Assembly: GCA_021513715.1 (NCBI GenBank)
Contig: CP084167.1
Coordinates: 2,944,001 to 3,008,000 of the forward strand
DNA length: 64,000 bases
Source of the DNA: Candidatus Heimdallarchaeum endolithica
GTDB taxonomy: Archaea; Asgardarchaeota; Heimdallarchaeia; Heimdallarchaeales; Heimdallarchaeaceae
Reading direction: 5' to 3'
Positions 1 through 64,000 of the stretch are shown piece after piece; within the stretch, counting starts at the first letter, position 1, and each line of letters starts with the position of its first letter. The notes under the pieces were generated by a model that had not been told where the DNA came from, made no database searches, and saw nothing but the letters and a program-made list of their open reading frames with translations. The position numbers were made by a program, and so were the translations under genes.

Positions 1-828
1 ATTTATTCGCCTAAACTAGGTATCTACTCTGAATTTAATTTTCCAATGGAGAATACAAGTTTTTTAGAAGAGTTTTTTGACAATCTAAAAAATGAAAAGG
101 TGATTGACTCTTTCACCATTTTTGAATCAACCCATATTGAGAAAACGTTACCATTAAATCTCAATAAAGTTAGTTTAGATACTCTTAGTTGGGAATATGA
201 TTGGAATACCTTAAAAGAATCCTTAGACAAAACAGAAAAAGCTGTTATTCCTGTTCCTCCCCGAAATATGCTTAAATCTATGAAAGAACTTGATTTTAAG
301 ATCTTAAGCATTCTTACCGTTAATGCAGATTATTCTCAGAGAGAGATAAGTCGGATGTTAAAAAGAGATAGAACTGAAGTTTGGAGGAGATTCAAGTTTC
401 TTGAAGAGAATATTATATCTGGATATCGTTCCAAAATTAATCGTCAAAAATTTAACATCACAAGCAATAAAATCATTTTCTTAAGGTTTGAAGATGAGTT
501 GGAACTCTGGCAATATTTTTCTCTTCTTTCTGACGAACAACTGCGCCCTCCTTTTCGATATAGAATAGAAATATTAAAAGAAAAAAATTCTACAAAAAAA
601 ATCTTTCAAATTTATATTTCACTTCCTCAAAATCATGAAGCACAGCTATTCTACTTTATTGCAGATAATACGGATTTTGAGAGTTATAATATTGATACAG
701 TAGGTGCGCATGGTGTAAGATATTCCTTTTATGAACCTAATTTTGATTATAATAGTTGGAAATGGAAAATAAACAGGAAATATGTTGTGACTGACACTAT
801 TAGAAATGTTATATCTAAAAAAATCTGA
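1..828 (+). CDS. Lrp/AsnC-type winged-helix transcriptional regulator, 5'-truncated by window edge
   Basis: Frame is open from base 1 (IYSPKLGIYSEFNFP-M). AsnC-like HTH: ELDFKILSILTVNADYSQREISRMLKRDRTEVWRRFKFLEENIISGY. Confidence 0.7.
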   Translation: MYSPKLGIYSEFNFPMENTSFLEEFFDNLKNEKVIDSFTIFESTHIEKTLPLNLNKVSLDTLSWEYDWNTLKESLDKTEKAVIPVPPRNMLKSMKELDFKILSILTVNADYSQREISRMLKRDRTEVWRRFKFLEENIISGYRSKINRQKFNITSNKIIFLRFEDELELWQYFSLLSDEQLRPPFRYRIEILKEKNSTKKIFQIYISLPQNHEAQLFYFIADNTDFESYNIDTVGAHGVRYSFYEPNFDYNSWKWKINRKYVVTDTIRNVISKKI

Positions 829-957
829 TTTAATTTCTGAATTATCAACTAAAGCTAAAACATTGAAAAATATTTCTAATTTTTCTATTTATGTTATAAA
901 GTCTTAAAGAAATATATTTAAAGAAATTAGATTGTCTTTGAATAAGAGGAAAGAAAA

Positions 958-2268
958 ATGAATATAATGAATGACATTAATGATTCTGACTCTATAGTAG
1001 CTGATGCAATTTTAAAAGAACTAAAGCGCCAAGAGGAAGGAATTGAACTTATTCCTTCTGAGAATTATACATCACGAGCTGTGTTGCAAGCAGTTGGAAG
1101 CGTATTTACTAATAAATACTCTGAAGGTTACCCTAAAAAGAGATACTATGGTGGAAATGAAATTGTGGATGAAGTTGAGCAGATAGCCATTGACAGAGCA
1201 AAAGAGCTATTTGGTTGTGAGCATGTTAATGTACAACCTTATTCTGGTTCTCCGGCAAATCAAGCAGTATTTTTTGCTCTTTTAGAGTTGGGTGATAAGT
1301 TTTTAGGCTTAAATCTCACATCTGGAGGACACCTTACTCACGGAAGCCATGTGAATTTCTCTGGTAAAAACTATACTTGCGTGAGCTATGATGTCGATAA
1401 AGAAACAGAAATGTTAGATATGGACTCAATTAGAAAATTAGCAATAGAAGAGAAACCCAAAATGATCATTTCTGGATTAACTGCTTATCCACGAGAAATT
1501 GATTTTAAAGCTTTTCAGGAGATTGCTGAAGAAGTAGACGCTTATCACTTTGCAGATATCTCTCATATTGCAGGATTAGTAGCTGGAGGGGTTCATCCAA
1601 GTCCTGTTCCACATGCTGATGTAGTAACAACAACAACTCATAAAAGCTTAAGAGGTCCTAGAGGAGCTATTATAATGACAAAAATTGAAGATAGGTTACA
1701 TGACAAATATCACCCAAATACGAAGAAAAACCTTGCTCAACTGATCGATTCTGCTGTTTTTCCTGGTCTCCAAGGAGGTCCTCATGACAATACAACAGCA
1801 GCAAAAGCAGTAGCTTTAGGAGAAGCACTCAAACCAGAGTTTAAGGATTATGCTCTGCAAATTGTTAAAAATGCTAAAGCTTTAGCTGATGAGCTAATGT
1901 CACTTGGAATTAAGTTAGTTACAAATGGAACAGACAATCATTTGATTTTAATTGATCTCCGTCCAGAAGGATTAACTGGTAAAGGTAAACTTATTCAAAA
2001 CGCACTTGATGCAGCAGGTATAACAGTGAACAAGAACACAGTCCCCTATGAACCTTCTACACCATTCAATCCATCAGGAATAAGATTAGGAACTCCAGCA
2101 ATAACAACAAGAGGAATGAAAGAATCAGAGATGAAAGTTATTGCAGAAGGTTTAGCTAAAGTCATAAAAGCTAAAGGAGACCCAGAGGTTAGTGCTAAAG
2201 TGAAACAAGATATTTTAGAACTTACCAAACAGTTTCCATTATATCCTGGATTGAATATTCTAAAGTAA
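958..2268 (+). CDS. glyA: Serine hydroxymethyltransferase (bacterial-type)
   Basis: ELIPSENY, NKYSEGYPKKRYYGG, GGHLTHG, PLP-lysine motif TTTTHKSLRGPRG, SGIRLGTPA. Confidence 0.97.
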   Translation: MNIMNDINDSDSIVADAILKELKRQEEGIELIPSENYTSRAVLQAVGSVFTNKYSEGYPKKRYYGGNEIVDEVEQIAIDRAKELFGCEHVNVQPYSGSPANQAVFFALLELGDKFLGLNLTSGGHLTHGSHVNFSGKNYTCVSYDVDKETEMLDMDSIRKLAIEEKPKMIISGLTAYPREIDFKAFQEIAEEVDAYHFADISHIAGLVAGGVHPSPVPHADVVTTTTHKSLRGPRGAIIMTKIEDRLHDKYHPNTKKNLAQLIDSAVFPGLQGGPHDNTTAAKAVALGEALKPEFKDYALQIVKNAKALADELMSLGIKLVTNGTDNHLILIDLRPEGLTGKGKLIQNALDAAGITVNKNTVPYEPSTPFNPSGIRLGTPAITTRGMKESEMKVIAEGLAKVIKAKGDPEVSAKVKQDILELTKQFPLYPGLNILK

Positions 2269-2313
2269 ATATCCATTCTTTTCTTTTCTTTTCATTTTTT
2301 AGAAATATAAGAA

Positions 2314-2487
2314 TTAAGTTCTTTTTCCAGAAAGATTTAATTTATAGGTTCGAACTGTTTTGGGTTGAATAATTTTGCCAGTTGGAGTTATAAAAGATAA
2401 TGCATCGAAGGGACATTGAACAATACAAGCTCCACATCTTATACAATCTCTTGAGTTAATTATTTCTATTTTTTTTGGTTTAAGCAT
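2314..2487 (-). CDS. Small 4Fe-4S binding protein (single cluster motif; possibly a truncated ferredoxin)
   Basis: CIRCGACIVQCPFDAL (CxxCxxCxxxCP); ATG at 2487. Confidence 0.6.
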   Translation of the reverse strand: MLKPKKIEIINSRDCIRCGACIVQCPFDALSFITPTGKIIQPKTVRTYKLNLSGKRT

Positions 2488-2531
2488 ATAGAAATAAGAT
2501 AAAAATAAAAATGGAGCATAACTAACATTTA

Positions 2532-2996
2532 CTAGTACTCTGGAGTGGCATCTTCCCAAAGAAAGTCCCACATTTCAGAGGTGTACAAAGTTTTTTTCTC
2601 AATTATAACCCGCATAAGTCTTTTCAGAAGAGCATGATGTCTGATTTCATCTTGAAAAATTGCTCTAATTACAAATCTCTCTTTTTCACTTTCAAGTTTC
2701 TCAAGTAGTTCTTTGTAAGTTTCAATGGCAGATGATTCAAGATCGATGTGTTCCTGAATTACTTTACCAATAATATCAGATTGTTTCTCTCCAATAAAAG
2801 GAGATGTTTCACTAACTAATGTAATTAAAGCATTTAGCATACTTTTATGTTTCTGAGAATCTATTGCAATTGATAAAATAAGTTCTTTTACTAAACTATT
2901 TTCTATTTCTTCTACAGATTCCTTTGCTTTTTTTATTATTTGTTCCTCGAGATCTATTTGTTTTTTATAAAAGTCTAGTTTTTCATCTTGATTCAT
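2532..2996 (-). CDS. Ferritin-like (rubrerythrin-type) four-helix diiron protein
   Basis: Duplicated E...D/ExxH pattern: IDLEE...DSQKH and IDLES...DEIRH. Confidence 0.75.
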   Translation of the reverse strand: MNQDEKLDFYKKQIDLEEQIIKKAKESVEEIENSLVKELILSIAIDSQKHKSMLNALITLVSETSPFIGEKQSDIIGKVIQEHIDLESSAIETYKELLEKLESEKERFVIRAIFQDEIRHHALLKRLMRVIIEKKTLYTSEMWDFLWEDATPEY

Positions 2997-3139
2997 TATT
3001 ATCAATTGTACATAAAAGTTATTTTTATACAAGAACTTTTTTATCGGAAATCCTTGATTTTGTTATAGACAATAGAATAACACTTCAAGCGAATAGTTTT
3101 TAAATTAACATCAAACTCGAGAAATAAGTGAGATAGATA

Positions 3140-3418
3140 ATGTCCTCAGAAAAAAGAGTAGTTAGAAAGAAGAAGAAATTTGGTCTAGTCCTTGAGTTTG
3201 TACCAGTAGTTAGAGATCTATTTCCTGATGACGAAGTAAAAGAAAAAATACAAGGAGAAATAAAAAGAGCAAATGGGCTTACTCCTCAATTTCTTGCAGA
3301 AAAATATAATGTACGAATTAGTACAATCAAAAAAATGCTCAAAAAAGCAGAAGAAAATGGTATTGTGGAATGTGTTGCAAGCAATAAACGTACAAAAGTT
3401 TATCAAGCAAAGCAATAG
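3140..3418 (+). CDS. rps25e: Ribosomal protein eS25 (S25e)
   Basis: 92 aa, basic, winged-helix pattern LTPQFLAEKYNVRISTIKKMLKKAEENGIV...NKRTKVY. Confidence 0.8.
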   Translation: MSSEKRVVRKKKKFGLVLEFVPVVRDLFPDDEVKEKIQGEIKRANGLTPQFLAEKYNVRISTIKKMLKKAEENGIVECVASNKRTKVYQAKQ

Positions 3419-3485
3419 TAATAAGTCTATTTTTAACTATTTTTATCATTTAATGCTATTTTTTAGAATTTTAAAAAATAATTTA

Positions 3486-4460
3486 TTAATAAAATTCAAG
3501 ACTAGCTGGTGATGTGTCAGATATCCCTTGCTCTGTGACATAAAAGAGAATTTCTCGATCTGGAAAACGAGAACTATCGAATAATCTAGCTATTCTTGCA
3601 CTTCCTCTACTTTTTCTAAGAAAAATCCTTTGTTGTGGGCGATGAGCCCAAGCAAAACCTAAAGCAGGTTCTTCTCCGCTACCATAGAGAAATTGATCAA
3701 TTGCTGCAATAATTTGATTAGTAACAACAATAGCAACGTCATGATCTACAGCTATTTCTACAAGTTTTTCAGCTAAATTCATGATTTTTTGTTGTCTTTC
3801 CACTAGCCTATTTTTCCCAATGAACTCTGCGCGAAAATGTGCTGCTAGAGAGTCTATGATTACCAGTTTAATATTTTCTTCTGGTATAATTTTTTCTAGT
3901 TGATTAATGTACGCAAGCATTATATCGGTGTTAGACGTAGGTGCTACTAGTATGTTGTCTAAAACTTTTTTTGTATTCTTTATCCTGAAAGAAGCAATTT
4001 CTTCTATTCTTTGAGGAGAAAAAGTTCTCTCTGTATCTATAAAGAATGCTTTTCCCTCCAGTCCACCAAGATCTTTGGGTAGCTGTACATTAATACATAA
4101 TTGAAAGCAAAGTTGAGTTTTACCACTGCTGAAAGAACCAACTAATTCTGTTATTTCTCCTGTCCAAATACCACCATTAAGCATACTGTCAAATTCTTCT
4201 GAACCTGTAGTAATTCGTCCTCTCCTACGTTCAATTTCCAAAAACTCTGCTGCAGTATAAGGATGAATACCTAACTGTTCTTGTGCTTTTTGTATAATTA
4301 AAGCTGCGAGTTCTTCTTCTATTTCTAAATCTTCAGCAAGTTCTTTTTCACTCATAAGAGATAATTGTCCCAAAGAATAATCTTTTTGTTCCAATTTTTT
4401 TAATAGTTCTTTCTCAATTCCTTCAAGTTGAATCATAGTTGTCTGTTCAACAATGAACAT
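3486..4460 (-). CDS. radA: RadA/RAD51-family recombinase, divergent paralog
   Basis: N-terminal helical domain, RITTGS, Walker A GSFSSGKT, IDTE, Walker B LVIIDS, HFRAE, VTNQ; divergent L2 region PALGFAWAH. Confidence 0.85.
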   Translation of the reverse strand: MFIVEQTTMIQLEGIEKELLKKLEQKDYSLGQLSLMSEKELAEDLEIEEELAALIIQKAQEQLGIHPYTAAEFLEIERRRGRITTGSEEFDSMLNGGIWTGEITELVGSFSSGKTQLCFQLCINVQLPKDLGGLEGKAFFIDTERTFSPQRIEEIASFRIKNTKKVLDNILVAPTSNTDIMLAYINQLEKIIPEENIKLVIIDSLAAHFRAEFIGKNRLVERQQKIMNLAEKLVEIAVDHDVAIVVTNQIIAAIDQFLYGSGEEPALGFAWAHRPQQRIFLRKSRGSARIARLFDSSRFPDREILFYVTEQGISDTSPASLEFY

Positions 4461-4568
4461 TTAAATATATAAAACTATTACCAAAAAAAAGGAAAAAGTA
4501 TAATAGAACTGATACTACACAAGTGTGTTATCAATTCTAAATTCCTCTATTGTCTTTTTGATAATGAC

Positions 4569-5822
4569 TTAATCGTTTTTTTCATTTAGCTTATATTTAT
4601 CAACATCATTAATCAGAAGCGAAATAACAAAACCAATAGCAAACAATGATGCAATAATTATATAATTAACAAATAGGGAGGGAATAAACATTACACAAAG
4701 TATCAATGCAATTCCACTTATTTGTCCAGCCCACATCATCCATCCATTTGAAACTTCCTCTGGAAGTGGATAAGTAATCTCAGCAGCAAAAGTCAAAGCT
4801 ACAGGTAAAGCAGCAACAAGAAAGAAACCTAAAATTGTTGCTTCTATCAACCTTTCTACATAACTGTCAAAGAAGTACATGAATAAAATAAGTATGGTAC
4901 CAACAAACATTGCAATAATCAAAAAGATTTTTCTCTTGTGAAATTTGTCTGAAAGTGTACTTAATATTACAGCTCCAATAATCCCTCCAATAATCATTGC
5001 TCCTCCAATATTTCCTGCAGCAGAAATGTTTGTAGGGTCATTGAATAGTATGTCAATCTCAGTACTGATTGCATTGAATATTCCTAAGCCTATTAAAACT
5101 AAACCAAAAAGCATTATTAGATCTCTGTTCTTGAAACTCTCTTTTTTGGAAACTGTGATTTTCTCATCTTTAATACTATATAGATTAGGAGGGAGATTAG
5201 GTTTTTCTCTTATAGTAACAAAATATAAAACAGCTAAAACCAATGAAAGAACACCATAAGTAAGTAAGAGCCCTTCTAGTGAAATAGTAGTATATAGAAC
5301 AGGGGTTAACATAAAAGCCAATATTGCACCAAGCAACAGTGTCATTGTGTTTAGTCCTGTAGCTAAAGTCTTTTCTTCCTCAGGAAACCAGTTGACTGAT
5401 AACTTAGTAAAAGAATTCAAAACAAAAGGTTGTCCAATAGCAATAAGAGTTTGAGTAATCATAATCCAAATAAAATTAGTTACAAAAAAACCTCTTAAAA
5501 AAGCAAATAACCCAGTAAGTGCTACACCTATACCTGTTCCAAATCTGAGTCCTAACTTTTCTATGCTACTAGTGGCAACAAAATTAAAAGGAATGTAGGC
5601 AATCATGAACACCATAGATAACATGAGAATCCAATTAGTACTGACTTCATAAATAGTAGCTACTTCAAATGTAATAGGTGTAAAAGTAAGCCAAAGTATT
5701 TGAGTATCTAAAGTCATCAGAGAAAAGACAACAAGTATGATCCACCTATAAGCAGATTTACCTAAAGTAGGGGAATGGCCATCTTGGTGGTCAATTTCAG
5801 AATCATGATGAATATTATCCAT
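4569..5822 (-). CDS. MFS transporter (FLVCR/SLC49-like)
   Basis: About 12 TM segments; YRWIIL...WLTF, GQPF...WFP..E...ATG, LSDKFHKRK, AEITYP. Confidence 0.85.
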   Translation of the reverse strand: MDNIHHDSEIDHQDGHSPTLGKSAYRWIILVVFSLMTLDTQILWLTFTPITFEVATIYEVSTNWILMLSMVFMIAYIPFNFVATSSIEKLGLRFGTGIGVALTGLFAFLRGFFVTNFIWIMITQTLIAIGQPFVLNSFTKLSVNWFPEEEKTLATGLNTMTLLLGAILAFMLTPVLYTTISLEGLLLTYGVLSLVLAVLYFVTIREKPNLPPNLYSIKDEKITVSKKESFKNRDLIMLFGLVLIGLGIFNAISTEIDILFNDPTNISAAGNIGGAMIIGGIIGAVILSTLSDKFHKRKIFLIIAMFVGTILILFMYFFDSYVERLIEATILGFFLVAALPVALTFAAEITYPLPEEVSNGWMMWAGQISGIALILCVMFIPSLFVNYIIIASLFAIGFVISLLINDVDKYKLNEKND

Positions 5823-6021
5823 TTGATGGAAAAAAATGTACTTGTATAAATAATTAATTGTAAAAGGTTATTGTAATTTTTTATAATTAGCACTTCACAA
5901 TGTTTCAATTTAAGATTTAGTTATTTTAAACAATTCTCCCACCATTTCAAAATAATGACTTTCTGCTAAAAAATAATAATTCTACTCAAAGAAAGGAAAA
6001 TATCAATTTTAAAAAATATTC

Positions 6022-6037
6022 TTAAATAAATATATTA
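6022..6037 (+). repeat. Target-site duplication, left copy (TTAAATAAATATATTA); right copy at 7048-7063
   Basis: Exact 16-bp direct repeat abutting both IS ends. Confidence 0.9.
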
Positions 6038-7047
6038 TGTATACTCAACTCACATTGGTAACAAATAAATAGAAGTGGGTTACGTGGGTAAGTGATATAT
6101 TATGAACAAAAACGAACGTAACCTGGAGAAACTAAGAAAGATTGTGGTTAAAAAAGCTTTGGAAGGAGAGAAGATAAAAGAGGTAGCTCACAAGTATATG
6201 GTGAGTAGGAAGTTTGTGTATAAGTGGTTGAAGAGGTTCAGAGAGAACCCTGAAGGAGTATGGTGGAAAGATAGATCTTCCAGACCAAAAACTATACACA
6301 GGAAAGTAGATGAGGAGTTAAAAGAGAGGATAAGGGAGTTAAGAATAAAACAAGGAATGAATGTGGAGAAGATAGCTTATTTGTTGAAGAGAGAAGGAAA
6401 AGCACTCTCTCAGACGACAGTGACGAAAGTAATAAAAGAGTTAGGTCTTCCTTTATGGGTTAATAGAAAAAAGAGGAAAAGACCTCGATACAAGAGTTTT
6501 GAACGTCAAAAACCTAACGAACTCTGGCAAATAGATGTGAAAGGACCATTCTGGGTAGAAGAACAGGGACAACATCTCCACCTCATAACCTTGATAGACG
6601 ACCACTCACGATTCTGTCTGGGAGCTGAATTCCACCCTTTTGCACCAAAAAAAGAGCAGATAATAAGTTTGCTAGAGGAAGCAATAAAAGAGTACGGTTA
6701 CCCCGAGTCTATACTTACTGACAATGGAGCACTCTTCTCTTCCGTTAGAGGAGGAACAAGTACCTTCTCCCGTTGGTGTCAAACAGAAGGAATAAAGCAC
6801 ATCAGAGCTAGAGTTTTTCACCCTGAAACATGTGGAAAAGTAGAAAGACTACATGGGACAATCATCCGTGAGATGGAAAGATTAGGTCTAAAATACTGCA
6901 ACCCCGACCTCTCCTACTATCGCTCTTACTACAATTTTAGTCGTCCTCACCAATCTCTTAACTTCCTCACCCCAGGAGAAAGATTTATGAATCACCCCTA
7001 TGTTTCTCTAGTACCCAAAAGTGTAACCCAAGTCTATTGAGTAAACA
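6038..7047 (+). mobile_element. IS481-family insertion sequence, apparently intact (1010 bp)
   Basis: TGT...ACA ends; 26-bp imperfect terminal IRs (6038-6063 and 7022-7047, 19/26 match); 16-bp flanking direct repeat. Confidence 0.92.
6102..7040 (+). CDS. IS481-family DDE transposase
   Basis: HTH N-terminus (YKWLKRF...DRSSRP), WQID, IDDHSR, LTDNG, GKVERLH, YYNFSRPHQSL. Confidence 0.95.
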   Translation: MNKNERNLEKLRKIVVKKALEGEKIKEVAHKYMVSRKFVYKWLKRFRENPEGVWWKDRSSRPKTIHRKVDEELKERIRELRIKQGMNVEKIAYLLKREGKALSQTTVTKVIKELGLPLWVNRKKRKRPRYKSFERQKPNELWQIDVKGPFWVEEQGQHLHLITLIDDHSRFCLGAEFHPFAPKKEQIISLLEEAIKEYGYPESILTDNGALFSSVRGGTSTFSRWCQTEGIKHIRARVFHPETCGKVERLHGTIIREMERLGLKYCNPDLSYYRSYYNFSRPHQSLNFLTPGERFMNHPYVSLVPKSVTQVY

Positions 7048-7067
7048 TTAAATAAATATATTAAAAA

Positions 7068-7322
7068 ATGTTTATATATAAAGAATGTAATACGCTTCTG
7101 AGAAAAATGAGTTACGATATAAAAAAAGATTACGTAACGCCAAAAAAAATCGAAAATGAACTAAAAGCGATACTTTACGATATGCAAAGTAAAAATACTG
7201 CTGTTATAGAAGATGCTTGTTATAAATGGGTTAAAATAGAAGAAAAATTTGCTAATTATATTTCTGAAGAAAAAAGAAAAGAATTAGCAAAAAGAATAAG
7301 AAAACTTAAACATTATAGCTAA
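7068..7322 (+). CDS. Small basic helical hypothetical protein
   Basis: 84-aa ORF immediately after the IS; no recognisable motif. Confidence 0.45.
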   Translation: MFIYKECNTLLRKMSYDIKKDYVTPKKIENELKAILYDMQSKNTAVIEDACYKWVKIEEKFANYISEEKRKELAKRIRKLKHYS

Positions 7323-7602
7323 AAAATACTTCATAATTGATACAAAAATAGATTTAAATTGGAAGATTAATTTTATAGTTTTATTCTTTTTACAGACTTA
7401 AAACTATTTTTTTATCAAAAGTTGACTGACAGTAAATTTTATATATCAGTCTAAGTCGAATTTTTACGGAAATTGTTTCTCATGCTAAAAAAGACAAATA
7501 AAAAAGATAGTTAAAATCACTTGGTAAATAGGAAGCAACAAATAACGATTGAATATAAAAAACCAAGATTAATGAGAAATAAAATAAAAAAAGGTGAATG
7601 AA

Positions 7603-9219
7603 ATGTACGGACAACCAATATATATTTTGAAAGAAGGAACAGAAAGAACAACAGGAAAAGATGCACAAAGAAATAATATTTCAGCTGCTAAAGCAGTAGC
7701 AGAAGCAGTAAGAACAGCTCTTGGACCAAAAGGAATGGACAAAATGCTTGTAGATGGATTTAGTGATGCAACTGTAACAAACGATGGAGTAACCATTCTT
7801 AAAGAGATCGAAGTTCAGCATCCTGCTGCAAAATTTGTTATCGATCTAGCTAAGACTCAAGACCAAGAGACTGGAGACGGTACCACTTCTGTTGTAGTTA
7901 TTGCTGGAGAGCTTCTTAAACAAGCTGAAGAGCTTTTAGATATTAATATTCATCCAAGTTTAATTATTGAAGGTTACAAACTTGCAATGGAAGAAGTAAG
8001 GAACATTCTTGAAAAAATAGCTATTCCTGTTCCATTTGATGATGCTGAAATGATGAAGAATATTTCTATGACTTCCATGAGCAGTAAAATTATCGCTAGT
8101 GAGAAAGAATTTATGTCTGATATTGTTGTTGAAGCCGTTAGATCAGTTACAGAGGATCGTGATGGTAAAAAAATTGCAGATATTGATAATATATTGATAC
8201 AAAAGAAACGTGGAGGAAGCATAAGAGATACAGAACTAATCAAAGGATTATTGATTGACAAAGAATTTGTTCATCCAGATATGCCCAAAAAGGTAACTGA
8301 TGCGAAGATTCTTCTTTTAGACAAAGGACTAGAGCTTTCAAAGACAGAAATTGATGCTAAATTACAAATTAGCACTCCTGATCAAGTACAAGCATTTCTA
8401 GACAATGAACATCAAATGCTCAAAGAAATGGCAGAAAAGATAATCGCTTCTGGAGCTAATGTTGTACTCTGTCAGAAAGGAATTGATGATATTATTCAGC
8501 ATTATCTTGCAAAAGCTGGTATATCTGCAGTTCGACGAATTAAGAAATCTGACATGAAGAAACTAGCACGAGCTACTGGAGCTAAGATTACAACCAGCCT
8601 AGAAGATTTATCCAATTATCTTGGAACTGCTGGTTTAGTCGAAGAAGTTGCTATTGGAGACGACCATATGATTAAAATTACAGACTGCAAAGATCCAAAA
8701 GCTGTTTCGATTCTCATTCGTGGTGGAACAGAAATGGTTGTTAATGAGGCTGAACGAGCTATTCATGATGCTTTATGCGTAGTCCGACAGATCATTCACG
8801 ATGAAAAAGCTGTTGCTGGTGGTGGAGCTCCTGAAATTGAAATTGCTTATCGGTTAGCTGAATTTGCTAAAGGACAACCAAGTAAAATACAAAAGGCTGT
8901 TGAACAATTTGCTAAAGCTATGGAAATTATCCCTAGAACCCTCGCTGAAAATGCAGGATTAGACCCAATTGATATTCTCAGCGATTTGTATAGTAAACAT
9001 TCTAAGAATGGTACAACTTTTGGTGTTGATCCCTTCAGTGGCTCTGTTGCTGATATGAAAAAACTTAATGTTGTTGAACCTATTTCAGTTAAGCAACAAG
9101 CTATTAATAGTGCTTCTGAAGCTGCAATGATGATACTCAGAATTGATGATGTCATTGCTGCAAAAGAACTCAGTGGCGGTCCAAATCCACCTGGTCCAGG
9201 TGGAGAAGACTTCGATTAG
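7603..9219 (+). CDS. ths: Thermosome (group II chaperonin) subunit
   Basis: [38 protein letters not shown]; SD-like AGGTGA before ATG 7603. Confidence 0.97.
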
Positions 9220-9314
9220 TTCTTCTTTCTTTTTCTTTATCATTCTACTTTTGTTTTGTATGCTTTTTATCTTATTATAGAAAACTTCTTTAGCTTTTTC
9301 CATAACTCTAAAAT

Positions 9315-10121
9315 ATGAAAATTAAACGTGCTATAATTGGTGGTTCAGGTGTCTATGAAATATTTGAAGAATCTGAACCTCTTAACGTAAATGCTTTTGG
9401 TCGTAAAGTTACACTCTATAAACTCGAAAGAAATGGAAAAGAAGTCTTTTTTCTACCTCGACATGGTAAAGATCATAGTGTTCCTCCTCACAAAATTGAC
9501 TATTTAGGAAATATTTATGCACTTTATTCTCTTGGAGTTACAGAGATAATAGCTACTAATGCTGTTGGTTCTATTATTCCTGAAGTTAAACCTGGTGAAT
9601 TCGTTCTTCCTGATCAATTTATTGATAACACTCGTAATCGTGTTCTTACATTTTTTAGTGGAGAAAAAATTAATGGTTGGGAACCTAAGATAAAGTTAAG
9701 TGATGGAACTATTCGAGAAGGGGTTGTTCATTTAGATTATACTGAACCTTATTGTCCCCGCCTCAGAAATCTTTTAGGAGAGATAACAGAAAAATTTGGA
9801 GAAAAGGTTCATTATTCAGGTGTTTACGTTTGTTCAGAAGGACCACGTTTTGAAACACCAGCAGAAGTTGAAATGTATCGCCGTTTTGGGGGTACAATTG
9901 CTGGAATGACAACAGTTCCTGAAGTTGTTCTTGCTCGGGAAGCGAACATGTGTTATGCTACAATATGTTTAGTAACTAATTATGGTGCAGGTATGCAGAA
10001 AAAGGTGACACATGAAGAGGTTATTGAGTTGTTTAATGAAAAAACACAAGTTGTAAGAAAAATTATTGAAAATGCTGTTTTTTCTGATGTTGAAAGCCTA
10101 ACTTGCAACTGCAGAGTTTAA
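9315..10121 (+). CDS. mtnP: 5'-methylthioadenosine/methylthioinosine phosphorylase (MTAP family)
   Basis: IIGGSG, FLPRHG..H..PPH, EGPRFETPAE, GMT.VPE..LARE; VTNY suggests 6-oxopurine preference. Confidence 0.88.
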   Translation: MKIKRAIIGGSGVYEIFEESEPLNVNAFGRKVTLYKLERNGKEVFFLPRHGKDHSVPPHKIDYLGNIYALYSLGVTEIIATNAVGSIIPEVKPGEFVLPDQFIDNTRNRVLTFFSGEKINGWEPKIKLSDGTIREGVVHLDYTEPYCPRLRNLLGEITEKFGEKVHYSGVYVCSEGPRFETPAEVEMYRRFGGTIAGMTTVPEVVLAREANMCYATICLVTNYGAGMQKKVTHEEVIELFNEKTQVVRKIIENAVFSDVESLTCNCRV

Positions 10122-10149
10122 CTTTCTTTGTTTTCTTTTATTTTTAAAT

Positions 10150-10926
10150 CTAAAAAAACCTACTAAATTTTTCAAGTTTTTCTGAATAATATCCATTTCT
10201 AGATTGTTCAATAGCCTCTTTGTAATATTTCAGTGCTGTGTTTTTATTTCCAACTAACAGATGTGATTGAATTAAGTCTATTCTCAAAGTAAATAATATC
10301 TTTTCTGATTTTCCACTCTTATAATAATTATATGCTTGTTCAAGATACTTTAAAGCATCACCATACTTTTCTAAAGATATTAAAAATTCTCCCAGCTCTA
10401 AAGAAGTTACAGCTGTTTTTTCTTTAGCATTAATAGATTGAAAAAGTTTTAATGCATCAGAAAAATTCTCTATTATTTCTTCTTTTTTTTCAACAAACTT
10501 TCTTGGGTTTTTTACTCTTGCAAGAGCTAAAGCTCTTAAAGTATCAGCTTGTTTTTCTACATTGTTGTCTAATTCAAAAGAATTTATTGCTCTAGCTAAA
10601 TATTCTTTAGCTTTTGTAATATTATTTTTATTATCTCTGAATATTAAACCTAGTAAATATTCACAAGTTCCTTTTTTGGAAGTGCTCTTATCTTCAAATT
10701 TGAAAATAGCTTCTTCGTAAGCTTTAATTCCTTTATCTAATTGTCCCAATTTAATATATGCATTTGCAATATAAATTAAACATTCTCCTTCTAACTCTTT
10801 ATCGTTTAAGGCAGCAAATAGTTGTTCTGCATATGTTAAGCTTCTGATGCAAGCAATATATTTTCTCTTTTTATACTCTTGCTTGCCTAGTTTAAGAAAT
10901 TTTATTGCTTCATCTTTTTCTTTCAT
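10150..10926 (-). CDS. TPR-repeat protein; paralog of 17078-17917
   Basis: Repeated LG..Y/A..Y..A helices; N-terminus aligns with the 17078 protein. Confidence 0.75.
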   Translation of the reverse strand: MKEKDEAIKFLKLGKQEYKKRKYIACIRSLTYAEQLFAALNDKELEGECLIYIANAYIKLGQLDKGIKAYEEAIFKFEDKSTSKKGTCEYLLGLIFRDNKNNITKAKEYLARAINSFELDNNVEKQADTLRALALARVKNPRKFVEKKEEIIENFSDALKLFQSINAKEKTAVTSLELGEFLISLEKYGDALKYLEQAYNYYKSGKSEKILFTLRIDLIQSHLLVGNKNTALKYYKEAIEQSRNGYYSEKLEKFSRFF

Positions 10927-11077
10927 AATTTGTATTCACCGAGCTGACATATGACATAGTCAATTTTGTCGGTCAAATAATAAATGTATCTTAATAGTTT
11001 TTCAATATATGTAAAATGTCTTCTTATATAATCAAAAAATAAGAAAAAATGTTTAACAGTAAAATTATAGAATAATT

Positions 11078-12804
11078 TTAGACTTCTGAAAAAAATAGTT
11101 TTTCTTGTTCATAGTTAGTGGAAACCTTGTTCCAATCCATGTCTTGTGAAATAATTCTCTTCCCTGCATCTTCTAAAGTGGTTACATTTCTTGAGTTGAT
11201 AATGCTTAGTAATTCTCTAGCTTTTCTTGATATTGTCCTTCGTTTGTATATTTGCTCTTCTTTTGAACTTAATTGATGTGATTTTTGATATTTATCAGCT
11301 AAGATCCCTACAACTATTTTTCCATCTGTAACAAATTCTAATAATCTTGGTATAGTACTATTAATGTCCAAGTAAAATGCTTCTTCAGGAATAATTGATT
11401 GAATAGATTGATCTTTGATTTTCTCAAGGAATAGATAATTGAATTTTGTAAGAGTAATTATTGGATCCAATAGTTCTGTTGGATAACTAACATTTTCTTC
11501 AGAAATGAATGTGTAGGATTTTCTTCTTTTTCTTGAGATTGAATAAGCGCTGTAATTACAAAATTATCCTCTCGATAAGAGTCATAGACTTCTATTCCTG
11601 GTTCTATACCTGATACGCTGTTATATAGCATCTCTTCAAGAAACAAATTCTTCCATTTTTCAAAATCTTTACTTATAATTGCAGATTTTACAAATAAAGC
11701 TTTTATTTTAGCAAAAAATCCTTTGGATTGTTTTTTAGGTGTTACTTTTGTTTCAAGAGGGTCTAATATAGAATCTTTATTTTTGTACAATGAAAGAAGT
11801 GTAGAAATTTTATTCTTAATCATTACTTCTAATTTTGTTAAATTTATATCATCAATAGTACTACTTATTCCTATCCATCCATATGAATCTTCCTTGTTTG
11901 AACTAACAATTATGAAATTTAGAGGTGATGATTGTTGGAGTTTACATTCCATTCTACAATATTTAAGCATATGAGGGTGATCTTCTGATACTTTAAGTTC
12001 TGCTGCACTCTCTATGAACGCTTTTTTTATCTCTTCTACTTTTTCCTTATCATTAATGTTAGAATTAAAGAATTTCTTTTTCTTTCCATCAACCGTGAGT
12101 TCATAATAGTGAAAAATATCTGTTTCATTTACATAAGGAACTGGTACAGTTTCATTTCTTTGTCCTATTAACTCATTCTCTGCTTTCAAAACAATCAAAT
12201 AGCTCACGTAATCTATGTCTTCTTTATCTAGTAGTTTTAAACTCTCTGGGACTTGAGAAAGAGTTTTAGAAAATATGGATTGATAGAGAGCTGTCTCTAT
12301 TAATGTTGCCCACCAGAAAATGGGAATTACAGGATTCTTCGAACTTAGAAACTCGAATAAATAGCGAATAAAGTAACTAGCAAGCCTGAAAGAAGCTATC
12401 TTTTTGGGTATTCCTTTATCCAATTGAAAATAATATCTCTTTCTTAAAATGGACGATATGTGATAAACAAAAGCCACTAAATGAGTAAAATCTATCCAGT
12501 TTTCAATATTGTGATAAGGTAAACATAACCAATATTCAATTATCTCTTTTCTCCTATTTTCATCATCCAGCTCTTGTTTAACTTCTGAAGACATAATAAT
12601 ATAATCTGAAGTATAAAGAGCAGAACTTATGAGTTCTTTAACTAACGTATACTTCTTTTGATATTCATTGATTATGGATTTAAAAAGAGGTAGAGAGTCA
12701 TACCTGTTAAAATGAGAATCAATTTTGTGTGTCCGTACAATGTTTTGAAATTCATTTTCAAAAAATTGAAGTATAGCTTTATGCATATCAGAAACATCTT
12801 TCAA
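11078..12804 (-). pseudogene. Hypothetical protein of about 575 aa split by a single frameshift (ORFs 12804-11458 and 11470-11078)
   Basis: Adding one T at minus-strand ACACATTCATT (about 11510) gives continuous ...ENPTHFISEENVSYPTELLDPIITL... Confidence 0.6.
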
Positions 12805-12865
12805 ATTAGATATAAATGTTTTTCAAAAAAAGATTTAATAAACCAAAAATAATTTTAAATTTAAT

Positions 12866-12941
12866 AAAAGCGTTGAGATGATGATGGTTTTACCGTATGA
12901 GGAAAACCAATGAATTAAACTGGCACGCTGATCACGCTTTT
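12866..12941 (+). ncRNA. Candidate box C/D sRNA
   Basis: Terminal stem AAAAGCGT(T)GA/TCACGCTTTT, box C ATGATGA (12878-12884), box D CTGA (12928-12931), U-tract after. Confidence 0.7.
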
Positions 12942-12976
12942 CTTTTTTAAATAAAAAGGAAAAAAAATAAAAAAAG

Positions 12977-14338
12977 TCAGAGAACAAGTTTGGCTGCTTT
13001 ATTTTGTTTTTTCCAATATTGTTTATAAAGAAACCCTGAATTCTTTATAGGGTTGGTTTTGCTAATTTTTTCTATCCAAGATTTTGTTTTTTCTTCACTT
13101 AATGTGAAAGCTTTTTTTGTGATTTTTCTCAACTCTTCTTGGTCTCTTTTTGATATTTTTCTTGTAATTTTATTCACTTTTTCATATGTTTCGTGAATAA
13201 ATTGTTTTTCTAATTCATCACGTTCATGTTTGTATATATTCATTCGATTAGTATAGTCCATTAAAACTAGTCTATGTAATTTTTCATGCAACCACCAGAG
13301 GTTATCAGGATCATAGGTAGGACTAATAGCTTTTTTCTCATTTTCTTTTCCAATACCTGGAAGAAAAATAGGCTTGAAGATACTTGTACATGGAGCTGAA
13401 GTCCCAGTAACCCAATGAATTTGTAGATTCTCTTTTAGATGTGAAACCATAGATCCTGTACTTTGACTAGGTGTTGTAATTGATGTTGCATGTAAACATG
13501 GACTTTTCATTGAACTCTTGTGTGGTGACCATTTTTCTTCTTTTTTTGGAGGAATATTATGATCTCGTAGGACACTCATTACTATCTCTGGAGTGATTTC
13601 TCCCATGTGTTGCTCAAGAAGACACTGTGTTCTTTTTTTCCTTTTTTTACCCATCGCTCCAATCTGATTAATGTTTAGTTTTTGAATAAAACACTTAGCA
13701 AAATCAAAATCGTCCTCTGATTTACAATAGCCCTTTTTTATAGCATAATCAATCAATTCAGGATGGATAAGGTCATAGTCTTTTCTTATTGTAATGCTAT
13801 TTGAAATTGTCCTAACTCCTTTAACTTTTTCAGCAATCCAAAATTTATCAGCTGTTTCCAGAACCCATGCTTCTTTTTTGTCTGCTATGATGAAAGAATT
13901 GTGATAAAAAAGTTTCTTATCAGTATAACCTCCTGGTCCTCCTTGACCATATTTTTCTAAAAATTCAGTGATTAAAGTCAAAGCTTCAGAAGCAGTTTTT
14001 GTTCGCTCTAAAGCCAAACGCATCAAATCCATTCCTAACAGACCTATTTTTCTATAAGGCATTTTTGTCCAAACAGCTTCATTGCCTATAGTTAGTCCAA
14101 ATTCATTACTTCCCATTTCACAACCCCACATCCAGAAAGGTTTGAGAAGTAATACTTCATATGTTTCTTTTACCTGAGGAATGGTAATGTAAGTTGTTCT
14201 GACAGTTTCTTCCTCATTTTTCTTTCTACTATAGTACTCTATAGCATGAACTTCATTTGGTTCTCTATCGGAATTTTTTCCAAATATAACGCTCCCATCT
14301 TTTGTTGCATTTCCAACAGCTACTATTGTGTCACACAT
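12977..14338 (-). CDS. Secernin/peptidase C69 (Ntn-hydrolase) family dipeptidase
   Basis: N-terminal nucleophile MCDT, GKNSDREPNE, WMWGCEMGSNE, GNEAV, GMDLMRLALER. Confidence 0.9.
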   Translation of the reverse strand: MCDTIVAVGNATKDGSVIFGKNSDREPNEVHAIEYYSRKKNEEETVRTTYITIPQVKETYEVLLLKPFWMWGCEMGSNEFGLTIGNEAVWTKMPYRKIGLLGMDLMRLALERTKTASEALTLITEFLEKYGQGGPGGYTDKKLFYHNSFIIADKKEAWVLETADKFWIAEKVKGVRTISNSITIRKDYDLIHPELIDYAIKKGYCKSEDDFDFAKCFIQKLNINQIGAMGKKRKKRTQCLLEQHMGEITPEIVMSVLRDHNIPPKKEEKWSPHKSSMKSPCLHATSITTPSQSTGSMVSHLKENLQIHWVTGTSAPCTSIFKPIFLPGIGKENEKKAISPTYDPDNLWWLHEKLHRLVLMDYTNRMNIYKHERDELEKQFIHETYEKVNKITRKISKRDQEELRKITKKAFTLSEEKTKSWIEKISKTNPIKNSGFLYKQYWKKQNKAAKLVL

Positions 14339-14380
14339 TATTAGAAATAAGTATTGAAAAAATAAAAAGATTGTGAAAAC

Positions 14381-15721
14381 TTATTTATATCTGTCAATAA
14401 GAGAAGCAATAAGTTCCATTCCTTTAATCCAATCATCTACAAATATATTCTCATTTGGAGCATGAGCTTTAGAGTCTGAATGTCCAGTTCCTATTGATAC
14501 ACAGGGGATATCTTTAAACAAATACATTGGGCCAGATCCTCCAACAATTGGCCAACAGATTGGATCATGATTATAAACGGTTTTTATTACAGAAATCACT
14601 TTTTGAGCAAATTCGTTTTCAATAGGAGTGACAGCTGCAGGATATCCATCCCATGAACTAATTTCAATGTGCGAAAAGTTTTGTTCATCTAAATAAGTTC
14701 TGATTTTTGTAACTAGATCCTCTGGATTTTGCCCTGGAACCAATCTGCAATCTACTTTGGCAAATGCTTCATTTGGAGTAACAGTTTTGCTTCCTTGTCC
14801 TTGATACCCACTCCATATTCCACAGATGTTAAGTGTAGGTTCAAGAAAGTATTTTTTCTTTAGTTCCATTCCTGATAGATTCAATCTGAATTTTTCAATA
14901 CCAAATGATTCTTTTAGATATTTTTCTTTGATTTTGAAGTCTTTTATTGCTTCCATTTCCTTCTCTGAGGGCGGTATTATATCCTCATAAAAACCAGGAA
15001 CAAGTATTCTATCGTTTCTATCTTTAAGAGAACTTAAAGCCCAAACAAGTTCATAAGCAGCATTATCAACAAACTGCGTGTATCCTGAATGAATATCTCT
15101 CCCTATAGTTTTTGTATGGAAATGTAAGTATAAAATACCTTTAACTCCTAAATTCACTTGTTGGATTCCATCTTTGTCTTTTCCTCCAAATTCCCAAATA
15201 ATACCATTTGTATTTAAAGCAAATTCTTTGTTTTTTTCCACAAAATAGCCAAGATTGGGACTTCCTACTTCTTCTTCCCCCTCTATTATAAATTTAATAT
15301 TGACTGGTAATTCTCCAAAAATCTCTTTATAAGCTTTTATTGCTTGTAATCTGCAGATTATTTCTCCTTTATTATCTGCAACTCCTCTTGCAAAAATCTT
15401 TCCTTCTCTGATGTTAGGTTCAAATGGCGGACTATCCCACAATTCTATTGGGTCTTCTGGTTGTACATCGTAGTGATCATAAAATGTAATTGTTTCTTCT
15501 GCTCCTGAATTTAGTTCAGCACAAAAAACAGGATTCCCTGGTGTTTCTGCAATAAAACATTCAAAACCTGCTTCTTTGAAGTTCTTTTTTAAAAAATCAA
15601 TTGCTTCTTGTGCACCTAAATTTTTTGCTGCAACTGTTGGGATTCTTAAAAATTCAAATAATATTTCAAGAGACTTTTCTTTATTTTGATAAATAAGATT
15701 AGATACTTCATGCAAAGACAT
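14381..15721 (-). CDS. M20/M25/M40 metallopeptidase (dipeptidase-like)
   Basis: HYDVQP, ARGVADNKG, EGEEEVGS, DIHSG, HAPNE. Confidence 0.92.
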   Translation of the reverse strand: MSLHEVSNLIYQNKEKSLEILFEFLRIPTVAAKNLGAQEAIDFLKKNFKEAGFECFIAETPGNPVFCAELNSGAEETITFYDHYDVQPEDPIELWDSPPFEPNIREGKIFARGVADNKGEIICRLQAIKAYKEIFGELPVNIKFIIEGEEEVGSPNLGYFVEKNKEFALNTNGIIWEFGGKDKDGIQQVNLGVKGILYLHFHTKTIGRDIHSGYTQFVDNAAYELVWALSSLKDRNDRILVPGFYEDIIPPSEKEMEAIKDFKIKEKYLKESFGIEKFRLNLSGMELKKKYFLEPTLNICGIWSGYQGQGSKTVTPNEAFAKVDCRLVPGQNPEDLVTKIRTYLDEQNFSHIEISSWDGYPAAVTPIENEFAQKVISVIKTVYNHDPICWPIVGGSGPMYLFKDIPCVSIGTGHSDSKAHAPNENIFVDDWIKGMELIASLIDRYK

Positions 15722-15857
15722 GATGTAAAATTAATTCTTTTATTTATAAACTCTTTCGTTAAAATTTAACTTTAAACAGTTTTTGTAAAAAATGAAAAAG
15801 TAGAATAAAAACGGCTTTTAGGCAAATATTTAAGAGAGTGAGAAAAAGAAAAAACTT

Positions 15858-17045
15858 ATGCAAGAGAAAAAGTACAAATTTGATACTCTATCTGTTCATG
15901 CTGGAGAAAAAGTAGAAAAAACTGGAACGATTGCACCTCCAATTTACCAATCAGTTGCTTATCCTTATTATTCTGCAGAATATGCTGCAAAGCTGTTTAG
16001 ATATGAAATAGAAGGTTATATGTATGGACGAATGGATAATCCTACAAATGCAATGTTTGAAGAAAGAATCGCAGCGTTAGAAAAGGGTGAAAAAGCTATT
16101 GGAACATCATCTGGAATGTCTGCAGAGTTTTTAACTTGTATTCATTTGCTAGAACAAGGGGATAATTTTGTTACTGCAGGAAAAATATACGGGGGAACTA
16201 ATCAACTCTTTTCTGTGACTCTACCAAAGATGGGATTTAAACCTAAATTTGTATATGAACCTGAAAAATTGGAAAACTGGGAAAATGAAATTGATGATAA
16301 TACAAAATTTCTTTATTTAGAAACACCTTCAAATCCTAATCTATTTATTGGAGATATAACAAGAGTTGCAAAACTTGCTCACGAACATGAAATCCCTTTA
16401 ATTGTTGATAACACAGTAGCCTCTCCTGCTTTGCAACAACCTTTGAATCTTGGAGCAGATATAGTTGTACATTCAGCAACTAAATATCTTAGTGGTAATT
16501 CTACATGTATTTCAGGAGTTATAGTTGGGAAATCAGATTTTATTAATGGAATAAGAGAAAAAGAATATAGAAATATTGGACCATCAATTAGTCCATTCAA
16601 CAGTTGGCTATTATTATTAGGGATGGAAACATTAAGCCTAAGAATGGAAAAACATAGTAAAAATGCTTTAGCTATTGCTGAATTTTTGCAAGAACATTCA
16701 AAAATTGTATCTGTTAATTATCCTGGTTTGAAAAGTCACCCTCAGCATGAACTTGCAAAAAAACAGATGAAAGGCTATAGTGGACTATTGTCTTTTGTAA
16801 CTAAAGGAGAGCTTGAAGATGCAAAAAATGTTCTAAATAGTTTTCAACTAATTATTCACACAGGTCATCTAGGAACTACAAAAACACTAGCAACACACCC
16901 AGCTTTTACTACACACCAGCAGTTATCTCAGCAAGAAAGAGAGGAAATAGGAATACCAGATACTATGATCAGAATGTCTGTAGGAATAGAAGATATCGAG
17001 GATTTAATAGAAGATTTAGATCAAGCTTTAACAAAGATTAAATGA
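15858..17045 (+). CDS. PLP-dependent trans-sulfuration enzyme (MetY/MetZ/methionine gamma-lyase family)
   Basis: PPIYQS, YGRMDNPT, SSGMSA, ETPSNP, VDNT, HSATKYLSG, RMSVGIEDIEDL. Confidence 0.92.
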   Translation: MQEKKYKFDTLSVHAGEKVEKTGTIAPPIYQSVAYPYYSAEYAAKLFRYEIEGYMYGRMDNPTNAMFEERIAALEKGEKAIGTSSGMSAEFLTCIHLLEQGDNFVTAGKIYGGTNQLFSVTLPKMGFKPKFVYEPEKLENWENEIDDNTKFLYLETPSNPNLFIGDITRVAKLAHEHEIPLIVDNTVASPALQQPLNLGADIVVHSATKYLSGNSTCISGVIVGKSDFINGIREKEYRNIGPSISPFNSWLLLLGMETLSLRMEKHSKNALAIAEFLQEHSKIVSVNYPGLKSHPQHELAKKQMKGYSGLLSFVTKGELEDAKNVLNSFQLIIHTGHLGTTKTLATHPAFTTHQQLSQQEREEIGIPDTMIRMSVGIEDIEDLIEDLDQALTKIK

Positions 17046-17077
17046 ACAATAGTCTTGCAAGTATGGTGAAAAATTAT

Positions 17078-17917
17078 TTAGAATAAGTGCTTTAATTGTT
17101 CAATTTTTTCTGGAGAATAATTATTCCTTTTCATTATTTCTACAGCTTTATCATAATATTCTTGTGCTTTTTTCTTCTTCTCTAATTTTAAATATATCTT
17201 AGCTATTTGCATAACTATTGTTACCAAAAAATCATCTTGTTTTTTGTGTTCAAAATAAGACATAGCTGATAAGAAATAGCTCAGTGCATCTTTTTCATCT
17301 TCTGTCGAGAGAGAAAGTAATGCTAGATCTATTTCTGCTAACGCTTTTTTCTCTTCAGCTTTTGCTCTCTTAAATAAGTGTATTGCTTTCTGGTAAGCTA
17401 ATTTAGCGTTTTGGACAGAATCAGGGTTTTTAACATCTTTTAGAAGAGTGTTTCCTATCTCTTTCCAAGAATCACCTAAATGTTCTATTTTTCCTATATT
17501 TTCAAAAAGTTCCTTTGAAATATCTAAAAACTTTTTACTTTTTTCAATATTTTTACATTCTCTATGAAGAGAACCCATTTTTAATGCGCATTCAGCAGCT
17601 TTTTCAACATCTTGAATTTCAGTAAATTTAATGAAAGCCTCATTGAGCGACTTTAATGCATACTTTTTCTGATTCAAATTTAAATATGCATGACCCAAAA
17701 TAAACATACTTTCTGCAGCTAATTCTTTTGAATTTAAAGTAGAAAAAAGACTTTCAGCAAACTGTAGGTCTCTTACACATTTTTCGTAATTTCCTCTTTC
17801 AAAATTGATTTTACCTTGATTAAAATACATGTTAGCTTGAGCTTTATGTGGATTAGCTGCTTCAACCATATGTGTACTATTTGATAATCCTTTTTTTAAA
17901 TTCATGGATAGTACCAA
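17078..17917 (-). CDS. TPR-repeat protein; paralog of 10150-10926 (true start may be a downstream ATG)
   Basis: TPR-like helical repeats. Confidence 0.75.
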   Translation of the reverse strand: MVLSMNLKKGLSNSTHMVEAANPHKAQANMYFNQGKINFERGNYEKCVRDLQFAESLFSTLNSKELAAESMFILGHAYLNLNQKKYALKSLNEAFIKFTEIQDVEKAAECALKMGSLHRECKNIEKSKKFLDISKELFENIGKIEHLGDSWKEIGNTLLKDVKNPDSVQNAKLAYQKAIHLFKRAKAEEKKALAEIDLALLSLSTEDEKDALSYFLSAMSYFEHKKQDDFLVTIVMQIAKIYLKLEKKKKAQEYYDKAVEIMKRNNYSPEKIEQLKHLF

Positions 17918-18263
17918 CTAGAAAACTAAAAAGAATTTTTGATAGTATAGTTTTTTTTTGAGAAAGAATTAATTAAATTCAGTTAAAAAAGAAAAAAATA
18001 AAAATTTTAAACTGGATTATTCTTGTTTAATTTTTTAAAAGTTTATATTTTATTATTTTGCATTCTAAACACTTATTTTCCAAAAAGATCTTCATGTTCT
18101 AATTATTTCTAGAAATTTATGAAAGAAAAGAAAAAAGAAAAAAGTTAAGAGTGGAAATGGATAACTTTTGCAAGCTAAAGAAAAAGAAATAATTAAATTA
18201 GAAAAGCTTTATAAAGGCTATAAAGAAATCGACATGAATTTAAAAAAAAGGTGTTTAAAACCA

Positions 18264-18839
18264 ATGACAAAATTAGACTTTGGTATAGTAATACAAAATG
18301 TAGTAGCAAGTATAAACCTGTACTGCACTATTGATTTAGTGAATGCTTATCAGATGCTTATTGATGACGATCAACTTTTTGTTTCTTATAATCCTGAAAC
18401 TTTTCCTGGTTTGATTCTAAAAATTAAAAAACCAAAAATTTCTTCTCTAGTTTTTTCTAGCGGCAAACTTGTTTTAACTGGCGCTAAATCCACTGATATG
18501 GTAAACAAAGGAGTTCAACAGATGATTAAAATACTAAGAACTGTAGGTACTGAAATTACTGAAGAGCCTGAAATTATTGTTCAAAACATTGTTGCTAGCG
18601 GACATTTTAACAACCGTTCTATTAACTTAGAACTTGCTTCTTTATGGTTAGATCATTCAATGTATGAGCCTGAACAATTTCCTGGTTTGATTTATCGTTT
18701 AGCTGAACCAAAAACAGTCTTACTTCTTTTCCAGAGTGGTAATCTTGTTTGTACAGGGGCTAAAACTGAAGAACAAGTACGACAAGCTGTTGAAAACACT
18801 TATAACCACTTAGATGAAATTAATGCCTTTGAGTTTTAG
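18264..18839 (+). CDS. tbp: TATA-box binding protein
   Basis: Two repeats: QNVVAS...YNPETFPGL...FSSGKLVLTGAKS and QNIVAS...YEPEQFPGL...FQSGNLVCTGAKT; likely ATG at 18264. Confidence 0.97.
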   Translation: MTKLDFGIVIQNVVASINLYCTIDLVNAYQMLIDDDQLFVSYNPETFPGLILKIKKPKISSLVFSSGKLVLTGAKSTDMVNKGVQQMIKILRTVGTEITEEPEIIVQNIVASGHFNNRSINLELASLWLDHSMYEPEQFPGLIYRLAEPKTVLLLFQSGNLVCTGAKTEEQVRQAVENTYNHLDEINAFEF

Positions 18840-18920
18840 TTCTATTTTTTACTTCCTTTTTTTAATTAGCTTCTAAGCAACAAAAACCTTTATCGCTAAA
18901 TCTACAATTTCTTTTTTTCT

Positions 18921-20507
18921 CTATTTTTCTGTAATTGTTAGATAATTCTTCTGTACGTTTTCACTCACTAATACAATTTCTACTTTTTTGAATTTTTGTG
19001 GAGACTTTATCAGCTCATATATTAGTAAAATATCAAATTCTTCAAAGTGTTTCTGACTTAATACTGAATTAGGTAGAATATGCCCAATTATCTGATATCC
19101 ATCAAAAATTCTCTTTTTTTTGTTTAAGGATTTCTCATTTACTGTTGATCCTGATAATAAAAGAGAACACATTTCGTCTTTATACGTAACTACGTTTACT
19201 AATACAATTTCAATATTTTCAATTATTTCATCATTTTTCTTTTCATGTGTTATTGATCTAATAGCGGGAGTAATTTTGATAATATCTTTTAGATTTTCAA
19301 TAATCTTCTTCTTAATGTCAGTTCTTTTAAAGCCAAATATTGCGTCAGAGTCAGTAATTGCAGATCTATATTTGTAAAATCCTGGTTTTCCAAGTAATGT
19401 GTCAGAGTCTGTTTTAATCTTTAAATTTTTTAGTTTAACAATGTCACTTGAAGATGAAGCGAGATCATAAACCATAGAGATATTTACAGCATTAGCTAAC
19501 AAATAAGCATAATTTTTTCTTATTCGCTGTTGTTCATCATCTGTTAACTTTTTAGTGTTCTTCAAAGCTTCTGGAAAAATAGATAGAGCTTTAGAATACC
19601 CTTTATAATCACTTAATCCATTTGCGATAGCTGCATAAAGAATAGCTTTTTTAGTTGTTTTATGCTTTTTTACAAAATCTAAGAGTAAGGGGAGAATTCG
19701 CTCTACTTGTTCATCAGAAATCTTACTCATCATTGTAAGAATAGATAGTCTTTTTGCTATTTCATTGGGATTATTAACTTCAGAGAGTGTACGTAGGACT
19801 AGATTAACTCCATCTACAACCATCGATTTATACTTTGGAGCAACGATTAATCCTTGATTTTCACTGAAGAGGTGAAGAAAAAAGTCTGAAGCCATATGTA
19901 GTTTTGAGGAAGGATAAGAATTATTATCAACCAATTCTATTACTCTCTTACAAGAATCTGCAGCTTCATTGATTTTTTTGCTAAACATATGCATTAAGCC
20001 AATATTAACTTCTGTATATACCAAATTCTCGATAATATTGTTCTTTTCTGCGATTTGCTTTGACTTAATGAGATACTCAAGAGCTTTATCTTTTTCTAAA
20101 GTTCTATAAATAGTGAACAAAAGATTTAGCGCTTTAATTATCAATTCAGGATCGTTTATTTTGAATGCCATGTTTTTTGCTTTTTCTGCAGCTTTCTTTG
20201 CGCCTTCATATTCATTGTTTAAAATAAAAGAATTAGCTAGGTTAAGGTAAAATTTAATGTAGTTTTCTTTTGAAGATAGAGGAATCAATGGTTTGATTCT
20301 CTTGAGAAGAATCAGTGCTTGTGGACGTCTTTCTTGTAATAGTAATTCATAAGTTTCAGATAAAAGAAAATCAACAAAACTGTTGACGTCCATCTCTTTT
20401 TTTATTTCAAGGCTTGTTAAGAATTGTTTTCTCTTTTTGTCATCTACTACTATTTCTTTTAGTTCATCAACACTTAAAGAACCAACTTGCTTAATTATAT
20501 CGCCCAT
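18921..20507 (-). CDS. Helical-repeat (TPR-like) hypothetical protein
   Basis: 528 aa with TPR-like N-terminal half; directly downstream of hisS. Confidence 0.6.
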   Translation of the reverse strand: MGDIIKQVGSLSVDELKEIVVDDKKRKQFLTSLEIKKEMDVNSFVDFLLSETYELLLQERRPQALILLKRIKPLIPLSSKENYIKFYLNLANSFILNNEYEGAKKAAEKAKNMAFKINDPELIIKALNLLFTIYRTLEKDKALEYLIKSKQIAEKNNIIENLVYTEVNIGLMHMFSKKINEAADSCKRVIELVDNNSYPSSKLHMASDFFLHLFSENQGLIVAPKYKSMVVDGVNLVLRTLSEVNNPNEIAKRLSILTMMSKISDEQVERILPLLLDFVKKHKTTKKAILYAAIANGLSDYKGYSKALSIFPEALKNTKKLTDDEQQRIRKNYAYLLANAVNISMVYDLASSSSDIVKLKNLKIKTDSDTLLGKPGFYKYRSAITDSDAIFGFKRTDIKKKIIENLKDIIKITPAIRSITHEKKNDEIIENIEIVLVNVVTYKDEMCSLLLSGSTVNEKSLNKKKRIFDGYQIIGHILPNSVLSQKHFEEFDILLIYELIKSPQKFKKVEIVLVSENVQKNYLTITEK

Positions 20508-20523
20508 ATTTTACCCCTACTAT

Positions 20524-22026
20524 TTATTTAGTGTTCATTATTTTTCGTAGTTCGTTCTCAATCCCTTCAACTGAAAGCAATGTTTGTTCTCCTGTTTCCA
20601 AGTTTCGTATTGTTACTTTATTTTGTTCCAGTTCTCTTTTTCCTACTATTATCATGTATTTAATTTTTCTAGTTGCAGCGTCTTCTAACTGATTAGTTAG
20701 TTTCCACCCAAAAGGATTAAACAAAATCTTAAACTCTTTTCTTAATCTTGTAGCTATATCTGTTGCTTCTTTTATAACTTTCTTATTTACAGGAGCAACA
20801 TAAAAATCTACTTTCTGAAAATATGGGGGTAATCTTCCTAAATCCTCTAAAATAGCCATTAATACAGTTTCTCCCATGCCTATTCCTGTTGCAGGTATCT
20901 TTTCTCCACCAAAACTTGAAACTAGTTGATCATATCTTCCTCCACCAGCTATAGCTCTTACTACTGAACCTGTACGATCAAAGAATTCGTAGACAATTCC
21001 TGTATAATAATCTAAACCTCGAGCTATTGAAGCATTGTATTCACAATTATTAATAACTCCAAAATAGTCTAAATAAGTAGCTAATTCTCTCAATTTATCA
21101 AGGGCTAAAGTAGCTTTTTCTCCTAAATCCAATTTTGATATTTTTTCAAGAAAAAGAGAGGGTTCTCCTTTAATTTTGGAAAAAAAGTATACTTTCTCTG
21201 CTTTATCCTTATCTAAACCTATTTTTATGAGAGTATCAATGATTTTTTGTTTTTCTATTTCAGGAACAAGTTCATAATAATAATCTATATACTCCTTATC
21301 TTTATTAGATAAGTTAGGGAATTCTTTTTCTTGTTTCTGTTTTTTTAATCTAACAAAAGTAGCTATTTCTTTAGCTTTAGAAACAGTAATCCTCTTTTCT
21401 AAAAGGTCTTCAACAATAAAATCTTGGATATATTTTTCTTTTGAATCTAAAACTTTGATTACATCAAGGTAATTTTCGATTCCCAAGTATTCAATATAAT
21501 TTTGAACTAACTCTCTACTGTTTATTACACAAATAAATTCTCCATCTTTTAATCCACTAGTTTTAATAATATTACATGTTAGTGCAATAATTTCTGCATC
21601 AGCTGCAGGATGATTAACACCAATGATATCTGCATTAAATTGAAAAAATTCTCTTACTCTTCCTTTTTGAGGAGTTTCATTCCTAAAAATTCTAGGTATT
21701 GAAAACCATCGAATAGGTTTAGGATAACGTTGTTGCTCATTTACAATCATTCTGGCTAAAGTAGGTGTTTGCTCTGGACGAAGAACGAGTTTTCTATCAT
21801 CTTTACCTTTAACAATAAAGGTTTCTTCCAGAATCTCCTCACCCGATTTAATTTCAATTAATTTTGCATACTCTAACGAAGGACCTTCATACTCCTCATA
21901 ACCAAAGCTCTCTGAGACATTTCTCATGATTCCTAAAATGTAATTTACCTTAGAAAAATCTGAAGGATAGTAATCTCGAAAACCTTTAATCCCTTTTAGT
22001 ATCTCCTTAAGTACTCCGTCATCCAT
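20524..22026 (-). CDS. hisS: Histidyl-tRNA synthetase with enlarged insertion domain
   Basis: KGFRDY, LRPEQT, FRNETPQKGRVREFFQ, RGLDYYTG, GGGRYD, anticodon-binding C-terminus. Confidence 0.96.
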   Translation of the reverse strand: MDDGVLKEILKGIKGFRDYYPSDFSKVNYILGIMRNVSESFGYEEYEGPSLEYAKLIEIKSGEEILEETFIVKGKDDRKLVLRPEQTPTLARMIVNEQQRYPKPIRWFSIPRIFRNETPQKGRVREFFQFNADIIGVNHPAADAEIIALTCNIIKTSGLKDGEFICVINSRELVQNYIEYLGIENYLDVIKVLDSKEKYIQDFIVEDLLEKRITVSKAKEIATFVRLKKQKQEKEFPNLSNKDKEYIDYYYELVPEIEKQKIIDTLIKIGLDKDKAEKVYFFSKIKGEPSLFLEKISKLDLGEKATLALDKLRELATYLDYFGVINNCEYNASIARGLDYYTGIVYEFFDRTGSVVRAIAGGGRYDQLVSSFGGEKIPATGIGMGETVLMAILEDLGRLPPYFQKVDFYVAPVNKKVIKEATDIATRLRKEFKILFNPFGWKLTNQLEDAATRKIKYMIIVGKRELEQNKVTIRNLETGEQTLLSVEGIENELRKIMNTK

Positions 22027-22139
22027 TTAATTTCAAAGACAATTTCCAGAGGAGTTTAAATAATTTAGCTTCTGTAAGATATTCCTTGATGATTTTCAAT
22101 AAAAAGGAGATTGAAAGAACAGATGTTGATTAAAGTGGT

Positions 22140-23114
22140 CTATTCATCTTGAAAATCTCTTATTAGGGAAATTTCAAAGAGAGGAGTGGATTTTACTGAC
22201 CAGAAGACTTGCTTATCAATTATATTGTTTAAAAGATATCTTGAAATTTCAGTTTCAGTTAAACTTCTTTCTGTTTTATTGATGCCCTGTAGATCTTTAA
22301 CAAATTCTAACAAGAGTTTTGTTAATAGATTTGTAGATCTTATTTGTTCCATTCTGGTAGTGACAAGCCAACATGAAACAGAATCATCAGCAGCCATTAT
22401 AAACTGGCGATCTCTATATTTCAAAATCTCAATTATTGGAAATTGACTGGAAGAAAATTTACATTGGATAACAGGTGATAAAACATCAGAATTTAAATGA
22501 GATTGGGGAGTAGTTAGTCTCATCTCATAAACTCCATTACTAGTTTTTATGTACGAAATAAACATTTCCACTGTGATTTTGTCTACTATTAACTGCTGAA
22601 TAATACTTGAAGCTAACCAATTAACTGTTTGATCAAAATTTTTTCCAGAACTAAATGAGGTACTTAAATAATTAATGTTTCTTTTTCTTATTCCATTAGA
22701 AAATCTCTTTATTATAGACTTAACTTCAGAACTAGAAAATTTTTCATCTCTCATGTTGAATAAAACTAAAACGGGATTCTCCTCCTTTAGCCAATTTAAA
22801 GAACGAGATAACCATTTTTTTGATTCAGTTAATTGTTCTCTTTTGGTAATATCAGTAACATAAATAAGAGCGTCAGAGCGAGAAATAAAACTTTTCCACA
22901 GAGTTTTCCTAAAAGAAGGGAGACCTCCTAAATCAGTAATACCTAATATTATTCCGTCAGCATTGTACAACTCGTGGTTTACTCCCATAGTAGAAAAAAC
23001 TTGGGAGGGGGAATAACCTAATAGACGATTGATGAAGTAAGTTTTGCCAGAATCTTCTAGTCCAGCAACTGTAACAGAAATATCACGTTTTAAATAAGAA
23101 TAATCAGGTGACAC
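22140..23114 (-). CDS. Arf/Arl-like small GTPase with C-terminal extension
   Basis: G1 GLEDSGKT, G2 STMG, G3 DLGG(L), LW...SDALIYVTD, degenerate G4 NMRD. Confidence 0.8.
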   Translation of the reverse strand: MSPDYSYLKRDISVTVAGLEDSGKTYFINRLLGYSPSQVFSTMGVNHELYNADGIILGITDLGGLPSFRKTLWKSFISRSDALIYVTDITKREQLTESKKWLSRSLNWLKEENPVLVLFNMRDEKFSSSEVKSIIKRFSNGIRKRNINYLSTSFSSGKNFDQTVNWLASSIIQQLIVDKITVEMFISYIKTSNGVYEMRLTTPQSHLNSDVLSPVIQCKFSSSQFPIIEILKYRDRQFIMAADDSVSCWLVTTRMEQIRSTNLLTKLLLEFVKDLQGINKTERSLTETEISRYLLNNIIDKQVFWSVKSTPLFEISLIRDFQDE

Positions 23115-23626
23115 ATCTAATCCCCATCTATTTGAACCCCGAAACGATCTTCAAGTAAATGGATAAGATAAATCGAATATTAAGAAGACAATCTTCTTGT
23201 TTAATATTCAAATTTATTTTATTTGTTTATTTATTTATTTTACATGAAGATTTTATTAAGCTAATAATAGCAATAGAGATATATAATAATATCGTTTCTA
23301 CTTGGAATAAGATAAATAAAAAAAAAGAATTCTGAAGTGAAAGTTGTGAAATTAAAAATAAAAAATCACAAAAAAAGGACTGTTTTATACAAAAAAGAAA
23401 AAAAGAGTATAAGAACATTAGGATAAACTTTAAGGAATGTTACTTAAAAAGAGTAGATGAGACACATGAAATAATTTTTTACGTAAATTTTGAGACAATG
23501 GTATGTTAGATAGACAGAAGGAATGAAAAGAATTCAATGAAAAAGAAAGCACAGACTCAAAACAATAAACATGACACAATTTTTTTGTAGCCGTTATATA
23601 TTCAATTCTCATTTATTATTTGTCTT

Positions 23627-23802
23627 GAGCTATATGCTTTAAGACGTAGGTTTCATTCTTACGACACCCGGGCTTCCCATTGGGAACTATGAGTGCCGGG
23701 ATCAGGAGATGAACCCTTTAGAGAACCATAGTAGACTGTGTCTCTTGTTCTCTTAAACCAGTCTTAACAAATAGTGTTTTATCTGGTTGGGTAGAGTCCT
23801 GA
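23627..23802 (+). ncRNA. Unassigned structured RNA candidate
   Basis: GC-enriched island with nested helices (see findings); G-U pairs favour the + strand. Confidence 0.5.
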
Positions 23803-23929
23803 AGAAATTAAGTAAAATCTCAACTCATAAATAGAAAGTAATGCTTATAAATGCGTCTGGTTTTCGTTGTTATAGTTAGTATAAGGAAATTATTGTTCAA
23901 AGTGAACAAAAGGAAAAAGGTGAAATTAT

Positions 23930-24937
23930 TTGAGTTTAAAGGGATATATACTCAGACGAACAATCTACATAGTTCCAATTATGCTTGCAATCACACTAAT
24001 GAACTTTACACTGATTAACGTCAGTCCTGGAGATCCTGTTTTAGTAAGATTAGGATTGATTAAATGTGAAACACCGGAGTGCTATAACGCGGCGTACAAC
24101 AAAGAAGCAATAGAAATGGGACTGCTAGATAATAATTTATACACTGTTCCTTGGTTTGAAAGATATATAGATTTCGTAAATGATCTATTGCATTTCGACC
24201 TAGGAAAAAGCTGGTCTTATACCCAAGCAGGAGAAGGAATACCAATATCAAAAATAATTGGAGACCATGCAGTATATACGGTGGTACTAAACTTACTATC
24301 GTTTGTTTTATCACTGCTATTGTCGACAGCAATAGGGGTAGTATCAGCAACAAGACAAAATAGCTTCTGGGATAGAACATTAACAGTAGCAATGCTATTA
24401 GGATATTCTATGCCATTGTTCTGGCTAGCAAAATTGTTAATGCTAGTATCTTATTATTTATTTAACTTCACAGGAGTAGCAAATAAGTCAGCATTTAATA
24501 AACCGCTAATACTGAACCCGATGTTCTATAAATTTCTAATATTGCCAACACTGTCACTCACACTGGGAGGACTGGTGTTCATGGCAAGGCTAATAAGATC
24601 TCAACTGTTGGAAATATTAAGACAAGATTATATTACAACAGCAAAATCTAAAGGACTTGATAGAAGGGCAGTAATATACAAACATGCGTTCAGAAACGGG
24701 TTACTACCAATAGTAACAATTATAGGAAATTCACTACCAGGATTACTATCAGGGTCAGTAATGGTAGAGTCAGTGTTCGGATGGCCAGGACTAGGAACAA
24801 TATTCCTAGAAGCAGCATTCATGAGAGATTATCCGATGATGATGGCAACTAATACTATATTCCCATTCCTGTTCCTAATAGCAAGATTGCTGACAGATAT
24901 AACTTACGTCTTTATAGACCCGAGAATAAAATATTAA
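23930..24937 (+). CDS. dppB: Peptide/nickel ABC transporter permease (DppB/OppB)
   Basis: YILRR, PGDP, FDLGKS, DYITTAKSKGL, HAFRN, ESVFGWPGLG, RDYP, DPRI. Confidence 0.93.
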   Translation: MSLKGYILRRTIYIVPIMLAITLMNFTLINVSPGDPVLVRLGLIKCETPECYNAAYNKEAIEMGLLDNNLYTVPWFERYIDFVNDLLHFDLGKSWSYTQAGEGIPISKIIGDHAVYTVVLNLLSFVLSLLLSTAIGVVSATRQNSFWDRTLTVAMLLGYSMPLFWLAKLLMLVSYYLFNFTGVANKSAFNKPLILNPMFYKFLILPTLSLTLGGLVFMARLIRSQLLEILRQDYITTAKSKGLDRRAVIYKHAFRNGLLPIVTIIGNSLPGLLSGSVMVESVFGWPGLGTIFLEAAFMRDYPMMMATNTIFPFLFLIARLLTDITYVFIDPRIKY

Positions 24938-24959
24938 AAAAAGAGGAGAGTAAAGAAAA

Positions 24960-26027
24960 ATGGCAACAGTTGATAAAGATAAAAAAGCAGTAGAAGAGGA
25001 AGGACCAATCCTAGATGAAACAACTCTAAAAGAAATAGAAAGTATGAAAGGAGCAGGACAATGGTCTATTGTATGGAGAAGATTGAAAAAGGATACAATG
25101 GGAATGGTAGGATTATACATCGTAACATTCCTAATATTGATGGCAATAGTGTCATGGTTCTTATTAATGTACGATAAGTGGTTGTTCAACAATGTAGCAC
25201 TAACAAGAGATCCAGATAATCCATACTCACTAGCAAACCTGTACGTGGACTTCTGGTTACCAGGAATGAAACAATCAATAATACTGTTCCAACACCCAGA
25301 ATGGCAGTTCGCAGACCAAGTAAAATTGCCTCCAAGCCTACAACACCCATTCGGAACAGATAAAAACGGAAGAGATATGTTCTCAAGAGTGTTCTTCGGA
25401 GCAACAATATCAATGGCGCTAGGGTTCATTGGTCAAATGACAACAGTAATAATAGGAACAATACTAGGATCACTATCTGGATATTATGGTGGATTATTCG
25501 ATGATTTACTACAAAGAATAGTAGAATTACTATACTCAATGCCAGGATTTATATTACTAGTGTTCGTAATAGTGCTATTCGAAAATACAAATATACCAGG
25601 AGGAAGATACGCAGTAGTAGTAATATTCTTCTCACTAATAAGCTGGGGAGGAACAGCACTAATAGTAAGATCAAACTTCTTCTCGCTAAAACAACAAGAC
25701 TTCGTAGAGGCAGAAAAAGCACTAGGAGCAGCAGACATGAGAATAATATTCAGACATATATTGCCAAACTCACTAGCACCACTGATAATTATAATAACGC
25801 TAGGAATAGCAGGAACAATATTCACATTCGCAGCACTAGCATTCTACGGATTCGGAGACCCAAACGTAGTAAGCTGGGGCGATGATTTGAATAGATGGCA
25901 AAATGATCTCATGACATATCCGTGGATGCCCATGTTTCCTGCACTCATGATCTTTTTCACTGTTTTGGGTTTCAATCTTTTGGGTGATGCTCTTCGTGAT
26001 GCTCTTGATCCTCGTTTGAAGGATTAG
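24960..26027 (+). CDS. dppC: Peptide/nickel ABC transporter permease (DppC/OppC)
   Basis: HPFGTDKNGRD, EAA loop DFVEAEKALGA, HILPN, FNLLGDALRDALDPR. Confidence 0.95.
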   Translation: MATVDKDKKAVEEEGPILDETTLKEIESMKGAGQWSIVWRRLKKDTMGMVGLYIVTFLILMAIVSWFLLMYDKWLFNNVALTRDPDNPYSLANLYVDFWLPGMKQSIILFQHPEWQFADQVKLPPSLQHPFGTDKNGRDMFSRVFFGATISMALGFIGQMTTVIIGTILGSLSGYYGGLFDDLLQRIVELLYSMPGFILLVFVIVLFENTNIPGGRYAVVVIFFSLISWGGTALIVRSNFFSLKQQDFVEAEKALGAADMRIIFRHILPNSLAPLIIIITLGIAGTIFTFAALAFYGFGDPNVVSWGDDLNRWQNDLMTYPWMPMFPALMIFFTVLGFNLLGDALRDALDPRLKD

Positions 26028-26377
26028 TTTTTTTCTTTTTTCTTTTAATTCTTTCTTTACCTAGTTTGATTTTTTTGATTTATTTTTCTAATAAATCATT
26101 TTGCCATCTTTCTTGAAAAATCATCGCCTCAGCTTTCTTATTTCTTTTCACTCCCTTGTGGAGTGAAAATTTTTTTATCTTTCACTTTTTTTCTTTCTTT
26201 TTCCTTTTTCTTTTTTTTACTTACTTTTTTTTTGATTTTTCGTCTTTTGTTTTTTCTTTTTGTTGTCCATCAGAATATAACAGATTTGTTTTTTTCTTTA
26301 AAAACGATTCTTTTTACATAAAAGCTGACTCAGTTAAATACCAGATATGTTAAGTTCATTTTCCTTCTTATTTGAAT

Positions 26378-26644
26378 ATGCTATTTGATTTAGATCTCGA
26401 ATATATAATGAAGTTAACTTATATAGACTCTGAAAAAGGAGAAACAGTCATTACTCTTTAAGAATAGTTTATTTTTATATTTATTCAATAATCACTATAT
26501 GGATATACAATTGCTTATAGTCTTAAAAGACACATAAAAGCAATCGAAGATATAAAAGAATTTCTGAAATTAAAGACTAAAATGGAAAAGGCAGTAGAAG
26601 ACTTTGATGAACTGATGGGTTTATTAAAATATTACGGAATTTGA
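26378..26644 (+). pseudogene. Decayed coding remnant of unknown family
   Basis: MLFDLDLEYIMKLTYIDSEKGETVITL* followed after stops by ...YGYTIAYSLKRHIKAIEDIKEFL...YYGI*. Confidence 0.3.
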
Positions 26645-26813
26645 AATCTTAATAATTTATAAAGCGAGTTTATTACCTATCTTTGTACACCTTGGATTAA
26701 TCATGGTTCAATGCATCAAGCATAGTAAACTTTGTCTAGTACTGTAATTCTTCCTAACCTCTGACCTATAGACGAACAATGTGTTTCCTATTTTATTTTT
26801 CACACTATCAAAT

Positions 26814-28847
26814 TTACCTATTTCTATCTAACAACAAAAATTCGAATTCTTCGATAAATTCTCCAAATCCAATTATTCTTAAAGCTTCTCTCGCATTTCT
26901 AATCTCTATCTTATCGTCAGTTGATATGACGTGTTCCATTATTTTTTCACATGCTCTTACATTACCTATTTTACCTAATGCTTTTCCTGCTCTTTTACGG
27001 ATTTCTGAATCCTCATCATATAGCACTATATCAACAAATTTGTCTATTGCAATTGAATCATATATTTGAACCAATAAATTTAAAGCTCTTGCGCGCATTT
27101 CTGGATCCTTATCGTAGAGTGTTAATTCTGCTAATCGTTCAGCTGTACTATCTTCACATCGTACGCCGAAATCTGATGAATCACTTTCCCCTTCTTTTCC
27201 ATATTTTTCTTCTATGTCTGGATAGATGGTTGTAATATCAAATATAGGATTAGATATTTCCCCTAAAACAGCAGTAGCTTTACTTCTAACTTCCGGATCC
27301 TTGTCATATAACCCTAATTCAATTAATTTTTCAGCAGCACTTGTATCACCTATTTTTATCAGTGCAGTGATAGCATTATTATATACATTAAAATTTTTTT
27401 CATATAATGTTGTATGAACTAAAGCGTCTACAGCTCGAGGGTCACCTATTTTACCCAAAGCTTCAGCAACATAAAGACGAACATGATCAAACTCATCTTT
27501 TAATAAAGGAATTAAAGGCTTGACAGCCCGAGAATCACCTAGGTTACCTAACAATTCAGCAGCAAGAGAACGAACACCAGGAGATTGGTCTTTCAAGCCT
27601 TCTATTAGGGGTTCAACTAATCTTTTATCACCATATTCAGTCAATATGTCCAGTAAATGATAAAACAGTTCAAAATTATTTTTGTATAGGTAAGTATGAA
27701 CTAAGGGTTTGACAACCCGGGGGTCATCTATTTTACACAACGATTCTGCAGCGATCGCTCGAATCTCACAATTATTGCTGTCATAAAAGTCCTCATTTTC
27801 TAGTATTTCTATTAAGGGAGGGACAGCTCGAGGATCCCCAAGTTCACCTAACAGGAAGACAGCATTGTTGCGCTTAAAAGCAGTCTCCTGTTCGTCTAGA
27901 GCTGTTTCGATTAAGTTGTCAACTGCCCTTTGGTCACCTATTTTGCCCAACGATATGTTTGCAAGACGACGCATATCCTTGTCAGAATCTTCTATGAGCT
28001 CCACTAGTGAGGCAATAGCAGTAGGGCCACCTATCTTAGCCAAAGCATCGGTAACACAACGACGAACATCCCAATCCTTATCTTCTAGGATCTTCACTAG
28101 TGAGGGATTAGCATGAGAGTCTCCTATCTTAGCAAAAACTTCAGCAGCACTACTGCGAACATCCCAATCCTTATCTTTTAGGAGCTCCAATAGTGGAGTA
28201 ATAGCACGAGGGTCACCTATCTTACCCAATGCTTCAGCAACATAACAACGAACAACCCAATGTTTATCTTTTAGGTATTTGATTAATAGCTCAACAGAAC
28301 CAGAATCGACAATTTCTAGAAAATATTTTGTAGAAGTATTAAAAACAAATTTATCTTTATGTTTTAGAGCTTCTATTAGAATGGGTATGGCACGAGAGTC
28401 ACCCATTTTTCCCAGTGAATTTACAATTTGACGAAGAACAATCTCACTATCTTCACCTTTGAAGGTGAAAATTAAAGGTTCAACAGCTTGTTGGTCACCT
28501 ATTATACCTAATATCTCAACAATGGCTGCACGAACATCGGGATCTTGGTCATGCAAAGCTTTAACTAAAGAAAGAATTAATTCTTCATCTGCACTTGTAG
28601 ACAAGACCTTGGACGTTATTTTAATAACTTTCTCTTTTTTATAATCTTTAGCAAAATAATCAGATCTTCGATTATCTACTATTTCAGATAATAATTCCAG
28701 AAAACTACTGTAATAAGGCCAAATATACAATTGCTTATTGATTTTATTTAATATACAAGACCAATCAATAGTTGAAAAATATTTTTCGAGCTTAGAAAGT
28801 TTACCCAAGCTATTTAACCTTTCCAGATAAAAGAAATCATCAGACAC
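26814..28847 (-). CDS. HEAT-repeat (PBS lyase/HEAT_2) protein
   Basis: More than 12 copies of an approximately 31-aa L.D.D..VR..AAEALGKIGD.RAV.PL unit. Confidence 0.93.
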   Translation of the reverse strand: MSDDFFYLERLNSLGKLSKLEKYFSTIDWSCILNKINKQLYIWPYYSSFLELLSEIVDNRRSDYFAKDYKKEKVIKITSKVLSTSADEELILSLVKALHDQDPDVRAAIVEILGIIGDQQAVEPLIFTFKGEDSEIVLRQIVNSLGKMGDSRAIPILIEALKHKDKFVFNTSTKYFLEIVDSGSVELLIKYLKDKHWVVRCYVAEALGKIGDPRAITPLLELLKDKDWDVRSSAAEVFAKIGDSHANPSLVKILEDKDWDVRRCVTDALAKIGGPTAIASLVELIEDSDKDMRRLANISLGKIGDQRAVDNLIETALDEQETAFKRNNAVFLLGELGDPRAVPPLIEILENEDFYDSNNCEIRAIAAESLCKIDDPRVVKPLVHTYLYKNNFELFYHLLDILTEYGDKRLVEPLIEGLKDQSPGVRSLAAELLGNLGDSRAVKPLIPLLKDEFDHVRLYVAEALGKIGDPRAVDALVHTTLYEKNFNVYNNAITALIKIGDTSAAEKLIELGLYDKDPEVRSKATAVLGEISNPIFDITTIYPDIEEKYGKEGESDSSDFGVRCEDSTAERLAELTLYDKDPEMRARALNLLVQIYDSIAIDKFVDIVLYDEDSEIRKRAGKALGKIGNVRACEKIMEHVISTDDKIEIRNAREALRIIGFGEFIEEFEFLLLDRNR

Positions 28848-29419
28848 GTTTATCTAGAGAAAATAAGTTTTATAATTTTTAACTATTTCCAAATAAATTG
28901 CAGTAAAAAAATAATACCGAAGAATAAGAAAAAATCACTCTTTTTTTTATCACTTGTAATTTTATTTATAACACTGTTACTTGTTTTACACTTTTTTGAG
29001 AATAAAATGGTATATGCAAATGTTTTTCGTTATAAAAGGGGAATAGTTTTTTTTGTTTATCTGTAGTTTCCTTTCAAAGTAATCAGGATGCTGCGGTGAA
29101 AACACCTTACCATTCCTCCTCAATTACCTGAATTCCTTGTTGTAGTCTCTTTTTTCCTTCTTTCTTTCCTTTCCCCTTTAAAAAAGACTCTCATCCATTT
29201 TTTTCTTACTTACTTTTTTCTTTTTCATAATTCTTGTTTATTGAGTGTTCTATTCCAAACAATTTCTTTCTTTTTTGAACTGATGTTATCGTATATAAAG
29301 ACCTCATCTATATGAAAAAGCTTATACGGAAGGCAGAAAAGCAGCATAATTATTATAAATGTCTGTGAGAAAATAATTAAGCTCAACTAGTGGAAAATGT
29401 AACAAGGGAGATAAAAATC

Positions 29420-30049
29420 ATGCCTAAATTACTGGGAAAATTATTAATACTAATATTACTGCTTCCAATACTTATTTTTCATTGTGTGTTATCAATTAAA
29501 GGGTCTCAACCTGTTCTTTTTTCTAGAATTTCTGAGATTACTGAAATCACAATTTCCGAATCTACTGATAACCCTTTATTTGAAAATTATACTGCTTTTA
29601 AAATCGAAGCTGAAGTCGAGATCTTAAATAGAGCTGATGAAAATCAAACTGTTATTTCTCCTGATCTTAAACTTATGATTAATGCAACCTTGTTTAATCA
29701 ATCATTGAAATTGGTAGTGGAAGCAATGGGTTCTTGTATGGTTACTTACGATACCTATTCTCCTGGTATCACTATTGAAAATCACTTTCTTAAATTCTAT
29801 ATTAATCAAACGGATTTAACTTATCTCCCTGATGGTAATTATACTCTCTGGAGACCTATTAATGAGGGAGAAGAATTACCTACGATTATTATAATTAAAT
29901 CTGGTATAATGAATATTACTTACAGTAGTTTTGGCAATCAAGAGACTGAAGCGGTGAACTTTTCCCTTCTGTCCCCCTTAATGTTATTCTTTCCACTCTT
30001 TTCATATATGATTGTTTTTTATAGATGTAAAAAGTCAGAGAGTGCTTAA
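29420..30049 (+). CDS. Secreted, membrane-anchored hypothetical protein
   Basis: Signal peptide (MPKLLGKLLILILLLP), beta-rich core, C-terminal TM with basic tail; C-half duplicated at 47834. Confidence 0.7.
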   Translation: MPKLLGKLLILILLLPILIFHCVLSIKGSQPVLFSRISEITEITISESTDNPLFENYTAFKIEAEVEILNRADENQTVISPDLKLMINATLFNQSLKLVVEAMGSCMVTYDTYSPGITIENHFLKFYINQTDLTYLPDGNYTLWRPINEGEELPTIIIIKSGIMNITYSSFGNQETEAVNFSLLSPLMLFFPLFSYMIVFYRCKKSESA

Positions 30050-30130
30050 AAGTTTCTTAGAAAAAAATCTACCATTTTTTGTTAAATTTTTTCCTTTCTC
30101 TTTTCTTTCACTTCTTTTTTCTATCTTTTG

Positions 30131-30364
30131 TTAATACCTTAATCTTTCCCTAGATTTTAAATAAATTTCCATTAATTTTGGTTTTTTTGACGCTCTATCC
30201 ATTAATTCTTCTATTTCTTTTTTTGGTTGTCCTTTTTCTGCTTTAATTCTTGATGTGGTAATGATCACATAAATTAACATCGCAGTAATAGCTAAAAAAC
30301 CTCCAAAAACAATTATACCGAAGGCTACTATAACTGCATTCATCGAATAATAATAGTATTGCAC
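30131..30364 (-). CDS. Small single-TM protein (tandem paralog 1)
   Basis: VIVAFGIIVFGGFLAITAMLIYVIITTSRIKA.KGQPKKEIEELMDRA, near-identical to the 30613 ORF. Confidence 0.7.
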   Translation of the reverse strand: MQYYYYSMNAVIVAFGIIVFGGFLAITAMLIYVIITTSRIKAEKGQPKKEIEELMDRASKKPKLMEIYLKSRERLRY

Positions 30365-30419
30365 AGTTAAATATTTTTGGAAACACGTTGTAATTAATTA
30401 TCTCTTAATTTTTTGTTCA

Positions 30420-30603
30420 TATACCTTCATTAGTTCCTTAAAGCTTCTTCTTTTGTAACATCTTTTGGATTTAAGGTAAGTGTTCCATCGTTTATCGCTT
30501 TTTCTGTTATTTTTCTAGTTGTTCTTCTTTTTCTCCCTCCTCTTTCAATGTTTTTGGTAATTTTGTTAATTAACCTTTCTTGAAGTTCTTCTACTTTTTT
30601 TAC
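30420..30603 (-). pseudogene. Decayed duplicate of the 3' end of the adjacent alcohol dehydrogenase gene
   Basis: Homologous to about 30921-31113, with small indels. Confidence 0.85.
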
Positions 30604-30612
30604 TGACTTTTG

Positions 30613-30828
30613 TTAAAACCATAATCTTCCCTTATACTGTAAATAATTTTCCATTAATTTTGTATTTTTTGCTGCTCTATCCATTAGTTCTTCTATTTCT
30701 TTTTTTGGTTGTCCTTTTATTGCTTTGATTCTAGATGTAGTTATGATTACATAAATTAATATAGATGAAATAGCGACAAAGCCTACAAAAACAATTACTC
30801 CAAATGCTACTATTACTGAGCTCATCAT
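30613..30828 (-). CDS. Small single-TM protein (tandem paralog 2)
   Basis: Paralog of 30131-30364; both frames remain open. Confidence 0.7.
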   Translation of the reverse strand: MMSSVIVAFGVIVFVGFVAISSILIYVIITTSRIKAIKGQPKKEIEELMDRAAKNTKLMENYLQYKGRLWF

Positions 30829-30915
30829 ATAATAATAGTAATCTAAGCTTAAATACCTTTTTAAAAAAGGTATTAATTATTTATCTATTAATTATTTTAC
30901 TTATTAATTAATATT

Positions 30916-40832: not shown

Positions 40833-41626
40833 GGTAGTGTCTAGTTTTTATACCACCTCCTAGGCAAAAAGAAACTAAGGGGAGGATGTCCCAAGCTCTG
40901 ATGAAGACGAACGAAATTATAATGGAACATAAAGAGAGTAAGAAAACCAGAAAGATGACTAGAGCCATAGACGGCACGGATAGGACAAGTGTAGTGCAGT
41001 GGAGAATAGAATGAAACCAACGATAACTCTTAAGGGTAGCATTAAAACGTTCAATATAGGAGCGTAAACCACCTTTGATAACGGAGATTTTAATACCGAG
41101 ACGACGTAAGACAGGATACCATATACCATACCCCTATACCCCTGCATCTGTGACGACAATACGAGGCTTAGAACCCTATACCAACATTTGAGCCAATAAC
41201 GGAAAGTTAGTAAACATTCAAGATTACTCCGTCCTTTAGTAATACTAAAACCCAATAAAGTCTTGTTGTAAGGATCTAACGCGAACCACAGATACATTGA
41301 GCCCTGAGTGGTCTTAATTTCTGTTTCATCTACTACTATAATCTCTGGTATTCCCCCTCTCTCTGCTACAACTCTATGTAAACTTTCCCTAAAGAGCCTG
41401 AACTTCTTTACTCAATACCATAACACTATTGTTTGGTGTGTTAAACCATTCTTCCATCCTACTGTCCTCAACCCATTCTTTGAACCAATCTATTCCTAAA
41501 TTGCTTTTATTATTATCTTTTTGGGGACTCTGCATCTCTTAAAAAGAGTAGATAGTTTTTGAATTTTCATATCTTACTATTAGAGTCCCCACAAATATTT
41601 TTGTCGGAAGAAAACTAGACACTACC
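40833..41626 (-). mobile_element. IS6-family element, copy 2 (inactive; extra stops and indels)
   Basis: Perfect 16-bp IRs GGTAGTGTCTAGTTTT (40833-40848) and AAAACTAGACACTACC (41611-41626); close to copy 1 in sequence, same orientation. Confidence 0.9.
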
Positions 41627-41879
41627 TTTACTAGTATAAGTTGCTTCTAAATATATATAAGGTAATTTCTCCAAAAAAGTAAATTAGTCTTAAACATAGA
41701 AAAACACATAAAGTGGAGCAATTCATTAAAAAAGCTAATATAATTTTTTTTCCAATTAAAGTAAATTATCAATAAGATTACTATCTTTCAAAAAAGTTAT
41801 AAAGTTCTGTAGTTTTTACGTTTATAACAAGGTAAAGCATTAAGATAAACTTATGCAAATGAAAATTTAAAGTGATTTT

Positions 41880-42929
41880 ATGAGTGTAAGAACACCGGAA
41901 GATATTCTACTGGAAGTAAAAGGCTTGAAAACCTACTTCTTTACAGAAGAAGGAGTAGTGAAAGCTATAGAATCAATCAATTTTGTTGTTTATAAATCAG
42001 AAACATTAGGGCTAGTAGGAGAATCTGGATCAGGAAAAAGTGTAACTGCTCTAAGTATCTTAGGAATTGTACCGGACCCACCGGGAAAAGTCCTTGAAGG
42101 TGAAGTTATTTTCCATGGTCAAGATTTACGTAAATTGAGCACTGCTGAAATGCGTAAAATCAGAGGAAACCAGATTGCCCAAGTATTTCAGGATCCTATG
42201 ACCTCTCTGAACCCTGTTTTCACCGTTGGAGACCAGATCGGAGAAGCTATTATTCTTCATCAACAAGTATCTAGGAAGGAAGCTAGAGAAAAAGCTATCA
42301 AAATCATGTCTCTTGTTGGTATTCCTTCTGCTGATGAACGTGTTGATAACTATCCTTTTGAGTTCTCAGGAGGTATGCGCCAGAGAGTTATGATTGCTAT
42401 GGCACTAAGTTGTAACCCTGAACTTCTTATCGCTGACGAACCAACAACAGCTTTAGATGTAACTATTCAAGCTCAAATCCTTGAGCTACTGAAGGCAACC
42501 AGCGAAGAGTTTGACATGAGTATCATTCTTATTACACATGATATGGGTGTTATCGCTGAAATGTGTGACCGTGTGGCTGTTATGTATGCAGGGTATATCG
42601 CTGAAGTTAGTGATATAATGACTATTTTCAAGTCTCCTTTGCATCCTTATACTAAAGGTCTACTTGGAGCCATTCCTCGTCCTGATGCGAAGAGAGAAGA
42701 TTTAACAATTATTAGAGGAAGCATTCCTAATCTTATTAATCCTCCATCAGGGTGTCGTTTCCATCCCCGATGTGATTACTGGATAAAAGGATTATGTGAA
42801 GTGAAAATTCCTGAGTTTATTGAAATTGAACCAGGGCATCAATTAATGTGCCACTTATACACTGAAGAAGGTAAAGCTTATCTGGAAGCTCACAAAGACC
42901 ACCCCAGAATATCTTATGCAGCAAAGTAG
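41880..42929 (+). CDS. dppD: Oligopeptide ABC transporter ATPase (DppD/OppD)
   Basis: [52 protein letters not shown]. Confidence 0.96.
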
Positions 42930-42940
42930 GTGAATAAAGA

Positions 42941-44146
42941 ATGTCAACACCATCTATTATAGAAAAATTACAAGAAAAAAAAGGAAAAGATGCAAGAATT
43001 AAAACTAAAGATCTCGAAGAAGATGTAGTTCTTGAAGTTGAAAATTTAGCCAAATACTTCAAAATACCTAATCCTATGGATACAACTTGGTTCTTAGTTG
43101 CTTTTGTAGGCGCACTAGTTTTATTCGCATTTTTCAAAATTATTGGACTTATTCTTATAGGATTAATTATTCTAGCTTATTTCATTATTCCATATGTACC
43201 GCCATTCAACAAAAGACCAAAATTTGTTTATCTAAAAGCAGTCGATGGTTTAAACATTAAAATTAGAAAGCAAAAAATCGTTGGTCTTGTAGGAGAAAGT
43301 GGATGTGGAAAAAGTACAGCAGCTAGAACTATTTTGCGTCTTCTCGAGCCGACCAAAGGGTCTGTTTATTTCAGGGGTATAGATATCAACAGACTAACTT
43401 CTGATGAATTAAAAGAAATGAGAAGATATATGCAAATAGTCTTTCAAGATCCTTACGCTAGTCTTAACCCAAGAGCAACAGCTTTTGATATTATATCTGA
43501 ACCCTATATTATTCATGGAGTAGCTTCTGGAGACGAAATAAGTATAAACGTCCTCAGATTATTGAAAGAAGTAGGTTTAGCTCCACATCACGCATACAGA
43601 TATCCACATGAATTCTCTGGTGGTCAGAGACAAAGAATAGGAATAGCTCGTGCTTTAGCTTTAGAACCAGATTTCATCATTATGGACGAACCTGTAAGTA
43701 ACTTAGATGTTTCTGTTAGAGCAGCAATTATTCAACTAATCCTCAATTTACAACAAAAAATGGGCTTGACTTATCTCTTTATTGCTCATGATCTTGCATT
43801 GGTTCGTATTCTCTGTGATGAAGTAAATGTTATGTATCTTGGAAAACTTATGGAAGCTGGAACAAGCGATGAAATTTTTGAGGATATGAAACATCCTTAT
43901 ACTAAAGCTTTAGTTTCAGCAGTCCCAATTGCTGATCCAACAAAACGTTCCAAGAAAATATTCCTACAAGGAGATATTCCCACACCAATTAACCCTCCAC
44001 CAGGTTGCCGTTTCCAAACTCGATGTCCTCTTGTAAGTGACATTTGTCGAGCTGAAGATCCTAAAGCTAAATATTTTAGCAAAACACACGTAGTATACTG
44101 TCATAATGTTGAGGGTGGAGAGGATTCTCCAAAAGCTTTTGAGTAA
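42941..44146 (+). CDS. dppF: Oligopeptide ABC transporter ATPase (DppF/OppF) with hydrophobic insertion
   Basis: KAVDG, GESGCGKS, FSGGQRQR, DEPVSNLD, PPPGCRFQTRC. Confidence 0.95.
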   Translation: MSTPSIIEKLQEKKGKDARIKTKDLEEDVVLEVENLAKYFKIPNPMDTTWFLVAFVGALVLFAFFKIIGLILIGLIILAYFIIPYVPPFNKRPKFVYLKAVDGLNIKIRKQKIVGLVGESGCGKSTAARTILRLLEPTKGSVYFRGIDINRLTSDELKEMRRYMQIVFQDPYASLNPRATAFDIISEPYIIHGVASGDEISINVLRLLKEVGLAPHHAYRYPHEFSGGQRQRIGIARALALEPDFIIMDEPVSNLDVSVRAAIIQLILNLQQKMGLTYLFIAHDLALVRILCDEVNVMYLGKLMEAGTSDEIFEDMKHPYTKALVSAVPIADPTKRSKKIFLQGDIPTPINPPPGCRFQTRCPLVSDICRAEDPKAKYFSKTHVVYCHNVEGGEDSPKAFE

Positions 44147-44231
44147 CTTCTATTTTCTTTTCAACTTTTTTTTATTATAGCATAATTCTTATATTACTTA
44201 GTATTATATTTCAATTGTTAAAATAAAATGC

Positions 44232-44999
44232 TTGGTGACCAAGTTTATGAGTAAGGTAAATGTTCAAATAGCTCTAAATAATATTGAAAGAATAAAATCA
44301 GAATTAGAAGAACTAACTCAATTAGTTGTTGGGTTGAAGGAGGATCTTAATTATTCTGTAGAAAATAGCAAAAATTCACTATCTAGTATACTGAAAAAAA
44401 ATGAAGAGAAAAGCGAAAATATAAATATCCTCGAAACAACAAGAAAGGATTTACAACGTCAAATTAGTGAAAAAACTAGTGAATTAAATGAAAAAACATC
44501 TAAAAAGGATATCTTAAACTCTGAAATACAAAGTAAAAGACAAGACTTAGAAAAACTGAATTCAGTTATTCTCACAGAAGAAAAAAATAAAACTGAATTA
44601 CAAACTGAAACAATTGGAAAAGAGGAAAAACTACAGACACTAAACAGAAAAATAGAAGAGAAACAAGTCCTAATCGAAGCAACAAGGGAAGATACAGAAA
44701 AAGAAATATTAGCTAAAAATGAACAAATTAGGAAACTAAATGATGAAAAGGATAAAATTGTTTCAAGAGCTAAAGCCCTAAAATATTTGTTGAAGAAAAA
44801 TATCATTAGTCTTCCAGAGATTAATGTAATTCGAAGTTTAAATGTACCTGGTGTGGATACTGAAGAAAATATTAGGAAAACATCTGGTGTTTCTGATCAA
44901 ATTGTAAGAAAAATCTTAATGGACCTTGATGAGAGAGGAATTATAACCTATGAAACATTATCTGGAAAGGTTCAGAAGCTTACAGAAATTGATATTTAG
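44232..44999 (+). CDS. Long coiled-coil protein with C-terminal winged-helix-like domain
   Basis: About 180 aa of heptads, then PEINVIRSL...EENIRKTSGVSDQIVRKILMDLDERGIITY. Confidence 0.7.
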   Translation: MVTKFMSKVNVQIALNNIERIKSELEELTQLVVGLKEDLNYSVENSKNSLSSILKKNEEKSENINILETTRKDLQRQISEKTSELNEKTSKKDILNSEIQSKRQDLEKLNSVILTEEKNKTELQTETIGKEEKLQTLNRKIEEKQVLIEATREDTEKEILAKNEQIRKLNDEKDKIVSRAKALKYLLKKNIISLPEINVIRSLNVPGVDTEENIRKTSGVSDQIVRKILMDLDERGIITYETLSGKVQKLTEIDI

Positions 45000-45010
45000 G
45001 AGGAGTAAAA

Positions 45011-45775
45011 ATGCAAGAAATTGAACAACTTAGGTCTCATTTAGATAAAATTAAAGAGTCAATAGATAATTTGAATAGCAAGCTTAATAATAAAATCAAT
45101 ACAATCAGCTCTATTTCTTCTTCTACTGATGAAGAAATAAATGTAATTCCTGGATTCTTTGAAGAGCTAGAAAAAAAGGAAAATGAACTAAATGAAGAAA
45201 TCAAAAAACTAAAAGAAGAACTTCAAAATTTAGTAGACAATATACAAAAAACGGAAGAAGAAATCTCTCTCAATGAATCTGAATTGCAAAAGTTGAAAGA
45301 AAAAGAAAATGTAAAAAGAGAAGAAAAAGATAAGATTGCTTCTGAAATTTCAGAGTTGAAAAATAAGAACATTCTTTTAGATACTCAAATAGAAGAGAAA
45401 ACAAAAGAACTTGAAACATTAACTGAACAATATTCACAAGTGCAAACAAATTCAAAACAACAAATAGAAGAGTTAACAGTAAAAATTGGTGCACTAGAAG
45501 AAGAACTAAAGAAGGCGAAAGAAGATAATAAACTTATAGTTTACTTGATGGATGCAGGGTTGATGGATGTTCCTGAAGCAGAAATAATTTCAGTAATTGC
45601 ATCGAGTACTGATGGCTTAACATTAAGCGAAATAAAGGAAAAGGTTTCTATTCCTAGTGTTAGAGTACAACCCACACTAAATAATTTACTTGAAAAAGTC
45701 TTAACCTATGATGCAAGAAGAGAGAAATACCAGATTAGCTCAATAGTACAAGAAGAAATGAACAATAGATCTTAA
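45011..45775 (+). CDS. Long coiled-coil protein with C-terminal winged-helix-like domain (paralog)
   Basis: Heptads, then PEAEIISVI...GLTLSEIKEKVSIPSVRVQPTLNNLLEKVLTYD; SD AGGAGG. Confidence 0.7.
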   Translation: MQEIEQLRSHLDKIKESIDNLNSKLNNKINTISSISSSTDEEINVIPGFFEELEKKENELNEEIKKLKEELQNLVDNIQKTEEEISLNESELQKLKEKENVKREEKDKIASEISELKNKNILLDTQIEEKTKELETLTEQYSQVQTNSKQQIEELTVKIGALEEELKKAKEDNKLIVYLMDAGLMDVPEAEIISVIASSTDGLTLSEIKEKVSIPSVRVQPTLNNLLEKVLTYDARREKYQISSIVQEEMNNRS

Positions 45776-45800
45776 AATTCTCTTTGTTTATTATACTTAT

Positions 45801-46715
45801 TCATTTTTTCTTCGATTCAAAATTTTTCTTTATTTCATAATAATCTTTATTGTTAAAAGGACAGACCTTTAAACATATACTGCAACCATATTCATTAGTA
45901 AAATGTGGCATACATTTTTCCTGTATAATATGAGTTATTCTTCCTGAGCTGTGAATAATAGGTTCATCTAGAATTGCTTTGCCTGGGCAAGAACGAATAC
46001 ATTTTCTACATTTTTTACAGTAATCTTCTATCCAAGAATGCTTATTTTCTTTCGCAAAAGGTAAATTTTCAATATTTGTATATATTGCTGATATTCTAAA
46101 TCTAGGGCCAAACTCAGGAGAAATCATTAATCCAGAGTAACCGAGCCAAGCTAATCCTGCAGCTTGCGCTAAAGGTGGATATAGTGAAATCCCTCCTAAA
46201 GGGTGTCTTGCATGAGCTGCAAAGCCTAGCTTTCTTAAATATTTAGTTAATTTGTTTGTTAAGATGCCAAGTTTGTTATAAGTGTGCATTACTTCTTTAA
46301 TTGCTTTAAAGCTGGGGGTTGTATCCATTTTTTCCTTATTCATTTCCATTCCTAAAACAATGGCATTTTCATGTAAAACGCATTTTTCCTTGAAAACATT
46401 TTGTGGTTCTACTTTTGCATAACCAATGAGGTCAATACCTATCTGTTTTGCATAATTTTCAACATCTTTCAACTCTGCTTTTGTTATTTTTTTCTTAGGA
46501 TTAGAAGGGTTCTTCTTTAATGTATCAATTGCCTTGTGTAAATTAATTACATTAGAAATTACTATTGGAGATAAACGAACTAATCCTCTAAGTCCTTCAG
46601 ATCTATATTTAGTACTTTCTTTGGGTATAAAGAATCTTTCAATGGAATCTTCATTGTAACTCACACTAGTTTCGTATTTACAAACATTGTTCTCTTTTTT
46701 AAAAAGAGGATTCAT
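45801..46715 (-). CDS. Reductive dehalogenase/epoxyqueuosine reductase-like 2x[4Fe-4S] protein
   Basis: AQAAGLAWLG.SGL.ISPEFGPRFR, CKKCRKCIRSCPGKAI, C...CSICLKVCPFN. Confidence 0.8.
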   Translation of the reverse strand: MNPLFKKENNVCKYETSVSYNEDSIERFFIPKESTKYRSEGLRGLVRLSPIVISNVINLHKAIDTLKKNPSNPKKKITKAELKDVENYAKQIGIDLIGYAKVEPQNVFKEKCVLHENAIVLGMEMNKEKMDTTPSFKAIKEVMHTYNKLGILTNKLTKYLRKLGFAAHARHPLGGISLYPPLAQAAGLAWLGYSGLMISPEFGPRFRISAIYTNIENLPFAKENKHSWIEDYCKKCRKCIRSCPGKAILDEPIIHSSGRITHIIQEKCMPHFTNEYGCSICLKVCPFNNKDYYEIKKNFESKKK

Positions 46716-46951
46716 GGCTCTATCTAAAAAAATCCCTGAACTTTACCAATGATTTTCATTCTTACATTACTCGTTTTTTGTTTATTATCAACACAAATAA
46801 TTCATTAAATTCTTAAAGATTTTTGCGGTAAAAGGCTGTTTTCTTTTTTAAAGTCTTAAATTTTGTTTTAACTTTATTCTATTTGAAATGAATTAGATTT
46901 AAATGTTGGATATTAATAATTGCTTGTTCTTTAAAATTTGAATAGTTGAAA

Positions 46952-47614
46952 TTAAACCAATGAGGTGTTTATTAAGTAGGTAGAGAAAATAGCATTCATT
47001 AATTCATTTCTTTCTCTAATTAATTCTGTAATAATTTCTCCAAATTTCTCGTCTCTTATTTCTTCTCTAACTTCATTCAACAACATTTCGTTAAGTCCTT
47101 TGTTTAAACATAAAGTTATTTTATTGCATTTATACAAGATCGCTAGTAATAGTTTGGTGTGCATGGTTGCTTTTTTCGAATTAATTATAGTCTCTTGTAA
47201 TTGATGCATTAGTTCAATTTTTACGCTTTCTTCAGTACAGAAAATTTTTCTTCTTTTAAAAAATAAGAATCTTTTTTCTATTTTAGTTAAGATTCCGTCT
47301 TGAAGCATAACTTCAATAAAAGATTCAAGTATTTGATTTGATTTTATACCTAATGATCTTATCCAAAATCTAATATCATTTTCATGTTCATTCTGCATTT
47401 CTTCAATAATGCTCTTAAAAATAGGGTGTGTAGTTTCTGATGAAATAATCTCTATCTTATTATCATCTCTAATTTTTATTAAATTTAACATCTCTAAATC
47501 GATGATTATAGCTGAAGGTAAACCATAAAAAATAAGGTCACTACTACTCTTTTCTATCCTTCCTCTCCTTTGATCAATTAACAAGATTATTAATCTCTCA
47601 GTTAGTAACAACAT
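46952..47614 (-). CDS. GPP34 (GOLPH3/Vps74) family protein
   Basis: L.ERLIILLID...G, YGLPSAIIIDL, T.HPIF, W, GIL...KRFLFF, TKLLLAIL pattern. Confidence 0.7.
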   Translation of the reverse strand: MLLLTERLIILLIDQRRGRIEKSSSDLIFYGLPSAIIIDLEMLNLIKIRDDNKIEIISSETTHPIFKSIIEEMQNEHENDIRFWIRSLGIKSNQILESFIEVMLQDGILTKIEKRFLFFKRRKIFCTEESVKIELMHQLQETIINSKKATMHTKLLLAILYKCNKITLCLNKGLNEMLLNEVREEIRDEKFGEIITELIRERNELMNAIFSTYLINTSLV

Positions 47615-47833
47615 TCAAATTAAAATTATCTAATTCACCCTAATATATTTTGCTTTCTTGTAAATAAAATAATCTTAAAATTCAAGATTCATTAAAGCAT
47701 AGTTTAGATGCTTAAATAGAGTAAAAAAAAGCTTATACAGGGAGCAGAAAAGCGGTTAAATTATTTATAAATGTCTATGCTAAGATATAATTAAAACTCA
47801 ACAAATAGAAAATATAAGGAGAATAAAGAAACT

Positions 47834-48157
47834 ATGGGTTCTTGTATGGTTACTTACGATACCTATTCTCCTGGTATCACTATTGAAAATCACTCTCTTA
47901 AATTCTATGTTAATCAAACGGATTTAACTTATCTCCCTGATGGTAATTATACTCTCTGGAGACCTATCAATGAGGGTGAAGAATTACCTGCGATTATTAT
48001 AATTAAATCTGGTATAATTAATATTACTTACAGTAGTTTTGGCAATCAAGAGACTGAAGCGGTGAGCTTTTCCCTTCTGTCCCCCTTAATGTTATTCCTT
48101 CCACTCTTTTCGTATGTTGTTGTTTTTTATAAACATAAAAGGTCATTAGTTGTATGA
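47834..48157 (+). CDS. N-terminally truncated copy of the 29420-30049 gene (possibly a pseudogene)
   Basis: Near-identical to 29726-~30022; starts at the parent's internal Met; upstream region homologous to the parent promoter. Confidence 0.7.
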   Translation: MGSCMVTYDTYSPGITIENHSLKFYVNQTDLTYLPDGNYTLWRPINEGEELPAIIIIKSGIINITYSSFGNQETEAVSFSLLSPLMLFLPLFSYVVVFYKHKRSLVV

Positions 48158-48199
48158 ATGGAAAAAAAGGAAATTTATTTGAATAGAAATTAAAGAGAA

Positions 48200-51100
48200 C
48201 TAGGTTGTTCTACCCTTTTTTTTTGATCTTATAGTTTTGACAATAGAATTTATTCCAATTCCAAGTATCACTGTTGCAGCTCCAACAGCTATTCCATAGT
48301 AGCTATTTAACACTGAGTCTATTGCTGACCAACTTTTGGGGAAAAAACCTTTTGGATTGTGAATCTGGAAAACCAGCTGTATTTCAATAGTATTATTAGC
48401 TCTATCGCTTAATCTAAAGTAAATAGTATATTCTCCATTATCAAGAGAAGTAGTGTTAAGATAATATGTTTGGGGAATTGAATTTGCAGTCCAAATTGTG
48501 TTATTTATTTCTACTTCTAACTTTGCTACGCCACTTCCATCGTCAGAGCCGTTAATATTGAACTTAATATTATCACCCGATAGAACTGTAGATGTAGGTG
48601 GTCCATCTACTACTAAATTAGGTAAAACAGTATCAGTTGCAATATAGGAATATGGATCTGAAGCAAAACCCATAGTAGAAACTTGTTCAAACTCGTCAAA
48701 AGCCACAACATAATAAAATACCTCTGTACTCCAATTTACAGGAGGAATATAAGCATAGTATAAGCTCCCACTACTTGTCATTGAAGTTGACTGCCAGTTT
48801 CCATCGTCAAATTTGTAATATAATGTACAATTCTTAACGCTAGTTTCTTCAGAAACGCCAACAATAACTTCAACCTCTTCTCCATATTCTGGTTTAGAAG
48901 GGTTTATTTCTATGTGTGAGAGAAGAGGAGGATTAAAATCGTTTTCAACAGTAACAATTCGCTTATCACTCGTTGATCTGTAGTTGCCTGAACTATCATA
49001 TGCAATAGCTTTTAATTCGTATACACCATTACCGATATTTCTTGTATTCCAATAAGTTTCATACGGAGAAGAACTAATGTTAGTTATTAATGTTAAGTTT
49101 GCGTAAAATTCAATAAAAGCAATGGAACTACCTTCGTCTTCTGCGTTAGCTTCTAATAAAACTGTTTCAGTAAGGAGAGAATTATTGTAAGGACGAATAA
49201 GTTCAATAGAAGGTTCTATGTCATCTATTACAGTAAACGAGTAATATACTCCCCCATTATCATCAGTCTGTATATTGCCAAATAAGTCAGTGGCGTTAAT
49301 ATAGAAAAGAACGTGTGTGCCAGTTGGCAAAGTGGGCAAATTGACTTCATATCCTTTTTCAGAAACCTTAGTTGGAATGACAGATAACCAACTAGAGCCA
49401 TTGTAATAATTAAGTGTTAGTTCAGTGATATCTGAGAGTTCATCATAAGCATCAAAAACAATATTTGCACCTTGATAATATTTTGGAGTGTTAGTAAGAC
49501 TTACAGATTCTATAACAGGTTCTCCAATTTCGATGAGATTCAAATCGTCAAAAATAACAGTCATAACATCTGTACCAGTAGTGTCAACATTCAAGGTTAT
49601 TCTAGTGACATTCCAATTATTAACACCATAGTAACTTATAGCATCGTTGTAAATATTGCGTTTTAAATTCAACCAATTATTGAGTATGTTTCTATCTTTT
49701 AGCAAAAAGTAGACAACATCTGTTTGGTTTGATAGATTAATATTTGACCCATTCGCAATAACATAATGAATTGAATTAGTATCATCAAGTAGTAGTGATA
49801 TTGATACATAAACATTATCTCCTTGCATTTTCTCTAGGTAGTACCAGAAGTTACTTATCATGCCTGGTTTAAGGATAAAATACATGTTTGAAATATACGT
49901 ACTAACTGCGTAATTGCTATGTGAACTAATGTTTATTGCCCAATCTCCTGAATGAGCAAAAGAAGTTTTATTAACGCAATTTTCAGAAGCAGAGGTTTCC
50001 CACGCAGCAAATATTCTAGATGGATCCCAAATTTGCTCAAAAGAAGGTTCAATAAAAGCATAACTTTTGATTGATAAGTTGTCTATTAGGAGTTCTACTC
50101 TTGTATTTTGTGAGTAAGCTCCAATATAGAAATCAACATTTTCTAAAGTTATGTTCCTTAAGTTTAGCGTGTTATATAATTCATAAACATCAATAGATGT
50201 GTGTACCCATTCGTCTTCTCTACCAAAACCATCATCTTTAATGTAATAATAATAATTACTATTGGATGAATAATTAGAGTATAGACTGAAATCTTTGTCT
50301 CCTATTCCAAGGACTATCTCTATGTAATAAGAAACTGTATTATTGCTAAAATGTATTATAAAACTAGCATACTCATCATAACTTCTTAGATTAAATTTTA
50401 TTTTCCAGTAAAAGTCTATTAGAAGAGAATTTTCTTTGTAAACATAGAGTCCTTGAGGGTTACCAAAATATTTGCGAAAAGTAGCATGAGAATTTAAGCC
50501 TTGTATAAATTTTGCAGTTATATTTACAGCCTTGTTACCGCTATAATGTTCATCAGTAAGGCTAACAAAAGATGGGTCACTATCAATGTCTATCCAATAA
50601 CTTCCATCTCCGTTCTCAAAATTACCATTGTAATTACTCATATAATCATTGTCTGAAGAGTCTGTGATATTAACAGTATCAATAACTACTTCTACAGGGT
50701 TATAAGAGTATTGTGCGGCATAACAACGAAAATAAATGTGTTGAATATATTCAGTTGTATAACTACCAAAAATGGCTAAATAATCTTCAGTTACATTACG
50801 TGAAAAGAGCTTCCAAGTTTGGAATTCTGTTGTATTGATATCAAAAACACCATTATTTGAATTATTTGACCCATAAGCTCCGTGATAAGATAAGAAATAA
50901 TAGAGATATCTGTCATTAGAAAAACGTATTGAAAAGTAAAAATCATTGTCAGAACCATAATTATCAATAATGTAATAATAAAAACTAACTGTAATCATGT
51001 CACTTACATAAGCATAAGGCGACTGGTCTAAAGAGAGCCTTAAATTACCAGAAGCAGAAGCAATGTTTGTAGCTTGACTTTTTATATATCCAGAGTAACT

Positions 51101-51427
51101 TCCATTAGCAACAATAGAAGTATAATTGTCTATTGTTCTGATAAAAGGAGAACCAAAAGCAGAAAAACCCTTCGGAATCCCTATATTGTTTTCTTCCTCC
51201 ATTTCACCATTTTCTACTTGATTAACAATCAGGGATTCTTCTGGTTGAAAAGGAGATCGGTGCACATGAAAATTCTCACTATTGGCCCTATCTATCAGTG
51301 TGCTACTATTATTTATATTCTGAAACCCATTTTTAAGTGTTGAAATAAGATTGATACTAAATACTACTTGAATTAATAGAATACTCAATATCAAATAAGT
51401 TACAGTTTTACATAATTTAGCTTTCAT
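48200..51427 (-). CDS. Large cell-surface protein (CBM-like jelly-roll repeats, Ig-like domains, C-terminal TM)
   Basis: Signal peptide; repeated NG.FE/ME...HSG..A..I units; Ig-like YWNTRNIGNGVYELKAIAYD; TM plus basic tail. Confidence 0.8.
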   Translation of the reverse strand: MKAKLCKTVTYLILSILLIQVVFSINLISTLKNGFQNINNSSTLIDRANSENFHVHRSPFQPEESLIVNQVENGEMEEENNIGIPKGFSAFGSPFIRTIDNYTSIVANGSYSGYIKSQATNIASASGNLRLSLDQSPYAYVSDMITVSFYYYIIDNYGSDNDFYFSIRFSNDRYLYYFLSYHGAYGSNNSNNGVFDINTTEFQTWKLFSRNVTEDYLAIFGSYTTEYIQHIYFRCYAAQYSYNPVEVVIDTVNITDSSDNDYMSNYNGNFENGDGSYWIDIDSDPSFVSLTDEHYSGNKAVNITAKFIQGLNSHATFRKYFGNPQGLYVYKENSLLIDFYWKIKFNLRSYDEYASFIIHFSNNTVSYYIEIVLGIGDKDFSLYSNYSSNSNYYYYIKDDGFGREDEWVHTSIDVYELYNTLNLRNITLENVDFYIGAYSQNTRVELLIDNLSIKSYAFIEPSFEQIWDPSRIFAAWETSASENCVNKTSFAHSGDWAINISSHSNYAVSTYISNMYFILKPGMISNFWYYLEKMQGDNVYVSISLLLDDTNSIHYVIANGSNINLSNQTDVVYFLLKDRNILNNWLNLKRNIYNDAISYYGVNNWNVTRITLNVDTTGTDVMTVIFDDLNLIEIGEPVIESVSLTNTPKYYQGANIVFDAYDELSDITELTLNYYNGSSWLSVIPTKVSEKGYEVNLPTLPTGTHVLFYINATDLFGNIQTDDNGGVYYSFTVIDDIEPSIELIRPYNNSLLTETVLLEANAEDEGSSIAFIEFYANLTLITNISSSPYETYWNTRNIGNGVYELKAIAYDSSGNYRSTSDKRIVTVENDFNPPLLSHIEINPSKPEYGEEVEVIVGVSEETSVKNCTLYYKFDDGNWQSTSMTSSGSLYYAYIPPVNWSTEVFYYVVAFDEFEQVSTMGFASDPYSYIATDTVLPNLVVDGPPTSTVLSGDNIKFNINGSDDGSGVAKLEVEINNTIWTANSIPQTYYLNTTSLDNGEYTIYFRLSDRANNTIEIQLVFQIHNPKGFFPKSWSAIDSVLNSYYGIAVGAATVILGIGINSIVKTIRSKKKGRTT

Positions 51428-51847
51428 AATATGTCCCTTCTATTTAAATAGTGTTCCAGTAAAATAATCTATATTGATATGTAGTATATAAACGTTATCG
51501 CAAAAATGTTTGATTGACTAAGCAAATCACATTTCTTCTCTAAAAAAATAGTAAAAATAAAAATTGGTGATAAAATCAATAATTTAATAGTTTAACAAAT
51601 AACTTTTAGTTGCAGTTCAGTAGACGAAAAACACCACCGATATTACATCCTCTTATTAGAGTTCTGATTAATTTTTTTCAGTCTCTCTTGGCAGTTTTTA
51701 CAAATTGTTCAAGATAAGACGATATAGAAAGAAGAATGAAAACAAATTATCTTGATTGTGAAACAGTATTCTGTTACAGTTACTGCAAAGTTTATTAATA
51801 AACAATAATTGTGGAAAATCGACTTAATTAAACTGGAAGACTTCATT

Positions 51848-54800
51848 ATGAAAAATAAAGTTTCAATTAATAAAAAAATAGTATTTCTATTAATAGTAGT
51901 TGTTCTAATTATTATTCCTTTGCAGAATAAAAATAATTACAACAACCAGTTAGATGAATTTGTTAGCTCAAATCAATTTCTTACAGATTCAGTAGATGAA
52001 AAAATGTTAATGAAAAAAGATGTAAATGAAGAAAATTTCAAGAATGAAATTAATGATACAGAGTTTATTAGTACAACTATAGAATTAGGGAGCTTTTATG
52101 ATGATACAATAAAATATAGCGAAACACAAAATTGGTATGACTTTTCTTTAACAAACGATGATTTAATTGTTCTTTATCTTGATTTTTACGGTTGGAATAT
52201 TGAATCATCGAAAGTTGAAACAAAAGTTATGTTGAAGATCTATTCAGAAAATTTTGAACTCCTGTCATTTAATGATTATTCATACTCCGCTAATCTTAAT
52301 CCACTTATACAATTAGAACTGAAAGCAGGAAAATATTATGTGTTAGTTGAAAAAGAAAAAGAAGAAAACTCTAGCTATAGTTATATGATCACAGTAAAAT
52401 CAAGCCTTGAACACGCACAAAATACAAAAATAGACAATGCACTCAATGTTAATATCGGAGAAGAAATTAAAGGAGATATATTAGTAAACAATCAATCTTG
52501 GTTTTCCTTTAATATTGATGAACCAAAGTATATCCTAGTGAACTTTACTTTGGAAAACGATTTACTATTATCATGGCTATATGATGATAATGGATTTTTA
52601 ATAGAAGTAGACGATGAAATGTTTTCCTCATTATTATCGCCAGGAACATATTATATTATGTTAGAAGGACTTGGAAATCACTATATTGTGAGTTATAGTT
52701 TGATAATATCAGAAATTGAAATTCAATCATTTGATACTATAAGTAACAAAGGAAGAACTTACTTTGGATCAAATTCAAAGATGAACTATCTAGCCTACCA
52801 GATTGAACTAAGTTCACCTTCATTTGTTAAATTGACAATTAGTAGTGATTACTCAACTGTCCTTATTTATAATAACTCTGTAAAATTGATTCAAGAAGTA
52901 GAAGATAACGAAGGAATAACACTTGATTCAGGAAACTACTTTTTAATAGCTGTAATTAAAGCTTATTACGATTTATGGTCTTCACCTCCCTGCTACTATT
53001 ATGTTCAAGTTACAGAAAAATCTGTAAAGGATAGTAACAAACTTTCTTTAAATGAAGAGCTTACAGATAGTTTTAGTGAAATTAATATCTTTAATGGTTA
53101 TGAGTTAAACATCAATACAAGTGGTTTCTATCATTTTGAAATTTCCAGTTCATTAGATGAATACATTTTCCTAGTTTATGACACTAATTTTACTAAAACA
53201 ATAGAGTTTGAATTTTACAAAGGTTATTCTAATACAGAAAATACAACATGGTTCTATTTAGAAAATGATGTCTACTATGTTATTGTAATGAATAACGATT
53301 ATTATGGTAACACTGGGTCATACAATATTATTTTATATTATGAAGAGACAACTCAAATTTCTGTCAGTGATACAATAGAGACACCTAATAAAGGAATAGT
53401 TCTTAATATTTTATCTCCTCAATTAATCAAGTTTGAGGCAACAAGCGATGAAAAAATAAGTTTAATCATGTCAAATGAGAGTCAAGTAATAGCTAACGTA
53501 GATCATAATTCTTACAAAGCAACAATAATACACTATGTGACGAAAGGTACATATTATTTCTCGATTATTTCGAGAACAGACAATAACTTAACAGTTTCTG
53601 TTACAACAGAAGAGTTTCAACAATTAAGTGAGAAAAATATCTTTGTTAAGCAAAACGAAAATTCGAGGTGGTATTACCAAAAAATAAGTGAAAAGTCTTA
53701 TTTTAAGTTTACCTCACCAAAGTATAACTTTGATGTTTACATTTATTCGCTTAATAGCTCACAAAGATTTTATTATAATCGTTATCAACTTGATTTTCTA
53801 ATACTTGAGTTAGAAGCAAGTGATTACCTCATAAAAATTGATTACTCAAATATTGATTATTCAGGAGAAATAGAATTTTATTTTGAAATTATCGATAGTT
53901 TAAGAAACGCAAAAATAAATGTGCCAACATCATTAACGAGTTACAATGAATGTTTCACTTTTGATGTTACTGAGATGGACTTTTATTATATCTACATTAA
54001 CAATTCAAACTTTAGAAATATGACTTTTAGCTACCGAATTAGCCAAAAAAACGGAAAAATACTTCATGGCTATTATTTTTCTCAATCAGGAATGATACAA
54101 AGCCTAATTTTATTATCACCAGGAGAATATGTACTCACGATCTCTCCCCCTTCAACATATGTTATTGAAAATATAACTTTTACAATTGCATCATCTCAAG
54201 ATATTACTGATTATGTCAAAATTGGAGATAATAAAAATACAATTCAATCAGGCAAATATTATTCTTCTTTACTTGAACCTAACGATGTAGATATTTACGT
54301 GCTTACAGTAACAGAAAATACGATCCTTGAGATGAGTTTTATCTATGGGGATTATTATTATATACAAGGAAATCGTTTTGGCCTGAATATTTATTTTGAT
54401 AACGGAGTACTACTCGATAAATATACAGACATTGTAGACGATACATGTGTTCTTTCTGCAGGAACCTACTATATTATGGTATATGTTTATAGCTATTATT
54501 ATGTAAGCGATATATCTCAATATGTTTTTTATTGTACATTAAACCCCATGAAATTAGAAGACTCAGAGGATTTTAATGTTAAAATATTTAATGAAGAAGA
54601 TGTAACTGTTGAGGAAACAATAACATATGACAATAGAACAGCTCTTTTCATTCTTGAATCAACAGAAGACGGCACATTATTCCTCCTTTTTGACAAAGAA
54701 ACAAATTTGTCGTTTCTAAACTATAAACTAGTAATTTATATAATAGATAATAACACCAAAATGACTAGGGCATATTATGAAGAGGATATAGACGAATATG

Positions 54801-55603
54801 GAAACAATAAAATAGAAATAGATAGAATAGAAAAAAGTAATATAATTATAATGAAATTTAAGTTTGAACCTTGTGATCACGACGCTTATTTATCATTTTT
54901 TGTTTCATATCATATTTATCAGTTTTTTGAAAGACCAGACTTGGCTAATGCAGAAAAGATAACTTTTGATCAACAATTGAATGTATCTATACGCGATGAA
55001 ATATGGTTTAAGTTCAATTTCGATAAAAAAACTAAAATTATTATTGATATTGAAGTAAATTCATTCATACTCAATCCTTTTTCATCATATTATTACCAGG
55101 ATGAAGCAGTTAATTCTTCATCATTATATGTCACCTTTTACTCGATCGATGAAGAAGGAGGAACAATATATTTAAGCCATAATGAAAGCGATGAAATAAC
55201 AAATGGACAAAAAATGATAGTAGAAGCAACTTTTAAAGCAGGTAACTATTGTTTAACTATTGATCCTGAAGATTTTATCTTTGATTTAAGTGTAGCCTTC
55301 CACCAAAGTGATGATGTACATATTATAAACAGTACTTCAGGTAAGGTGCAATTTATTATCTTCTCTCTCTTAATTGTAGAAGGTTTCATTTTTTACATAA
55401 CTGGAAATTTTGAATACACAGAAAGAGGAAATTTTGAAGAAAAAATTAGTTATGATGGAGGAAGAACATGGCATCATTCTCGATATTTGAATGAAGTGAA
55501 GAGAAGAAGTACTGCACTGCCCATGAAGGCAAGAATTGTTGCCTTAGTAATTGGAGCAACTGCTGTCAGTTTTATATCATATTTGTTATTATTCAAAAGA
55601 TAG
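51848..55603 (+). CDS. Large cell-surface protein with PPC-like beta-sandwich repeats
   Basis: Signal/TM; repeated W(Y/F).F...L..G.YY..V units; two C-terminal hydrophobic segments. Confidence 0.75.
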   Translation: MKNKVSINKKIVFLLIVVVLIIIPLQNKNNYNNQLDEFVSSNQFLTDSVDEKMLMKKDVNEENFKNEINDTEFISTTIELGSFYDDTIKYSETQNWYDFSLTNDDLIVLYLDFYGWNIESSKVETKVMLKIYSENFELLSFNDYSYSANLNPLIQLELKAGKYYVLVEKEKEENSSYSYMITVKSSLEHAQNTKIDNALNVNIGEEIKGDILVNNQSWFSFNIDEPKYILVNFTLENDLLLSWLYDDNGFLIEVDDEMFSSLLSPGTYYIMLEGLGNHYIVSYSLIISEIEIQSFDTISNKGRTYFGSNSKMNYLAYQIELSSPSFVKLTISSDYSTVLIYNNSVKLIQEVEDNEGITLDSGNYFLIAVIKAYYDLWSSPPCYYYVQVTEKSVKDSNKLSLNEELTDSFSEINIFNGYELNINTSGFYHFEISSSLDEYIFLVYDTNFTKTIEFEFYKGYSNTENTTWFYLENDVYYVIVMNNDYYGNTGSYNIILYYEETTQISVSDTIETPNKGIVLNILSPQLIKFEATSDEKISLIMSNESQVIANVDHNSYKATIIHYVTKGTYYFSIISRTDNNLTVSVTTEEFQQLSEKNIFVKQNENSRWYYQKISEKSYFKFTSPKYNFDVYIYSLNSSQRFYYNRYQLDFLILELEASDYLIKIDYSNIDYSGEIEFYFEIIDSLRNAKINVPTSLTSYNECFTFDVTEMDFYYIYINNSNFRNMTFSYRISQKNGKILHGYYFSQSGMIQSLILLSPGEYVLTISPPSTYVIENITFTIASSQDITDYVKIGDNKNTIQSGKYYSSLLEPNDVDIYVLTVTENTILEMSFIYGDYYYIQGNRFGLNIYFDNGVLLDKYTDIVDDTCVLSAGTYYIMVYVYSYYYVSDISQYVFYCTLNPMKLEDSEDFNVKIFNEEDVTVEETITYDNRTALFILESTEDGTLFLLFDKETNLSFLNYKLVIYIIDNNTKMTRAYYEEDIDEYGNNKIEIDRIEKSNIIIMKFKFEPCDHDAYLSFFVSYHIYQFFERPDLANAEKITFDQQLNVSIRDEIWFKFNFDKKTKIIIDIEVNSFILNPFSSYYYQDEAVNSSSLYVTFYSIDEEGGTIYLSHNESDEITNGQKMIVEATFKAGNYCLTIDPEDFIFDLSVAFHQSDDVHIINSTSGKVQFIIFSLLIVEGFIFYITGNFEYTERGNFEEKISYDGGRTWHHSRYLNEVKRRSTALPMKARIVALVIGATAVSFISYLLLFKR

Positions 55604-56026
55604 TTCAAATATTTATAATTCTTATTTTTTCTTTTTATTCTAAAGTAGATTAAAATAATTTCAATTTTAAATAGTATAAAACTCATCAAAAGCAAGAACA
55701 AGGATATTAAGATGAATGTTCGCAAAATAATTGATAATAGATTAACAGCAAGAATTCTTAATATATTGTCTCAAGGTTATCTTCTTGTATAGGGCACAAT
55801 CTAATAACATAGTATGTTCTTAACTTTTTTACTAAGTTTTAGTCCTTTTAGAGAAATAAGTGCTTTTAGCCATTAAAGTCAGATATTTGGGTTAAAGCCT
55901 ACTTTATACAACAATAATACCAAATCATCCAATTGTCTGCTATTTTTTGTTAAAACATATAAATAACCAATCTACTGCCAGTGGAAAAAATATTTAATAT
56001 CTTGTTATTAGATGTTTTGACGTTAA

Positions 56027-57574
56027 ATGACTGTCAATGAATATGTTGTAATGGAATTCTTTCTCGAGCAGATGTCTCAAAATAAAATTACTTTTTTGGC
56101 TGATCGCCCAAGGCAGAAAGAAATTATCCGTGAAAAAATACTTCACTTAACCAAGTGTGATAATCTTCACGATAAGATTTTGGCTGCAAAAAGCCTATGG
56201 AGAGTACTTTTTGAGAGTGCAATGAGTTTTATTGATGAAAATAAGAGAGGGTATGATGATCTTTTCTCTTACTTTGATGCTTTTGTTAATTTTGAGGAGT
56301 TGATTTTTGCTTCCGATTCTTTTTATAGAGATCATACTTTACATAGTCTTTGGGTTTATTTTCTTGGTGAATATCTATTTAGAGCACAGGAATTTCAACC
56401 TCTTTGGACGAATTTTAACTATCCATTCCGTGTTTTACTAAAAGCTAAAAAGATTCTTGAACATTTAGATTGTCCTGAGGTTTTTGAAACTTATTCAAAA
56501 ACTCTTGATGCTATTATTCCTTTTATTAATTTTGAAGATTCTATTCGCTGTATTGCTGCTCTAACGCATGATTTAGGTTATCCTCTAAAAAAGGTAGAAA
56601 AAATCAATAAATCTATAAGAACAGTACTTCCTTATTTTGCAGTATTTGACGTCGAAGAGTTTAATTTTAAATTTGATACAACACAGCAATTTTACATTTC
56701 TAAATTTTTAGAATTATTGGGTTATGAACTAATGATAACCCCAAAATCACCCAAAATATATGATGATGAACTATTGCAACCATTAAAACCATTTATTAAT
56801 AAACTTAATGAACTCCTTACAACAAGTCTTAAACAGGAAATAGCAGAAGAAGCAATTCAGTTTATGAAATCTGAATTAGCTAATCTTTCTCCCAGGCATA
56901 AGAGATTATTAAATCAAATTTATAGACTAAATGGAAGATTTGAAACAATAATCACACGCCTTCTTAGATTTTCTGATGATTTTGAAAAATTTAAACATGG
57001 TATTATGAGTTCATTTTTACTTGTTAAATTATTAAGCACCTTTGCAAATATAGATATCCGCTATTCAGATCCTGCAGATATTCCTATAATGACTATGAAT
57101 TTACCTTCTATTTTTGCAAAGTTAGAGATATTAAAAGCAGTAGCCAATCACACTAGTAGTTATCGTATTCAAAACTTTAACGACTTTTCATCCTTACTTA
57201 TACTAATCGATGAAATAGAAGAATTTTCAAGAATATCTCGTGCTAATCAATTTAGGCAATATGTAAACGAATTTTGTAGTTCATCAATTTTTTTCTCTGA
57301 TAACTGCCTTACAATTAATTTTATCTTTGATAATCCAAATATTCCAGATCTGAATCCAGAACTTGCATTTAAAGGTAAAGCGAATCGTTTTCTTGATCTG
57401 TTCGATATTTCAGAGTTTCAAGAAGATTTATCTGTCAAATTTATAGTAACTGATAAAATGAACACTCCAGGAAGAAATTATGAATTAATAATTGAAAAAA
57501 ATAATTTTGAGATTCTAATTGATAACGAGAAAAAAGAACCTTCCGCATACCTAAAAACCTATGAAATAGTTTAA
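56027..57574 (+). CDS. HD-superfamily metal-dependent phosphohydrolase-like protein
   Basis: RDHTLHS, ALTHDLGYP, KHGIMS, ANH, LILIDEIEE. Confidence 0.75.
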   Translation: MTVNEYVVMEFFLEQMSQNKITFLADRPRQKEIIREKILHLTKCDNLHDKILAAKSLWRVLFESAMSFIDENKRGYDDLFSYFDAFVNFEELIFASDSFYRDHTLHSLWVYFLGEYLFRAQEFQPLWTNFNYPFRVLLKAKKILEHLDCPEVFETYSKTLDAIIPFINFEDSIRCIAALTHDLGYPLKKVEKINKSIRTVLPYFAVFDVEEFNFKFDTTQQFYISKFLELLGYELMITPKSPKIYDDELLQPLKPFINKLNELLTTSLKQEIAEEAIQFMKSELANLSPRHKRLLNQIYRLNGRFETIITRLLRFSDDFEKFKHGIMSSFLLVKLLSTFANIDIRYSDPADIPIMTMNLPSIFAKLEILKAVANHTSSYRIQNFNDFSSLLILIDEIEEFSRISRANQFRQYVNEFCSSSIFFSDNCLTINFIFDNPNIPDLNPELAFKGKANRFLDLFDISEFQEDLSVKFIVTDKMNTPGRNYELIIEKNNFEILIDNEKKEPSAYLKTYEIV

Positions 57575-58116
57575 TAAAAAATCTAAAAAACAGAAGTTAT
57601 GTTAGTAGAATAAATTTTGCTAAATTCAAAGCTTTTCTGATTACAATAACACTTATCTTCTTTATTTTCTTACCTCTACTGTTAACTTTGATGCTCAACT
57701 CTTTATTACCTAAGAATAATCAATTAGCTCTTTTTAGTTCTAAAATCATATTTTGTTTATCGCTATCAAGGTGCCCTAACTTAAACGCTTTTTAAAATTT
57801 GCTTGTTAGGAGGAATAGAATAAATTTGTTTTCATCTCTTTGGATATCAATACCAGTTTTTATGTTAATGATTATTAGAAGCGTATATCACTTAAATTCT
57901 TTAGTGAAATTATTAATTATATTCCTTTTTTTAGAAAATTTAGTTTCAATATCTTCAATTTGAAAGATTGTTTCTATTTTTTCTTTTTATATACTCTTTT
58001 CTTGATATTTTTTAATTATTTGTAAAATCTGCCTATCTCTTCACTGTTACCTTTTAGAAATATTATTATCTCTTCATATCGAAAAATTTAAATCTATAGG
58101 TGTATCTTTTCATTCC

Positions 58117-59073
58117 ATGTCGGATAAAACTCTATTTAAAAAACAATTATTGTTTAAGTATTTACCAGTAGCAATTTTACTTATTGTTATTGGTATAATC
58201 GAACTTCTTTCTATTCTTTTAAATTTTAACCGCCCACAAGATGCTCCTGAGCTGACATGGTTTTTAATTATTATTTTGTTAATCGTAGGTATTACAGCAG
58301 GTTTTCTAGGCGGTATTATTGGTACTGGTGGTTGCAGTGTTATGCTTCCAATATTACACTTTTGGTTGGGTTTCCCTGCTCCACTTGCAGTTGGTACAAC
58401 ATTATTTGCTGTTATTTTTACTGCTATATCTGGTGGGTATGGACACTTAATCCGAAAAAATGTAGATAAAAGAGCATCCATTATCTTAGGATTATCGGGT
58501 GTTGCTGGTGTCGCTCTTGGTTCTTGGTTATTTACTATGCTGACTGGAGAAAACACAGTAAAATATTTGAGTTTGATTCTTGGTATTGTTTTTATATGGC
58601 CCGCAATTAGGATGACTTGGGAAGGAATAAGGGGCAAGATAATAGATAAAAAAGGTTCTACGGAAATAAAAACAGAGACTAAAGAACAAGTAATTAAAGG
58701 ATCAGTTATATGGTTAAGTGTGTTTGGTTTTATTATTGGAATAACTACTGGCTTAATTGGTCTTGGAGGTGGTTATGCTCTTGTTCCTGGATTTATATAT
58801 CTGTTTGGAGCACCTGTTTATATAACAATGGGTACTTCTTTGGCTATTATGATACCTTTAGCTTTAACTGGTGGGTTGATTAAATTATTCCAAGGATATG
58901 TTGTTCTTGACGCCGCTCTGCTTCTTGCAGCAGGAACAATTATTGGTGCTCAAATAGGTTCTGCTGTGATTAAAAAATTCAGACCTTATTACTTGAAGCT
59001 CATATTTGGTTTGTATTTTGTTTACGTTTCATTAAAGTTCATATTCGGCTTTTTTGGTTTGAGAATATGGTAA
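58117..59073 (+). CDS. Sulfite exporter TauE/SafE family membrane protein
   Basis: Duplicated GG.IG.GG...P.L / G.P...AVGT(S)L motifs. Confidence 0.9.
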   Translation: MSDKTLFKKQLLFKYLPVAILLIVIGIIELLSILLNFNRPQDAPELTWFLIIILLIVGITAGFLGGIIGTGGCSVMLPILHFWLGFPAPLAVGTTLFAVIFTAISGGYGHLIRKNVDKRASIILGLSGVAGVALGSWLFTMLTGENTVKYLSLILGIVFIWPAIRMTWEGIRGKIIDKKGSTEIKTETKEQVIKGSVIWLSVFGFIIGITTGLIGLGGGYALVPGFIYLFGAPVYITMGTSLAIMIPLALTGGLIKLFQGYVVLDAALLLAAGTIIGAQIGSAVIKKFRPYYLKLIFGLYFVYVSLKFIFGFFGLRIW

Positions 59074-59182
59074 AAATTAATCAAAATTTAAATATTCTTT
59101 TTTTTTCTTTTCATTAATAATAATTAAAATGATTAACAGTGTATTTTTAGTTGAAAAATTACTAAATATCTGATTATTTAAC

Positions 59183-59270
59183 GTTTTTAACGATTATAGA
59201 TTTATAGTTACGCTGAAGGTTCTTTTTCTCATTATCAATTAGAATCTCAAAATTTTTTTGTAATTATTAA
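59183..59270 (-). repeat. Decayed inverted copy of the 3' end of the HD gene (57485-57578)
   Basis: Reverse complement AATTTTGAGATTCTAATTGATAATGAGAAAAAGAACCTTC matches 57503-57543. Confidence 0.8.
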
Positions 59271-59324
59271 GTTGATGAAATAGTTTAATAGAAAAAGGAT
59301 TGAATATACTATAAAAATTGATTT

Positions 59325-60446
59325 TCACATTTTCTTTTGGCTGTCTATTAACATAAGTACACTTTGTTCTTTGGGTTTTTCATAGCCCCATTTGTTAATA
59401 AATTGCTTCCAACGAGAGTAGATCTTTAATTTATCTGCTTCTGATATTCGATATGAACTTGGTTTGTAATCTTTTGTTTTTTCTAAATATTTGTCAAACA
59501 TGGGTTTAGCATCGTTAAATCCTGGTAAAGATAAATCTTGATAAATCCCTTCTAATACTTTAATCGGATTCTTTACAAATTCTTCGTATCTAATTTCAAC
59601 ATAGTTCTCTTTAGGTATTAAATCTAAATCTTGGTAAAACTTGTTGTACATCTGCTCAAAGTTTGATAGAACGAACTCATCTAGGTCTTCTTCTCTTTCT
59701 TGTAGTTGAAGCAAACTGATAAGTTTCTCATGCATCCTTTTAGTTGAAAAGAAAACTTTGTACGGGTTTCTAATAATATGTATAAACTTTGCTTCTGGGA
59801 AAAGTTCAGTTAGTAGATCTACCCTTGCAGTATCTATAGGACTTTTCATTACTAGTCTTTTATCTTGTTTCTTAATTTCTAGTTTTTTGATCAAATAAAG
59901 AATACTTCTTTTTAGTTTTCTTTTTTCTTTTTTTGAGACATTCTTGAAAGTTACATACCTGTTATAATAGTCTTGGTTGGTTGGAAAATAAGCTCCTGTG
60001 TAAGGAGACATTGTACAAAGATTAGCTATTGCGAAATCATGTTCGCTTGGAGATTCAGCTTTAATTTTCATATTATCTTGAGGTCTTTTTTCTGGTAAGA
60101 ATAATGATAAAAGCCAATTAAAGAAACGGGAGAACCCTAGGAAATAGTAGGGAAAAACACTTTCTGTTAATGTTATGAATTCATGTTGAGGATCACTTAC
60201 TAACAATTCATGCAGAAATGTTGTTCCTGTTCTCCAATGACCTAATATAAAAATTGGTTGTTTCTTTATTTTGTGCTTTGATATTTTACGATCAAAAAGA
60301 ATTTTTTCGATAAGTATTAATGGACTGAAAATAAAAGTTAGAAAAGTTATTACTATTGCTCGTGAGATGTATTTCCAGGAGATTTTGAATTTATTTTCAA
60401 ATAGTAATTTCATCCATTTAGCAAAACTAGTTCCGACTACAAACAT
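59325..60446 (-). CDS. PAPS-dependent sulfotransferase (Sulfotransfer_3 / Stf3-like)
   Basis: PIFILGHWRTGTTFLH, RPQDNM, P.EHD, KSP, FIHIIRNPY, RYEE. Confidence 0.9.
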   Translation of the reverse strand: MFVVGTSFAKWMKLLFENKFKISWKYISRAIVITFLTFIFSPLILIEKILFDRKISKHKIKKQPIFILGHWRTGTTFLHELLVSDPQHEFITLTESVFPYYFLGFSRFFNWLLSLFLPEKRPQDNMKIKAESPSEHDFAIANLCTMSPYTGAYFPTNQDYYNRYVTFKNVSKKEKRKLKRSILYLIKKLEIKKQDKRLVMKSPIDTARVDLLTELFPEAKFIHIIRNPYKVFFSTKRMHEKLISLLQLQEREEDLDEFVLSNFEQMYNKFYQDLDLIPKENYVEIRYEEFVKNPIKVLEGIYQDLSLPGFNDAKPMFDKYLEKTKDYKPSSYRISEADKLKIYSRWKQFINKWGYEKPKEQSVLMLIDSQKKM

Positions 60447-60633
60447 ATGCTCTCTTCTCTATAGATCTTTTTTCTAATTACTAGAGAAATTGAAAATTCA
60501 TTACATTTTGCGTGAAACAAAGATGGGTATTTATAAAGCTCTGAGTGAAACAATTGTAGTTTGTCAATTAAATGTTAAATGAAAAATTAATTCAGAGTCA
60601 AAATTTTCTTATTTACTGTTAACCTTTTTTTCA

Positions 60634-61533
60634 TTAATCTACAAGTGTGAATTTGCAATTAATGTCTCCTTTTGCCCTACATTCTGTTTCCTTAACATTA
60701 ATTTTGGGGTTATTTAATGCTCCTTCTATAAAACCAGTAAAAAAATTGCACATGGGTTCTTCTGAAGTATATCCCCTACAAATTGGGCAAAGTTTCATGA
60801 TGAATTGGTTATTTTGTTCATCAAAATCTACCACAGAAATTTCAGATAGTAAGTTATAAATTTCTTTGGGGCTAATGACAAGTTTCTTTGAGTATCTTTT
60901 TTTAGCAAGTTTATAACCAAAATATTTTCCTATAGATTCTAAAACATTTTTCTTTATTTTTTCATCATATTTTGAGTATAACTCTCTAGCTAACTTTGCA
61001 GTTCGTTCTGGATATCCATCAAGTAAACCTTTTTCCAATTTAACAGATTCTAGTAGTATGGACAATGGAAGGTTAGGGTCGAAAATGTTGAAAAATTCAG
61101 GGTTTGTTTGATAAAGGTGATACAATTGGTCGTATAACTTCTGAGCTTTTAATTCAAATGTTTCAAAAATTGATTTTTCAATATAGGTAATATCTTGAGT
61201 CTGAAAGAAATAAGAGAAATCTTTTAAAAACTCTATTTCTATCTGTTTAACAAGAAATTGACCTAATTTTACATCATCTTTTTCAAAAGCATGAACAACA
61301 AAGATTAACCCATGTTTTGATGAATAAATAAGTGTTCCATCTTCTGTTTGTATAGCATAAAGGTTAGAATGTCCTAACTCTTTTAAGAATAGGTCTATCG
61401 CACTTGAAACTCCAGCAAAAAGGATTTCATCAATATCTTGTTTTTTGTCAATTGAAAATTTGAATACTGGTAATCCTGTTAAGTGAAAGATGTAAATAGC
61501 TTTAATCATGTACGATTTACTTTTTCTAGGCAT
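60634..61533 (-). CDS. Longin-like domain fused to V4R (Bet3/HNOX-like) domain
   Basis: N-terminus AIYIFHLTGLPVF...LFAGVSSAIDLFLKE...LIFVV; C-terminus CPIC...C.FFTGFIEG...ETECRAKGD..CKF. Confidence 0.75.
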   Translation of the reverse strand: MPRKSKSYMIKAIYIFHLTGLPVFKFSIDKKQDIDEILFAGVSSAIDLFLKELGHSNLYAIQTEDGTLIYSSKHGLIFVVHAFEKDDVKLGQFLVKQIEIEFLKDFSYFFQTQDITYIEKSIFETFELKAQKLYDQLYHLYQTNPEFFNIFDPNLPLSILLESVKLEKGLLDGYPERTAKLARELYSKYDEKIKKNVLESIGKYFGYKLAKKRYSKKLVISPKEIYNLLSEISVVDFDEQNNQFIMKLCPICRGYTSEEPMCNFFTGFIEGALNNPKINVKETECRAKGDINCKFTLVD

Positions 61534-61562
61534 CTTTTTTACTTTTTGGTTTTTTTGCTAAA

Positions 61563-61919
61563 TTATTCTCCAAGTAATCTTTTTGACATCTGATAAAACT
61601 GGAAAAACATGAACACCAATAAGATAACTGCTATTACCAATAAACCTAATTTTGTTGGCTTCCAAATCTGATCATAAAATGATTTTGGGTTAAACCAAAA
61701 AAATTCATCATAAGCGTTCATCAATGAGCTAAGTGTGCCAAGTATTCCAAAGCTCAATAATGGGTAGAATATCTTCTTTTTTTCAAAAAGTGGGAAACGT
61801 TTTCGCAATATAAATATTATAGTTACTAGAAAAATGAAAGTAATAAATAATAACACATCAAAAATTGACTTTAGGATAGCTAAAATATTATCAGGTAGGT
61901 GAAGGATAACAGAAACCAT
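61563..61919 (-). CDS. Small 3-TM membrane protein
   Basis: Hydrophobic segments; co-oriented and adjacent to 61921 and 60634. Confidence 0.65.
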   Translation of the reverse strand: MVSVILHLPDNILAILKSIFDVLLFITFIFLVTIIFILRKRFPLFEKKKIFYPLLSFGILGTLSSLMNAYDEFFWFNPKSFYDQIWKPTKLGLLVIAVILLVFMFFQFYQMSKRLLGE

Positions 61920-61920
61920 C

Positions 61921-62247
61921 TCATAAACCCCACTGTTTTTTTCCTTCAGTAGATGTTAATAATAAGCCAATTGCAATCAAAGCTATTGCAGTGAAAAAGA
62001 ACAAACCATCAAAAAGATCAAACCAATCACTTAAAGTTTCAAAATCAAATGTATCAAGAATATCAAACAAGCTGTGTAAAATTCCGCAAAATAATCCAGT
62101 TTGTATAATAATCCAACTCTTTGTACGAGGAATTTTTGGATAATTTTTGCTTAATATTGAAGTCATGAAAAATGCAGTTGTAAAGCCTAAAAATGAAATT
62201 ATTTCAATTACAAACAAATAAATGTCTGGAGTTTCAAATATCGCCAT
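61921..62247 (-). CDS. Small 3-TM membrane protein (likely distant paralog of 61563)
   Basis: GILHSLFDILDTF vs GTLSSLMNAYDEF; likely ATG at 62247. Confidence 0.65.
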   Translation of the reverse strand: MAIFETPDIYLFVIEIISFLGFTTAFFMTSILSKNYPKIPRTKSWIIIQTGLFCGILHSLFDILDTFDFETLSDWFDLFDGLFFFTAIALIAIGLLLTSTEGKKQWGL

Positions 62248-62408
62248 CAAACAGAAAGCTTTTTGCTTATTTTTAAGATTTTTGGGTTTAAAAAATAATT
62301 TCAATTAATGAAAAGCTAAGTTTGTGAGTTCTTACTTATAGATCTTGTTTAACAATATAATTTCATTCAAGGAAATAGTTTAAAACAAGCGAATTATTTT
62401 TAGATTCA

Positions 62409-63077
62409 ATGCAAAAAGACTTGTATTTAACAGAAGACAATAGAAAAGAAAAGAATGCTCAATGGATAGAAGAATGTAGGAAATATAAAAATACTGAACC
62501 TTTTGCTTTTGATTTAAAAAAAGCAGCTTTAGTGGTTCTTGATATGCAAAAAGTTTTTCTCCGAGAAGATTCACACGCTTTTATACCTTCAGGTGCTACT
62601 ATTGTCCCCATCATTAATAAATTAGTAGCCAAATTCAATGAGTATAAACGACCTATTATTTTTTCGAGACACATTTTCCCAGAGAATAAAGAAACTCTTT
62701 TGTACAAAATTTGGAGAAATTCAATAGATCTGAACCAAGAAGAATCAGAATTAATTGAAGAAGTAAAAAGTGGAGGAATTATTCTAATAAAAAGAAACTA
62801 TAGTGCGTTTAAGAAAACTAATTTAGAGACGATTTTAAGAAAAAATAAAGTTAAACAAGTAGTTGTAACTGGATTAATGAGTCATCTTTGCTGTGATACA
62901 ACAACAAGGGATGCCTTTATGATGGGATATGAACCATTCTTTGTAGTTGATGCTACAGCGACCTATAATGAAACTTTACATTTAGGAACATTAAGAGCAT
63001 TATCTCATGGGTTTTCTGTACCTATTGTTTCGGAGGAGATAATTAATTGGAAAGAAAATCCAAAAGAAGAGAAGTAA
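62409..63077 (+). CDS. Isochorismatase-family cysteine hydrolase
   Basis: LVVLDMQ, KRNYSAF, GLMSHLCCDTTTRDAF. Confidence 0.92.
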   Translation: MQKDLYLTEDNRKEKNAQWIEECRKYKNTEPFAFDLKKAALVVLDMQKVFLREDSHAFIPSGATIVPIINKLVAKFNEYKRPIIFSRHIFPENKETLLYKIWRNSIDLNQEESELIEEVKSGGIILIKRNYSAFKKTNLETILRKNKVKQVVVTGLMSHLCCDTTTRDAFMMGYEPFFVVDATATYNETLHLGTLRALSHGFSVPIVSEEIINWKENPKEEK

Positions 63078-63946
63078 TACTGGTTGGAGGAGGACCTGCT
63101 TGTTGCTCTGCTGCAATTCAGCTAGTGAGAAGTAATAAAAATATTTTATTGATTACGAAAGAAATTGGTGGTCTAGTAAAGAATGCTAATTTAGTAGAAA
63201 ATTTACTAGGTTTCTCTAAAGGAATCAGAGGAGAAGAATATGTTTCTATGATGAAAGAGCAATTAAAGGAAACCAAAGTTCCTGTAGTTATAGATGAAGT
63301 GAAAAAAGTAAAGAAAATAGAAGATCACTTTGTCATAACAACTTCAAATGAAGAATTTTTCTCTGATTATGTAATTATAGGTTCAGGGACAATTCCTAGA
63401 AAACTACAAATCCAAGGAGAAAAGAAGGCATATCAAAATAGAAAATTGTTTTATGATGTTTATGAAGCGAAAGCGTATCTAGAAAAAAACGACGATGTGA
63501 TTATTGTTGGTGGAGGAGACGCAGCTTATGATTATGCTTTAAACATATCAGATCAAGTTAAACAAATTAGAATTTTACAAAGATCAGAGAAAGCAAAATG
63601 TTTACCTTTGTTGTTAAATAGAGTCAGAAAAAAGAAATATATACAAATTATAAAAAACTTTACTCCTTCAGAAATCAGTTTTTATTCCAATAAATTAGTA
63701 TTGTCTGTAAAAAGATCTCCAAAAAAATTTGTGGATTTACTCACTGATAAGATATTGGTAGCTATAGGCCGAATTCCTAATATATTTTTTATTGAAGAAG
63801 GTTTATTAACATCTGATAATTTACAAAGCACAAATCCAAGATTAGTTCTGATTGGTGACGTCAAAAATAAGCGATTTAGACAAATTTCAATAGCAATTGG
63901 AGATGGACTTAAGGAAGCAATGAAAATAATTGAAGAGAATGAGTGA
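63047..63946 (+). CDS. NAD(P)/FAD-dependent oxidoreductase (TrxB-like, lacking the redox CxxC)
   Basis: VGGGPA, IGG, VGGGDAA.D.A, VAIGR.PN, IGDV...QI..A.GDG. Confidence 0.85.
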   Translation: MERKSKRREVILVGGGPACCSAAIQLVRSNKNILLITKEIGGLVKNANLVENLLGFSKGIRGEEYVSMMKEQLKETKVPVVIDEVKKVKKIEDHFVITTSNEEFFSDYVIIGSGTIPRKLQIQGEKKAYQNRKLFYDVYEAKAYLEKNDDVIIVGGGDAAYDYALNISDQVKQIRILQRSEKAKCLPLLLNRVRKKKYIQIIKNFTPSEISFYSNKLVLSVKRSPKKFVDLLTDKILVAIGRIPNIFFIEEGLLTSDNLQSTNPRLVLIGDVKNKRFRQISIAIGDGLKEAMKIIEENE

Positions 63947-63950
63947 TAAA

Positions 63951-64000
63951 ATGGAAATAGTGGGAAAGTATGGAAAGGATGATTTAGCTATTTTATATAT
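63951..64000 (+). CDS. Start of the next operon gene (MEIVGKYGKDDLAILY...), 3'-truncated; product not assignable
   Basis: ATG 4 bp after the previous stop; frame open to the window end. Confidence 0.45.
   Translation, partial: MEIVGKYGKDDLAILY

What the first reader, a model, noticed from the sequence alone, without database searches (positions are those of the whole stretch)
3486..4460. RadA paralog carrying the eukaryotic RAD51-paralog signature PALGxxWxH
Seen: full-length RadA architecture, but the post-L2 segment reads EEPALGFAWAHRPQQRIFL, and the ARAYN.DHQ motif is replaced by APTSNTDIM. Known: RadA, RAD51 and DMC1 have P(I/V)GGxxxAH here, whereas RAD51C, RAD51D and XRCC3 have PALGxxW (RAD51B AALGxxW). 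Inference: an Asgard forerunner of eukaryotic RAD51 mediator paralogs rather than the main recombinase.
Basis: partly seen in the sequence, partly recalled or inferred. Interest (0 to 1): 0.72.

Follow-up and report, generated by a model that had tools for sequence, protein, structure and literature searches.

The report
Heimdall RadA resembling RAD51 paralogs
This gene is not the cell's main DNA-recombination enzyme but a second, conserved version found only in the archaea closest to eukaryotes, and it is the best archaeal candidate so far for the ancestor of the human RAD51 helper proteins (RAD51B/C/D, XRCC3), although that ancestry is likely rather than proven.

Summary
Observation confirmed: a 324-aa RadA-architecture protein with PALGFAWAHRP. 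The closed genome (probably Ca. Heimdallarchaeum endolithica) has a canonical radA and two further RadA-like genes elsewhere. The gene belongs to a single-copy family found in 77/83 Heimdallarchaeia genomes plus three from two other families (one Wukongarchaeum), and in none of 314 other Asgard genomes. Besides the motif, it shares A206, a small residue at 230 and loss of the FxxA phenylalanine with RAD51B/C/D/XRCC3, and it lacks the R235 equivalent. It keeps the RadA-type ATP cap (no lysine finger). In LG+C20 trees it is the archaeal group nearest the eukaryotic paralogs: 100/100 without RadB and motif, 82/91 with the whole selection region removed, 83/38 with one odd TACK RadA added. With RadB, a family+paralog clade is statistically tied (AU 0.18-0.53); paralogs+RAD51 is rejected (0.009). 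The APTSNTDIM change is genus-specific. Best reading: a filament-nucleating or capping mediator, sister or stem to the eukaryotic paralogs (~0.58). The scan noted this family before in other genomes; I found no paper making the link.

The parts
3486..4460 (-). RadA-architecture paralog gene, 324 aa (start may be M9 at 4436); member of a Heimdallarchaeia/Wukong single-copy family
4272..4436 (-). N-terminal helical (HhH-type) domain, as in RadA, RAD51 and RAD51B/C/D/XRCC3; absent from RadB
   Evidence: model pLDDT ~84-92, helices 17-63; aligned to RadA NTD
4251..4262 (-). Linker PYTA: Pro replaces the Phe of the FxxA polymerisation motif (family P 106/120, A 120/120)
4116..4139 (-). Walker A GSFSSGKT (K114 invariant)
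4029..4031 (-). Catalytic glutamate E144, invariant
3918..3944 (-). APTSNTDIM in place of the ARAYNxDHQ motif; lineage-specific, most of the family keeps R, N and H
3843..3845 (-). A206 after Walker B (RAD51 T225); Ala in the family and in RAD51B/C/D/XRCC3, mostly Thr/Ile/Met/Val in RadA, RAD51 and RadB
3813..3815 (-). K216 at the position of RAD51 R235 (loop L1); Arg lost across the family, while R210 and R222 (RAD51 R229, R241) are invariant
3771..3773 (-). A230 (RAD51 L249); small residue shared with the eukaryotic paralogs, large hydrophobic in RadA, RAD51 and RadB
3636..3668 (-). PALGFAWAHRP, the post-L2 helix signature (L267 = RAD51 G288, W271 = RAD51 I292)
3576..3578 (-). D295, RadA/RAD51-type ATP-cap Asp (RAD51 D316); the paralogs RAD51B/C/D and RadB mostly have Lys here
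   Evidence: PMC7614784

Best explanation
The gene is a specialised RadA duplicate that arose in the common ancestor of Heimdallarchaeia and Wukongarchaeia and whose lineage also gave rise, after further duplication in the eukaryotic stem, to RAD51B/C/D/XRCC3. Mechanism (inferred): it binds and probably hydrolyses ATP and binds ssDNA through the two conserved L1 arginines and the basic hairpin. It lacks the FxxA Phe that chains protomers and the R235 equivalent that holds the complementary strand, so it should neither form long homo-filaments nor exchange strands efficiently. It more likely sits at one end of a canonical RadA filament, accepting a RadA FxxA motif but offering none, and so nucleates, caps or stabilises the filament, as the XRCC3/RAD51C-containing complexes do. 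Shown: sequence features, copy number, distribution, tree position. Inferred: all biochemistry, the partner, and the vertical descent.
For: Canonical radA plus two other RadA-like genes elsewhere in the genome. Single-copy family in 77/83 class genomes and 3 genomes of two further families, none in 314 other Asgard genomes, with a clean gap of 78 versus 47.5 bits; this is the range expected for a gene inherited by eukaryotes. States shared by the family and the paralogs but not by RadA, RAD51 or RadB: A206, small 230, L267, W271, weakly E154, also small 270. The Pro-x-x-small linker resembles the sampled RAD51D (PTSG, PLNG) and some tentative RAD51B. Paralogs are 30-36% identical to the family but only 21-26% to RadB and share its N-terminal domain. 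Trees: family+paralogs 100/100 with RadB out and the motif dropped; 82/91 with long-branch decoys added and columns 206, 230, 235-281 dropped; the family stays adjacent to the paralogs with all groups present. RadB alone does not join the family (0% of bootstrap trees), so the family is not a general long-branch magnet. AU: family+paralogs not rejected (p 0.18, 0.53, 0.41); paralogs+RAD51 rejected (0.009) and family+Heimdall canonical RadA rejected (0.011). PDB paralogs, not selected by my profile, score 12-20 bits higher on a family profile lacking the motif than on a canonical profile. Roles of FxxA, R235 and capping: PMC13186703, PMC8682777, PMC7618403.
Against: In every free tree containing RadB, RadB attaches among or beside the paralogs and a branch of 85-100 / 99 support separates the family from them. 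Three states link paralogs to RadB and not to the family: residue 110, E180 and the lysine finger K295. Outside the motif cluster the family is no more identical to RAD51C/XRCC3 than canonical RadA is (34.5 vs 35.4%). One divergent TACK RadA (L154) slips between family and paralogs when the cluster is removed, and support falls to 83/38. The four or five strong sites may be one structurally coupled change. The eukaryotic rows were chosen with a profile of the motif region, and the family profile is the more permissive one (RecA also scores higher on it). No repair genes are conserved next to it. XRCC2, DMC1, aRadC and DPANN sequences were not in the trees, and Euryarchaeota were thinly sampled.
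Confidence: 0.58

Rival explanations
1. Convergence. The family is an Asgard-only RadA duplicate that independently became a mediator-like subunit and reached the same W-centred packing; the eukaryotic paralogs come from the RadB side (classical RAD-beta) or from an unsampled lineage.
For: Free trees put RadB with the paralogs. Lysine finger, E180 and residue 110 are shared by RadB and paralogs. L154 shows that paralog-like states can recur in an unrelated RadA. No identity excess outside the cluster. The literature groups RadB with the paralogs (PMC3637515).
Against: No other archaeal RadA derivative or RadB sampled has L267+W271. RadB lacks the N-terminal domain that four paralogs keep, is monophyletic on a long stem and does not contain the paralogs. 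Residual tree signal of 82/91 without the cluster. The family occurs just in the lineage nearest eukaryotes.
Confidence: 0.25
2. Shared ancestry but by lateral transfer: an early paralog gene moved from a proto-eukaryote into the Heimdall/Wukong ancestor, or the gene is a RadA/paralog chimera.
For: Such transfers have been argued for other genes (PMC12395588). The protein is mosaic: paralog-like linker and post-L2 helix, RadA-like ATP cap and C-terminal hairpin.
Against: The paralogs sit inside or beside the family, not the reverse. The family is ~46% identical to RadA along the core, which fits a less derived state, and the shared sites are scattered (67, 206, 230, 266-271) rather than one block.
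Confidence: 0.08
3. A second, self-sufficient recombinase or ssDNA-annealing ATPase with an altered polymerisation interface, not a mediator.
For: ATP site, D295, H273, two L1 arginines and the basic site-II residues R282, K283, R285, R292 are all kept (roles in PMC12360782); the fold is RadA/RAD51-like. A hydrophobic residue at 68 might partly replace the Phe.
Against: F86- and R235-equivalents are lost across the family and a Leu replaces a Gly that contacts ssDNA phosphate in Dmc1/RAD51 (PMC8682777). A canonical RadA is present in the same genomes checked.
Confidence: 0.15

Closest known systems
Archaeal RadA / eukaryotic RAD51-DMC1 (RAD-alpha recombinases)
   Same: Full architecture; ~46% core identity to Asgard RadA; passes the PRK04301 cut-off (315 vs 259); Walker motifs, catalytic Glu, ATP-cap Asp and His, basic hairpin; best structural matches (Z ~36).
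   Different: No FxxA Phe, no R235 equivalent, PALGxxW instead of PxGGxxxAH, Ala at 206 and 230; below the TIGR02236 cut-off (281 vs 361); forms its own clade.
Eukaryotic RAD51 paralogs RAD51B, RAD51C, RAD51D, XRCC3
   Same: N-terminal domain kept, FxxA lost, PALGxxW, A206, small 230 and 270; nearest archaeal group in the trees; some Kariarchaeaceae members read PALGESW exactly as RAD51C does.
   Different: No lysine finger, His rather than Glu at 180, RadA-type Walker A spacer and hairpin; only 30-36% identity; one gene per genome rather than a heterotetramer of paralogs.
Archaeal RadB (the known archaeal mediator)
   Same: Probably a non-recombinase helper beside RadA (inferred).
   Different: RadB lacks the N-terminal domain, has its Trp three positions later and a Lys finger; 24% identity; never joins the family in trees without the paralogs.
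Published Asgard RadA duplicates (Matsuo et al. 2025, PMC12722695; 18 Asgard groups in bioRxiv 2025.02.19.639135)
   Same: Both report several RadA clades in Heimdall-group archaea; this family may be among the sequences they grouped or removed.
   Different: In the parts read, neither relates any clade to RAD51B/C/D/XRCC3; the motif string is not in the Matsuo supplements.

Membership tests
Canonical RadA recombinase | N-terminal HhH domain + RecA-type ATPase with Walker A/B and catalytic Glu | tested here: met
Canonical RadA recombinase | FxxA polymerisation motif | tested here: not met
   PYTA; Pro in 106/120 homologs, no Phe among the five commonest residues
Canonical RadA recombinase | L1 Arg equivalent to RAD51 R235 and Gly-Gly after L2 | tested here: not met
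   K/D/E at 216, Leu at 267
Canonical RadA recombinase | Curated HMM cut-offs | tested here: inconclusive
   passes PRK04301 (315/259), fails TIGR02236 (281/361)
Canonical RadA recombinase | Forms filaments and catalyses strand exchange | not testable with these tools
   needs biochemistry
Eukaryotic RAD51 paralogs (B/C/D/XRCC3) | N-terminal domain retained, FxxA absent | tested here: met
   PMC13186703
Eukaryotic RAD51 paralogs (B/C/D/XRCC3) | PALGxxW after L2 and Ala after Walker B | tested here: met
Eukaryotic RAD51 paralogs (B/C/D/XRCC3) | Lysine finger at the RAD51 D316 position (reported for RAD51B, C, D, XRCC2) | tested here: not met
   D295 in 120/120; Lys in sampled C, B, D, not in sampled XRCC3; PMC7614784
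Eukaryotic RAD51 paralogs (B/C/D/XRCC3) | One clade with the paralogs to the exclusion of RadA and RadB | tested here: inconclusive
   100/100 and 82/91 without RadB, 83/38 with L154; AU 0.18, 0.53, 0.41 with RadB
Eukaryotic RAD51 paralogs (B/C/D/XRCC3) | Acts in a heteromeric complex that nucleates or caps recombinase filaments | not testable with these tools
   needs biochemistry or cryo-EM
RadB | No N-terminal domain (~230 aa) and TIGR02237 cut-off | tested here: not met
   324 aa with NTD; 98.6 vs 172.4 bits
RadB | Groups with RadB in trees | tested here: not met
   0 of 200 bootstrap trees
aRadC (KaiC-like RadA paralogs) | Short KaiC-like ATPase without N-terminal domain | tested here: not met
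   KaiC models score 23-28 bits against 226 for Rad51; no aRadC rows were put in the trees

The most novel reading that the evidence does not exclude
The recombinase/mediator split of eukaryotes predates eukaryotes: this Heimdall-Wukong family is the direct archaeal ortholog of the pre-duplication RAD51B/C/D/XRCC3 gene. The paralogs then descend from a RadA duplicate rather than from RadB, the RAD-beta grouping is a long-branch artefact, and this one protein is a living single-subunit model of the BCDX2/XRCC3 complexes.
Probability: 0.5. Interest if true: 0.82.

Novelty: new variant of a known kind. Interest (0 to 1): 0.68.

Why it matters
The origin of the five RAD51 paralogs (human tumour suppressors) is usually traced to RadB, which lacks the N-terminal domain four of them have. 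A full-length archaeal family confined to the closest relatives of eukaryotes, carrying the paralog signature, offers a concrete alternative ancestor. It also makes the question testable with two purified proteins from an enriched organism, and would add a DNA-repair component to the list of eukaryotic features already present in Heimdallarchaeia.

Tried and rejected
Only radA in the genome: rejected. APTSNTDIM as a family signature: rejected. RadB or aRadC membership: rejected. Paralogs as a sister of RAD51, and the family as a sister of Heimdall canonical RadA: rejected by AU in one 50-row set. Gene neighbourhood: lineage-specific housekeeping genes (rps25e in Heimdallarchaeaceae), no conserved repair partner seen by clustering and by eye; the Pfam check of neighbours failed on a coordinate error and was not repeated. 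Structure search lists only RadA/RAD51/Dmc1 chains in the top 50, uninformative on paralog kinship; ESM Atlas likewise. N-terminal domain profiles were mixed: RAD51C mostly preferred the family profile, RAD51B and D mostly the TACK one. A bacterial-type promoter scan showed nothing above chance. No complex prediction was run: RecA-fold pairs would pass by likeness to solved filaments. The 104-row careful tree did not finish (quick tree only). Ten literature searches found no paper linking an Asgard RadA clade to the paralogs; a 2026 preprint mentions a catalogued Asgard-eukaryote cluster dominated by RAD51D (PMC13734099), which I could not match to this family.

Full report
Observation. The ORF at 3486-4460 (-) encodes 324 aa. 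It has an N-terminal helical domain, Walker A, E144 and Walker B, and folds as a RadA/RAD51 protomer (pLDDT 86.9; best Z about 36 to RAD51/Dmc1). A profile of the motif region run against 1.84 billion proteins returned mostly PALGxxW proteins (133 of 149); those with names are RAD51C, RAD51D and XRCC3. My RAD51B labels rest on clustering and remain tentative.

Genome. The window lies in a closed 3.33-Mb genome whose congener is Ca. Heimdallarchaeum aukensis PM71 (95% identical ortholog); it is probably Ca. H. endolithica (inference from my own knowledge of genome sizes). It encodes three further RadA-like proteins and one RadB-like protein. The one at C1:3027541 is canonical, so the window gene is not the only or main recombinase.

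Family. The eight core motif residues are invariant in 120 of 120 homologs. A profile search of 400 Asgard genomes gave one strong match (78 bits or more) in 77 of 83 genomes of the class and in three genomes of two other families, one of them Wukongarchaeum yapensis; the other 314 genomes gave nothing above 47.5 bits. Members include Heimdallarchaeaceae, Kariarchaeaceae (some read PALGESW like RAD51C) and a large-genome family that I take to be Hodarchaeales. The APTSNTDIM change is confined to a few members; the family mostly keeps R, N and H there. Neighbouring genes differ by lineage and look like housekeeping genes.

Anatomy against RAD51 (human numbering from my own knowledge, alignment). 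Lost: F86 of FxxA (Pro), R235 of L1 (K/D/E), G288 (Leu), I292 (Trp). Kept: K133, E163, R229, R241, H294, D316 and the basic residues R303, K304, R306, K313. States shared with the paralogs and not with RadA, RAD51 or RadB: A206, small 230, L267, W271, weakly E154, and small 270. States shared by paralogs and RadB but not the family: 110, E180, K295; the last is the lysine finger described for RAD51B/C/D/XRCC2 (PMC7614784). Sixteen positions remain RadA-like. The protein is therefore intermediate: a RadA body with a paralog-type linker and post-L2 helix.

Trees (ATPase core, about 240 columns, LG+C20+F+G4 PMSF). With RadB, the order along the unrooted tree is canonical RadA+RAD51, then this family, then the paralogs with RadB inserted among them. 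Without RadB and without the motif, family+paralogs has 100/100, and the family is monophyletic in only 1% of bootstrap trees because the paralogs fall inside it. With long-branch decoys added and positions 206, 230 and 235-281 removed, support is 82/91, and 83/38 when one odd TACK RadA, L154, is included and slips between them. RadB alone is not drawn to the family. AU tests: family+paralogs p = 0.18, 0.53 (constrained tree 1.1 log units better) and 0.41; paralogs+RAD51 p = 0.009; family+Heimdall canonical RadA p = 0.011. Pairwise identity shows no excess to RAD51C/XRCC3 once the cluster is removed. Unselected PDB paralogs prefer a motif-free family profile by 12-20 bits, but that profile is also the more permissive. 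Rows left out or absent: XRCC2, DMC1, aRadC, DPANN, RecA, most Euryarchaeota, and the longest branches in the reduced sets.

Mechanism. FxxA chains RAD51 protomers and is absent from BCDX2 subunits, while XRCC3 still accepts the RAD51 motif (PMC13186703). R235 stabilises the complementary strand, and the Gly-Gly after L2 touches ssDNA phosphate (PMC8682777). XRCC3-containing complexes cap filaments (PMC7618403). A protein that keeps ATP and ssDNA contacts but lacks F86 and R235 is most simply a nucleating or capping subunit for a canonical RadA. This is inference; retention of the site-II residues (PMC12360782) leaves some DNA-pairing role open.

Known work. RadA duplication in Heimdall-group archaea is published (PMC12722695; bioRxiv 2025.02.19.639135), and the standard view derives the paralogs from the RadB lineage (PMC3637515). 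I found no paper tying an Asgard RadA clade to RAD51B/C/D/XRCC3, though a catalogue cluster dominated by RAD51D is mentioned. Earlier agents of this scan reached a similar reading on other genomes; those notes are not counted as support.

Verdict. A real, conserved RadA subfamily that is not a canonical recombinase, not RadB, and not a full member of the eukaryotic paralogs (lysine finger not met). It probably works like a paralog-type mediator and is more likely than not their archaeal sister or stem (0.58; convergence 0.25). New variant of a known kind; interest 0.68.

Noticed in passing
G000 C1:1878280-1879578 (L115; outside the window): A second RadA type, found only in the window's order among genomes searched, is sister to eukaryotic RAD51 in every tree (92-98 / 84-96). 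Both stems are long, so attraction is possible; it may match the Heimdall-only group 12 of bioRxiv 2025.02.19.639135.
   Followed up: partly
L154 (G306:C55:1892-2866): The only strong RadA-like hit in a lone-class Thermoproteota MAG has a lysine finger, Glu at 180 and a RAD51C-like stretch after Walker B, but a canonical post-L2 motif; paralog-like states can recur independently.
   Followed up: partly
G000 C1:122082-123176 (L116): A third, divergent RadA with atypical Walker A spacer on a long branch; earlier scan notes place it in a putative DNA-exchange regulon.
   Followed up: no
G000 C1:2168203-2168898 (L117): RadB-like gene is extremely divergent (branch 3.6, Asn after the Walker A Lys), which would fit relaxed need for RadB where this family is present; not tested.
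   Followed up: no
L093 / L140 (G302:C503): A contig of a 'Verrucomicrobiaceae' MAG carries an intron-containing eukaryotic RAD51 gene, and another a paralog-like gene: eukaryotic contamination.
   Followed up: partly
L036, L073, L086: Records titled Thorarchaeota, Bathyarchaeia and Hodarchaeota carry family members that match Heimdallarchaeaceae-, other Heimdallarchaeia- and Wukong-type copies; the titles are probably mislabels.
   Followed up: no
window 6102-7040 (+): Looks like an IS481/IS3-type DDE transposase inserted upstream, absent from the conserved rps25e - paralog - thermosome arrangement of relatives; judged by eye.
   Followed up: no
window 3140-3418 (+): rps25e converges on the paralog in 29 Heimdallarchaeaceae loci; in other lineages the neighbours look like Sua5/Kae1 and a small Arf-like GTPase, or IscA and EF-1beta (by eye).
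   Followed up: partly
G241:C1:2979398-2980309 (L105): The family member lies at the end of a 1964-aa open frame, possibly an assembly frameshift fusing it to a membrane protein gene.
   Followed up: no

Follow-up and report, generated by a model that had tools for sequence, protein, structure and literature searches.

The structured RNA encoded upstream of a dppB-type ABC permease gene in Candidatus Heimdallarchaeum endolithica lies on a mobile element, which we take to be, very probably, a stand-alone omega RNA element. TnpB is a nuclease ancestral to Cas12. By sequence comparison, the RNA is shown to be a homologue of the RNA that follows clade-A tnpB genes; solo tnpB genes carry it at their 3′ end, one of them 15 kb away. 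There is good reason to regard the element as a TnpB transposon derivative without genes, which has kept both ends, the promoter and the whole omega RNA scaffold, and we lean towards the view that its omega RNA is currently loaded by a resident TnpB. The window, that is, the whole stretch of DNA analysed, comprises 64,000 nt of contig CP084167.1 (positions 2,944,001 to 3,008,000), and coordinates refer to it unless the host genome is named. The element and its surroundings are laid out as follows.

23465..23828, plus strand: whole non-autonomous element, 364 bp, with CAT at both boundaries
23466..23486, plus strand: left end, an imperfect inverted repeat of the right end, ATGA-N-TTTTACGTAA
23487..23570, plus strand: poorly conserved spacer
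23575..23600, plus strand: predicted archaeal promoter, with a conserved CACAA box and the TATA box TTATATA (23594-23600)
23622..23828, plus strand: omega/reRNA scaffold, about 207 nt, forming the 3′ part of the element
23808..23828, plus strand: right end (inverted repeat), which is also the scaffold 3′ end
23829..23848, plus strand: host flank read as the putative guide, of an inferred length of about 16-20 nt, differing in sequence in every copy
23930..24937, plus strand: dppB-type ABC permease (PF00528), a bystander

A search of the 3.33-Mb host contig returned 18 full copies, which are 364-382 bp long and have sharply defined boundaries in common, together with several fragments, and the chromosome of H. 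aukensis (3,081,793 bp), the sister genome, has about eight copies of the gene-less element. Copies are as similar as 99.7% identity, and many interrupt ORFs, in either orientation. One gene-less copy interrupts an IS605 tnpA whose frame is restored with a single CAT remaining, and a related tnpB element interrupts galT, which again reads through once a single CAT remains. In H. aukensis, the orthologous site is empty, and from the point of insertion onward its dppB promoter is almost the same in sequence. Multiple copies with sharp ends, an empty orthologous site and ORFs restored by a single CAT thus show that the element is mobile and inserts at V-C-AT sites to give AT (CAT) at each junction; the left boundary consists of a host C plus the AT core, and the right boundary reads ...CTCAT. 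The RNA therefore sits on a mobile element, a finding (a MITE or IS end) that the earlier note had itself set against its reading of a novel RNA.

The element has no ORF, and its ends, which it has in common with tnpB elements in the same genome, are imperfect inverted repeats of each other over 21-26 bp with palindromes inside; viral contigs gave no match to it. Comparing the copy at 23465-23828 with the others, identity is 93% at the right end (23803-23828), with conservation halting directly past CTCAT, 87% over the RNA, 69% over the promoter and 40% over the spacer, although recent shared ancestry may account for part of the conservation of the RNA, and the spacer value may count stretches that have been replaced. 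A 92-nt 3′ fragment that starts at an internal CATG is found at several sites, fragments that start at an internal CATG or stop at the internal TATG occur, and in two independent metagenome assemblies a copy is apparently inverted at its own internal TATG. These fragments and the apparent inversion look like products of crossover at the AT core.

Within the RNA, we distinguish six helices, one long-range pairing and one unusual junction, all on the plus strand.

23622-45, plus strand: helix P1
23646-62, plus strand: helix P2
23667-700, plus strand: helix P3
23703-07/23797-801, plus strand: helix P4
23720-53, plus strand: helix P5
23756-88, plus strand: helix P6
23689..23694, plus strand: pseudoknot strand ATGAGT in the P3 bulge, partner of the terminal ACTCAT (23823-23828)
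23703..23801, plus strand: P4 with the K-turn-like internal loop GATGA (23708-12)/AGAG (23793-96), closing a two-arm junction

The helices that had been proposed from the sequence, along with both TATA-like motifs (23594 and 23844), were confirmed at their positions, as was the GC-enriched island (41-48% GC, vs 14-30% in the flanks). The RNA has no meaningful Rfam match, none at gathering score, and no tRNA is found by ARAGORN. An extent of about 175 nt had been suggested; the structure stands but the limits do not, since the RNA runs from 23622 to 23828 and includes the extra helix P1. Its 5′ boundary is placed at 23622 because gene-less versions elsewhere, in related genera, join the tnpB promoter directly to P1. 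Across 20 copies, 96% of cells in P1-P6 are paired, with slight covariation within this young family. Folding of 23620-23810 gives -59.6 kcal/mol (z -2.8; 1 of 200 shuffles is equally stable), and the minus strand gives z -4.0, so that folding, on which the earlier assignment to the plus strand had drawn, leaves the strand undecided; it is the promoter and the homology to tnpB 3′ ends that place the RNA on the plus strand. Two of the smaller helices fared less well. The inner CATAG/CTGTG helix is present here but peculiar to this one copy, the conserved inner hairpin being AGAC/GTCT, and ACCC/GGGT lies where it was described but includes an A-U pair that is not kept.

Two features had escaped the first reading, namely the element ends and the long-range pairing of ATGAGT with ACTCAT. 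The latter is predicted by RNAalifold, and a complement of 6-9 bp stands at the homologous position in most relatives; family A has ATGATT/AATCAT, with one compensatory change, and family B has one mismatch. In TnpB omega RNAs generally, the 3′ end of the scaffold is reported to take part in a pseudoknot (10.1101/2023.11.20.567912). P4 covaries fully across subfamilies (CAGGA/TCCTG, GAGGA/TCCTC, CAAGA/TCTTG, TCGTG/TGCGA, TCCTA/TAGGA), while the loop inside its stems is nearly invariant ([G/T]ATGA / [G/T]AG), and the K-turn-like junction is kept in five subfamilies. A kink-turn has tandem G-A/A-G pairs beside a 3-nt bulge, set between two stems, and binds L7Ae. The resemblance to one that had been noticed here is supported by the near-invariant GATGA/[A]GAG loop, the tandem GA/AG and the conservation and covariation of both flanking stems, but the opposite strand carries one extra G, and the likeness falls short of proof; in family B, a U replaces one G of the motif. 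Titles and abstracts returned by our literature searches held no report of an omega RNA using a K-turn or L7Ae. The cross-subfamily MAFFT alignment misaligned P1-P3 and did not enter pair counts, and helices were compared by anchoring. The RNAalifold consensus, which cannot hold a pseudoknot, chose it over the outer stems of P3 and P4; the structure of the covariance model R1 used below is therefore imperfect and its E-values are rough.

The link to TnpB comes from the company that the ends and the RNA keep. Ends of the same type bound some 14 solo-tnpB elements that belong to families A and B, and they also bound elements of the unrelated families C and D; one intact family A element lies in the window.

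38542..40411, minus strand: intact family A solo-tnpB element with the same end type, the candidate in-trans partner
38806..40248, minus strand: family A TnpB, 480 aa (PF07282; PDB and Foldseek matches to Cas12f/TnpB)
38543..38738, minus strand: model-matched part of the cis omega RNA of the family A element (R1, 25 bits, E 1e-6)

This TnpB has the RuvC residues D241, the alternative E399 and D433, a C4 zinc finger and an E-to-G change at RuvC-II (G346); D241, E399 and D433 are invariant in 16 homologues. The rearranged RuvC-II weighs against the reading of a working partner nuclease. Intact ORFs number about eight for family A and two for family B across the genome (about 10 of clade A/B). 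Weak DNA matches in other genera fall about 80 nt past homologues of the family A TnpB. At these loci the homology clearly extends over the whole RNA, which either follows tnpB or occurs in gene-less versions of 355 bp. R1, built from gene-less copies, finds the cis RNAs in other genera at 35-47 bits (E 1e-13 to 3e-7) and leaves families C and D, whose TnpB is unrelated, unmatched. A sequence HMM reaches cis RNAs at E down to 1e-9, with the resident family A cis RNA undetected (E above 1). By sequence, the RNA thus resembles cis RNAs from other genera more than it does that of the resident family A, and its true parent TnpB may therefore be missing from the host genome. Some related loci are worth recording in their own right. 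In a related genus, the same TnpB clade often occupies a single site, following TGTCAT at the 3′ end of an ATPase-like gene, and has before tnpB a long conserved, hairpin-rich 5′ region of about 400 bp. At 2006471 in the host genome, an unpaired left end that includes the family A promoter box lies upstream of a 457-aa non-TnpB ORF.

The target motif offers a second line of argument. In gene-less copies and clade A/G elements alike, the right end reads TCAT, and as it finishes in CAT, any distinction of self from non-self must be made further upstream. At position -4 of the target, where the background frequency of T is 37%, T occurs in 1 of 26 gene-less copies (two of which are one site) and in none of 18 clade A/G tnpB elements. 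In family C, whose own right end is TGAT/CGAT, all nine targets have it. The contrast between VCAT and TCAT is significant, yet is only a proxy for the TAM. It fits TAMs of VCAT for gene-less copies and clade A/G and of TCAT for family C, with TAM-based self-avoidance and in-trans use, and suggests that gene-less copies have been under TnpB-dependent retention; the -4 bias could also come from transposase preference rather than from TnpB. Family C has the same end type with a different RNA, and TCAT was the target at every left end inspected; in H. aukensis, one family C copy is inserted within a gene-less copy.

By analogy with the model of Meers et al. (PMC10055086), in which the guide is taken from the flank, empty alleles are cut and repair restores the element, we infer the following cycle. 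The TATA box, which lies 28 nt upstream of the RNA start in 17 of the 18 copies (the 18th was mis-picked by the script), would drive a transcript from about 23622 across the right end and into host DNA. A clade A/B TnpB made elsewhere would bind the scaffold and use the first 16-20 host bases as guide. An empty site, whether the element has been excised or a sister chromosome is without it, would read VCAT plus the guide match and be cut, and repair off the filled allele would bring the element back, while the filled site, which reads TCAT plus the guide match, would be spared; the mover would be supplied in trans. A stand-alone noncoding RNA, one of the two earlier proposals, is in this sense upheld, for the RNA is structured, has its own TATA box and is probably transcribed independently; it is not a new cellular class, being instead, very probably, a TnpB guide scaffold borne on a transposon.

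An inert MITE, its RNA left over from a lost tnpB parent and its copies spread by the DNA ends alone, would account for the nearest cis relatives of the RNA lying in other genera rather than in the host genome, for a right end that mobility requires in any case and for the recurrent 92-nt fragment. It sits poorly, however, with a decayed spacer beside a retained promoter distance, a full set of helices, the pseudoknot and a preserved K-turn-like loop, and with a target bias that agrees with the predicted TAM of the clade, and we consider it unlikely.

Across three genomes, two of them complete and one 95% complete, no element bearing these ends contains a transposase, and paired ends enclose a solo tnpB or the RNA and nothing else. 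The search for a mover found no match to IS630 DDE_3, a single tyrosine integrase with no such ends near it, and no solo Cas1 in the host genome, whose three Cas1 loci all lie within CRISPR-Cas operons. The high-copy DDE-type IS families and the IS607s of relatives have different ends, and no annotated transposase adjoins three Thorarchaeal-type homologue loci. The sole Y1 tnpA is part of an element with other ends; at 925509-925884 of the host genome, a copy of our element disrupts it at the second codon. A serine TnpA with a MerR-HTH is absent from the host genome, where resolvase-domain genes are present without the N-terminal HTH. Two paralogous resolvase-domain proteins of 240-249 aa with a short C-terminal domain are encoded at 316728-317450 and 405348-406097 of the host genome. 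Both genes lie on the chromosome and are kept throughout Heimdallarchaeaceae (the first at about 75% identity), neither is enclosed by such ends, and as movers they are a lead only. Inverted-repeat ends around a 2-bp core, together with recombination products at internal YATG, suggest a serine-recombinase-like crossover, and we put a serine recombinase as the mover at roughly even chances. A broader and doubtful proposal is that these elements form a group of Heimdallarchaeaceae transposons, with inverted repeats as ends and AT as the crossover core, that lacks its own transposase and is moved by a host enzyme (the two syntenic resolvase-domain genes being the candidates). On this view, the group would have taken up at least three unrelated families of TnpB whose TAMs are complementary, and its K-turn scaffold would recruit host L7Ae.

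The other earlier proposal, a cis-regulatory leader of dppBC, is largely refuted, as is a riboswitch or domesticated regulator in the same position. The element does point the same way as dppB, 15 bp separate it from the TATA box downstream, transcription could read through, and the guide region overlaps the dppB promoter and its TATA box (23844-51). Yet 23829-23848 is identical at the empty H. aukensis site, and the absence of the element there beside a near-identical dppB promoter rules out a leader; furthermore, the other 17 copies lie at unrelated sites without linkage to transporters, and the filled site lacks the predicted TAM, all of which makes this reading very improbable. Near-matches to guides elsewhere in the host genome number at most 0-2 per guide, with none for the copy at 23465-23828, and there is thus no sign of trans regulation. 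A bacterial promoter/terminator scan was uninformative, the host being archaeal. Upstream in the window (17078-23114) are genes for a TPR protein, TBP, HisRS and an Arf-like small GTPase (PF00025, 324 aa, with a C-terminal extension), a set as expected for an Asgard genome. Equally improbable is a bridge or seek RNA of an IS110/IS1111-type element steering its own insertion, which would match a structured RNA of about 180-200 nt, subterminal inverted repeats and a 2-bp core, but for targets that have only VCAT(G) in common rather than a programmed 11-14 bp specificity, an RNA that is 3′ of tnpB with no DEDD recombinase alongside, and ends that are absent from the multicopy IS families inspected. 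Neither an IS110 transposase within these ends nor RNA loops matching the two target flanks came to light.

The analysis removes a false candidate for a new ncRNA or riboswitch and gains an RNA family absent from Rfam. It also yields a testable Asgard TnpB system, for which a TAM is predicted (VCAT, or TCAT in family C), the limits of the scaffold are defined and minimal variants occur naturally. For transposon specialists, the points of interest are the mover of recently active elements in two complete genomes without an autonomous copy and, further, whether a K-turn and L7Ae serve an omega RNA.

Stand-alone omega RNAs of OMEGA systems have been described (PMC10691335), as have PATE-like protein-less IS200/IS605 derivatives that encode omega RNAs (Meers et al., PMC10055086). 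Our element resembles both in being gene-less and multicopy, with ends common to solo-tnpB elements, a scaffold at the right end, a flank that would serve as guide, and TnpB and transposase presumed to act in trans. Unlike PATEs, whose hairpin ends are read by Y1 TnpA, it has ends that form an imperfect inverted repeat centred on an AT core, and its scaffold has a K-turn-like junction; the evidence leans against a strict PATE with asymmetric subterminal hairpins moved by Y1 TnpA. With TnpB elements of the IS607 family (CboIStron, 10.1101/2023.11.20.567912; mechanism, PMC6188088), on the other hand, it has in common a dinucleotide core at both junctions, a scarless empty site, a pseudoknot at the scaffold 3′ end and last bases of the right end that also occur in the target motif. 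It differs in its core (AT rather than GG), in having inverted-repeat ends and, from CboIStron-type elements, in having no intron; membership of IS607 was rejected on the AT core, the inverted repeats and the lack of a MerR-HTH serine TnpA. Membership of the IS110/IS1111 bridge RNA systems was rejected for want of programmed target specificity and of a linked DEDD recombinase at the loci inspected. As for the TnpB itself, RuvC-II-rearranged (RIIr) TnpBs and Asgard aCas1-linked TnpBs are described in PMC10691335. Family A is like the former in its E-to-G change at RuvC-II and conserved downstream glutamate, a likeness judged on these motifs. Two Thorarchaeal-type homologues (about 35% identity) carry GTTCACTCA or GTTCGCTCA at the gene end, a motif reported for aCas1-linked loci; unlike those loci, the host genome has no solo Cas1. 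Stand-alone omega RNAs and omega-bearing PATEs are thus already published, and the present element stands apart in how its ends are built, in the lack of a recognised transposase, in its K-turn-like junction and in target motifs that complement each other.
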